Positions 1-32,481 of a stretch of 32,481 nucleotides of DNA are shown here, in pieces. Under the pieces are notes generated by a model, which worked only from the letters and a program-made list of their open reading frames with translations, was not told the origin of the DNA and ran no database searches. Every line of letters starts with the position of its first letter. The stretch's first letter is position 1. Source of the DNA: Patescibacteria group bacterium (lineage in GTDB: Bacteria > Patescibacteriota > Minisyncoccia > Phycocordibacterales > JBBUBG01). The position numbers and the translations under genes were made by a program. The stretch is from the NCBI GenBank assembly GCA_040384765.1, contig JAZKIQ010000004.1, forward strand, positions 17,916 through 50,396. The letters are read 5' to 3'.

Positions 1-710
1 GCCGCAACCTCAATTTTTATAGGAACGGGGCGTTCGTGAACGGTCTCTCCGGGAATGACTTTTGGCAATACCGCTTCCCCGTAGGGTGCGCCCTCTTCGG
101 CCTCAGCCAAAGGGAGCTTTGTCCCCACAGGCTGTTCCTGCTTGGGGGCCGGGACTGCGCTCGCTGATGGCGGCACATGTTGAACCTCCTCTCCTTTATT
201 GGGAGTATCTTCAGGGTGCTCGATCGATTTGAGGATCTCCTGCTGTTCCTTTGATGGCCCAGGTACTGCTTTCGATCCAAAGTCACCAGCAAGACTCGCC
301 ATCTCTGGGTTTTCGATACCTTCAAGAACGGTAGAGCGAGAGGGCTGCGGCTCTGTGGGAGCCGGAGCAGCCTCTGCTTTCTCTTTGCTTCCCTCCCGCA
401 ACTCCTTGAGCGCTTCGCGTACTTTCAAAAAAACCTCTTGGTTGATATCGGCTGCGATCTGTGCGGCTTTCTCGCGCGGCAAAGCAAGCCTTTTCGCGAG
501 GTGGTCGATAAACTCGTCGGTATGTGTTTCGCCGAGGAGCACGAGATTTACCTCGTCAGAGAGCTCTTCTCCAACATCAAGATGAAGTCCGTATTTGTTT
601 CCGATCGTAAAGAGAGTCTGTCCAAGCTCTCCAGATGCCAAAAGCTCCTGTATCGGTTCTGGCAAAGAGTCTAGTTTTTCTGCGATGAGTTGGAGCGATG
701 TAGTGGACAT
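1..710 (-). CDS. Hypothetical protein, 3' end outside the window (helical N-terminal domain, then Pro/Glu-rich tail)
   Basis: Not in the ORF track. Read manually from ATG at 710 (2 nt after the stop of the 760-aa gene): MSTTSLQLIAEKLDSLPEPIQELLASGELGQTLFTIGNKYGLHLDVGEELSDEVNLVLLGET..., open to the window edge. Confidence 0.8.
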   Translation of the reverse strand, partial: MSTTSLQLIAEKLDSLPEPIQELLASGELGQTLFTIGNKYGLHLDVGEELSDEVNLVLLGETHTDEFIDHLAKRLALPREKAAQIAADINQEVFLKVREALKELREGSKEKAEAAPAPTEPQPSRSTVLEGIENPEMASLAGDFGSKAVPGPSKEQQEILKSIEHPEDTPNKGEEVQHVPPSASAVPAPKQEQPVGTKLPLAEAEEGAPYGEAVLPKVIPGETVHERPVPIKIEVA

Positions 711-712
711 GA

Positions 713-2995
713 TTATTTGTACGCCTTGGCAAGGAGGCCGCGGCCCGTCGTGATTTCGGTATTAAACGCAACAACCTTTGCGCTCGCTGTACCAGCTGCG
801 ACTTGGGCTGCAATCATCTTCTTCATCTCATATTTATACCCCTTTGTTTTGTCGTTCAAAGCAAAACGGAGAAGGGTCGAGTTGGAAAGGAGCTCAAGGA
901 GCGTTGGATTCTTTTTGAAGTCGCTCCATCCAAGGTCGAGGAGGAATTTCTTCTTGTCGTTCTTTTCGAGCTCGTCAAACATATCCTTGAGGGCCACAGG
1001 GTTGCTTTCTCCCTTCAGCTCCTTCTTGATCTCATCGGTAAACTTCTCAAGCTCTTCGTCACCTTTCTTCCTCTGCTCCTCTTTTGTTGGCTTCCCTGCC
1101 CCACCACCGTAGATGTTAATTCCCTTTTGGCCGATCTGTGCACCGAGGGTTCCCGTTGCAGAGTTTATGCCAGAGGAAAGCTTGTTAAGGCCGTAGGTGC
1201 CAGCAGTTGCCCCTCCTCGGATTGCCGAAGCTGCTCCACCTGTCACCTTCTCGATCCCCCTTGCGAAGGTTGGCATGCCAAGCGCACCCGTTATGCGAGC
1301 AGTAGCTTGTCCGCCTTTTTCAGCCAAGGCTGCACTTGCCACGAATGGTGCCCCAGCGAGGAAGCCGACACCGAGCGTGTTGACACGTCTTGCAAAGCCT
1401 TCGGCTGTTTCGGCTCCCCATGCCCCCGTCTGCTTTGCGAGGATAAGTGCACCAAGCATTGATGCGATAATAAGGATAAATTGAAATACGAGGCCGATCG
1501 ACCCACCCAGAAAGGCCATGCTCAGAGTTTCTTTTTGGTTGTTGTTTATAAATGGAAGGACGTTTGCCATTTGTGCCGAAACATACAGTCCAAAAAGATA
1601 TACGGCGGGGAAAAGTGCATTTTGAAAGAGGGCCGCCCACCACATATCCCACAGCTTGCGTGTCGCGGGCAGAAGCATTGCCATAAAGGCAATTGCAGCA
1701 AACATGATTACGAAGGTAAGGGTGATCATGCGCATAAACAGCATCATTCCGCCTGCAAGGAACGTGAATCCTGTTACCGCAAGAAAGGCGATGTTCCCTG
1801 CCATAAATATGAGGAAGTCAGTATTCCCCGGATTTGCAAAGTCTACTTCCTTGCCATTTATATCTTTTGCCGATTCGCTACTAAAATTATAGATAGAGTG
1901 AATATTGAGTGCATTTGCGAATACGCCTGACACTCCTGCAGCGGAGTCGATTCCAGAGAATCCAAGAGTTTTTTGGTTTGCAAGAGTCACCGTACTTGCT
2001 GCCCCACTTTTCTTCGCGGTATTACCTGCCTCAACAAGCTTTTGATAGAAAAGCAGGCTGACCACGTTTGGGGTATCGATCACTACTTTTGCAAACAGCG
2101 CACTGAAGTTGATGAATACGGCCACAATAATGAGCCAGGCGATCATCTTCTTGGCTTCGGCGACTCTAAAATCAAGAACGTACGAAATTGATATATAGAG
2201 GAGAATAAAGATGAAGAATATGTTCGATACATCGCGCCCAAGCTTCCAGATCTCTCCTACAAAGGGTGAGTTTGCTACTTCCCCAAACTGAACAACGCAA
2301 TAATACAGAGCCCAGTCAAAAAATTGTGCCGCAACATACACCCAATATGTGAGTGCTGTCTGGACTACAGAAAGAACCAATGCAATGACCTGCTTTACTT
2401 TCTGTAGGACATCAGGAAGTATTTTGTCTGCTGCATCTTGTACCGTGTTGTAGCGTCCGGCCGTAGTATTCTCAATTGCTCCCTTCTCTACCCTTGCTTG
2501 CTGGTCTATCGTGAGAAAGCTATATACTTTGGCTTTATCTGCAGGAGCAAGATTCTGGAATTCAGCGCTCGCTTGGTTGGATGTTTCAGGATTGCGTACG
2601 CGTTCGGCCAAGCGAAACGCATCCTGATCCTCAAGGTTTCCAAATAAATATTGAGAGATCTTTTGACGGTCCTGAATTGAGCTATATCTCGAGTACTCTT
2701 TGTAGTTCCCGGCATCAATTTTGTTGGCCACTTCGACGGCTTGTTCTTCTGTCAGAAGCCCCGCTGTGTTTTGTGCTGGCGCACCATTAAACCAGTTAAT
2801 TGCGCTTATTGCGCCGTTGGTAATTGGTCGAGCTAGAGAATCTAAAATGCCGTCATTTGGGCCTGGCGTTAGGGGAGGGAGAGCTTGGGCATAGGTACTA
2901 GTCGGATAAAGAGAAAAAAATAGTATTCCAAGAAATATCAAACTTAAAGTTTGACGTAAGGCGAAGCTTCTTTTTTTGAGAAAGAATAATCTCAT
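713..2995 (-). CDS. Polytopic membrane protein, VirB6/TrbL-like (type seen in CPR genomes)
   Basis: 760 aa; signal peptide, many hydrophobic helices (WKLGRDVSNIFFIFILLYISI..., LIIVAVFINFSALFAKVVID), Gly/Ala-rich segment after the last TM helix. Family assignment is by recalled resemblance. Confidence 0.65.
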   Translation of the reverse strand: MRLFFLKKRSFALRQTLSLIFLGILFFSLYPTSTYAQALPPLTPGPNDGILDSLARPITNGAISAINWFNGAPAQNTAGLLTEEQAVEVANKIDAGNYKEYSRYSSIQDRQKISQYLFGNLEDQDAFRLAERVRNPETSNQASAEFQNLAPADKAKVYSFLTIDQQARVEKGAIENTTAGRYNTVQDAADKILPDVLQKVKQVIALVLSVVQTALTYWVYVAAQFFDWALYYCVVQFGEVANSPFVGEIWKLGRDVSNIFFIFILLYISISYVLDFRVAEAKKMIAWLIIVAVFINFSALFAKVVIDTPNVVSLLFYQKLVEAGNTAKKSGAASTVTLANQKTLGFSGIDSAAGVSGVFANALNIHSIYNFSSESAKDINGKEVDFANPGNTDFLIFMAGNIAFLAVTGFTFLAGGMMLFMRMITLTFVIMFAAIAFMAMLLPATRKLWDMWWAALFQNALFPAVYLFGLYVSAQMANVLPFINNNQKETLSMAFLGGSIGLVFQFILIIASMLGALILAKQTGAWGAETAEGFARRVNTLGVGFLAGAPFVASAALAEKGGQATARITGALGMPTFARGIEKVTGGAASAIRGGATAGTYGLNKLSSGINSATGTLGAQIGQKGINIYGGGAGKPTKEEQRKKGDEELEKFTDEIKKELKGESNPVALKDMFDELEKNDKKKFLLDLGWSDFKKNPTLLELLSNSTLLRFALNDKTKGYKYEMKKMIAAQVAAGTASAKVVAFNTEITTGRGLLAKAYK

Positions 2996-4659
2996 TGTAG
3001 TATCCCCGCTTTACATGCTACCAGTTTGTCGCGTGCTTCAAGAATGAGCGGGGTCATGCGGCTCTGCACCTCCGCGAGCTCAGCCTCAGCCGCGCCAATG
3101 TCGGTGTCGTTGTGAAAGGTGTCGCGACGTACGGAGTAGTTGGTAGCGAGGCTTGCGACTTTTTCTGCTGTTTGGGCAGAGTCCCCTCCGCTACTTAGGG
3201 CATTAAGCTCGGTAATGAACTGTACCGATGCCGCTGCGTCTATCTGAATAGGAGGGATGAGTGGGAGTATCTGTGTTTCGATGGTTGTGGAGGCTGCAGC
3301 TGCAAGCGCGAGCGCGTTTGCGTCAGGCGAGCCCGACACTGCTCCTGCTCCGACGTTGTTGGCGAGGAGCGCCGAAAGGTTGGAGATACCGCTTCCCTGT
3401 AGTTGGACAGGCAACCCTGCAGAGATGCCTGTCGCGGGTAGTGCTACGGCGCGGTCGCCAAGGTAGCACTTTTGAAGAGCTTCGAGGCCAGTTTTTGCAT
3501 TCACGAGTGCTGCCAGGGAGCTTTGCTTGTACGCGAGGTACTGCTGTTCGCGCAGAATGTCGGTGCGCATGAAGGAAAGGATCGAGTCGCGCGAGTAGAG
3601 AGCATCGCGGTCTTGGTTTGCAGCTACCTGGTCGAAATAGCTTGCGCTTGCTCCTGGCTGGCGCTTGGTGCTACCAAGAAGACCCTGGGCGCCGGTGAGC
3701 ACTTTCGAGATGAGCTGGTCTGCAAGGGCGGTCACCACTTCGTTGATCGAGTCTGCCACTTCGAGGCGGCGCGATGAAGAGTCGAGCGCATCGTTGAGCT
3801 GTGACTCGATGATGCTGCCCGGGGTGGTGATCTCATTTACGTTGTACGGGTTGCGCATCGAGATAAAGCCCCTGCCCCACTGGAGCTCCTGCTGCTTGAT
3901 GTTTGCCTCGACAGCTTTTTCACGGTCGAGCTCTGCTGCTGCATCGACGAGCTGCGCGTATGGGTTGTTTTCTCGGCGAGAAAGCTCGATCCATGTGCTC
4001 CAGCCGCCATTGTTGAAGTCAGTGAGAAAGTTGTTGAAGTTTTGCGCGGCTGCCGAGAGGGTGCATTGATAGCGCGGGATCGGGTTGCGGGCATATTCGG
4101 TGATCGAGAGAAGAATCTGTGCGCGGAAAGGAGAACAGAGGGCGTTGGAGAGCCCGAGTCTCTGAATGTATGCTCCCGACACTTGGTCGGCTACGTCGAG
4201 GAAAAACTGTTTTGGGTTGGTGACAAATGCAGGCGAGCCTTCAAAGCCCGAGTTGATCCACGATACGACACTTTTTGTCATCTGGGCGATGATTCGGTTG
4301 GTCGCAACCCAAGCGAGGCCGTCGAGCGTGAATTTGAACTTGCTCTCCTGGCGGGAAAGGTTGGTCTGGATATCGTTTACCGGCACTCCACCGACCGCGA
4401 TGCCAAGCTTTGCACCCACCAGGTTGCCGAGCGAGCCGAGTAGGCTGCTTCCTACGCCTCCTGTCGCTGCCCCGAGTCCTGCCCCTTTTGCAGCATCGAC
4501 TGCCGCGTCGGTAGCGGTATTTTCCGCAATCTCCGCTGCGATTGATGGATCAAGAGAAAGACTTGTAGATTGAGCGCCCGCAAGAATTGGATTGCCAAAG
4601 AGAAGCATCGCGAGAGCGAAGAGGAGCGACCGAGAAAAGATGCTGAGGTTGGATCGCAT
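2992..4659 (-). CDS. Secreted/membrane-anchored hypothetical protein
   Basis: 555-aa ORF, signal peptide, Gly-rich hydrophobic stretch, motif SVVSWINSGFEGSPAFVTNP, paired Cys; ATGA overlap with the downstream gene. Confidence 0.8.
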   Translation of the reverse strand: MRSNLSIFSRSLLFALAMLLFGNPILAGAQSTSLSLDPSIAAEIAENTATDAAVDAAKGAGLGAATGGVGSSLLGSLGNLVGAKLGIAVGGVPVNDIQTNLSRQESKFKFTLDGLAWVATNRIIAQMTKSVVSWINSGFEGSPAFVTNPKQFFLDVADQVSGAYIQRLGLSNALCSPFRAQILLSITEYARNPIPRYQCTLSAAAQNFNNFLTDFNNGGWSTWIELSRRENNPYAQLVDAAAELDREKAVEANIKQQELQWGRGFISMRNPYNVNEITTPGSIIESQLNDALDSSSRRLEVADSINEVVTALADQLISKVLTGAQGLLGSTKRQPGASASYFDQVAANQDRDALYSRDSILSFMRTDILREQQYLAYKQSSLAALVNAKTGLEALQKCYLGDRAVALPATGISAGLPVQLQGSGISNLSALLANNVGAGAVSGSPDANALALAAAASTTIETQILPLIPPIQIDAAASVQFITELNALSSGGDSAQTAEKVASLATNYSVRRDTFHNDTDIGAAEAELAEVQSRMTPLILEARDKLVACKAGILQ

Positions 4660-5456
4660 TAGAGTTTGAGTGCGAGTGCCGCGACAATGCGCTGCGAACT
4701 CGTGTGATACTCCTCAAGCGCAAGGGTGGCTGCGATCGGGTCTTCGTGCGCCACAGTCATTGTTTCGCTCGTATCGGCAAGCACCGCAAAGTCGTTTATG
4801 AAAAGCAGATGAAGTGCCACAAGCTCTTTTGGTACAGGTACGAGAAGAAGTGATTTTGCGATGTTTGCGTATGCCGCACCTGCCCGGGTGAGCATATCGG
4901 TCCCTACGGCGGTGCCGCTCTTAAAGGAAAGCTGTACGGCATCGAGCTCGTTTCCCAAGGTCTTGTATGAATATTTGGCGATTGAGTTGTTGAGTCTCTC
5001 TCGGTAGAGGAGGATCGCATCCGTGCTCGCTGTTTCGAGAATTGTTATATCCCTTTCGCTATATATTTTGCGGGCTGGCTTTCCGGCTTCGAGCTCGGCA
5101 ATGAGGGAGCTTGCGAGTGCTGCCTCTGTCTCTTTGGAGAGTGCCCCCGACTGTTTGAGCTCAGCGTATTTCGAGAGAAACTTTTGAGCAAAGCGATCTG
5201 TTTCGGTAAAGCTCTTGGCCTCCTCTTTCGGAAGTGTATTGTCGAGACTCGCGAGCCAGTCGGAAGGAGGTTGAACGAAAGAGGAGGCCTCTTTTTTGGG
5301 TTCATCGAACACCACCTCGAGGGTTGCCACTTTTTGCTTTGGCGGCTGAGACGCAAGAAAAATTGCGCCGCTCGCGATAAAAAGAGCAAACGCTAAAAGG
5401 CGAATTTTCTTGCTCGGAAGGTAAAGAGAGAGGTTCGACACGCCGGGGGAATTCAC
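4659..5456 (-). CDS. Hypothetical protein with N-terminal membrane anchor
   Basis: 265-aa ORF, one N-terminal hydrophobic helix, helical soluble domain; stop overlaps next start (TAATG). Confidence 0.8.
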   Translation of the reverse strand: MNSPGVSNLSLYLPSKKIRLLAFALFIASGAIFLASQPPKQKVATLEVVFDEPKKEASSFVQPPSDWLASLDNTLPKEEAKSFTETDRFAQKFLSKYAELKQSGALSKETEAALASSLIAELEAGKPARKIYSERDITILETASTDAILLYRERLNNSIAKYSYKTLGNELDAVQLSFKSGTAVGTDMLTRAGAAYANIAKSLLLVPVPKELVALHLLFINDFAVLADTSETMTVAHEDPIAATLALEEYHTSSQRIVAALALKL

Positions 5457-5468
5457 CGCCAGTGAATA

Positions 5469-5666
5469 GTAGGCTCCATCTCAAAAATATCGGCATTATT
5501 GCTGCGGTCGTCTACGTCCTGCCTATCGCTGCTGTGCCTGCTGAATTTCTGCTACGAACCTTCGAAATGCGAGGAGTAGTATGTTCATACAACTCCTCGC
5601 ATTTCTTGATTCTCGCAACGAAATTGAGCAGGCTCGCGACGCGATTATTTTTGAGATGGAGCCTAC
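5469..5666. repeat. MITE/REPIN-like element with perfect 20-bp terminal inverted repeats
   Basis: GTAGGCTCCATCTCAAAAAT (5469-5488) and its exact reverse complement (5647-5666); long internal hairpin GAAATGCGAGGAGT...ACTCCTCGCATTTC. Confidence 0.75.
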
Positions 5667-5690
5667 AGAAAGTATATCACCCTAAACCCT

Positions 5691-6497
5691 CTATTTTTCC
5701 TTATTTTTCAAGCTCTGTGTGGACAATTCCCCTGCCAGGCATGCCCATTTTGAAAGCGGCACCTCTTCCGCGCGCGCTGTGGGTAAAAGTGAGCATTTTT
5801 GGAGGCTTTCGGTGGCTATCTCTAGGTTGTTTGCGAGCAGTTTCCTTTTATGTGCAAAGCCTCGATGGATCATCTCGAAAAAAGACTCCTCGGTGAGTCC
5901 GTTTTGTATGAAAAAATCCTTTGAGATGTTCGTTATTTTAACAACAGATGAGTCTACCGCGGGGACGGGTGAAAATGCTCCAGCGGGCACGTGGGTGACG
6001 AGCGACGGGCTGCCATATGCAGCTATCGCGATGGAGAGAATGCTCTCCTTGCCGTCGCGCTTTAAAATGCGGTCTGCTACTTCGCGCTGAAGCATCAAAA
6101 TTGCCATCTGTGGAGGATTTTCGGCAGAAGAAAGCTTCTCAAGGAAGATCCCTGTGATGTAGTACGGAAGGTTTGCGACGACTTTGTAGCGCGCGCCAGT
6201 CTCCTCTTTGAGGGTTTTGCTCTCCCAAAGCAGAAGAATGTCTCCGTGGATAAGCTTAAAATCGGGGTTTCTACCAAACTTCTCATGGAGAAGCGGTATG
6301 AGGCGGTCGTCTTTTTCAACCGCAACCACCTTGCCTGCTTTTTCGAGCAGTTTTTCGGTGAGCGCTCCTTTGCCCGGGCCAATCTCAAGGATCACCTCCC
6401 CTTCCGTAATCTCCGCTGCCTCTACTATTTTTGAAATAGCACCAGGGGAGTTAAGAAAATTTTGCCCAAGCGACTTTTTGGCAGGGATTTCGTTCAT
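5691..6497 (-). CDS. rsmA: 16S rRNA m6,2A dimethyltransferase RsmA/KsgA
   Basis: KKSLGQNFL, ILEIGPGKGALT (SAM binding), VVANLPYYIT, LMLQREVADRI, FSPVPAVDS. Start moved to ATG 6497, which overlaps the pcrA stop. Confidence 0.97.
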   Translation of the reverse strand: MNEIPAKKSLGQNFLNSPGAISKIVEAAEITEGEVILEIGPGKGALTEKLLEKAGKVVAVEKDDRLIPLLHEKFGRNPDFKLIHGDILLLWESKTLKEETGARYKVVANLPYYITGIFLEKLSSAENPPQMAILMLQREVADRILKRDGKESILSIAIAAYGSPSLVTHVPAGAFSPVPAVDSSVVKITNISKDFFIQNGLTEESFFEMIHRGFAHKRKLLANNLEIATESLQKCSLLPTARAEEVPLSKWACLAGELSTQSLKNKEK

Positions 6498-8494
6498 TTC
6501 TTTTTGAATTTGTCGAACAGATCCCATTCGATCACCTCCTCGTTGTCTGTTGCATGTCCGCCGGCATGAGTCTCGCCCTCAAAGTAGAGGCCTTCACTCT
6601 TTTGTACGAGGTGAGGAGGTATGTCGGAGAGAAACTCGCTTGGCATGCTCACTCCCCGCGAGCCGTACACCATACGGGACTGTGCATAGGTAAGGACCAA
6701 GCGCTCTTCGGCACGCGTAATCGCTACATAAAAGAGCCGACGCTCCTCCTCGGATCGCTCTTCCCCGATCGAGCGCTCGTCGAAGCGCTTGTGAGGGAAC
6801 AGGTCTTGCTCGAGTCCAGTGACAAACACTGCCTTGAACTCGAGCCCTTTTGAAGCGTGCACCGTCATGAGCCGGACGGCGTTCTTCTCATCTTTGAGTG
6901 TGTCTGCCTCTGACATAAGCGCTGCGTCCGAGAGAAACTGGCCTACCCCCTCTTTCCCAAAAGCGTCGTATTTGGTCGCAATGGCTACGAGTTCTCCCAA
7001 GTTTTCGGCACGGTCTTGCTCGTCGTCCTCGGAAAGGTGCTCTTCAAAGCGGGTTTTTTCAAGAATGAATGAGATCAGCTCCGCGACAGTCTTCTCTTTC
7101 ATCGCATCGCGAATTGAAGCGACGAGAGCACGAAAATCGCTTATCTTCATACGCATCTTCTCAGGAAGGTCACTCTCACGTTCTTCGAGGATCTTGCCGA
7201 GGGTGGTCGCACCGATGCCGCGGGGTGGCACGTTGATCACGCGCTTGAGGCTTTCGGTGTCATCTGGATTTTCTGCAAGCCGAAGATATGCGAGGACATC
7301 GCGGATCTCTTTTCGATCATAAAAGCGCGTACCGAGAAGCTGGTACGGAAGTCTGTGCTTAAGAAACGCCTCTTCAAGGGCGCGCGACTGGAAGTTGGCT
7401 CGGAAAAGCACTGCAATCTCGCGAGCATTCACCCCTTTGTCGATCATCTCAACCGTGCGTTCTGCTACCGCGCGAGCCTCATCTCCTTCGGAAAAAGCCG
7501 ATACGATCTCTATCGGATGGCCGTCACCTTTTTTGGTAAACAGATTTTTCTCGTGCCGCTCTCGATTTTTCTTGATGATATGGTTTGCGGCGTCGAGGAT
7601 CGTTTTTGTGGAGCGGTAGTTCTCTTCGAGAAGCACAATTGCTGCAGAAGGATACTCTTTTTCGAAGTTGAGGATATTGCGGAAGTTTGCGCCACGCCAC
7701 GAATAGATCGTCTGATCTGTGTCCCCTACCACGCAGATATTCTTATATTTTGAGGCAAGGAGCCGCGCTATTTCGTACTGTGCCGTATTTGTATCCTGGT
7801 ATTCATCTATATGGATATATTTCCACGCCTCCTGATATTTCTCGAGGATATCGTGGTTTTTCTTGAAGAGGGTGACCACTTTCCCGAGCAGGTCATCAAA
7901 GTCGAGCGCTTTTTGCTTTGCTTTGAGCGCTTCGTATCGTGGCCAGGCAAGCGCAACCACGTTCACTCCGGTGCCTTTTTGCTCGGAGCTTTCGGCGAGG
8001 CCCTCGGGCGAGACGAGATTTCCTTTGTTGCGTGAGATCGCGCCGAGGAGCTTTGCTGGCTCCCACTGCTTTGGATCGAGGCCGATATCGCGAATCGCCT
8101 GCTTGAGCGTGGCGAGCTGCTCATCGCGGTCGTAGATGGTGAAATTTTTCGGAAGCCCGAGCCGCTCTGCTTCGTTGCGAAGAATATAGACGCCGAGAGC
8201 ATGAAATGTCGACAGAAAGGGAATGTCTCTTCTTGCTGTGCCAAAGATGCCTGCGGAGGTGGACTCTTTGCCAAGGAGCCGCAGGACGCGTCCGCGCATT
8301 TCAGCGGCCGCCTTGTTGGTAAAGGTGATCGCAAGGATCTCATGTGGGGGAATTCCCTTTTCGATCAGATTAAGTACTCGATAGGTAATCGTCTTTGTTT
8401 TCCCTGCGCCTGCTCCGGCGATCACGAGAAGCGGTCCTTCGGTCGTTTGGGCGGCCCTTTTTTGTTCTGGGTTGAGTGTTTCGAGATCGAGCAT
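6494..8494 (-). CDS. pcrA: ATP-dependent DNA helicase PcrA/UvrD
   Basis: LNPEQ, AGAGAGKT Walker A, ITFTNKAA, IDEYQDTN, VGDTDQTIYSWRGA, LEENYRS, MTVHASKGLEF, EERRLFYVAITRA. Confidence 0.96.
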   Translation of the reverse strand: MLDLETLNPEQKRAAQTTEGPLLVIAGAGAGKTKTITYRVLNLIEKGIPPHEILAITFTNKAAAEMRGRVLRLLGKESTSAGIFGTARRDIPFLSTFHALGVYILRNEAERLGLPKNFTIYDRDEQLATLKQAIRDIGLDPKQWEPAKLLGAISRNKGNLVSPEGLAESSEQKGTGVNVVALAWPRYEALKAKQKALDFDDLLGKVVTLFKKNHDILEKYQEAWKYIHIDEYQDTNTAQYEIARLLASKYKNICVVGDTDQTIYSWRGANFRNILNFEKEYPSAAIVLLEENYRSTKTILDAANHIIKKNRERHEKNLFTKKGDGHPIEIVSAFSEGDEARAVAERTVEMIDKGVNAREIAVLFRANFQSRALEEAFLKHRLPYQLLGTRFYDRKEIRDVLAYLRLAENPDDTESLKRVINVPPRGIGATTLGKILEERESDLPEKMRMKISDFRALVASIRDAMKEKTVAELISFILEKTRFEEHLSEDDEQDRAENLGELVAIATKYDAFGKEGVGQFLSDAALMSEADTLKDEKNAVRLMTVHASKGLEFKAVFVTGLEQDLFPHKRFDERSIGEERSEEERRLFYVAITRAEERLVLTYAQSRMVYGSRGVSMPSEFLSDIPPHLVQKSEGLYFEGETHAGGHATDNEEVIEWDLFDKFKKK

Positions 8495-8516
8495 TGGAAC
8501 ATACTAACGCAAAACA

Positions 8517-8555
8517 AAAAACCACGCGATTTTCTCCGAAAATCGCGTGGTTTTT
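8517..8555. terminator. Intrinsic terminator-like hairpin downstream of the 81-aa gene
   Basis: AAAAACCACGCGATTTTC-TCC-GAAAATCGCGTGGTTTTT, perfect stem with A/T tails on both sides. Confidence 0.8.
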
Positions 8556-8565
8556 GTGAGAGATT

Positions 8566-8811
8566 TTAAAGAAAGTCAGGGTCTTTCGCGGCTATTTCGG
8601 CGCTAGCTTGCATAAGCGCTCCCCCGATCTTTGGCGTTTCCCGCTCGCTGAGCTCATCGAGCTTCTTTCCTACCTCCATGGCATCCATCTCATTCCCAAG
8701 CTTGTACATTTCGGTGATGATCTCGCTCGACTTGGTGCGAAATGCGCCCATAGACGCTTCGATCTCGGCAAGAAGCTCCTCGGGGGTTTTGGTTGTATGT
8801 TTTGTGCTCAT
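8566..8811 (-). CDS. Small helical hypothetical protein
   Basis: 81-aa ORF starting 1 nt after the stop of the 1009-aa gene and followed by a terminator. Confidence 0.75.
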   Translation of the reverse strand: MSTKHTTKTPEELLAEIEASMGAFRTKSSEIITEMYKLGNEMDAMEVGKKLDELSERETPKIGGALMQASAEIAAKDPDFL

Positions 8812-8812
8812 G

Positions 8813-11800
8813 CTATTGGTTCCTTCCGGTTAGCTTGCCTTTCCGTACCAGCTTCGCAAATCGCTTAGAGATTTCTTTTATTTCAGATTCCTCAATTCCG
8901 CTTTTTGGTCCGCCAGTTACCTTTTCTTGCTCGAGGTAGGTTTTGAGAATCAGGCCAAATGTACTCTCCCAGTTTTTTATATCTTTTATACCCGCCTTCT
9001 CCCCTTCAGTTTGTATGGTGCCGACATACTCAACAGCCTTTTCGGCTAGGTTGTTTTTAAGCGCATCGTCGAGGAGCACTACTGCTTTCATGTACGGAGC
9101 GATTCTCTTGAGCGAAAGAGTCTCCCCGTATCTATTCGTAACGTTTGCCTTTTCCAAAAAGGCATTAAACGGAGCATTATTGGGGCTCATCAATGCAGTA
9201 AGTTTCACCTCACGAATCTCTTCCGGAGAAAGTCCGCTGGTCTCAAAGGTCGGCCCCTCTGTCCTGGGTGCTGTTTCTGGCACCGTTTCCCCTGCTGTGG
9301 ACTCCGCATCTTCTGGTGCAGTAGGTCCCTCATCGTTTTCAGAAGTTGCCTCGCTCGCTGAGACATCATTCTCATCTGGATACTCTCTCGTCTTTCGTTT
9401 GCGCAGTGGTTTTACGTCGTCCACTTTCTCTGGCGCCTTCACCTTCACGTCCGTCTGCTCTCTATTCGAGCTGCGTTTGTAGATGTTCTTATATGAATCC
9501 CAGTACTGAATGTGTGAGTTTGCGTTTTCGAGGCCGCCGAATCTGCCAAATGGACCTCCAAACGTGCCGTGGTCAATTTTGTACATATCCCCTTCCGCAG
9601 ATTTAATCTCCTTCGAGTACTCCTTCAGTTTTTCGCGGATGGTGGCTGTTGCATCTCCCTTGAGCCCGACAGATTCATATTCGTGTAGTATTTCTGCAAA
9701 CTCTTTATGCTTAGCCTTCGCTCCTTCGATCGTAAGGGTAAGCTCCTTCTTCTTTTCCATGAGCGCATCGCGCTTCTCGACAAACGGCTTCATGATCGTG
9801 TCGTATTCGCCAATCACCTTTTCGCACACTTTGTTGCGGTTCGCTTCGTAGCGATTGAGCGAATCACGGTGAGCCTCGAGCTTGGTGCGAAGGAAATCCT
9901 TGTTCGCCTGCTCTTTCTCGATCTTCCGTTCGATCTGGGCAAGGGCGCGGTGATGCTGCTCAGCCGCCTTGCCAGAGATGATACCGCCCGACTTCTCTTT
10001 TATCTTTTCAAAAAGGCCAATCTGAATATCACGTACCTTTGCGTATTTACCAAGCGTGAGCTCGCTATTTTTGAACTCTTGGTCGTATTTGGCTACTTTT
10101 CCTCCCGATCTGTCTACAAACCACTGGTGATACCCCACATGGAGCGAATCGAGCTTCTGGACGATCGGCGATCGGCGGAACTCTCCCACGAGCCTGCGCT
10201 TTGCCCCGTCGAGGCTTGCCTCTAGATACTGCTTCGCCGAGCCGCCTAGCTTTTCGTACCAAGTGAGCCCGTCAGCGCCTACTTCCTTAATGAGCGCCGC
10301 TTTCTCGGCATCGGTCATTGTTTCTGCTTTTGCTAGTCTCTCGTCAATATTAAGACCAGCGACTTCTTTTTCCAGAGCCGCCAATCGGACCAGAGCCGCT
10401 TCTTTCTCTTGTGCCCCCATCTTCTCGCGCATTTTCTTGATCTCTCGAGGATCTATCTCGACTGTTTTTCCTTTTGCGAGCTGTTCCGCTGAGTCCTTTG
10501 CCAGCTTCTCAAGCTCTGCGTCAGTCGCCATGTTACTCCCCTCACGTTTCTTGTAATATTTTGCTCGAAACTGTTCGATGGTTTGAACATCGTCTTCTGG
10601 CTCGATCTCGATCCCCGCGTTTGCTGGATCAGATTCCATTGCGAGCCTTGCGGTCTCCGCAACGGCGTTGCTTCCTGGTGGTACAGCACCTTTTTGCTCT
10701 TCTTCGGCTTGCCGCGCTTTTGCCTCGGTCATTAGCCGTGCTATCTCGGGATCTTCCCCTCGGGTCTCAGGGGGAGTTTCTGTTGGCTTCCCCTTGAGTA
10801 CACCCTCATCTTCCCAGCTCGGACGGTTGGGGTCCAAGACTGGAGACTTTTTCGTTATTTTCTTTGCTGGGTCCACTGCCTCTTTGGGAAGAGGTGTGGC
10901 GCGCAGGTTTACTGCCGGCTTGATTTTCTCGTCACCCTCGAGTTTGCCCTCAGTTTTGTATTTCTCATGGAGCGCATCGAATTCAGCTCCGGCGGCTGCT
11001 AAGAGGCGCTCATTTTCTTCGAGGGCTGCTTTTGACTTTGCTGCCTCGGCCTCCTTTCGAGCTTTTATATCATTATCCCACTCTTTTCTATTCGCAATCT
11101 GCCGTTCAAGCTCAGCCTTCTCTGCTTTATATTGCTCAGGATTTTCCTTCCATGCGGCGGGGACCTCTTGGCCTGGAAGTGGCGTAGCGCGAAGGTTTAC
11201 GCTCGGGCGTTCCTCGGCAGCAATCTCTTTTCGGGCTGGCCGGCCACTATCCAAGGGAGTTGGCCTCAGATTGATGTCGATATTTGCCCCAAACTTGTTT
11301 GCGGCAAGGTCCCTTTTCAGTTGGAAATCGGCCATCTCTCGCTGGGCACGGAGTTTCTCGATCCTTTCTCGCTGGGCAGGGGTTATAGTCCCGGCTTTTT
11401 CTGAAAGATCAATCGGTGGCACCTCTCCTAATATAGGGGTATCTGAAAGGCTCTCACTCGGTCGGGGTTTCTCAGCCTCTTTTGTACTCTCTAGCGCCTT
11501 GCTGCTAGTATCGCCGAGCTCTACTCCAGCTGTTTCAACACCAGCGACGGTTTTTTCTTTGGATTCATTCGCACGAGCGAGCTGCTCGGGAGTCGCACCT
11601 GCTGCCTCGACACGCCCCACGCTCTGCTCAAGGCTCCCTTTGACGGTGCTCTCGGTACGAGCCCGCAGCTCGTGATTTTGTTCGATCTGTTCTAATAGCT
11701 CAGCCTTCCCTTCCGCTGTTTTTTCGAGCGCGGAAGGAGATTCCTTGAGTGCTGCGGCTTGCGCCTCGCCCGCCTTGATCTGATTTTCAATATCCTGCAT

Positions 11801-11842
11801 CTCCGAATCTACTGCCGAAAGTTCACGTCGTGATTTTGCCAT
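8813..11842 (-). CDS. Large charged coiled-coil/low-complexity hypothetical protein
   Basis: 1009-aa ORF rich in E/K/A, no TM segment or recognisable catalytic motif, three copies of (I/V)NLR(P/A)TPL. Confidence 0.85.
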   Translation of the reverse strand: MAKSRRELSAVDSEMQDIENQIKAGEAQAAALKESPSALEKTAEGKAELLEQIEQNHELRARTESTVKGSLEQSVGRVEAAGATPEQLARANESKEKTVAGVETAGVELGDTSSKALESTKEAEKPRPSESLSDTPILGEVPPIDLSEKAGTITPAQRERIEKLRAQREMADFQLKRDLAANKFGANIDINLRPTPLDSGRPARKEIAAEERPSVNLRATPLPGQEVPAAWKENPEQYKAEKAELERQIANRKEWDNDIKARKEAEAAKSKAALEENERLLAAAGAEFDALHEKYKTEGKLEGDEKIKPAVNLRATPLPKEAVDPAKKITKKSPVLDPNRPSWEDEGVLKGKPTETPPETRGEDPEIARLMTEAKARQAEEEQKGAVPPGSNAVAETARLAMESDPANAGIEIEPEDDVQTIEQFRAKYYKKREGSNMATDAELEKLAKDSAEQLAKGKTVEIDPREIKKMREKMGAQEKEAALVRLAALEKEVAGLNIDERLAKAETMTDAEKAALIKEVGADGLTWYEKLGGSAKQYLEASLDGAKRRLVGEFRRSPIVQKLDSLHVGYHQWFVDRSGGKVAKYDQEFKNSELTLGKYAKVRDIQIGLFEKIKEKSGGIISGKAAEQHHRALAQIERKIEKEQANKDFLRTKLEAHRDSLNRYEANRNKVCEKVIGEYDTIMKPFVEKRDALMEKKKELTLTIEGAKAKHKEFAEILHEYESVGLKGDATATIREKLKEYSKEIKSAEGDMYKIDHGTFGGPFGRFGGLENANSHIQYWDSYKNIYKRSSNREQTDVKVKAPEKVDDVKPLRKRKTREYPDENDVSASEATSENDEGPTAPEDAESTAGETVPETAPRTEGPTFETSGLSPEEIREVKLTALMSPNNAPFNAFLEKANVTNRYGETLSLKRIAPYMKAVVLLDDALKNNLAEKAVEYVGTIQTEGEKAGIKDIKNWESTFGLILKTYLEQEKVTGGPKSGIEESEIKEISKRFAKLVRKGKLTGRNQ

Positions 11843-11845
11843 AGA

Positions 11846-12004
11846 TTATTGGAGAGAGCTCTTTAGTTGCGCTATTTTCTCTAGTCGAATCTCCTCGAGG
11901 ATCTTTTTAATCTCGGCGTCATGCTCGCGCTGGAGAGCGCCTACTTGGTCCGCATATTTTAACGCCGCTCCCTTGAGTGCCTGTGCTGCCTCTTCGTTTG
12001 TCAT
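11846..12004 (-). CDS. Small helical hypothetical protein (52 aa)
   Basis: Read manually: MTNEEAAQALKGAALKYADQVGALQREHDAEIKKILEEIRLEKIAQLKSSLQ*, ending 3 nt before the ATG of the 1009-aa gene; below the ORF-track length cutoff. Confidence 0.7.
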   Translation of the reverse strand: MTNEEAAQALKGAALKYADQVGALQREHDAEIKKILEEIRLEKIAQLKSSLQ

Positions 12005-12086
12005 ATAGGTACAATGGTAGCACTCTCTCTCCTGTGGATACCCTGTGTATATCTTTTAGCTTTGCCATTGCCTGGCACTTGCCAAG

Positions 12087-13259
12087 GTGCTACCCTTTTC
12101 ATATACAGACCTTGGCCGATCTCCCTCCCTGTCCGCCCCACCGCTTCCCCTTCACGATACCTATTTGGGCACTCAAGAACCTATAAAAGCCCCATTTACC
12201 AACGGTAAATCGAGGCATTCTCATTATCGGACAGCTCTTTCCTCCTTTGCGAGGGCTGTTTCGCCATTTCTCGTAGCTTTTTCGCTTCTTCTCGAGCCAG
12301 CAACGGCCGTCGCAAGCTTCTTTTCCGTCGTTTCGGGCTTTTTTGAGAAGGAGACGCCTCTCCATCGAGGGCCGGCGGTTTCGAGCCAGACGATGCCTCT
12401 TCTTGAAGCGGTTGCCAACCCCGATCCAAAGGCCAGCCATATCATCGACCTTTCTATTGTAGACAAGAGCGCTCTTTTGGCGGTCTCTGGCCCGCTTGGG
12501 ACCGATGCAGATATCGAGACGGCCTCTCCCTCGCGCGATCAGATTAGTGTGTACGTCGTACGCGAAGGAGATACGCTTCAGGTGATCGCAAAGCTTTTTG
12601 GAGTATCGGTGAATACCATTATCTGGGCAAACAATCTTGAGAAAGGTGCTGCAACTCCCGGACAGACCCTCGTTATCCTTCCTGTTTCCGGAATCACCTA
12701 TACGGTCAAAAAAGGCGACACGCTCGACTCGATAGCAAAGCGGCTCAAGGGCGATGCTGAGGAGATTGCCGACTTCAACGGAATTCCGCGCACTCATACG
12801 CTTGCTGTAGGCGACGAGATCGTGGTGCCTGACGGCGAAAAGGAGGCGCCGGCACCGAAGGCAAAGCCAAAAGCGAAGACACGCCTTGGTGTCGCACTGC
12901 CTGACAGTGCCTATTTTGCCTGGCCCGTCCCTGCAGGCGTACGCACGCAGGGCATTCACGGACACAATGGCGTAGATATCGGTGCCTCTACAGGTAGCTC
13001 GGTTGTCGCATCGGCCGGGGGTACCGTGATCGTGGCTCGAGGAGATGGAGGGTGGAATGGTGGCTACGGCAACTATGTTGTTGTGTCGCACGCCAATGGC
13101 ATGCAGACGCTCTACTCGCACCTCTCTTCAGTTTCAGTAGTGGTGGGCAAAGTGGTAGGCAAAGGCGCAAAGCTCGGAGCTGTCGGAAGCACGGGGCATT
13201 CTACGGGGCCGCATCTCCACTTCGAGGTGCGTGGCGGCAAAAACCCCTTCGGCTACTAG
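12087..13259 (+). CDS. LysM-domain M23 family peptidoglycan endopeptidase (true start probably downstream of 12087)
   Basis: Two LysM repeats (YVVREGDTLQVIAKLFGVS, YTVKKGDTLDSIAK) and M23 motifs HNGVD, YSHL, STGPHLHFEV. Confidence 0.93.
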   Translation: MLPFSYTDLGRSPSLSAPPLPLHDTYLGTQEPIKAPFTNGKSRHSHYRTALSSFARAVSPFLVAFSLLLEPATAVASFFSVVSGFFEKETPLHRGPAVSSQTMPLLEAVANPDPKASHIIDLSIVDKSALLAVSGPLGTDADIETASPSRDQISVYVVREGDTLQVIAKLFGVSVNTIIWANNLEKGAATPGQTLVILPVSGITYTVKKGDTLDSIAKRLKGDAEEIADFNGIPRTHTLAVGDEIVVPDGEKEAPAPKAKPKAKTRLGVALPDSAYFAWPVPAGVRTQGIHGHNGVDIGASTGSSVVASAGGTVIVARGDGGWNGGYGNYVVVSHANGMQTLYSHLSSVSVVVGKVVGKGAKLGAVGSTGHSTGPHLHFEVRGGKNPFGY

Positions 13260-13380
13260 GACGGTCTAAAATCCCCAACTCCGTCGTTGTCTTCGTCGGG
13301 AAAACCCTCAACGTACCCCATGTACGTCTCAGGCTTTCCCTCCTTGCCGCCTCGGATTTGGCGATTTTATCCTCGTCCTA
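13257..13380 (-). repeat. 124-bp structured dispersed repeat, family A, copy 1
   Basis: Ends TAGGACG...CGTCCTA; its reverse complement aligns along the core with 20127-20250. Confidence 0.75.
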
Positions 13381-13440
13381 CCTTGAGCCACCAGCAGTGG
13401 ATTATTCTCAAAATACGTTGTTATTTCAAGCTAAAAGAGC

Positions 13441-13469
13441 TTGACTTTTTAATAAAAAGGTGCTATAAT
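13441..13469 (+). promoter_or_regulatory. Sigma70-type promoter
   Basis: TTGACT-17 nt-TATAAT with extended -10 TG, upstream of the 163-aa ORF. Confidence 0.8.
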
Positions 13470-13545
13470 ATAGGGGTATCAAATTAGGTTTGTCCTGTTT
13501 GAAAGTGGCCTGCACAAGTAGGGGTCAAAATGTTCTCGACATTAA

Positions 13546-14037
13546 GTGGGGTTTGAAATGGACGACAAGAAGAAGCGCTGGCAGAAGAGCAGGATCACGC
13601 TCGAGGTTAAGTACACGGGAAGCGACAGGAACTGGGGCAATGTTCCAGTTACGCCGATGAACCCGATGGTTACCGCAGCGATCCTGGGCAACTGGGCAAA
13701 GGTGGCCGACATGGTCGCTGATAGCTTCGAACTTCCGCCTAATGGTTGTTTCGAGTGGACACTCAACCTCGATGGCGGACGGGACAACTGGGAGCCGGAA
13801 GACCACGAGGGTTTCAAGCCGATCGGGGTTGCCACGGTGGACGTCTGGGAATACTCCGGCAAGGACACCAAGATCCGATCGAGTGACTACAACCTCTTCT
13901 TTCTCGAAGATGGGGCGTATCCGAAGGGATACCACAACCCCGTCAGCATTGAAGAGATGGCCAAGGCGATCATCGCCCACCTCGTCGAGAACGTCGAGAT
14001 GTGGAAGGTCAAGAACGGCGAAAAGAAGTACCAGTAA
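13546..14037 (+). CDS. Hypothetical protein (start may be ATG 13558)
   Basis: 163-aa ORF with strong C/G third-position bias, downstream of a near-consensus promoter; no family recognised. Confidence 0.8.
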   Translation: MGFEMDDKKKRWQKSRITLEVKYTGSDRNWGNVPVTPMNPMVTAAILGNWAKVADMVADSFELPPNGCFEWTLNLDGGRDNWEPEDHEGFKPIGVATVDVWEYSGKDTKIRSSDYNLFFLEDGAYPKGYHNPVSIEEMAKAIIAHLVENVEMWKVKNGEKKYQ

Positions 14038-14259
14038 GTTCTCGAGAACTTCTCCAAAATCTCGAATGGTGATCTCGGAGGCACCAGACAGACGTCAAAC
14101 AGCCTCCCCTTTACTTTGATCATGAAGACAGCAAGTCTTCGTGATCAGACAGAGGAAAGTTCTTTACATATTGCGGAGTCTCGAATTGAGTTTTGAAAGG
14201 TGCATATACCGATGGAAAACTCCACTATGCACGATTAGTTCAAGATTCAGTTCGGGACT

Positions 14260-14700
14260 TTGAACCCGAGAAGGAGATTGCGAGTGCAGTTGATTAGGCA
14301 AGAAGTAGTTGGACATGATCTACCACATTTCCTCCGACAGGTGGCGAACAAGCTTCCTGATAGGTCAACCTTTCAGGAGACTGTCACCACCATCTTGAGG
14401 CGAACGGAGGGCCTTGATTTCGATCGTCACAAGACGTTTGAGGTTATTGCCCGCGCTGCGCTCGAGGTCGCGATGGAGGCTCCTCAGTACCGCGAGGCGA
14501 TTATTGTGGAGGTGCAAATGAGGCGTCTCGAGGTGTTTCTCAAGCTGGAGGGACGCCCGAGTGTGTTCGGTTTCCATCACACGGGAGCACTCCGGGCAAA
14601 CAAGAAGTACAAGGCGTACGATCTCTGGGTCAGCGTGCCGGATCACCATGCGGACGAATTTTGTTCGATGGGCTGGCTCGCTTCGCCCCAGAGCTGCTAG
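14260..14700 (+). CDS. Hypothetical protein (start uncertain)
   Basis: 146-aa ORF followed directly by a terminator-like hairpin. Confidence 0.6.
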   Translation: MNPRRRLRVQLIRQEVVGHDLPHFLRQVANKLPDRSTFQETVTTILRRTEGLDFDRHKTFEVIARAALEVAMEAPQYREAIIVEVQMRRLEVFLKLEGRPSVFGFHHTGALRANKKYKAYDLWVSVPDHHADEFCSMGWLASPQSC

Positions 14701-14707
14701 TCTCAAC

Positions 14708-14756
14708 AGACCCCCAAGAGAAGACCCGCACGGTTTCTCCGGGGGTCTTTTCTTTT
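14708..14756 (+). terminator. Intrinsic terminator
   Basis: AGACCCCC...GGGGGTCT stem followed by TTTCTTTT. Confidence 0.7.
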
Positions 14757-14777
14757 GCAAAATAGTGGTGCTGGGTG

Positions 14778-14941
14778 CGCTCCCAGGCAGTTCTTCAAAA
14801 AAAGCTTGCGCAGTCGCCCGCAGCAGGGTGCGAGCCTGCTTCTTGCTCAGCAGAGCACAGGCGCGACCGGGCGACGAGCAGCAACTGTCGAGCCCGCAGG
14901 GGTGAGAACAGTGGTTTTTGAGAAGAACCTACCTGGGAGCG
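14778..14941. repeat. Inverted-repeat-bounded multi-hairpin element
   Basis: CGCTCCCAGG-CAGTTCTTCAAAAA pairs with TTTTTGAGAAGAACCTA-CCTGGGAGCG; internal stems GTCGCCCG/CGGGCGAC, GCAGG/CCTGC, TGCTC/GAGCA. Confidence 0.6.
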
Positions 14942-14965
14942 AACGCAGAATGATACAATTGTTTT

Positions 14966-16630
14966 ATGAACGTTTTCAGAACTGAGCTTTCAAAATCGTT
15001 TCGAGGAGATGTTGTTGACGACAGCGAGTCGCTCGAAGTGGCGAGCCGCGACGCGAGTCTTTTTTATGTGCGGCCACAGGTGGTGGTGTTTCCTCGCGAC
15101 GCCAAAGATCTGGAGGTGGTGGTAGCGGCAGCTTTGGCTGCGCGTGCGGCGGGCGAAGATATTTCACTTACCCCGCGTGCTGCTGGCACCGATATGAGCG
15201 GTGGTCCCCTTTCGCAATCGGTCGTCGTCGACTGCATGCGCTACTTTACGAGCGTGCCAGAAGTGGGCGATGGAGTGGCGAGCACCGAGCCAGGAGTTTT
15301 TTATCGCGACTTTGAAAAGGCGACGCTCGAGAAAGGCTGGCTCTTCCCTTCGTATCCTGCCTCGCGCGAGATCGCCGCTATGGGCGGCATTATCGCCAAC
15401 AATGCGGGTGGAGAAAAATCGCTCATGTATGGCAAGACCGCCAACTTCGTGCGTTCGATACGTGCTGTCCTTTCCGATGGGAACACATATCTGCTCCGAA
15501 AACTTTCTCGTGAAGAGCTTGAGGCAAAAAAAGCACTCACCGGATTTGAAGGAAAACTGTACCGCGAGATGCACGCGCTCCTGGCCGACAACTGGAAAAC
15601 AATCAGTGCTGCTCGCCCACACGTCTCGAAAAATTCGACGGGCTATGCACTCTGGGATGCCTACGACCCGAGCGAAGGGTCGATCGATCTTTCAAAAATC
15701 TTCTGCGGCTCGCAAGGTACGCTTGGATTTTGGACACGTGCCGAGCTCGCGCTCATCCGACCAAAGACCGCGCATCGTACCGTTGTCGTGTTGCTCGATG
15801 ACCTTGCCCGCCTCGGCGACCTTGTAAACACGCTTCTTCTCGCAAAGCCTGAAAGCATCGAATCGTTTGACGACAAGACGGTGCGTGTCGCGCTTCTTTA
15901 TTTTGGCGACATTGTGAAACGGCTCAAAGGAAATCTGTTCACGCTTGCCTTCCAGTTTTTGCCCGAGTTTCTCGCCGTTCTTTTTGGAGGGATGCCGAAG
16001 CTGATCGTCGTAGCGGAGTTTACCGGAGAGACCGATGCCGCAGCGCTTGCTGCCGCAAACGCTGCGCAAGAGTCGCTTCGCTCGCTTGGGTATCGCACGC
16101 ATGTCACGCGCTCCGAAAGAGAGAGCGAAAAGTTTTGGGTGATGCGGCGCGAGAGCTTTAGTCTTTTGCGAAAGCATACAAAGCATATGCGCACCGCGCC
16201 TTTTATCGACGACATCGTGGTGCCGCCGCGCGTGCTTCCCGAGTTTCTGCCCAAGCTCTATGCGATTCTCGATCTGTATAAAGCAAAGATGGTGTACACG
16301 ATTGCAGGGCACGTTGGCGATGGCAACTTTCATATCATTCCGCTCATGGATCTTTTGGCACCAGGCGCAGGTGAAGTGATTCGCGAGATGTCTGGCAAAG
16401 TGTACGATCTTGTCTTTTCGTATGGAGGTTCCATGAGCGGCGAACACAACGACGGCTTGGTGCGCACCCCGTTTCTCAGGCAGATGTACGGAGAGAAGAT
16501 GTATGGCCTCTTTGCCAGCACGAAACAGATCTTTGATCCGAACAACCTGTTTAACCCCCGAAAAAAGATAGTGAAGAGTGCAGAGGAGGCCGAAAAGTAT
16601 GCGCTTGCACATCTGGATACAAAGGTGTAA
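14966..16630 (+). CDS. FAD-binding oxidoreductase, GlcD/D-lactate dehydrogenase-like
   Basis: PRAAGTDMSG FAD loop, MGGIIANNAGG, GSQGTLG, AGHVGDGNFH, SGEHNDG, FDPNNLFNP. Confidence 0.92.
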   Translation: MNVFRTELSKSFRGDVVDDSESLEVASRDASLFYVRPQVVVFPRDAKDLEVVVAAALAARAAGEDISLTPRAAGTDMSGGPLSQSVVVDCMRYFTSVPEVGDGVASTEPGVFYRDFEKATLEKGWLFPSYPASREIAAMGGIIANNAGGEKSLMYGKTANFVRSIRAVLSDGNTYLLRKLSREELEAKKALTGFEGKLYREMHALLADNWKTISAARPHVSKNSTGYALWDAYDPSEGSIDLSKIFCGSQGTLGFWTRAELALIRPKTAHRTVVVLLDDLARLGDLVNTLLLAKPESIESFDDKTVRVALLYFGDIVKRLKGNLFTLAFQFLPEFLAVLFGGMPKLIVVAEFTGETDAAALAAANAAQESLRSLGYRTHVTRSERESEKFWVMRRESFSLLRKHTKHMRTAPFIDDIVVPPRVLPEFLPKLYAILDLYKAKMVYTIAGHVGDGNFHIIPLMDLLAPGAGEVIREMSGKVYDLVFSYGGSMSGEHNDGLVRTPFLRQMYGEKMYGLFASTKQIFDPNNLFNPRKKIVKSAEEAEKYALAHLDTKV

Positions 16631-16726
16631 ACCCCCTTTGACAGAGTTTCTCTTCGGGTGTACACCCTGTGGAAACTTTTCTTGACGAGGTTTCACAAAC
16701 TTCCCACTCCTCAAATCTTGAGTAAC

Positions 16727-16759
16727 AAAAGAGCCGCTCCCGAAGGGAGTGGCTCTTTT
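16727..16759. terminator. Bidirectional intrinsic terminator between convergent genes
   Basis: AAAAGAGCCGCTCC-CGAAG-GGAGTGGCTCTTTT. Confidence 0.85.
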
Positions 16760-16769
16760 CTAAACCATG

Positions 16770-18050
16770 CTAATCCGGTGTGATCGATAAAATTGTTGCC
16801 TTGCCCTCCCCAAAACAGTCTTCGACTGCAGCGAGTGTTTGTTCAAAAGTCACCTCATGAAGTTGCTCGAGATACTGGAGCTTGAGCTCGATCTTGCCGT
16901 GGAGTGCGAGGTCGTACATGGCATCTGCAAGGAGTGAGCTCGCTGTCTCTTCTTCGAGATCAAGCCCAAGGAGCGCTTCTCTTTTTTCTCGTTCAAAAAT
17001 CTCGCGACCCTCTTCTTCGACGATCATCCGCAGTCTTTTTGTTTCGGCCAAGATCTCGTTTACCTGTTCGCGGCCGCAGTTCATGGTGAGTCGGTGAATG
17101 GCGATATCTTGATACAGCTCGTTGCGCACGGGCGCGGAGTAGACAAGCTTTTTCTGTTCGCGAAGCCGCTCAAAGAGACTACTCCCCAGTGTTCGCTTGA
17201 GCATATAGCGTGCTGCGTTTGAAACATGCGGAAGTGCCCGCGGACGGAGCACGAGCACTTCAGGAGAAATATTTTTGTCGTAGTGATGGTGGCCCAAGAT
17301 CTCGCTCACATGGAGATGCAGCTCCTTCGGGCGCGGCAGATCTGTTTCGATAAGGGGCACTGCCCTGTAGCGCTCCCCCATACCTACTTCGTCGGCATCT
17401 TGTACAAAGTAGAGGTCAACAAGCTGCGCCATCTCTGTGGCGCTGATCTTCCCAATCGATACGAGGACCGTATTTTTATGCGTGTAGTGGTTCTTCCAGT
17501 GAGTGAGTGCATCATCGAGGGTGACCTGTTCGAGCATCCGCGCAACACCGGCGCTGTCGTAGTAGCGCACGAGGGGGTGCGCTTCGGGAAGAATATTTTT
17601 CCAGATCGCTCGTGCGATGGTGCGCTCGTCGTCGGTGCCGCGTTCTTTTTTTTCACGCTCCACGATGCGCTTTGGTTTTTCAGGATCAATAGCAGAAGGT
17701 GGCAGCCGAAAGATATCGTGCAGGTATGAAAGGCCTGCTGTTGCCCGGACCGCTTTGATGGCCGTCCACATATAGTCGACGGTTGTTGCAAAGCCTTGCG
17801 ACTCGATGATGCCGTGCGTGAGCATATACTCTTCGCGCTCCCCTCGCGTGCGCCAGTGAGGGCGCTCTGCATCGACAATGCAATGTTCAACGAAGTGAGA
17901 AAGATTGTTGAGGTGTGCCGGATCTTGGCGGTGGCCAGCAAACACAATCACCCCGATGCCGTACCAATCGAGCTCGGGCATCTCTTTGTGCCAGAGCTCG
18001 ATTCCTTTTGGAGTTATCTTTTTTTCGAAGTACCAGGGATCGTGTTGCAT
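16770..18050 (-). CDS. M16 (insulinase-like) zinc peptidase family protein
   Basis: HXXEH motif (SHFVEH), C-terminal SSLFERLREQKKLVYS motif, typical ~420-aa length. Confidence 0.88.
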   Translation of the reverse strand: MQHDPWYFEKKITPKGIELWHKEMPELDWYGIGVIVFAGHRQDPAHLNNLSHFVEHCIVDAERPHWRTRGEREEYMLTHGIIESQGFATTVDYMWTAIKAVRATAGLSYLHDIFRLPPSAIDPEKPKRIVEREKKERGTDDERTIARAIWKNILPEAHPLVRYYDSAGVARMLEQVTLDDALTHWKNHYTHKNTVLVSIGKISATEMAQLVDLYFVQDADEVGMGERYRAVPLIETDLPRPKELHLHVSEILGHHHYDKNISPEVLVLRPRALPHVSNAARYMLKRTLGSSLFERLREQKKLVYSAPVRNELYQDIAIHRLTMNCGREQVNEILAETKRLRMIVEEEGREIFEREKREALLGLDLEEETASSLLADAMYDLALHGKIELKLQYLEQLHEVTFEQTLAAVEDCFGEGKATILSITPD

Positions 18051-18053
18051 GGT

Positions 18054-18148
18054 TCATGAATCATGAAACATGAATCATAGATCATGAGATTCAGCATTCG
18101 CTCTGCGAATGCTGAACTTTTTCATGCTCTCTGTTTCATGCTTTATGA
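18054..18148. repeat. Heptamer tandem repeats flanking a perfect hairpin
   Basis: TCATGAA TCATGAA ACATGAA TCATAGA TCATGAG, then TTCAGCATTCGC-TCT-GCGAATGCTGAA (18090-18116), then inverted TTCATGC-type units. Confidence 0.75.
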
Positions 18149-19669
18149 AAGCGTCTTAGGTCTATACTCGATCGCTTCGAGGATGTGCGCCGTTTTGATG
18201 GTGGGTGCTCCTTCGAGATCTGCGATTGTTCGCGCAAGCTTTATGAGCCGATGATACGAGCGAGCCGAAAGCTCGAGCTTGTTTGCTGCGTGCGTAAGAA
18301 GTTCTCGCTCAGCATCTCCGAGTCGTGCATGTAAGCCGAGGTCGCGCACTCCCATATCGGAGTTTGTGCGCACCTGCTTTGCGGAGATGAAACGCGCTCG
18401 TTGTATCTCGCGTGCTTTTGCTACTCGCTTGGCGATCTCCGCTGTTGCCTCGCCGCTCTTGGCTCCCCTCCCGAGAGTCTCAGCATCGACGCGCCCCACG
18501 CTTACCCACATGTCGATTCGGTCCACAATCGGTCCGGAGAGCTTTCGCTCGTAGCGCGAAAGCTCTGCACCAGTGCAGACGCAGGCGCTCCCTTTTGTGC
18601 TTCGTTTGCCGCACGGACACGGGTTCATCGTCGCAATGAGAATACAGTTGGCTGGAAAGCGGACTGTCTGCCGAGCACGTGATACGCTGATCACCTTGTC
18701 TTCAAGGGGCTGACGGAGTGCTTCGATGACGCGCCGCTCGAACTCGGGAAACTCATCAAGAAACAATACGCCTCGATGTGCGAGGGTGATCTCCCCAGGC
18801 TTCGGCCCCGAACCACCACCTACCAAGGAGACGTATGAGGCGCTGTGGTGTGGCGTCCGTAGCGGCGCCTCGGCAATGTACTCATCTTCAAGAGTACCTG
18901 CCGCCGAGTGGATACCCGTCACCTCAAGTATCTCATCAGCTCGAAGTGGTGGAAGGATGCCGATAAAAGCTTTGGCGAGCAGCGTCTTGCCTGTCCCCGG
19001 CGGCCCGCTCATGGCGATATTGTGTCCGCCTGCTGCGGCGATCTCGAGACCGCGCTTTGCGGTGGGCTGTCCCTGAATATCTTCAAAATCTACAGATGGT
19101 GGCGAGAGACGAACGGAGGTGTTTGTCGAAGCGACGGGAGTGATCTTTTTACCCTCGGGTGAAAGGTGCGTAATCAGCTCGTGGAGATGCCGTACCGGGT
19201 AGACGCGTATCCCCTCGATGAGAGCTGCTTCGCGCGCGTTCTCCTCGGGGAGGAATAGATCGGTAAACCCTTTCTTGTGGGCTTTTTGGGCGATAAGGAG
19301 AGAGCCGTGGATGGGTCGCAGCGCACCTGAGAGCGCGAGCTCTCCAATAAACAGCTTTCCTTCCGGATCAAAGTCGAGCTCATCAAATGCAAGGAGGTGT
19401 GCAAGGGCTATGCCGAGGTCGAACACCGGACCCTCTTTCCGTATGTCGGCTGGTGCGAGCGAAACTAAGATCTTCTTGTTCCCTTTCTGGATAGACGGAA
19501 AACCGCTGTTTTTGAGAGCAGCGGTAATACGTTCTTTTGATTCGCGAACAGCATTGTCGGGCAACCCTACAATCGTATGTGATCGGAGCCCGCGCGAGAG
19601 ATCTACTTCAATGTCTATGATATCTGCGGTAAGTCCAGAAACTTGGCCTGCGTAGATATGAGAGGACAC
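18143..19669 (-). CDS. comM: YifB/ComM family Mg-chelatase-like AAA+ ATPase
   Basis: IVGLPDNAVRESKERI, GPPGTGKT, RTPHHSAS, PGEITLAHRGVLFLDEFPEF, MNPCPCG, SGPIVDRID, LARTIADL. Confidence 0.93.
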   Translation of the reverse strand: MSSHIYAGQVSGLTADIIDIEVDLSRGLRSHTIVGLPDNAVRESKERITAALKNSGFPSIQKGNKKILVSLAPADIRKEGPVFDLGIALAHLLAFDELDFDPEGKLFIGELALSGALRPIHGSLLIAQKAHKKGFTDLFLPEENAREAALIEGIRVYPVRHLHELITHLSPEGKKITPVASTNTSVRLSPPSVDFEDIQGQPTAKRGLEIAAAGGHNIAMSGPPGTGKTLLAKAFIGILPPLRADEILEVTGIHSAAGTLEDEYIAEAPLRTPHHSASYVSLVGGGSGPKPGEITLAHRGVLFLDEFPEFERRVIEALRQPLEDKVISVSRARQTVRFPANCILIATMNPCPCGKRSTKGSACVCTGAELSRYERKLSGPIVDRIDMWVSVGRVDAETLGRGAKSGEATAEIAKRVAKAREIQRARFISAKQVRTNSDMGVRDLGLHARLGDAERELLTHAANKLELSARSYHRLIKLARTIADLEGAPTIKTAHILEAIEYRPKTLS

Positions 19670-19678
19670 AGTGCGTAA

Positions 19679-20053
19679 TTAACGAGCGTGCTCTATGCAG
19701 GTGAGGGCGGCGGGGTTTGCGTGAAGGCGCTCTATAGCGATCTCGTGCAAATCTCCTCCAATAGAGCACGTACCGTAGCTTCCTTCTCCTATTCGCTTGA
19801 GTGCTTCGTTCACTTCACTCAGGCGCTTTTCAAGATTTGCCTCTACTGCTGAGCGCTCTTCGAACTGTTCAATATCAGTAGCTGCATCTTGTGGGTCGGC
19901 CTCGCGCTCAGGACCTGCGGCGCCTTCCTCTTTAATATCTGACTCGGTTGCAACCCAGTCCCCTGCCTCGTTTACTCCAAGGTGGCCTAGCTCCGCTTCG
20001 AGCTTCTTCTTTTCTGCGAGGAGTGCATTTTTCAGTTCTTCGGTATTCTGCAT
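19679..20053 (-). CDS. DksA/TraR family protein
   Basis: Coiled coil with DxxDxA tip (DPQDAA); C-terminal ALKRIGEGSYGTC...ERLHANPAALTCIEH. Confidence 0.88.
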   Translation of the reverse strand: MQNTEELKNALLAEKKKLEAELGHLGVNEAGDWVATESDIKEEGAAGPEREADPQDAATDIEQFEERSAVEANLEKRLSEVNEALKRIGEGSYGTCSIGGDLHEIAIERLHANPAALTCIEHAR

Positions 20054-20126
20054 AGTGATATGTAAATAGGTTGCTTATATGATATCAGACGGGAAGGAGA
20101 GATAAAACTATAAAAGTAATCTCCTT

Positions 20127-20250
20127 AAGGCGTTCCTCAGCGCCCAGATTCAAGGCGCTAAGGAGAGATAAAGCTGAGCTGTAGATGGACCTACTGCGAA
20201 GCTTTTCTCGACGAAGGCAACGATGAAGATGGGATGCTGAGGGATGCCTT
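20127..20250 (+). repeat. 124-bp structured dispersed repeat, family A, copy 2
   Basis: AAGGCGTTCCTCAGC...GCTGAGGGATGCCTT terminal stem; core aligns with the reverse complement of 13257-13380. Confidence 0.75.
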
Positions 20251-20252
20251 GG

Positions 20253-20937
20253 TACAAAAAGACCCCCAATCGTCGAGTGTCGTATGGGCTAATCTCTTTT
20301 GTCGGGCGTGACAGATGGCAGAGAAAAGCTCAATGGAGCTCATTTTCGAGTGGGGATCTTGTAGATCCGGCGTAGTAGAGGAATAAGAAGCTTGAAAGTT
20401 CATGGGAACTAAAGCTTCGTTGGATATCGTGGCTGACGATATCCGAAGGTTTGCCAATGGATGGCAGTGAGTTGCTTAGCGTTTTACTCGTGAGAGTGGT
20501 GTGCTAGCTATCACGGACCTTAATAATAAGTCCAATGGATGAGACACAATGATTTTGACAGGATGACCTGTCGAGTCTTGAACTCCAAGAAGAGTTCCGG
20601 GAAGAAATCTCGATGCTCGCTCGAGAACTTTTCTCGGAACTCTTCACTATCTTATTCGTATACTACGAAACGGATGTGAAGGTACTAATAGATCTGAGAG
20701 AAGTGTAGCAGGCAGGAAAAGGAGCGCAACCCCTTGCCTGTGGATAAAGGACATAAAGGTCTTTTGTGTATGTCCTTTATGCATACTGATCTGCCCTACC
20801 TTCTACTGCGTCACTGGCTGAGGAGCTTGATTGCGACATCAGGCAGCAATCAAGAGCCGGACTGAACGAAGGTGAAGGAGGCGGGGTCGCGGCCAATTTT
20901 AGAAAAAATTGAGCTGTGACTGCAGCAGACTCGAAAA
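20253..20937 (+). ncRNA. Candidate large multi-domain structured non-coding RNA, family not recognised
   Basis: No credible ORF; at least 12 helices including nested long-range ones; G-U pairs favour the + strand; one GNRA-capped stem (ACTC-GTGA-GAGT). Confidence 0.6.
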
Positions 20938-20948
20938 ATTGCTTACTA

Positions 20949-21896
20949 TCACTGTGTTACTGGCTTCGGAGTATGTAGGCGTCCCAAAACCTCATAAAAC
21001 ACAACGTCGCTTTGGGTTATGAGGAGGGTTTTTCGGTCGAGAAAGCTATAGAGCAGGATCGAGTTTCCCCCGGCATCCACTTCTCGCCTTATGTCGGTAT
21101 TGCGCAGGGTGTCGTCTTTCCAGGAGAGCGAGCCCGCGAGCTGCTCGTTTGGATTGCCCCCAAGGAGCGGAATAATCTCGTAATGAAGGCGTTCCTCCCA
21201 GGTGAGCATGCCGGCGTAGGCGCTTTCGTACGAATCGAGAGAGAGAAGGAGAAAAGGCGACTTTTCAGAGCTTGTGTATACGCCATAGAGGAAAGATCGC
21301 CCGAGTGATCGCACAAGGGGGCTTGGTGCCTGAGGCAAAAGTGCTGAAAAGAAGCTTTGTGCATCAAGGATCTGCTCGGTGCTGCCATTTTTGATGCTGA
21401 AATAGAGGTATTCGAGAGTGTTTTTCTTTCCCGATACTGCATTTCTTGCCTCCCCGATCACTTTTTCGGCATCGGCAAGGCTTTTTGTCGCGGAAAGGTC
21501 TACTTGAGTAGACTTTTCGGCAAAGATGATCGGCTCGGGTGGCGTGAGGCCTCCAGCGGTCTCTGGCGCATCGGGGTATACAATGTCATACACAAAAGCG
21601 ACGAGAAAAAGCAGGGCAAAAAGGGCCACAATGACTGCACCGACGGTTTTTAGCGAAGGGATCTGGAATCCTTGACCCAACACGCCCCCTCGGGCCGCCC
21701 CTGTGCTTCGCCGCCTCTTCTCCTCAGCGAGCGCAATATCCGTCTGGGTGATATTTTTTGTTTCTATCTCGGAGGCGATATCTGTACGAAAGGTGCGCAT
21801 CACCGACTGCTTTGGCGGAAGAATCCCCGAAGAGTTCTCTCCGGATGTGGGGATAGGGCTTGGGTTTGGCTGATTTGGGTTAGTGTCGGGGGGCAT
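20949..21896 (-). CDS. Hypothetical single-pass membrane protein
   Basis: 315-aa ORF; Pro-rich N-terminus, MRTFRTDIA motif, one TM helix, extracytoplasmic domain. Confidence 0.85.
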   Translation of the reverse strand: MPPDTNPNQPNPSPIPTSGENSSGILPPKQSVMRTFRTDIASEIETKNITQTDIALAEEKRRRSTGAARGGVLGQGFQIPSLKTVGAVIVALFALLFLVAFVYDIVYPDAPETAGGLTPPEPIIFAEKSTQVDLSATKSLADAEKVIGEARNAVSGKKNTLEYLYFSIKNGSTEQILDAQSFFSALLPQAPSPLVRSLGRSFLYGVYTSSEKSPFLLLSLDSYESAYAGMLTWEERLHYEIIPLLGGNPNEQLAGSLSWKDDTLRNTDIRREVDAGGNSILLYSFLDRKTLLITQSDVVFYEVLGRLHTPKPVTQ

Positions 21897-23595
21897 GAAA
21901 GCTGTTTTTCAAGGCCTCTCGCTTGGCGAGCGACTCTTTTGCTGACTGTTTCTGGTCTGTGCGGGCTTTTGGTAGCGCTTCTCTCATTATCCCAACTATC
22001 TCGCGAACTGCTCGCATCCCCTCGAGAAGCGCTGCATGTGCTGTCGGCAGGGTGATCCCCTTGTTTTTCACATCGAGCTGGAGGGCGGTGATCCCATCCT
22101 CGGTACCTGCGATTTTGAAGTCCATGTCACCAAAATGATCTTCTGCGCCCTCGATGTCGGTAAGGAGAGTACTTTCGGTCTCCTCGACAAGCCCGATTGC
22201 TATCCCTGCCGTATGTTTGACCGGCACTCCTCCGTCGAGGAGAGCGAGAGTCCCTGCACATACGGACGCCATCGAGGTAGAGCCGTTGGAGGCGAACACC
22301 TCAGAGACGAGCCTGAGGGTATACGGAAGGTGCTCTCGGGGCGGCAGAGCATTTCTGAGGGCCCGCTCTGCCAAGGCGCCGTGGCCTATTGCGCGACGGT
22401 TGGGCGAACCGATCCTCCCCGTCTCACCTGCGGAAAAAGGGGGAAAGTTGTAGTGGTGAATAAAATGCTTTTCAGTGGAAACCTCCATTCCATCCACGAG
22501 GAGTTTCTCATCTGCTGATCCGATGGTGAGAAACGTAGCAACGTGCGTAGCGCCTCGATAGAAGGTGCCAGAGCCGTGCACGCGCTCAGAGATCCCTCCT
22601 GCACGTGCAGTGATCGGGCGGATCTCAGCTGGCGCACGTCCGTCGAGGCGCACCCCTTTTTCTATACGGGAGCGGAGTATCTCTCGAGTTGCTTCTTCAA
22701 AAAAAAGTTCTGCAATCGGTCGTGGCGTCTCGGGAGCATTTTTCCCGACGATTGCCATCCACGCCTGCTTGGCCTCCTCAAGAAAGGGGTGTTTTGCGAA
22801 ACGGTTTTCCGAGCGGGCTCTCTCGTCGAGTTTTGCGGTGAGGGCTCCGGCAACACCTGTCTTAAACAGGTCTGGAAATGAGGCTGGAAAGACTGGCTTT
22901 TCACTGGTGCGTTTTGTGCGGCCCTCTTTTTCTCTGATCGACACAATCCAGCTCTCTACTTTTTCGCACTCCTCGATTCCCTTCTCGAGCAGAGAGTGGA
23001 GCAGCTCGGGCGAGCTTTCAGCGCCGTTGCCGTCGAGCATTACGATCTTCCCTTCTCGAGCAGCAAGCACAAACTCGGCGTGAAGCTCCTCGTTGGTGTT
23101 TGGATGTACGATGATCTTTTCCCCGCGAAGCCCGATGCGCACGGCACCAAGAGGGCCATCCCAGGGGATATCTGAGATCGAAAGCGCGATAGACGTGCCG
23201 ATAAGGGCAAGCACGCCTGGCTCATGCATTTCATCTACAGCAAGCGCTGTCGCTACTACCTGCACTTCGTCGCGTAGCCAAGAAGGGAAAAAAGGTCGAA
23301 TTGCTCGGTCGATCATCCGCGAGGTGAGGGTTGCCTCCTCTGAAGGGTGGGTTTCGCGGCGCACATATTGGCTGCCAAGCAAAACACCGCGAGCGTAGTA
23401 GCGCTCTTCGTAGTCGACCGTAAGAGGTACGAAGCCACTGTCTGGGCGGCTTCCCTTTTTCTGCACGCACGCGACGTGCACTACGGTCTCGCCTTGCTTC
23501 ATGAGCACCGAGCCGTGAGCCTGATCGGCGAGGTCGCTAATATGCGCCTCGATCTTCGCACCTCCGCCGGGAAGAGTGTAGATCCGATCAGCCAT
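21880..23595 (-). CDS. pnp: Polyribonucleotide nucleotidyltransferase (PNPase), lacking KH and S1 domains
   Basis: LADQAHGSV, PLTVDYEER, SRMIDRAIRP, RLDGR, HHYNFPPFS, RRAIGHGALAERA, SNGSTSMASVC, TDIEGAEDHFGDMDFK. Start placed at ATG 23595, just after the NYN gene stop. Confidence 0.95.
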   Translation of the reverse strand: MADRIYTLPGGGAKIEAHISDLADQAHGSVLMKQGETVVHVACVQKKGSRPDSGFVPLTVDYEERYYARGVLLGSQYVRRETHPSEEATLTSRMIDRAIRPFFPSWLRDEVQVVATALAVDEMHEPGVLALIGTSIALSISDIPWDGPLGAVRIGLRGEKIIVHPNTNEELHAEFVLAAREGKIVMLDGNGAESSPELLHSLLEKGIEECEKVESWIVSIREKEGRTKRTSEKPVFPASFPDLFKTGVAGALTAKLDERARSENRFAKHPFLEEAKQAWMAIVGKNAPETPRPIAELFFEEATREILRSRIEKGVRLDGRAPAEIRPITARAGGISERVHGSGTFYRGATHVATFLTIGSADEKLLVDGMEVSTEKHFIHHYNFPPFSAGETGRIGSPNRRAIGHGALAERALRNALPPREHLPYTLRLVSEVFASNGSTSMASVCAGTLALLDGGVPVKHTAGIAIGLVEETESTLLTDIEGAEDHFGDMDFKIAGTEDGITALQLDVKNKGITLPTAHAALLEGMRAVREIVGIMREALPKARTDQKQSAKESLAKREALKNSFHAPRH

Positions 23596-23596
23596 A

Positions 23597-24205
23597 TTAT
23601 TCGCTCGCGCTTTCTCGCGCTTCGCCTCCGCCCATCTCCTTTGGTCCCTTGTCTCGTCCCCCACGTCGGCGATGCCCTTGCCCTGAAGAGGGAAAGCGTC
23701 GGAATGTGCCTACCAAGTAGCGCTCAGGGGATTCGCCAAGATCAATAAAGTCGTCTACCACTTCGCGCAGTTTGCCCGATGTGTTCTTTCCAAATGCGAG
23801 CACCTCCACTTGCGCCTGTGCTTTTAAATATTCAACGAGCGGTACATAGTCGCCATCGCCCGAGGCAAGGATGATTACGTCGAGTTTTGGGGCGAGCTTG
23901 ATAGCGTCTACAGCGATACCCACATCCCAGTCTGCTTTCTTCGCTCCTCCGTAGAAAATCTGGAGGTCTTTGGTCTTCGTCTCGATACCGATCTTCTCGA
24001 GCGCTTCAAAAAACCCTTTCTCTTCCCCTGACTCTGTGGTGATGACGTATGCGATTGCGCGCACAAGGTGTCGCCCCGCTACGGCATCTTTGAGGAGGTT
24101 TGCGAAGTTTACCCGTGCGTTGAACAGGTTCTTCGCTCCGTGGTAGAGGTTCTGTGCGTCAATAAAAACTCCGACTCGCTGATCTGCATGCTTAACGATT
24201 GCCAT
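23597..24205 (-). CDS. NYN domain (LabA/DUF88, PIN-like) putative ribonuclease
   Basis: VFIDAQNLY, KKADWDVGIAVD, LASGDGDYVPL, DDFIDL; start placed at ATG 24205. Confidence 0.93.
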   Translation of the reverse strand: MAIVKHADQRVGVFIDAQNLYHGAKNLFNARVNFANLLKDAVAGRHLVRAIAYVITTESGEEKGFFEALEKIGIETKTKDLQIFYGGAKKADWDVGIAVDAIKLAPKLDVIILASGDGDYVPLVEYLKAQAQVEVLAFGKNTSGKLREVVDDFIDLGESPERYLVGTFRRFPSSGQGHRRRGGRDKGPKEMGGGEARESASE

Positions 24206-24289
24206 TCTATATGAAAATAAAAACAAACACTTTTAAAAAGGAAACATACGATTCTGCCTTTAGTGTAGCACCTTCTTTTGTGCACTCAA

Positions 24290-24334
24290 AAAGAGAACCG
24301 GCTGCCACCTAAAAGGTGGCAGCCGGTTCTCTTT
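24290..24334 (-). terminator. Terminator-like hairpin after rpsO
   Basis: Perfect 21-bp stem AAAGAGAACCGGCTGCCACCT-AAA-AGGTGGCAGCCGGTTCTCTTT. Confidence 0.8.
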
Positions 24335-24344
24335 ACCTCGGTAG

Positions 24345-24611
24345 TTACTTCTTGAGCTTCAGTTTCTTCAAGAGCGATTCAAGCACCTTTGGATCGTGCT
24401 TTTCCATATATTTGATATGGGAGCGGCGGTCGGCAACCATTGCCAAGAGGCCCTTGCGCGAGTGGTTGTCCTTGCGGTGAGTCTTCAAGTGCTCGGTCAG
24501 GTCCTCGATCGATTCGGTGAGGAGCGCGATCTGTACAGCCGAAGATCCGGTGTCCTTGTCATGGATCCCGTACTTCTTGACGATGTCTGCTTTTTTCGTT
24601 GTCGAAAGCAT
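24345..24611 (-). CDS. rpsO: 30S ribosomal protein S15
   Basis: HDKDTGSSAVQIALLT, LTEHLKTHRKDNHSRKGLLAMV; 88 aa from ATG 24611. Confidence 0.98.
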   Translation of the reverse strand: MLSTTKKADIVKKYGIHDKDTGSSAVQIALLTESIEDLTEHLKTHRKDNHSRKGLLAMVADRRSHIKYMEKHDPKVLESLLKKLKLKK

Positions 24612-24706
24612 ATGTTTTGTGAGTAGCACTATACCAGAAGGTCAAAAACACCGCAAGAGATCCGCTTCTTGGGTCGAAGGCGGGCGATCCGCGATATACT
24701 AAGAGC

Positions 24707-25594
24707 GTGAACGAAACGCTCAACCGCTACCTCGAATATATAGAGATCGAAAAAGGCCGGGCCGTGCGCACGGTAGAGCTGTACCACCGCTATCTGGGAG
24801 CATTTTTTGCCTTTACGAAGCCTAAAAAGCCTTCGGATATCACCGACGAGCGTGTACGAGAGTTTCGGATTCATCTCAACAGAAAAGGGCTCAATAAGAA
24901 GACGCAGAACTATCACCTGATCGCCCTGCGCTCGTTCCTCAAATGGTGCATCAAAATGCGCCTTCCCTCTCTTGCGCCCGAGCGCATAGAGCTCGCCAAA
25001 ACCCCCGAGCGCGATCTCGACCTTATCACCTTTGAAGAGCTCACCCGCCTACGAGCCGCCCCCTCGGGGAAAGACGAAAAGTCACTTCGCGACCGCGCTA
25101 TCCTTGAGCTGCTCTTTTCGACAGGGCTGCGCGTCTCAGAGCTTGCGAACCTCAACCAGGAGAGTATCGATTTTGCTCGTGACGAGTTTTCGGTGCGGGG
25201 CAAGGGCTCCAAGGTGCGCGTGGTGTTTCTCTCCACTGAGGCGAAAGATGCGGTAAAAGAGTATCTCAAAAGGCGTACCAACATGACGAGCGATGCCCTT
25301 TTTGTAAACTATGGTCCCCTTTCTGGCAAAGAGAACGATTCTCGGCTCACTCCCCGCTCGATCGAGCGGATGATTAGCGGCTATGCGATAAAGGCAGGCA
25401 TTGGCAAAAAGGTGACGCCGCACATCATTCGCCACGTGTTTGCGACCGATCTTCTCTCAAATGGGGCTGATATCCGTGCTGTGCAGCAGATGCTCGGCCA
25501 TTCGAACATCATGACGACCCAGATCTATACCCACATCACCGACAAACACCTTCGCGATGTGCACAAAAACTTTCACGGGAAGAGGAAGAAGTGA
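24707..25594 (+). CDS. XerC/XerD-like tyrosine recombinase
   Basis: RDRAILELLFSTGLRVSEL, VRGKGSKVR, TPHIIRHVFAT, QQMLGHSNIMTTQIYTH (R-K-H-R-H-Y catalytic set). Confidence 0.95.
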   Translation: MNETLNRYLEYIEIEKGRAVRTVELYHRYLGAFFAFTKPKKPSDITDERVREFRIHLNRKGLNKKTQNYHLIALRSFLKWCIKMRLPSLAPERIELAKTPERDLDLITFEELTRLRAAPSGKDEKSLRDRAILELLFSTGLRVSELANLNQESIDFARDEFSVRGKGSKVRVVFLSTEAKDAVKEYLKRRTNMTSDALFVNYGPLSGKENDSRLTPRSIERMISGYAIKAGIGKKVTPHIIRHVFATDLLSNGADIRAVQQMLGHSNIMTTQIYTHITDKHLRDVHKNFHGKRKK

Positions 25595-25597
25595 TTG

Positions 25598-25641
25598 AAA
25601 ACAGGGTTCAACCTTGTAGCTACAAGGTTGAACCCTGTTTT
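25598..25641. repeat. Perfect 44-bp palindrome
   Basis: AAAACAGGGTTCAACCTTGTAG|CTACAAGGTTGAACCCTGTTTT, 3 nt after the recombinase stop. Confidence 0.9.
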
Positions 25642-25653
25642 GTAAATCCTGAT

Positions 25654-25710
25654 AAAAAATAGAGACCCCGGCCGCGATCCTCTTTCGAGAATCTGCTTCC
25701 GGGGTCTTTT
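25654..25710 (-). terminator. Terminator-like hairpin after the 469-aa gene
   Basis: AGACCCCGG...CCGGGGTCT stem with an A-run on the + strand (U-run on -). Confidence 0.65.
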
Positions 25711-25730
25711 CGTTCAGGGCGGATGAAGGG

Positions 25731-27140
25731 TTATCCCTTGCCGCCCTGGTTCGGGTGGCTCTTCTGCCAGCGCGCGGAGAGGACCTGCGAGAGGTCCTGC
25801 CACGTGCGGTCGTAATCGAGCCACGCCTTTCTGAATTCGATGTAGAAGGCGTTTTCGGGCGGGGCAATCTGTGCCTCGACCAGCACCTTCCGCTCGATCG
25901 TCTGGTTCTCGTTCGCGAGCTCGCTCCACTGTCGCATGGCGACCTGGTAGCTGCTCGACTCCTGAGTCACCTTCTCGTCCGCGAGGAGCTTCTTGAGCTC
26001 TTCCCGAGCGTTTTCGATCTTCCTAGTCTGGAGGCTGAGCAGGCTGTGCTGCCAGCTGCTCGTAGCGAGCTGCGGTGGTGGCGGCATCGGCGGAGTCATC
26101 ACCATCGGCGGCGGCATGGGCGGCGGTTCCGGCGTCACGATCATCAGGTTGCCCTGGGGGACCGTCACTTCCGGCTTCACCGCGTTACCCGAGGGGATCG
26201 CGACTGCGTTCTTCTCCTTGATCTTGCCGATCCCGAAGGAGAACGTGCTACCCACCTTGGCGGACGAAGAGAGGTTGTACCGGAGCGAGAGCGACTTCAC
26301 CATGCCGCGAGGCGTGGCGAACCGACTGCTGAACGGCACGTAGTACGTGGCGCCCGACTGCTTGTCCGGGTTGAGGACCTGCGAGCCCTCATTGTACGTG
26401 ACCGGTCCATCGCAGAGCCGGACGTTGGTGACGTCGGTAGCCCGGAGGCCGCCGTCGTAGGTGAACGTGATGTACATCCCCATGGTGACGATATCCGCAC
26501 CCGACGCGCTTGCATCGAAGAGGAAGTTCGCACCCACCTGGTCGATGCTGCCGGCGGCCGCACCCTGCCCTGGCGGGGCTTGTGACACCGAGAGCGCGAG
26601 CGACGAGATCCGGAGCTCCACCTGCCCGAGTTCGAGCAGGCCGCCGGCGAGCCGTGACACCTTGTTCGTGCTCACGAGCTTGCCCCAGCGAGGGAGGTTC
26701 GCGAAGACGGTCGTCCCCACGTTCTTCTCCGCCCGGAAGCGCGCTCGCAACAGGTGCGTGCACTTCCCGACCGGGAAGGTGACCGTGTCCGTGAACACCA
26801 GCCGCAAGTAGCGCTTGCCGTTCAGGATCTTCCGCACTCCATCGACGGGGCCGGCCAGGACCTTCCCCTGCTCGTCCACGATTGCGGCGTTGTCGATCTC
26901 GAAGTCGGCGCCTTCGAGCAGGAATTCGATCCTGCTCTCCTTGCGCGGCTCCTCGGTGACGTTAGTCTGGAACACTGCGAACAGCTGGTTCGGGGCCATC
27001 TCACCCACCGTGTAGGGCGGGCTCGGCATGGCCGAAACCGTCGTGTCCCCTTTGCTCTCGACGAGCGCTGCCTGTGCAGCCGCCCCTGCGCTGCTCGTAG
27101 CGAGCAGCGCAATCGCGGCAAACACCATTCCGATCCTCAT
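25731..27140 (-). CDS. Secreted beta-rich hypothetical protein with Pro-rich linker and C-terminal helical domain
   Basis: 469 aa, signal peptide, AAGGAGG RBS upstream, visibly GC-richer than its neighbours. Confidence 0.85.
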   Translation of the reverse strand: MRIGMVFAAIALLATSSAGAAAQAALVESKGDTTVSAMPSPPYTVGEMAPNQLFAVFQTNVTEEPRKESRIEFLLEGADFEIDNAAIVDEQGKVLAGPVDGVRKILNGKRYLRLVFTDTVTFPVGKCTHLLRARFRAEKNVGTTVFANLPRWGKLVSTNKVSRLAGGLLELGQVELRISSLALSVSQAPPGQGAAAGSIDQVGANFLFDASASGADIVTMGMYITFTYDGGLRATDVTNVRLCDGPVTYNEGSQVLNPDKQSGATYYVPFSSRFATPRGMVKSLSLRYNLSSSAKVGSTFSFGIGKIKEKNAVAIPSGNAVKPEVTVPQGNLMIVTPEPPPMPPPMVMTPPMPPPPQLATSSWQHSLLSLQTRKIENAREELKKLLADEKVTQESSSYQVAMRQWSELANENQTIERKVLVEAQIAPPENAFYIEFRKAWLDYDRTWQDLSQVLSARWQKSHPNQGGKG

Positions 27141-27189
27141 CTCGTTTCCTCCTTGTTTGTCGCCTGCGCATGCAAGCGGTCCGTTAGAG

Positions 27190-27218
27190 AAAGTACAGTA
27201 TATTACTCATCTTGTCAA
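27190..27218 (-). promoter_or_regulatory. Sigma70-type promoter for the 469-aa gene
   Basis: Minus strand TTGACA-17 nt-TACTTT with extended TG. Confidence 0.55.
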
Positions 27219-27278
27219 ATTTCTTCCTGTTGACCATATCGCTATTTGGCCTCAGTATGCGATATGGAGGTGGACAGT

Positions 27279-27566
27279 ATGCATCTGAAAGCGATCCGAG
27301 GCGGACTGTCTGTCTCGGAAAAGGATCTTCGCGTCGAAGAGGCTGACATGCTTGCGATGGCTTTCGACATCGTAAGTTTTATCCGCCATATGCGGGAAGA
27401 AGGGTCGGAACAAGAGCTCTATCGAGCCCTCGCCCTCAAAACCCTGCGGCGCTTCAACTATGGATCGCGCCGAGGCATCCCGCTCTACTTTGCGATGCGG
27501 GTTCGCCATGCCATGCTCGAGTACGAAACAGACCACGACCTGCGCAAAGCGCGGCGTGAGAAATAA
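27279..27566 (+). CDS. Small hypothetical protein (95 aa)
   Basis: ATG 27279 preceded by GGAGGTG RBS; followed by terminator hairpin AAGGGGTAGCAGA...TCTGCTGCCCCTT. Confidence 0.65.
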   Translation: MHLKAIRGGLSVSEKDLRVEEADMLAMAFDIVSFIRHMREEGSEQELYRALALKTLRRFNYGSRRGIPLYFAMRVRHAMLEYETDHDLRKARREK

Positions 27567-27687
27567 GGGGTAGCAGACACAATCGCTCTGCTGCCCCTTT
27601 CCCTTTTCTCCCCAAAATAGGCAAAGAAGAGCTCAAAATAGAAAAGCGGCACTCTGGCGAGTGCCGCTTTGTCTTCGCTTGCCTGCT

Positions 27688-28455
27688 TTATTGCCGGGCC
27701 ATTTTCCACAGTGTTTCAAAAAATTGCCGATAGCTGCCGGCTACAACGGTGCTCGTAATGGTAAATCGCGTTACCGGTTCGCCGTAGATGTTGAATCCAA
27801 GCGAATCAGGCCACACATTCGTGTTTACTGATCCGGTAAAGAGACCGGGCAGTAACTTTATCTCAAACTTTTCTCGTTTGCCGTGCGTTTTTGCGAGAGT
27901 TGCGCGCTGTCCCTCGCTGCCGATGTAGCGGATTGAGATACTCTTTTTGCGTCGCAGACTATCGTACGTATTGAGCCGCTCCCCCATTGTTTCATAAAAC
28001 TGGTCCCCGGTGCCGCCGATCACGAGGAGCTCGCTCCCTTCCTCTGCTTTTTCAAGAAGGTCGAATTCGTGAGCGATATACGACTCTTTCCCCTGGTATA
28101 CCTCAAACTGTTGTTCTTGAGGTAGCACCATCAGCTTTTCAAGTTTCCCTACCAATGAGTCGGCTAAAAGCTTCTGTTGGTCGATAAGTCGGGCTATCGC
28201 TGTCGGGCTTTTGGCCGAAAACTTCTTTCTCCCCCGTTTTATCACATGCTGCGTAAGTCCTCGTCCCTCGAGGCTCTCGAGTGCCTGGTATACATATTGC
28301 CCGTGGAGGCCCGTATCCGTGATGATTTTTGAGCTTCCGGACTCTCCGTGGCGTAGGAGCGAGAGGTACACCAGGGCCTCTTTTTCGCTCAAGCCGAGCT
28401 TCCGGAGGTCCTCCGTCAAAAGTAGTCCTTCTTTTTCATCAAGAATAAGTGACAT
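27688..28455 (-). CDS. TrmB family transcriptional regulator
   Basis: LRKLGLSEKEALVYLSLL...VYQALESLEGRGL winged HTH; FEVYQGKE linker; C-terminal YRQFFETLW. Confidence 0.88.
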   Translation of the reverse strand: MSLILDEKEGLLLTEDLRKLGLSEKEALVYLSLLRHGESGSSKIITDTGLHGQYVYQALESLEGRGLTQHVIKRGRKKFSAKSPTAIARLIDQQKLLADSLVGKLEKLMVLPQEQQFEVYQGKESYIAHEFDLLEKAEEGSELLVIGGTGDQFYETMGERLNTYDSLRRKKSISIRYIGSEGQRATLAKTHGKREKFEIKLLPGLFTGSVNTNVWPDSLGFNIYGEPVTRFTITSTVVAGSYRQFFETLWKMARQ

Positions 28456-28515
28456 ATGTATAAAATAGCCTTTATTATAAATACTATTATATCATATTTT
28501 TATCATCAAAATATA

Positions 28516-28544
28516 TTGACAAAGTAGTCCCGCCGTGCTATACT
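28516..28544 (+). promoter_or_regulatory. Sigma70-type promoter
   Basis: TTGACA-17 nt-TATACT with extended TG; AAAGGAG RBS before ATG 28603. Confidence 0.85.
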
Positions 28545-28602
28545 TATATCAGAAAGTTAGGTTAGCTCAGGTCGAGCGAAGCCCCTTGAAAAGGAGAATC
28601 CA

Positions 28603-29172
28603 ATGAAGATCCTCGTTATCGAAGATAATCCCCTGCACATCGCTGGCGCCAAGGCCCAGCTCAAGGGTCACGATCTTACGGTCGCTGACTCCCATGAAAA
28701 GGGTCGCGTACTTCTCAACAAGTACCACGGCTTCTGCCCCACTTACGAGCAGATCGACTTTGACGTCGTCCTTGTCGATCTGATGATGCCGCCGAGTGAA
28801 GCTGGCCTTGAACGTAATCTGGGTTTTACGGAGAGCGAGATGCCGATGGGTATCTTCCTCGCCCTCATGGCAGCGACGAGAGGCGCGAAGTATGTGGCGG
28901 TGGTTACTGACATGAACCACCACAAGCATCCTGCCTCCGCCGCCCTCGACATGTTCAACAGACCGTTCTCTGTGAACGGGGCAACTGTTCGCCTTGAGAA
29001 CTACAATGTTCTTGGGCGGTTCCACATGAACGATCTCTCGAAGCGAGCCTCGCATGAAGAAGAGCGAGCCGACTGCATGAGAGAAGAAGACCAGAGCCAG
29101 CTTGTGCTCGTCAAGAAATGGGCTCGTATCCTCGAATCCCTGCTTGATCCGACGAGCAAAGATTGCGAGTGA
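28603..29172 (+). CDS. Atypical stand-alone receiver (CheY-like) domain protein
   Basis: MKILVIEDN, FDVVLVDLMMP (phosphoacceptor Asp), VAVVT; has insertions and no evident canonical Lys-Pro. Confidence 0.75.
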   Translation: MKILVIEDNPLHIAGAKAQLKGHDLTVADSHEKGRVLLNKYHGFCPTYEQIDFDVVLVDLMMPPSEAGLERNLGFTESEMPMGIFLALMAATRGAKYVAVVTDMNHHKHPASAALDMFNRPFSVNGATVRLENYNVLGRFHMNDLSKRASHEEERADCMREEDQSQLVLVKKWARILESLLDPTSKDCE

Positions 29173-29276
29173 TACAACATTAGCGATCGAAAGGAGGCAG
29201 AAATGCCCGAAGGTTAAGATTCTCTGTCCAGAGGGTTGCAGCGCTCAACACTAAGATAGCGCCAATCCCCTGAAGC

Positions 29277-29309
29277 AAGCCCTGACATTACGTGTCGGGG
29301 CTTTTATTT
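29277..29309 (+). terminator. Intrinsic terminator
   Basis: AAGCCCTGACA-TTACG-TGTCGGGGCTT followed by TTATTT. Confidence 0.7.
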
Positions 29310-29414
29310 ACTTTATCAACCTAAGCAAGCTACGTATCCGTATTTGAAAACATCTGCCGCTTCTATAATTTTTTATAGGGCGAAGCCGTTTTCAGATACG
29401 GATTCTAGCGAAGC

Positions 29415-30881
29415 CTACTTCACCCAATGCTTCTTCCGAATCGCTTCGAGCTCTTTTTGTTCGGCGGCCTCTTTGGTGGCCTTTCCTGCTTCGCCGAGCG
29501 ATTTAAGCTCGTCATCTGAAAGCTTCGCCATCTCCCCTGCCCGCTTTTCAAGATACTCCTCGGTGTTAAGTGTGGGGTCTTCGAGCACCTCTTCGAGGAG
29601 CGCATGGAGAATAAACCCAATTTTAGGGCTTGGAGGGAGTTTTGTAGTTTCAATAATGCGTCCCCCATTGATCTTGAGCATCGCCACCGATACTGGCGCT
29701 CGCATCGCTTCGTCGATCATCGACTCATATTTGCGCAGGCGGTACGGCTTTTCCTTGGGGCGGCCCATCCCTATTCTGTCGCAGGCGCGCACTTTCATGA
29801 GGTCCCATACGAGCTCAGGGCCCACATTGCGCACGATGCGGCGCACTGCGGAGAGGGTGATCTTGTCGATATCAGAGAAAAAGAGGTGGTAGCGCACGAG
29901 CTTCGCCACATCTTCGATCATCTGCTTCGGATAGCGCAGGCGGGCCATCAGCTTGGCTGTGATCTTGGCCCCCACCACATCGTGGCCGTAGAAGGTCCAG
30001 TCTTTCTTCTCTTCGCTCCATACACGCGTCGCAGGCTTGCCGATATCGTGAAAGAGGGCCGCAAGGCGCACATGGAGTGGCCAGTTGTTGTTCCCTGCAT
30101 GGTCGAGGGCGCGAAGGTTGTGTTCCCATACGTGGTAGATATGGTCGCCGTTCTGCTCGATGCCAAGCCCCTCCTCTACCTCAGGTGCTACGTACTTGAG
30201 TACGCCGAGGCCATGCATGAGCACAATCCCCTTCATTGGGTTTGGCGACATGATCATCTTGTCGAACTCGTCGCGAATGCGCTCAGGAGAGATCTTGGCG
30301 AGAAGCGGTGCATTTTCAACGATCGCTTTTTCAAGATCGCTATCGATACTGAAGTCGAGTGTTAAAGATAGCCTGAGAGCTCGTAAAATCCTCAAGGCGT
30401 CCTCTTCGATGCGTTCATGGGGATTTCCTACGGCTCTGATGATTTTGTCCTTTATATCGCGTTGTCCGTTATAAAGGTCAACAAGGACAGCTTGCTCAGG
30501 GCTATAGGCCAATGCGTTGATAGTAAAATCGCGACGCTTAAGATCGTCTTCGAGCTTTGCGCTAAAGGTCACCTCATCTGGGTGGCGGGCATCGGAGTAC
30601 TTCCCTTCCAGGCGGTATGGGGTCACCTCTACGATATCTTTGTTTCGATCCCCTGTTTCATGTATAACAACGCCGACTGTACCGTATGCATTTTCGTAGA
30701 ATGTATGCTCGAAAGCCGCCTGGATCTGCTCAGGCATTGCATTTGTGGTCACGTCCCAATCCTTAGGCTCCTTTCCCGCCACGAGGTCACGTACGCATCC
30801 ACCCACTAGGTACGCCTCAAAACCCTTTTTTGTAAGGGTTTCTGTTACATGTGCAACATCTTCGGGGATATGCAGGTTCAT
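29415..30881 (-). CDS. cca: CCA-adding tRNA nucleotidyltransferase with HD domain
   Basis: YLVGGCVRD, KDWDVTT, DLKRRDFTINA, EDALRILR, SPERIRDE, LFHDIGKP. Confidence 0.92.
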   Translation of the reverse strand: MNLHIPEDVAHVTETLTKKGFEAYLVGGCVRDLVAGKEPKDWDVTTNAMPEQIQAAFEHTFYENAYGTVGVVIHETGDRNKDIVEVTPYRLEGKYSDARHPDEVTFSAKLEDDLKRRDFTINALAYSPEQAVLVDLYNGQRDIKDKIIRAVGNPHERIEEDALRILRALRLSLTLDFSIDSDLEKAIVENAPLLAKISPERIRDEFDKMIMSPNPMKGIVLMHGLGVLKYVAPEVEEGLGIEQNGDHIYHVWEHNLRALDHAGNNNWPLHVRLAALFHDIGKPATRVWSEEKKDWTFYGHDVVGAKITAKLMARLRYPKQMIEDVAKLVRYHLFFSDIDKITLSAVRRIVRNVGPELVWDLMKVRACDRIGMGRPKEKPYRLRKYESMIDEAMRAPVSVAMLKINGGRIIETTKLPPSPKIGFILHALLEEVLEDPTLNTEEYLEKRAGEMAKLSDDELKSLGEAGKATKEAAEQKELEAIRKKHWVK

Positions 30882-30957
30882 CGTAGTTCTGGTTACATAT
30901 GTAACATGTAAAGATAAGTTTCACGTGAAACATACCTGTTTAGTTACATATGGAACT
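30843..30957. promoter_or_regulatory. Cluster of four parS-like palindromes
   Basis: AGTTTCACGTGAAACA (30917-30932, 15/16 to TGTTTCACGTGAAACA), TGTTACATGTGCAACA (30843-30858), GGTTACATATGTAACA (30891-30906), AGTTACATATGGAACT (30942-30957). Confidence 0.8.
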
Positions 30958-30967
30958 AAAGTATAGG

Positions 30968-31049
30968 TGGGCACGGGGAGAGTCGAACTCCCACCTCTTG
31001 CGAGATACGCTTCTGAGACGTACGCGTATACCAGTTCCGCCACGTGCCC
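30968..31049 (-). tRNA. tRNA-Leu(CAG)
   Basis: GGGCACG acceptor stem, anticodon arm TACGT-CTCAGAA-GCGTA, long variable arm, GTTCGACTC T-loop; CCA not fully encoded. Confidence 0.95.
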
Positions 31050-31099
31050 TAGCTATCCATTCAATCCTCCATATAGGTGCTTAAGTACCTATATATGCA

Positions 31100-31220
31100 A
31101 TGCACTCGGAGGGATTCGGTCACAGCTCGGTTTCTGGTGAAACCGGCCGCGACCCCGCCTCGCGCCATCGCGCTCCGGCTTTCGAACCCTCCTCGAGGCG
31201 CTTAAGGGCGCCTTTCTTGA
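31100..31220 (-). mobile_element. tRNA-Arg-associated structured insert (family B) with duplicated tRNA 3' end
   Basis: 19-bp direct repeat ATGCACTCGGAGGGATTCG at 31100-31118 and 31220-31238; core GTCACAGCTC...GGCCGCGACCCCGCCTC. Mobility is inferred. Confidence 0.7.
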
Positions 31221-31292
31221 TGCACTCGGAGGGATTCGAACCCCCAATAACAGGTTCGAAGCCTGTCGTGATATCCATTTCACTACGAGTGC
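31221..31292 (-). tRNA. tRNA-Arg(TCG)
   Basis: GCACTCG acceptor stem, ACAGG-CTTCGAA-CCTGT anticodon arm, GGTTCGAATCC T-arm. Confidence 0.95.
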
Positions 31293-31360
31293 CCAAATTT
31301 GAGTATAGCAGGGGAGTCCCCGTTTGTCTTATTTTTTTGAAACGGTATACTGTCTCCATT

Positions 31361-31434
31361 GCGGCTATGGTTTAATGGTAGAACAGGTCCTTGCCAAGGA
31401 TCAGATTCGGGTTCGATTCCCGGTAGCCGCACCA
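31361..31434 (+). tRNA. tRNA-Gly(GCC)
   Basis: GCGGCTA acceptor stem, GGTCC-TTGCCAA-GGATC anticodon arm, GGTTCGATTCC T-arm, encoded CCA. Confidence 0.96.
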
Positions 31435-31437
31435 AAA

Positions 31438-31572
31438 TATGGGAATCTCCAGGGTTCGAGTCACAGATAATTTTCTCCTGAAAATTTCTTCGACCCCGCC
31501 TCAGTCGCCTTCGCTCCTTCCGGGCTTGATTGCTGCCTGATGTCGCAATCAAGCCCGGTAGCCGCACCAAAA
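31438..31572 (+). mobile_element. tRNA-Gly-associated structured insert (family B) with duplicated tRNA 3' end
   Basis: 19-bp direct repeat CCCGGTAGCCGCACCAAAA at 31419-31437 and 31554-31572; core GTCACAG...CGACCCCGCCTC. Mobility is inferred. Confidence 0.7.
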
Positions 31573-31652
31573 ACGAGGGTAGAATAGGTAAAAAATTTGG
31601 ACAGGTTATGCAAAAGACGGCATCAAAGAAAGTAAGGTTGACTGTTAACACC

Positions 31653-31682
31653 TGTGGATAAGTTGGGGGATAGAGTGGATAA
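31653..31682. promoter_or_regulatory. Tandem DnaA-box-like sites
   Basis: TGTGGATAA (perfect, 31653-31661), GGGGGATAG, AGTGGATAA (31674-31682). Confidence 0.5.
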
Positions 31683-31762
31683 AGGACGTCCGAAACGAGC
31701 CTGAGCGGAGAGGTAAAAAGAGGCATTTTCCCGAGATACCCTTATTTTACAACGATTGAGAA

Positions 31763-32170
31763 ATGGACAAGCCCGATCACCTTCGTATCGGCCAGATGGG
31801 AGAAGAGCTCGTTTGTCTTTATCTGAGAAGAAGGGGATATCGCATTATTGAGCGAAACTATTTGAGAAAATGGGGAGAGATAGATATCGTGGCAGAGAAG
31901 GAGGGGACTGTTCATTTTGTTGAGGTAAAATCGGTCTCCCGAGAAACCCTTCCAACAGAGGAGATGCTTAGAAGGGGTGAGGGAGGATACAATCCTGCAG
32001 AAAATATGCACCGCTCGAAGCTCGAAAGACAGCGCCGTGTCATAGAGACATACCTTTTAGATCGATTTCGGGACCAAGAGCCATCCTGGCAGGTCGATCT
32101 TGCTTCCGTGTATTTGAGCTTGTCCTTAAGGAAAGCAAAGGTGGATCTCCTCGAAGATATTGACCTATAA
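31763..32170 (+). CDS. yraN: YraN/UPF0102 family PD-(D/E)xK nuclease-like protein
   Basis: GQMGEELVCLYLRRRGYRIIERNY, GEIDIVA, FVEVKS. Confidence 0.93.
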   Translation: MDKPDHLRIGQMGEELVCLYLRRRGYRIIERNYLRKWGEIDIVAEKEGTVHFVEVKSVSRETLPTEEMLRRGEGGYNPAENMHRSKLERQRRVIETYLLDRFRDQEPSWQVDLASVYLSLSLRKAKVDLLEDIDL

Positions 32171-32220
32171 GGTTTCCATAGAGCTTTTTGCGTGCTAAGA
32201 TGTACGGGTTGCTAGAAATA

Positions 32221-32293
32221 CGGGGCATAGTGTAACGGCTAACATTCTCGCTTTGGGAGCGAGCGACTCTGGGTTCGAATCCCAGTGCCCCGA
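32221..32293 (+). tRNA. tRNA-Pro(TGG)
   Basis: CGGGGCA acceptor stem, CTCGC-TTTGGGA-GCGAG anticodon arm, CTGGG-TTCGAAT-CCCAG T-arm. Confidence 0.95.
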
Positions 32294-32296
32294 CTA

Positions 32297-32469
32297 AGTT
32301 GAGTGTAACGAAACGAAGGAGGGGCAAAGGAGCGCCCTGCGGCGCTCCTGCCTGGGATTCGAAGACCGCAGCGATGTTTTGCGAGCACGCAAAACCGCGA
32401 GGGGTGGCCGGCGAGTTTCCTGAGCGACGGCGAAGGAAAACTTGTCGGAGAATCCCAGTGCCCTGGCTA
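32297..32469 (+). mobile_element. tRNA-Pro-associated structured insert (diverged family B) with duplicated tRNA 3' end
   Basis: GAATCCCAGTGCCCTGGCTA (32450-32469) repeats GAATCCCAGTGCCCCGACTA (32277-32296), 18/20; GGGATTCGAAGACCGCAGCG...CGCGAGGGGTGG resembles the Arg insert GGGTTCGAAAGCCGGAGCG...CGCGAGGCGGGG. Confidence 0.6.
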
Positions 32470-32481
32470 GATTTTGAATAG

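Follow-up and report, generated by a model that had tools for sequence, protein, structure and literature searches.

Clustered, interspersed structured repeats of bacterial genomes include the REP/BIME, ERIC and Correia elements as well as other MITE-like elements. tRNA-like minihelix elements are represented by the tRNA-like domain of tmRNA and by the mitochondrial "t-elements," and a third point of reference is provided by the large structured RNAs OLE, ROOL, GOLLD, HEARO and raiA. The locus described here has likenesses to all three groups. It lies in a stretch of DNA of 32,481 nucleotides (here referred to as the window), which is part of contig C4 of a patescibacterial assembly of 822,710 bases that is 99.8% complete. 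An initial annotation of the window had proposed a large structured RNA of ~690 nt, starting at position 20253 and consisting of four domains (D1 to D4), and had considered that it might be either a possibly undescribed RNA in the size class of OLE or a nest of palindromic elements. We found that the spacer containing these domains is composite, with repeats at both of its ends, and that the core formed by D1 to D3 is single-copy, lineage restricted and noncoding and is retained in a related strain.

RESULTS

An ORF-free spacer antisense to both flanking genes

The region lacking an ORF extends from position 20054 to position 20948 of the window (895 nt) and is bounded by two ORFs on the minus strand (Table 1), such that the plus strand is antisense to both flanking genes, as the initial annotation had stated. 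The same annotation had described the genome as having "near-zero spacers," which is an overstatement, given that ~89% of the genome is coding and that 92 spacers of at least 250 nt are present, both figures being based on crude ORF calls. A protein-coding gene or pseudogene was rejected as an explanation, also with any one stop codon reassigned; the longest stop-free run within the spacer is 94 codons, and all three stop codons are used genome-wide.

Table 1. Coordinates of the spacer modules and flanking genes within the window
Feature	Positions	Strand	Remarks
DksA/YteA-like gene, 124 aa	19679..20053	-	Start codon faces the spacer
Unique leader, 71 nt	20054..20124	.	From dksA-like start codon to family A copy
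Family A copy	20131..20244	+	Covariance model R2, 104.8 bits on plus strand and 12.5 on minus strand
D1, hairpin module, single-copy	20253..20363	+	Helices checked
D2, single-copy module, 311 nt	20365..20675	+	Junction of ~seven local hairpins
D3, two hairpins	20678..20803	+	Closing helix GAAGGTA/TACCTTC
D4 (family B copy)	20822..20923	+	Covariance model R1, 93.8 bits on plus strand and nothing on minus strand
315-aa gene, no known family	20949..21896	-	TGA stop codon 28 nt away from where the family B copy ends

The 124-aa protein matched the NCBIfam yteA family (E value of 1.9e-18) and DksA_like (E value of 4.3e-11), with both matches falling under the curated cutoffs, and its only Pfam match was to zf-dskA_traR (E value of 0.037). 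The 315-aa protein belongs to no family in Pfam or NCBIfam and had no relative in the genome contigs or metagenome contigs searched. On the minus strand, the gene order is 315-aa gene, spacer, dksA-like gene and comM, and the four neighboring genes all lie on this strand. The leader contains one sigma-70-like match, on the plus strand (GTGATA-17-TATGAT, positions 20055 to 20083); a promoter scan gave this 1 site versus 1.6 expected from shuffled sequences and was thus at chance level. Scanning for consensus terminators revealed nothing above chance in the spacer and no terminator-like site after the 315-aa gene; therefore, the minus strand of the spacer is probably transcribed as part of an operon mRNA. 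Read-through of this kind would place the minus-strand copy of the spacer in the mRNA, and the spacer might then be a structured intercistronic or leader region that controls how the mRNA is processed, how stable it is or how the genes downstream are translated, an explanation that we consider unlikely in light of the strand analyses described below.

Known RNA classes do not match the spacer

When the whole window was searched with the 4,227 families of Rfam 15 at the gathering threshold, only four tRNAs were detected. A search of positions 19950 to 21050 with E values of up to 10 returned only partial matches at chance level (mir-2001, U6atac, 5.8S and RNase_MRP, the last with 15.2 bits versus the 50 bits needed), so that no known family was matched at the spacer. 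The initial annotation had noticed no signature motifs of RNase P, tmRNA or group I/II introns in the stretch. RNase P RNA was rejected as a candidate because the genome's own copy is found at C3:24776-25113 (114.9 bits), and tmRNA was rejected because its copy is found at C6:10733-11127 (119.6 bits). A group I or group II intron was likewise rejected, as no intron family matched positions 19950 to 21050 and no RVT_1 domain was detected genome-wide. 6S RNA was not found anywhere in the genome. The core is outside every large-RNA class described in Rfam 15.

Both ends of the spacer are copies of repeated, structured families

Comparison of the spacer with its own genome by BLAST identified two repeated segments, at positions 20143 to 20233 (family A) and 20825 to 20921 (family B). 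The family A copy forms an extended, rod-like hairpin whose internal loops are rich in purines, and its outer stem reaches approximately from 20125 to 20252; the structured stretch thus begins with this copy, earlier than the position 20253 originally given as its start. The family B copy coincides with D4. It comprises a 5' hairpin (CTTGATTGC/GCAATCAAG), a GCC...GGC helix around a small hairpin, another hairpin, which is closed by GUCG/CUGUGAC and has an invariant G.U pair, and GAGGCGGGGTCG as a conserved stretch. Using nhmmer at an E value of <1e-5, we detected 23 copies of family A and 21 copies of family B in the genome, and covariance models built from 18 and 19 copies, respectively, increased these counts to 29 and 37. 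By this measure, A and B are multicopy repeats, whereas D1 to D3 are not.

The distribution of both families was analyzed in 101 genomes, made up of the host genome (G000), three relatives from its family and 97 genomes from other families of the order. Family A was present in 22 of these genomes and family B in 81 (G000 included), with 1 to 37 copies of B in each. In an even sample of the phylum, family B was detected in 7 of 151 genomes at an E value of 1e-6 or lower, again including G000. Among 20 foreign copies of family A, 90.9% of cells were paired and 31 of 35 pairs showed double changes, and among 38 foreign copies of family B, the corresponding figures were 99.4% and 13 of 17, in alignments that had been fitted to the covariance models and hence favor those structures. 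Controls with slid partners gave 32 to 55% pairing for the two families, and one G.U pair of family B was invariant in all 38 foreign copies. RNAalifold, applied to plain MAFFT alignments of the copies from the host genome, recovered the same helices, with compensatory pairs at 22 of 33 positions in A and 16 of 21 in B. The outer stems of A vary between copies yet remain complementary. Judged from these alignments, A and B are conserved, multicopy, strand-specific structured families and are predicted to fold on one strand only.

Each family also has a characteristic placement. Family A is normally found antisense, directly after a gene: in 18 of 23 copies in the host genome, its 3' end is located -14 to +1 nt from the end of the stop codon of a convergent ORF, and two copies are in the sense orientation. 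Of 17 foreign copies, 13 had a gene of opposite strand on their 3' side, at a distance of -27 to +43 nt in 9 instances. To our knowledge, no known terminator or REP model explains this antisense placement at the 3' ends of genes. One foreign A copy adjoins the 3' end of a 5S rRNA gene. The copy in the window is exceptional in that its 3' end is 695 nt from the stop codon of the 315-aa gene, with D1 to D3 and B in between, which suggests that the middle of the spacer and B were added between the stop codon and a formerly abutting A element.

Family B lies upstream of a codirectional gene in 21 of 28 foreign copies, and the copy in the spacer, which faces a convergent gene, has the minority orientation. 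A role for family B as a riboswitch was rejected on the grounds that the downstream genes are heterogeneous and have unrelated functions. In 6 of 21 copies from the host genome, the B core is embedded in an acceptor-plus-T-arm stem copied from the tRNA or tmRNA gene located just upstream, and a stem derived from tRNA or tmRNA also surrounds the B core in six checked copies from other genomes. An example is the copy that follows tRNA-Arg at positions 31088 to 31227 of the window (minus strand). The B copy in the spacer (D4), by comparison, has no tRNA-derived arms.

No Rfam 15 family matched A or B, whether in the window or at 18 further loci bearing copies of them. Our literature search turned up no description of these elements, and the supplements of structured-RNA surveys could hold related motifs. 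Some A and B elements are adjacent or joined as B-A fusions. An "A...B cassette" architecture was rejected, as none of 48 foreign 3-kb loci held both A and B, and the only other A-then-B pair in the host genome is split by a gene of 161 aa. The spacers beside foreign A copies were mostly unstructured, with z scores of -2.7 to +0.1 on the A strand in six of seven cases; the exception was locus L221 (z score of -8.9). Searches of the host genome for TnpB (PF07282), Y1 transposase (PF01797), DDE_3 transposase (PF13358) and reverse transcriptase (PF00078) gave no match, and the A and B repeats are thus without an obvious driver among these four families.

The spacer is predicted to fold as a series of modules

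Folding of the complete spacer on the plus strand gave a minimum free energy (MFE) of -356.8 kcal/mol, corresponding to a z score of -12.3 relative to 20 shuffled sequences. The structured, ORF-free stretch of the original description is thus real and well beyond chance. The minus strand was 62 kcal/mol less stable (-294.6 kcal/mol; z score of -7.7). When the modules were folded separately and compared with 40 swap-shuffled sequences each, the z scores on the plus and minus strands were -9.3 and -5.3 for the family A copy, -3.8 and -4.9 for D1, -9.7 and -10.3 for D2 (MFE of -130.4 kcal/mol), -5.1 and -3.9 for D3 and -4.2 and -4.7 for D4. The MFE structures contained 33 G.U pairs on the plus strand versus 11 on the minus strand for the spacer and 21 versus 7 for the core, consistent with the report of plus-strand wobbles in the initial annotation. 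The GC skew of the plus strand is 0.13 to 0.23, meaning that this strand is G-rich, and G.U pairs are therefore favored on it by composition alone. Overall, energy, G.U counts and the fixed polarity of A and B favor the plus strand in these predictions, with D2 being equally exceptional on both strands.

These results also bear on whether the spacer is part of the operon mRNA as a structured leader. The minus strand likewise folds far beyond shuffled sequences, most of all in D2, A copies are normally situated between codirectional genes and hence inside operon transcripts, and the spacers of 316 and 447 nt found at this site in two sister genera suggest a regulatory region. However, G.U pairs favor the plus strand 3 to 1, the minus strand is the less stable by the margin given above, and only the plus strand is matched by the A and B models, which have a polarity set by G.U pairs that stay invariant from genome to genome. 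In addition, dksA-like genes are almost without a spacer in 46 other loci (see below).

The helices proposed by the initial annotation were all found at the coordinates given, namely, those closing D2 (ATCCG/CGGAT at 20365/20671, CGTAGTA/TACTACG at 20371/20661 and GAATAAGA/TCTTATTC at 20381/20650), the internal hairpins and the helix closing D3 at 20678/20797. When the ensemble was computed for the full spacer, however, only the closing helices of D2 were robust (probabilities of 0.75 to 0.88), as opposed to a probability of 0.01 for that of D3, and the 5' half of D1 paired preferentially with the leader at 20054 to 20124. Within-module pairs made up 81% of expected pairs in this ensemble, and the energies of the modules sum to -330 of the total -357 kcal/mol. 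These data suggest that the spacer is a tandem series of largely self-contained units and not one integrated four-domain fold. Of the four-domain RNA of ~690 nt, the extreme fold and the strand asymmetry were thus confirmed, but D4 is a repeat copy and the closure of D3 is hardly populated.

The core is single-copy and restricted to one lineage

The core extends from 20253 to 20803 (~550 nt). No second copy was found in the host genome by BLAST with a word size of 7, by fuzzy matching of the arms or by nhmmer against 491 spacers of this genome, and read depth in the source metagenome run was flat over the core and raised over the A and B bins. The sequencing runs listed as containing the region are three DNA runs from one study, with no RNA run among them; run X1 may be the source of the assembly. 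The closing stem of D1 (GACCCCC.../...GGGGATC) is similar to the termini of family A; D1 is not a member of that family, and the R1 and R2 models gave only generic hairpin scores (12 bits or less) on D1 to D3. Searching 60 relatives with the full spacer recovered the A and B pieces only. There was no credible match to the core in 400 genomes of the order, in which 13 foreign matches of 39 nt or less were obtained at per-genome E values of 1e-4 to 1e-2, and no match in collections of phages and plasmids. Of the two options originally offered, each fits in part, the spacer being a nest of structured elements with members of two order-wide repeat families at its ends and a single-copy middle.

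D2 is closed by a 31-nt imperfect terminal inverted repeat (20371 to 20401 and 20637 to 20667), the arms of which are 74% complementary, and no direct repeat was noticed in its flanks on reading the sequence. Long, near-perfect stems are frequent, a trait that characterizes young palindromes more than old RNAs. An alternative explanation for the spacer is a functionless nest of MITE- or REP-like palindromic insertions, in which A, B and the private elements D1 to D3 entered a tolerant spacer one after another and the fold serves an RNA or single-stranded DNA intermediate of propagation and not this locus. The MITE-like boundary of D2, the long and near-perfect stems, the interspersed repeats at both ends and the tandem, self-contained modules are all in accordance with such an origin, as are the minority orientation of B, the patchy distribution of A and B across genomes, reminiscent of mobile DNA, and the absence or tiny size of the spacer in other lineages. 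Against it stand the single-copy state of D1 to D3 in both the genome and the source metagenome run and their lack of a match in the genomes of the order or in phages and plasmids. All four of the mobility protein families named above are missing from a 99.8% complete genome, and one would expect 0.9 kb of junk to disappear from a genome of 0.82 Mb. We consider this explanation doubtful, though it merits serious attention, and the divergence data presented below bear on it further.

D3 carries an exact DnaA-box 9-mer on the minus strand (TGTGGATAA as read on the plus strand, positions 20739 to 20747), which overlaps an inverted repeat of TAAAGGACAT at 20744 to 20780. The hairpin of D3 accounts for 7 of the 13 short foreign matches, with hairpin-like short matches in seven other genomes, and other genomes have the TAAAGGACAT motif three to six times within large spacers; in two instances it adjoins DnaA-box-like sites that precede UPF0102 genes. 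The recurrence of the inverted motif together with the DnaA box raises the possibility that D3 is a DNA operator rather than an RNA. Extended to the locus, this would make the spacer a DNA-level element with clustered palindromic binding sites for proteins (e.g., DnaA and another regulator) or a single-stranded-DNA site. In two sister genera (G003 and G001), the spacers are unrelated to this one but likewise have TTATCCACA boxes, and DNA hairpins tolerate G.T wobbles too, which would agree with such an element. Most hairpins, however, have loops and wobbles for which double-stranded operators have no need, the explanation covers D3 only, and a single box is weak evidence given that the genome contains 17 exact boxes versus ~6 expected. 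We therefore regard a DNA-level element as very unlikely. A replication origin was rejected: the spacer has one exact DnaA box and, within 2 mismatches, one box plus a weak one, gene orientation does not switch across the spacer, and clusters of three or more boxes are found elsewhere (C6, ~18.5 kb; C4, ~5.3 kb).

The spacer is variable between genera and the core is retained in a related strain

The syntenic spacers in the three other genera of the family measure 22, 316 and 447 nt and are unrelated to the spacer in the window, with unremarkable folding. In order to cover more distant lineages, we drew on 80 metagenome loci recovered with comM (best identity of 58%), 58 of which had a dksA-like match; with 10 loci lacking a matching ORF and 2 lacking an upstream gene left out, 46 loci with the same gene order had spacers of -11 to 254 nt (median of ~36 nt). 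The homologues upstream of dksA that the initial annotation had envisaged were thus encountered neither in the three genera nor in the 46 metagenome loci. Given the short or unrelated spacers elsewhere, the spacer of 895 nt has expanded recently in this lineage and does not represent a conserved RNA located upstream of dksA.

Contigs from a related strain or species were recovered from run X2, a second sample of the same study. These contigs carry dksA, A, D1 and D2 in the same arrangement, which is thus not an assembly artifact. Over the 331 nt from position 20218 to 20548, covering the end of A, D1 and 60% of D2, the relative differs from the window by 42 substitutions and 6 gap letters, and D1 and the first 60% of D2 are retained at ~87% identity. 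In comparison, a stretch of comM showed 35 differences in 226 nt; of the 30 that were listed, 29 lie at third codon positions, with spacings that are multiples of three, and ~45% of third positions are thus changed. Within 20268 to 20518, the relative has indels of 1, 2, 1, 1 and 1 nt, and another contig has a 3-nt deletion; the indels of 1 and 2 nt rule out a coding function. Five of the six indels fall in hairpin loops, the junction or bulge-equivalent positions, with 29% of the core being unpaired.

The low divergence relative to third codon positions and the location of indels off the stems argue for purifying selection on both sequence and fold. The comparison, in which the core of one related strain appears constrained, consists of a single short contig of one run and has an identity floor of 80%. 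Divergence of the core is about fivefold slower than that of the third codon positions, and together with the avoidance of stems by indels, this is unlike what would be expected of junk, in opposition to a functionless nest of insertions. A second X2 contig is ~99% identical to the window over 20432 to 20697, and recent exchange between strains could therefore mimic conservation.

DISCUSSION

The reading that we prefer, and which we put forward tentatively with somewhat less than even confidence, is that the spacer is a lineage-specific array of plus-strand RNA-type modules with a constrained unique core. According to this reading, a spacer that is very short in most lineages has expanded here to 895 nt, and it comprises five tandem modules (A, D1, D2, D3 and B, in this order), all with their best fold on the plus strand, which is antisense to both neighbors. 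A and B are local copies of two conserved structured families that resemble RNA motifs in their compensatory changes and invariant G.U pairs. The core, chiefly D2, would most likely be a young noncoding RNA confined to approximately one genus, or else a private element of this kind that became domesticated, and it would be read from the plus strand and kept by purifying selection. The array may have grown by insertions between the stop codon of the upstream gene and an A element of the type that normally abuts such a stop. We infer that the core acts as an RNA and is transcribed from the plus strand. D2 is the solid unique piece in the predicted fold, and the single-copy core, above all D2, is a plausible candidate for a young noncoding RNA.

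A more far-reaching proposal is that positions 20131 to 20923 give rise to a single plus-strand transcript of ~800 nt, in which a genus-specific core of 550 nt is capped by A at the 5' end and by B at the 3' end. We consider this improbable. If it were true, A and B would be reusable RNA handles, which would amount to a new modular way of building large noncoding RNAs, and B would be related to an RNA embedded in a tRNA minihelix and perhaps processed by tRNA enzymes. Should the core function as an RNA, it would be an uncommon example of the recent birth of a large structured RNA in a genome streamlined to 0.82 Mb, with its origin beside interspersed structured elements still visible. Families A and B are worth describing whatever the core is; they have no Rfam family, and they constitute the main novelty of the locus, more so than a "new OLE-class RNA." In particular, the presence of B in minihelix copies of tRNA and tmRNA may point either to tRNA genes being targets of this repeat or to a novel link of the repeat with the tRNA machinery.

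The core is similar to OLE, ROOL, GOLLD, HEARO and raiA in size class (550 to 800 nt), in having no ORF and a very low folding energy, and also in the multistem junction of D2 and the absence of an obvious logic in the neighboring genes. It differs from them in several respects. Those RNAs are defined by covariation over many genomes, whereas the core is without a homologue in 400 genomes of the order and without a covariance-model match even at E values of up to 10; moreover, its long stems have few imperfections, and the "domains" form a tandem series instead of an integrated fold. The likeness to tRNA-like minihelix elements concerns family B only, by virtue of the B core located in acceptor-plus-T-arm stems, and the D4 copy is without such arms. 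With REP/BIME, ERIC and Correia elements, A and B share a length of ~100 to 130 nt, tens of copies per genome, the form of imperfect palindromes in spacers near gene ends, occasional adjacency or fusion and a patchy distribution among relatives. The core modules, in contrast to those elements, are single-copy, with no candidate transposase among the four families searched. A and B themselves are set apart from those elements by compensatory changes and invariant G.U pairs across the families of an order, by conserved purine-rich internal loops and by strict rules of strand and placement.

Association of family B with tRNA genes

The structured repeat family B shows an association with tRNA genes. 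Although only 3.6% of the 822,710-base genome lies within 300 nt of one of its 43 tRNA genes, 10 of its 21 family B copies do so (≤300 nt). Six copies have a same-strand tRNA gene 14-84 nt upstream, and in each of them a canonical hairpin-plus-T-run terminator stands between tRNA and B. The B cores of these six copies are flanked by an inverted and a direct copy of the T-arm and acceptor 3' end of the neighbouring tRNA, the direct copy being identical over 8-18 nt. These flanks make the tRNA-adjacent element a "minihelix" of its neighbouring tRNA, with B placed in the T loop. The same layout was observed in other genomes, where tmRNA genes are among the upstream neighbours (see table).

Placement of family A and its possible kinship with family B

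Copies of family A, the second structured repeat family, lie antisense to a convergent gene with their 3' end touching its stop codon in 18 of 23 cases in this genome; in other genomes, the 3' end falls within -27 to +43 nt of the convergent gene's stop in 9 of 17 copies. The internal loops are purine-rich and conserved, and one stretch, AAGGAGGTG, looks like a ribosome-binding site.

At two loci a family B copy runs straight into a same-strand family A copy, and at both the 5' outer arm of A is replaced by the last B hairpin. Because the 3' half of family A, CGAAGGCAACGAAGGAGGTGGGG, is similar to the centre of family B, CGAAGGCGACTGAGGCGGGG, the two families may share ancestry.

Separately, the 23S rRNA gene of a family relative (G001) carries group I intron matches scoring 70.5 and 31.1 bits in its 3' part (L205:339-1016).

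Other folding or ORF-poor spacers

At locus L221 (G037:C7), the 341-nt spacer on the 3' side of the family A copy gave a folding z-score of -8.9 for the strand that carries A and of -4.5 for the other strand. As judged by predicted folding, it is the second spacer beside a family A copy to fold strongly; folding was unremarkable in six other such spacers. Crude ORF calls also left ORF-poor stretches of 680-970 nt, some of which may be rRNA, small genes or more structured spacers.

Locations of the features discussed (C, contig of this genome; L, locus of another genome)
Feature	Location	Strand	Remark
tRNA-linked family B	window 31088-31227	-	this genome
tRNA-linked family B	window 31429-31586	-	this genome
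tRNA-linked family B	C10:70993-71076; C5:175386-175476; C9:14193-14258; C2:17198-17278; C5:237-315		this genome
tRNA/tmRNA-linked family B	L177, L178, L181, L184, L188		other genomes
Family A	C5:152244-152357; C1:156893-157006		examples
Family A	L205:1501-1612		abuts 3' end of 5S rRNA gene
B-A fusion	C5:172722-172935		
B-A fusion	C9:10860-11066		
ORF-poor stretch	C1:65522-66492; C3:15800-16674; C10:26895-27747; C1:84126-84912		crude ORF calls
ORF-poor stretch	window 23665-24344		crude ORF calls
TAAAGGACAT motif	L081, L082, L083, L084, L090		other genomes

DnaA boxes and a candidate origin-proximal region

In the two-hairpin module D3, hairpin arms form an inverted repeat of TAAAGGACAT, overlapped by an exact DnaA-box 9-mer (window 20739-20785). 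In other genomes, large spacers contain this motif 3-6 times, and at L083 and L090 its neighbours are DnaA-box-like sites that lie upstream of UPF0102 genes. TTATCCACA boxes are also present in the syntenic spacers, unrelated in sequence, of the sister genera G003 and G001 (L026, L028).

Elsewhere in the window, the parS-like palindrome TGTTTCACGTGAAAC (about 30917-30932) adjoins tRNA-Leu. About 730 nt from it are two DnaA boxes (31653-31661 and 31674-31682), of which one is exact and the other near, beside a strongly skewed stretch (31601-32000; GC skew 0.30, AT skew 0.19). With its palindrome, DnaA boxes and skew, this region could be origin-proximal.

What the first reader, a model, noticed from the sequence alone, without database searches (positions are those of the whole stretch)
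31100..32469. Family B: short structured inserts behind three tRNA genes, each closed by a duplicate of that tRNA's 3' end
Seen: tRNA-Arg, -Gly and -Pro are each followed by 100-155 bp and then a 19-20 bp copy of their own 3' end, beginning in or just after the T-loop. Each insert core starts after a T-arm mimic (GGGTTCGA or GGGATTCGAA), so it sits in the loop of a rebuilt T-arm/acceptor half. The Arg and Gly cores share GTCACAG...CGACCCCGCCTC but in opposite orientation relative to their tRNAs; the Pro copy is diverged. Established: tyrosine integrases duplicate tRNA 3' ends at attL/attR, normally around kb-sized islands with one target each. Inference: a non-autonomous mini-element family that targets the near-symmetric TTCGA T-loop of different tRNAs, mobilised in trans. 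It could also act as a decoy att site or a tRNA-processing signal. I do not recognise it as a described system.
Basis: partly seen in the sequence, partly recalled or inferred. Interest (0 to 1): 0.85.

Follow-up and report, generated by a model that had tools for sequence, protein, structure and literature searches.

The report
Hairpin repeat units behind tRNA genes
The three inserts belong to a large, apparently undescribed family of small hairpin-rich DNA repeats, found across the ultra-small Patescibacteria, that settle just behind tRNA genes and carry copies of each tRNA's tail.

Summary
Behind tRNA-Arg, -Gly and -Pro sit 100-155 bp inserts, each closed by a 19-20 nt copy of that tRNA's 3' end.

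The inserts share a ~65-nt core: GTCAC, hairpin, CGACCCCGCCTC, hairpin, TCCGGC.
- It has 36 model matches in this 0.82-Mb genome.
- It occurs in 52 of 61 genomes of the order.
- It occurs in Saccharibacteria and Paceibacteria assemblies.

Fifteen of 43 tRNAs here carry such a unit.

The stems are almost purely Watson-Crick, with no G-U excess, unlike this genome's tRNAs. That points to DNA palindromes rather than a selected RNA.

Units nest in one another, are swapped as cassettes between congeneric genomes, and can carry the inverted arm of a different tRNA.

The genome has no reverse transcriptase, Y1 or TnpB-type transposase, only one Xer-type recombinase.

Best reading: non-autonomous mobile hairpin repeats copied between tRNA loci, anchored on the T-loop and the tRNA end. 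They are not integrase att sites. The mechanism is inferred.

The parts
31221..31292 (-). tRNA-Arg(tcg), intact. Its last 19 nt plus 1 (31220-31238) form the proximal copy of the repeat.
31100..31118 (-). Distal direct copy of the tRNA-Arg 3' end (19 of 19 nt), starting in the T-loop. It forms the left arm of the Arg unit.
   Evidence: repeat D4; best match is tRNA-Arg, score 18
31119..31179 (+). R1 core, short form, antisense to tRNA-Arg: GTCAC, hairpin 1, CGACCCCGCCTC, hairpin 2, TCCGGC.
   Evidence: 73.5 bits; fold
31180..31219 (+). Right arm and spacer of the Arg unit. It holds a T-arm-like stretch that pairs with the left arm, then a small G+C hairpin (31196-31213).
31302..31351 (.). Divergent promoter-like sites for tRNA-Arg (31330-31302, -) and tRNA-Gly (31324-31351, +). 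No terminator-like site was predicted between either tRNA and its insert.
   Evidence: consensus scan only
31361..31434 (+). tRNA-Gly(gcc), intact, with CCA encoded.
31435..31459 (+). Spacer of the Gly unit, holding a short inverted T-arm piece and a T-arm 5' mimic that ends in TTCGA. The same 19-nt junction occurs behind tRNA-Pro in metagenome locus L039.
31460..31524 (+). R1 core, long form, in the same sense as tRNA-Gly.
   Evidence: 77.3 bits
31525..31553 (+). Hairpin 3 of the long form. The same hairpin follows the non-tRNA copy at 20856-20920.
   Evidence: (inverted repeat I1)
31554..31572 (+). Distal direct copy of the tRNA-Gly 3' end: T-stem 3' strand, acceptor 3' strand, CCA and 3 further nt.
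   Evidence: (D1)
32221..32294 (+). tRNA-Pro(tgg), intact.
32329..32363 (+). Spacer hairpin (32330-32347) followed by an inverted copy of the tRNA-Pro T-arm (32352-32363).
   Evidence: (I8)
32364..32449 (-). Diverged core of the same superfamily, with two hairpins. It is not detected by model R1.
32450..32469 (+). Distal direct copy of the tRNA-Pro 3' end (18 of 20 nt). Further partial copies follow beyond the assembly gap.
   Evidence: (D5)
20856..20920 (-). R1 core, long form, not next to any tRNA.
   Evidence: 78.9 bits

Best explanation
The inserts are copies of a non-autonomous, hairpin-rich dispersed DNA repeat. I call the core R1; there are sister cores. It belongs to the same broad class as REP/BIME elements, MITEs and mitochondrial hairpin elements.

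Behind a tRNA gene the mobile unit is a cassette made of:
- a trailer or terminator,
- an inverted copy of a tRNA tail, often split by a small extra hairpin,
- the core.
The cassette lies between the tRNA's real 3' end and a direct copy of that 3' end that begins in the T-loop.

I propose that cassettes are copied from one tRNA locus to another at the DNA level, by template switching or ectopic recombination. The anchors would be two short sequences shared by nearly all tRNA genes: the T-loop/T-stem and the 3' end with the start of the terminator. Switching back at the T-loop re-copies the target's own tail. That would explain why the gene stays intact and why a direct repeat appears. Inverted arms and hairpin stems would then be kept perfect by palindrome-correcting template switches or by conversion from other copies.

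Shown here: the anatomy, the distribution, the DNA-like stems, nesting, cassette turnover and donor-type arms.
Inferred: the copying mechanism, and whether any enzyme drives it.
For: Family size and spread:
- 36 matches at E <= 1e-3 in this genome. I read 25 as R1 proper and 11 as a sister family.
- 52 of 61 genomes of the order carry it, and 4 of 4 genomes of one genus, with 27-43 copies each.
- 61 of 80 listed pattern hits are real elements, in Saccharibacteria, Paceibacteria and related assemblies.

Link to tRNAs:
- 15 of 43 tRNAs here have arms plus a core. Twelve of these have an R1 core, 11 antisense and 1 sense.
- In the pooled set, of 120 cores, 60 lie downstream and antisense to a tRNA, 6 downstream and sense, 13 upstream and 41 elsewhere.
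- The junction falls 18-21 nt from the tRNA end in most cases.

DNA-like stems:
- Of 1248 stem cells in 104 distinct copies, 1206 are Watson-Crick, 9 G-U type and 12 A-C type.
- In this genome's tRNA stems, 22 of 516 cells are G-U and 3 are A-C.
- The arms turn the tRNA's own G-U pairs into Watson-Crick pairs.

Mobility:
- Copies nest at one fixed site inside other copies in G037.
- Empty tRNA loci are common in syntenic metagenome loci; only 13 of 220 tRNAs there have a tail copy.
- At tRNA-Gly(ccc), genomes 92-94% identical carry different cassettes between an unchanged tRNA end and an unchanged distal copy. One cassette carries the inverted arm of tRNA-Gly(gcc).
- A 161-nt cassette is 98.8% identical behind tRNA-Leu(gag) and tRNA-Leu(tag) of one genome. 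Identity stops at the tRNA 3' end, and the arm matches Leu(tag).
- Different core types occupy the same T-loop position.

Enzymes: no RT, Y1 or TnpB match in this 99.8%-complete genome, and one Xer-type recombinase only.
Against: - No filled and empty pair at strain-level identity was seen, so no insertion event is caught cleanly.
- Enzyme-free template switching is usually rare. It does not by itself explain why the single-stranded core motifs are conserved across a phylum, which suggests recognition by a protein or a function.
- Direct repeats vary from under 10 to over 40 nt, and some come from plain tandem duplication of whole units.
- Long-form copies at non-tRNA sites and the nested copies need a further insertion route that I cannot name.
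- Orientation relative to GC skew and to neighbouring ORFs gave no clear signal.
- The tRNA-like layout, with an extra hairpin exactly at the acceptor/T-stem junction in 19 of 30 units by my eye, is not predicted by a purely mutational model.
Confidence: 0.5

Rival explanations
1. Mini-islands moved by a tyrosine recombinase. The two tRNA-tail copies would be attL and attR. The T-arm would be the core site, with strand exchange in the T-loop. The single Xer-type enzyme or a foreign integrase would act in trans.
For: - Direct repeats of 19-20 nt running from the T-loop to the tRNA 3' end are the classical footprint of tRNA-targeting integrases. This is established knowledge that I recall, not a result of any call.
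- The repeats are present.
- Cassettes between the repeats are exchanged among congeners.
- One XerA/C/D-like gene lies at window 24707-25594.
Against: - At least 15 different tRNA species are occupied in one genome, each with a matching tail.
- The exchanged cassette does not include the tRNA tail, and it can carry the inverted arm of another tRNA. An excised circle would carry the donor tail and make a chimeric tRNA at a new target.
- Inverted copies, non-tRNA copies and nested copies are not explained.
- No integrase other than the Xer type is present.
- Repeat lengths vary from under 10 to over 40 nt.
Confidence: 0.1
2. Ends-only derivatives of IS200/IS605-type elements or REP-like sequences, moved as single-stranded DNA by a Y1 HUH transposase (RAYT-like). 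They would insert 3' of a short motif such as the T-loop TTCG.
For: - The element starts a few bases before a hairpin and, in the long form, ends with a hairpin.
- The base before GTCAC is G in 81 of 116 copies, and tRNA-linked copies follow the reverse-complemented T-loop.
- Nested copies share one insertion point.
- No fixed-length target duplication is seen at non-tRNA sites.
- Y1_Tnp-like ORFs of about 220-260 aa occur in 39 of 61 relatives, including all 3 of the same family.
Against: - This genome has 36 copies and no Y1 match.
- Cross-tabulating searches gives: core and Y1 both present in 36 genomes; core only in 16; Y1 only in 3; neither in 6. Copy number does not track Y1.
- No core was found in 14 Y1 loci totalling 53.9 kb.
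- The flanks of the G037 Y1 gene are not repeated elsewhere.
- There is no clear strand bias against GC skew.
Confidence: 0.15
3. The units are functional RNAs: tRNA-shaped trailers with an acceptor-like stem, one extra arm, a T stem and the conserved core in the T-loop. They would be co-transcribed with the tRNA and handled by tRNA-processing enzymes, acting as regulators, decoys or stabilisers.
For: - In the tRNA's sense the order acceptor-complement, hairpin, T-stem-complement, core, T-stem, acceptor matches tRNA topology.
- The extra hairpin sits exactly at the acceptor/T junction in 19 of 30 units, often with a CTGC loop. This is my count by eye.
- Single-stranded joining motifs are conserved while stems vary.
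- Orientation relative to the tRNA is 60 to 6.
- No terminator is predicted between tRNA-Arg or tRNA-Gly and their inserts.
Against: - G-U pairs are as rare as A-C mismatches, 9 against 12 of 1248 cells, whereas tRNA stems of the same genome show 22 against 3 of 516.
- The arms erase the tRNA's G-U pairs and also pair the discriminator base.
- Most units elsewhere lie behind a terminator.
- 41 of 120 cores are far from tRNAs.
- The same tRNA is empty, or carries different cores, in different relatives.
- No Rfam family matches.
Confidence: 0.15

Closest known systems
REP / BIME elements of proteobacteria (with RAYT transposases)
   Same: Both are short, intergenic, hairpin-forming repeats with tens of copies. 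Both form mosaics with other small motifs and often lie at gene ends. Y1-type genes exist in many relatives.
   Different: This genome has no RAYT or Y1 gene, and there is no linkage to such genes in relatives. The arms are copy-specific and made of local sequence. The elements are strongly tied to the tRNA T-loop, and the core sequence is conserved across a phylum.
attL/attR duplications made by tRNA-targeting tyrosine integrases
   Same: Both show a direct repeat of the tRNA 3' part beginning in the T-loop, with the tRNA gene kept intact.
   Different: The insert is 100-170 bp with no integrase. Many tRNA species are occupied. There is an additional inverted copy. The cassette excludes the tail and can carry another tRNA's arm.
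IS200/IS605-derived palindrome-associated elements (PATE)
   Same: Both have subterminal hairpins, insert next to a short motif and lack a fixed target duplication at non-tRNA sites.
   Different: There is no Y1 or TnpB gene here, no replication-strand bias, and tRNA-tail duplications flank the unit.
Repetitive hairpin-forming elements, double-hairpin elements and G+C clusters of mitochondrial DNA
   Same: Both are small, non-coding hairpin repeats that invade intergenic DNA, occur in tandem or nested, differ between close relatives and have no known enzyme. This rests on passages of PMC2800124 read.
   Different: These are bacterial and phylum-wide, with a conserved non-palindromic core. They target the tRNA T-loop and duplicate the tRNA tail.
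MITEs such as Correia/NEMIS elements
   Same: Both are non-autonomous, about 100 bp long and capable of forming long hairpins in transcripts.
   Different: R1 has no conserved terminal inverted repeats and no fixed-length target duplication. The arms are local sequence, not part of the element.

Membership tests
tRNA-targeting integrase island (att duplication) | Direct repeat of the tRNA 3' part flanking the insert | tested here: met
tRNA-targeting integrase island (att duplication) | A cognate integrase in the element or the genome | tested here: not met
   There is one Phage_integrase match in the whole genome. It scores as XerA/XerC/XerD type.
tRNA-targeting integrase island (att duplication) | The element carries the tRNA tail (attP), so it is tied to one tRNA species | tested here: not met
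   15 tRNA species are occupied. The cassettes exchanged between relatives exclude the tail and can carry a foreign tRNA's inverted arm.
IS200/IS605-derived PATE or REP/RAYT system | Hairpins near the ends, recognised as single-stranded DNA | tested here: inconclusive
   Hairpins 1 and 3 lie near the ends and are perfect Watson-Crick. Recognition by a protein was not testable.
IS200/IS605-derived PATE or REP/RAYT system | Y1 HUH transposase present and associated | tested here: not met
   None in G000. It is present in 39 of 61 relatives, but no core lies in 14 Y1 loci and there is no tracking of copy number.
IS200/IS605-derived PATE or REP/RAYT system | Orientation bias relative to replication | tested here: inconclusive
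   R1 shows no clear relation to local GC skew. The contigs are fragmented.
MITE (DDE transposase type) | Conserved terminal inverted repeats and a target duplication of fixed length | tested here: not met
   The ends GTCAC and TCCGGC are not inverted repeats. Flanking repeats vary from under 10 to over 40 nt, or are absent.
Described structured RNA (Rfam 15) | Match to a curated covariance model | tested here: not met
   Only the four tRNAs match. Nothing in the inserts matches at E <= 10 apart from chance-level hits.
Selected structured RNA in general | G-U pairs tolerated far more than A-C mismatches on the functional strand | tested here: not met
   9 G-U against 12 A-C of 1248 cells. The tRNA control shows 22 against 3 of 516.
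Repetitive hairpin-forming elements (descriptive class) | Short non-coding hairpin repeats, dispersed, nested or tandem, differing between close relatives | tested here: met

The most novel reading that the evidence does not exclude
Each unit would be a tRNA-shaped RNA module. Its acceptor and T stems are written from the neighbouring tRNA, it has one extra arm with a conserved tetraloop, and it presents a phylum-wide conserved core in place of the T-loop. The module would be made from the tRNA's own transcript by tRNA-processing enzymes. It would act as a tRNA-specific decoy or regulator, and it would also be able to copy itself from tRNA gene to tRNA gene.
Probability: 0.12. Interest if true: 0.9.

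Novelty: new variant of a known kind. Interest (0 to 1): 0.62.

Why it matters
Patescibacteria have some of the smallest and most streamlined bacterial genomes. Even so, this one devotes dozens of intergenic sites to a repeat whose core is conserved from Saccharibacteria to Paceibacteria.

If the units spread by using the universal T-arm and tRNA end as anchors, they would be selfish DNA that needs no enzyme of its own and keeps its essential target intact.

Practical consequences:
- The units break assemblies. This window ends in one.
- They mimic integrase att sites, which could mislead island finders.
- They are a ready marker of recent recombination in uncultivated lineages.

If they turn out to be transcribed tRNA mimics, they would open a new class of tRNA-linked RNAs.

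Tried and rejected
Sequencing runs. No RNA holder was listed. The four runs laid were contigs only. They showed no empty allele and no informative joint, so they say nothing on excision or expression.

Viral contigs. Five exact pattern matches were found, but none was confirmed by the profile, so I treat them as chance.

Close relatives of the YraN neighbour gene in metagenome contigs. The best was 57% identical, so no strain-level comparison of this locus was possible.

Orientation against neighbouring ORFs (a crude greedy ORF call with some spurious ORFs) and against GC skew gave no clear pattern for R1.

Retrotransposition models considered: tRNA-primed, or target-primed with variable target duplications. 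I set them aside because there is no reverse transcriptase in this genome. Also, the copies lack added CCA where the gene lacks it, and some extend into the trailer, so they derive from DNA or precursor, not mature tRNA.

Also considered and rejected:
- A degenerate second tRNA gene. Rejected because the inverted arm is the exact complement of the 3' strand, not a copy of the 5' strand.
- Hairpin-opening footprints (P-nucleotide type) and hairpin-capped breaks. Set aside because of the arm lengths.
- A DNA-uptake-sequence or recombinase-site reading of hairpin 1. Set aside because the copy number is low and the hairpin arms vary.

One comparison was too rearranged to read as a simple insertion: G037 against G062 at tRNA-Val(gac).

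Supplementary files of papers were not needed and not opened.

The counts '19 real and 19 chance', '30 of 31' and '19 of 30' are my readings by eye, not program output.

In one search, one of the 15 sister-family copies (a truncated match) was left out.
Full report
**The observation**

The window holds four tRNA genes at its right end (Rfam agrees). tRNA-Arg(tcg), tRNA-Gly(gcc) and tRNA-Pro(tgg) are each followed by an insert and then a copy of their own 3' end:
- Arg: 19 of 19 nt.
- Gly: 19 of 19 nt.
- Pro: 18 of 20 nt.

tRNA-Leu(cag) has nothing of the kind. All three units fold better than shuffled controls as single strands, with z of -2.7, -4.9 and -5.7. Independent contigs of a public run bridge the Arg unit without a difference.

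**It is genome-wide**

The assembly has 822,710 bp in 12 contigs, is 99.8% complete, and has 43 tRNAs. Nine tRNAs have a near-exact copy of their last 16 nt within 500 nt downstream.

With exact words of 9 nt or more, 15 of 43 tRNAs have direct and/or inverted copies of their tail together with a structured core. Twelve of these have the core defined below: 11 antisense to the tRNA and 1 sense, the sense one being the Gly copy of this window. Three carry other cores.

**The core (R1)**

Twenty-four copies align to GTCAC, hairpin 1, CGACCCCGCCTC, hairpin 2, TCCGGC. Ten of the 12 predicted pairs show changes on both sides.

A covariance model finds 45 matches at E <= 1 and 36 at E <= 1e-3 in this genome. 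I read 25 of the 36 as R1 proper and 11 as a sister family.

The sister family sits between perfect, copy-specific inverted repeats. In 13 of the 14 copies tested the repeats are 11-26 bp, whereas the 99th percentile of 3000 random sites is 7 bp.

A long form of R1 adds a third hairpin. It is the form behind tRNA-Gly and at window 20856-20920. The Pro insert is not detected by the model, but it has the same two-hairpin layout between arms and shares a hairpin with the tRNA-Tyr copy.

**Anatomy of a tRNA-linked unit**

Read in the tRNA's sense, the order is:
1. tRNA.
2. Spacer, usually a terminator-like palindrome.
3. Inverted copy of the tRNA tail, ending at the T-loop.
4. Core.
5. Direct copy of the tail, starting in the T-loop.

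This order is seen.

The inverted arm is the exact complement of the 3' strand. It replaces the tRNA's G-U pairs with Watson-Crick pairs and also pairs the discriminator base.

In 19 of the 30 units I inspected, the inverted arm is split exactly between its acceptor and T-stem parts by a small hairpin, often with a CTGC loop. That hairpin is itself a repeat shared between loci and genomes.

In either arm, one side may be long and perfect while the other is short. Direct repeats range from under 10 to over 40 nt, and some reach into the trailer. Some arise from tandem duplication of whole units.

**Distribution**

- The model matches 52 of 61 genomes of the same order, with 1-41 matches per genome.
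- It matches all four genomes of one genus, with 27-43 matches each.
Of the 80 loci listed, 42 were confirmed by a profile and 19 more by eye. Nineteen look like chance matches in G+C-rich genomes.
- The real ones are labelled Saccharibacteria, Paceibacteria/Parcubacteria, Kaiser-, Adler-, Nomura-, Taylor- and Campbellbacteria or 'Patescibacteria group'. Three are labelled Elusimicrobia.
- In that set, 36 of 50 profile hits lie within 300 nt of a tRNA.
- Pooling all the DNA I held, the 120 cores split as: 60 downstream of and antisense to a tRNA, 6 sense, 13 upstream and 41 elsewhere. The pool is not a random sample: half of the loci were fetched around a tRNA cluster.

**DNA or RNA?**

Nothing in Rfam matches.

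In 104 distinct copies the modelled stems hold 1206 Watson-Crick cells, 9 G-U type and 12 A-C type out of 1248. The acceptor and T stems of this genome's 43 tRNAs hold 22 G-U and 3 A-C out of 516. The R1 stems therefore behave like DNA palindromes, or like stems made by copying one arm from the other. They do not behave like helices of a selected RNA.

Between two congeners, one hairpin of an otherwise identical unit is replaced as a whole by another perfect hairpin. That fits conversion from other copies.

In the window, promoter-like sites sit only in front of the two divergent tRNAs, and no terminator is predicted before the Arg and Gly units. Read-through transcripts are therefore likely, but that is not evidence of function.

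**Mobility**

1. In G037, long-form copies lie inside other copies at one fixed point, just after hairpin 1.
2. The cluster tRNA-Arg/Gly, YraN, tRNA-Pro is conserved in 80 metagenome loci. Most have no room for inserts, and only 13 of 220 tRNAs there have a tail copy. The same tRNA carries different core types in different organisms.
3. G037, G062 and G063 are 85-94% identical over a 20-kb stretch. Behind tRNA-Gly(ccc), the tRNA end, the distal tail copy and the downstream flank are the same in all three. The segment between them differs as a block. The G062 block has another core and an inverted arm that matches tRNA-Gly(gcc), not the local tRNA. Behind tRNA-Arg(cct), all three have a core at the same left junction but with different bodies and right arms.
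4. Within G037, 161 nt comprising core, inverted arm and terminator are 98.8% identical behind tRNA-Leu(gag) and tRNA-Leu(tag). Identity ends at the tRNA 3' end, and the arm fits Leu(tag).

So the moving block is spacer plus inverted arm plus core. It does not include the tRNA tail.

**Enzymes**

This genome has no match to RVT_1, Y1_Tnp or the TnpB zinc-ribbon family. A Y1-like protein of a relative finds nothing by tblastn. The only tyrosine recombinase is the XerA/C/D-like gene at 24707-25594.

Y1-like ORFs occur in 39 of 61 relatives. However:
- Sixteen genomes have the core without Y1, and three have Y1 without the core.
- None of 14 Y1 loci holds a core.
- The flanks of one such gene are not repeated.

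**How it most likely works**

Shown: the units are DNA-level repeats that turn over quickly between fixed boundaries, namely the tRNA 3' end and a T-loop position in a tail copy. They can move between tRNA loci while keeping the donor's inverted arm.

Inferred:
- During replication or repair, a nascent strand that has just copied a tRNA gene switches to another tRNA locus that carries a unit. The switch uses the short identity at the tRNA end and terminator start.
- It copies that unit, then switches back at the T-loop/T-stem, which is nearly the same in all tRNAs. It thereby re-copies the target's own tail.
- This gives an intact tRNA, a donor-type cassette and a direct repeat from the T-loop to about the tRNA end. 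It also keeps the orientation seen in the donor.
- Later palindrome-correcting switches or conversions make arms and stems perfect and local.

I put this at about 0.3 on its own, and at 0.5 for the wider statement that these are mobile DNA repeats rather than att sites or an RNA gene.

What it does not explain is the phylum-wide conservation of the single-stranded core motifs and the non-tRNA and nested insertions. Those point to a protein partner that I could not identify.

**Comparison with known systems**

The units work most like REP/BIME elements, and like the hairpin elements of mitochondrial genomes, whose mobility is likewise inferred without a known enzyme (passages of PMC2800124). 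They imitate the footprint of tRNA-targeting integrases without meeting the family's other features (see the membership table).

Six full-text searches found no description of such elements in Patescibacteria. One preprint on bacterial tRNA mimics concerns other RNAs (abstract and outline read). The library searched does not hold most subscription journals, so 'not in print' is limited to it.

**Verdict**

This is a new variant of a known kind of element, of good interest for mobile-DNA and CPR genomics.

Noticed in passing
window 30916-30932: A perfect 14-bp palindrome lies just downstream of tRNA-Leu(cag). It looks like a chromosome-partition (parS-type) site as I recall that consensus (repeat finder I4).
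   Followed up: no
G000:C4:89433-89495, C4:75582-75644, C4:96279-96333, C11:5205-5267 and about 11 more: A sister repeat family with a related first hairpin sits between perfect, copy-specific inverted repeats of 11-26 bp. One arm can overlap the end of the upstream ORF.
   Followed up: partly
G000:C7:1180-1355: tRNA-Ile(gat) is followed, after 70 nt, by a direct copy of its last 38 nt. No R1 core lies between them, so this is a tail duplication without the element.
   Followed up: partly
L120:9015-9151 (G037:C7:369015-369151): A 137-nt insert with inverted ends is present in G037 but absent at the same intergenic site in G062 and G063. It is a clean presence/absence case for another small element.
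   Followed up: no
39 of 61 genomes of the order, e.g. L260:1807-2550 (-): ORFs of about 220-260 aa match the Y1 (IS200-like/RAYT-like) transposase family, with up to 13 per genome. They are absent from this genome and not linked to R1.
   Followed up: partly
G000:C4:8292 and G000:C10:52950 regions: Yet another repeat of about 90 nt, ending in a hairpin, occurs at least twice in the genome. One copy directly abuts an R1 copy.
   Followed up: no
G037:C7:172901-172974 (-): ARAGORN calls a tRNA with anticodon tta (reads a stop codon). It has R1 units beside it. Not checked further.
   Followed up: no
window 31763-32170 and loci L022-L101: The YraN-family gene lies between tRNA-Arg/Gly and tRNA-Pro in this window. 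That synteny is kept in most of the 80 distant metagenome loci fetched.
   Followed up: partly
L159, L165, L183: Real-looking R1 units, one behind tRNA-Asp, occur in assemblies labelled Elusimicrobia. Either the host range is wider or contigs are mis-binned.
   Followed up: no
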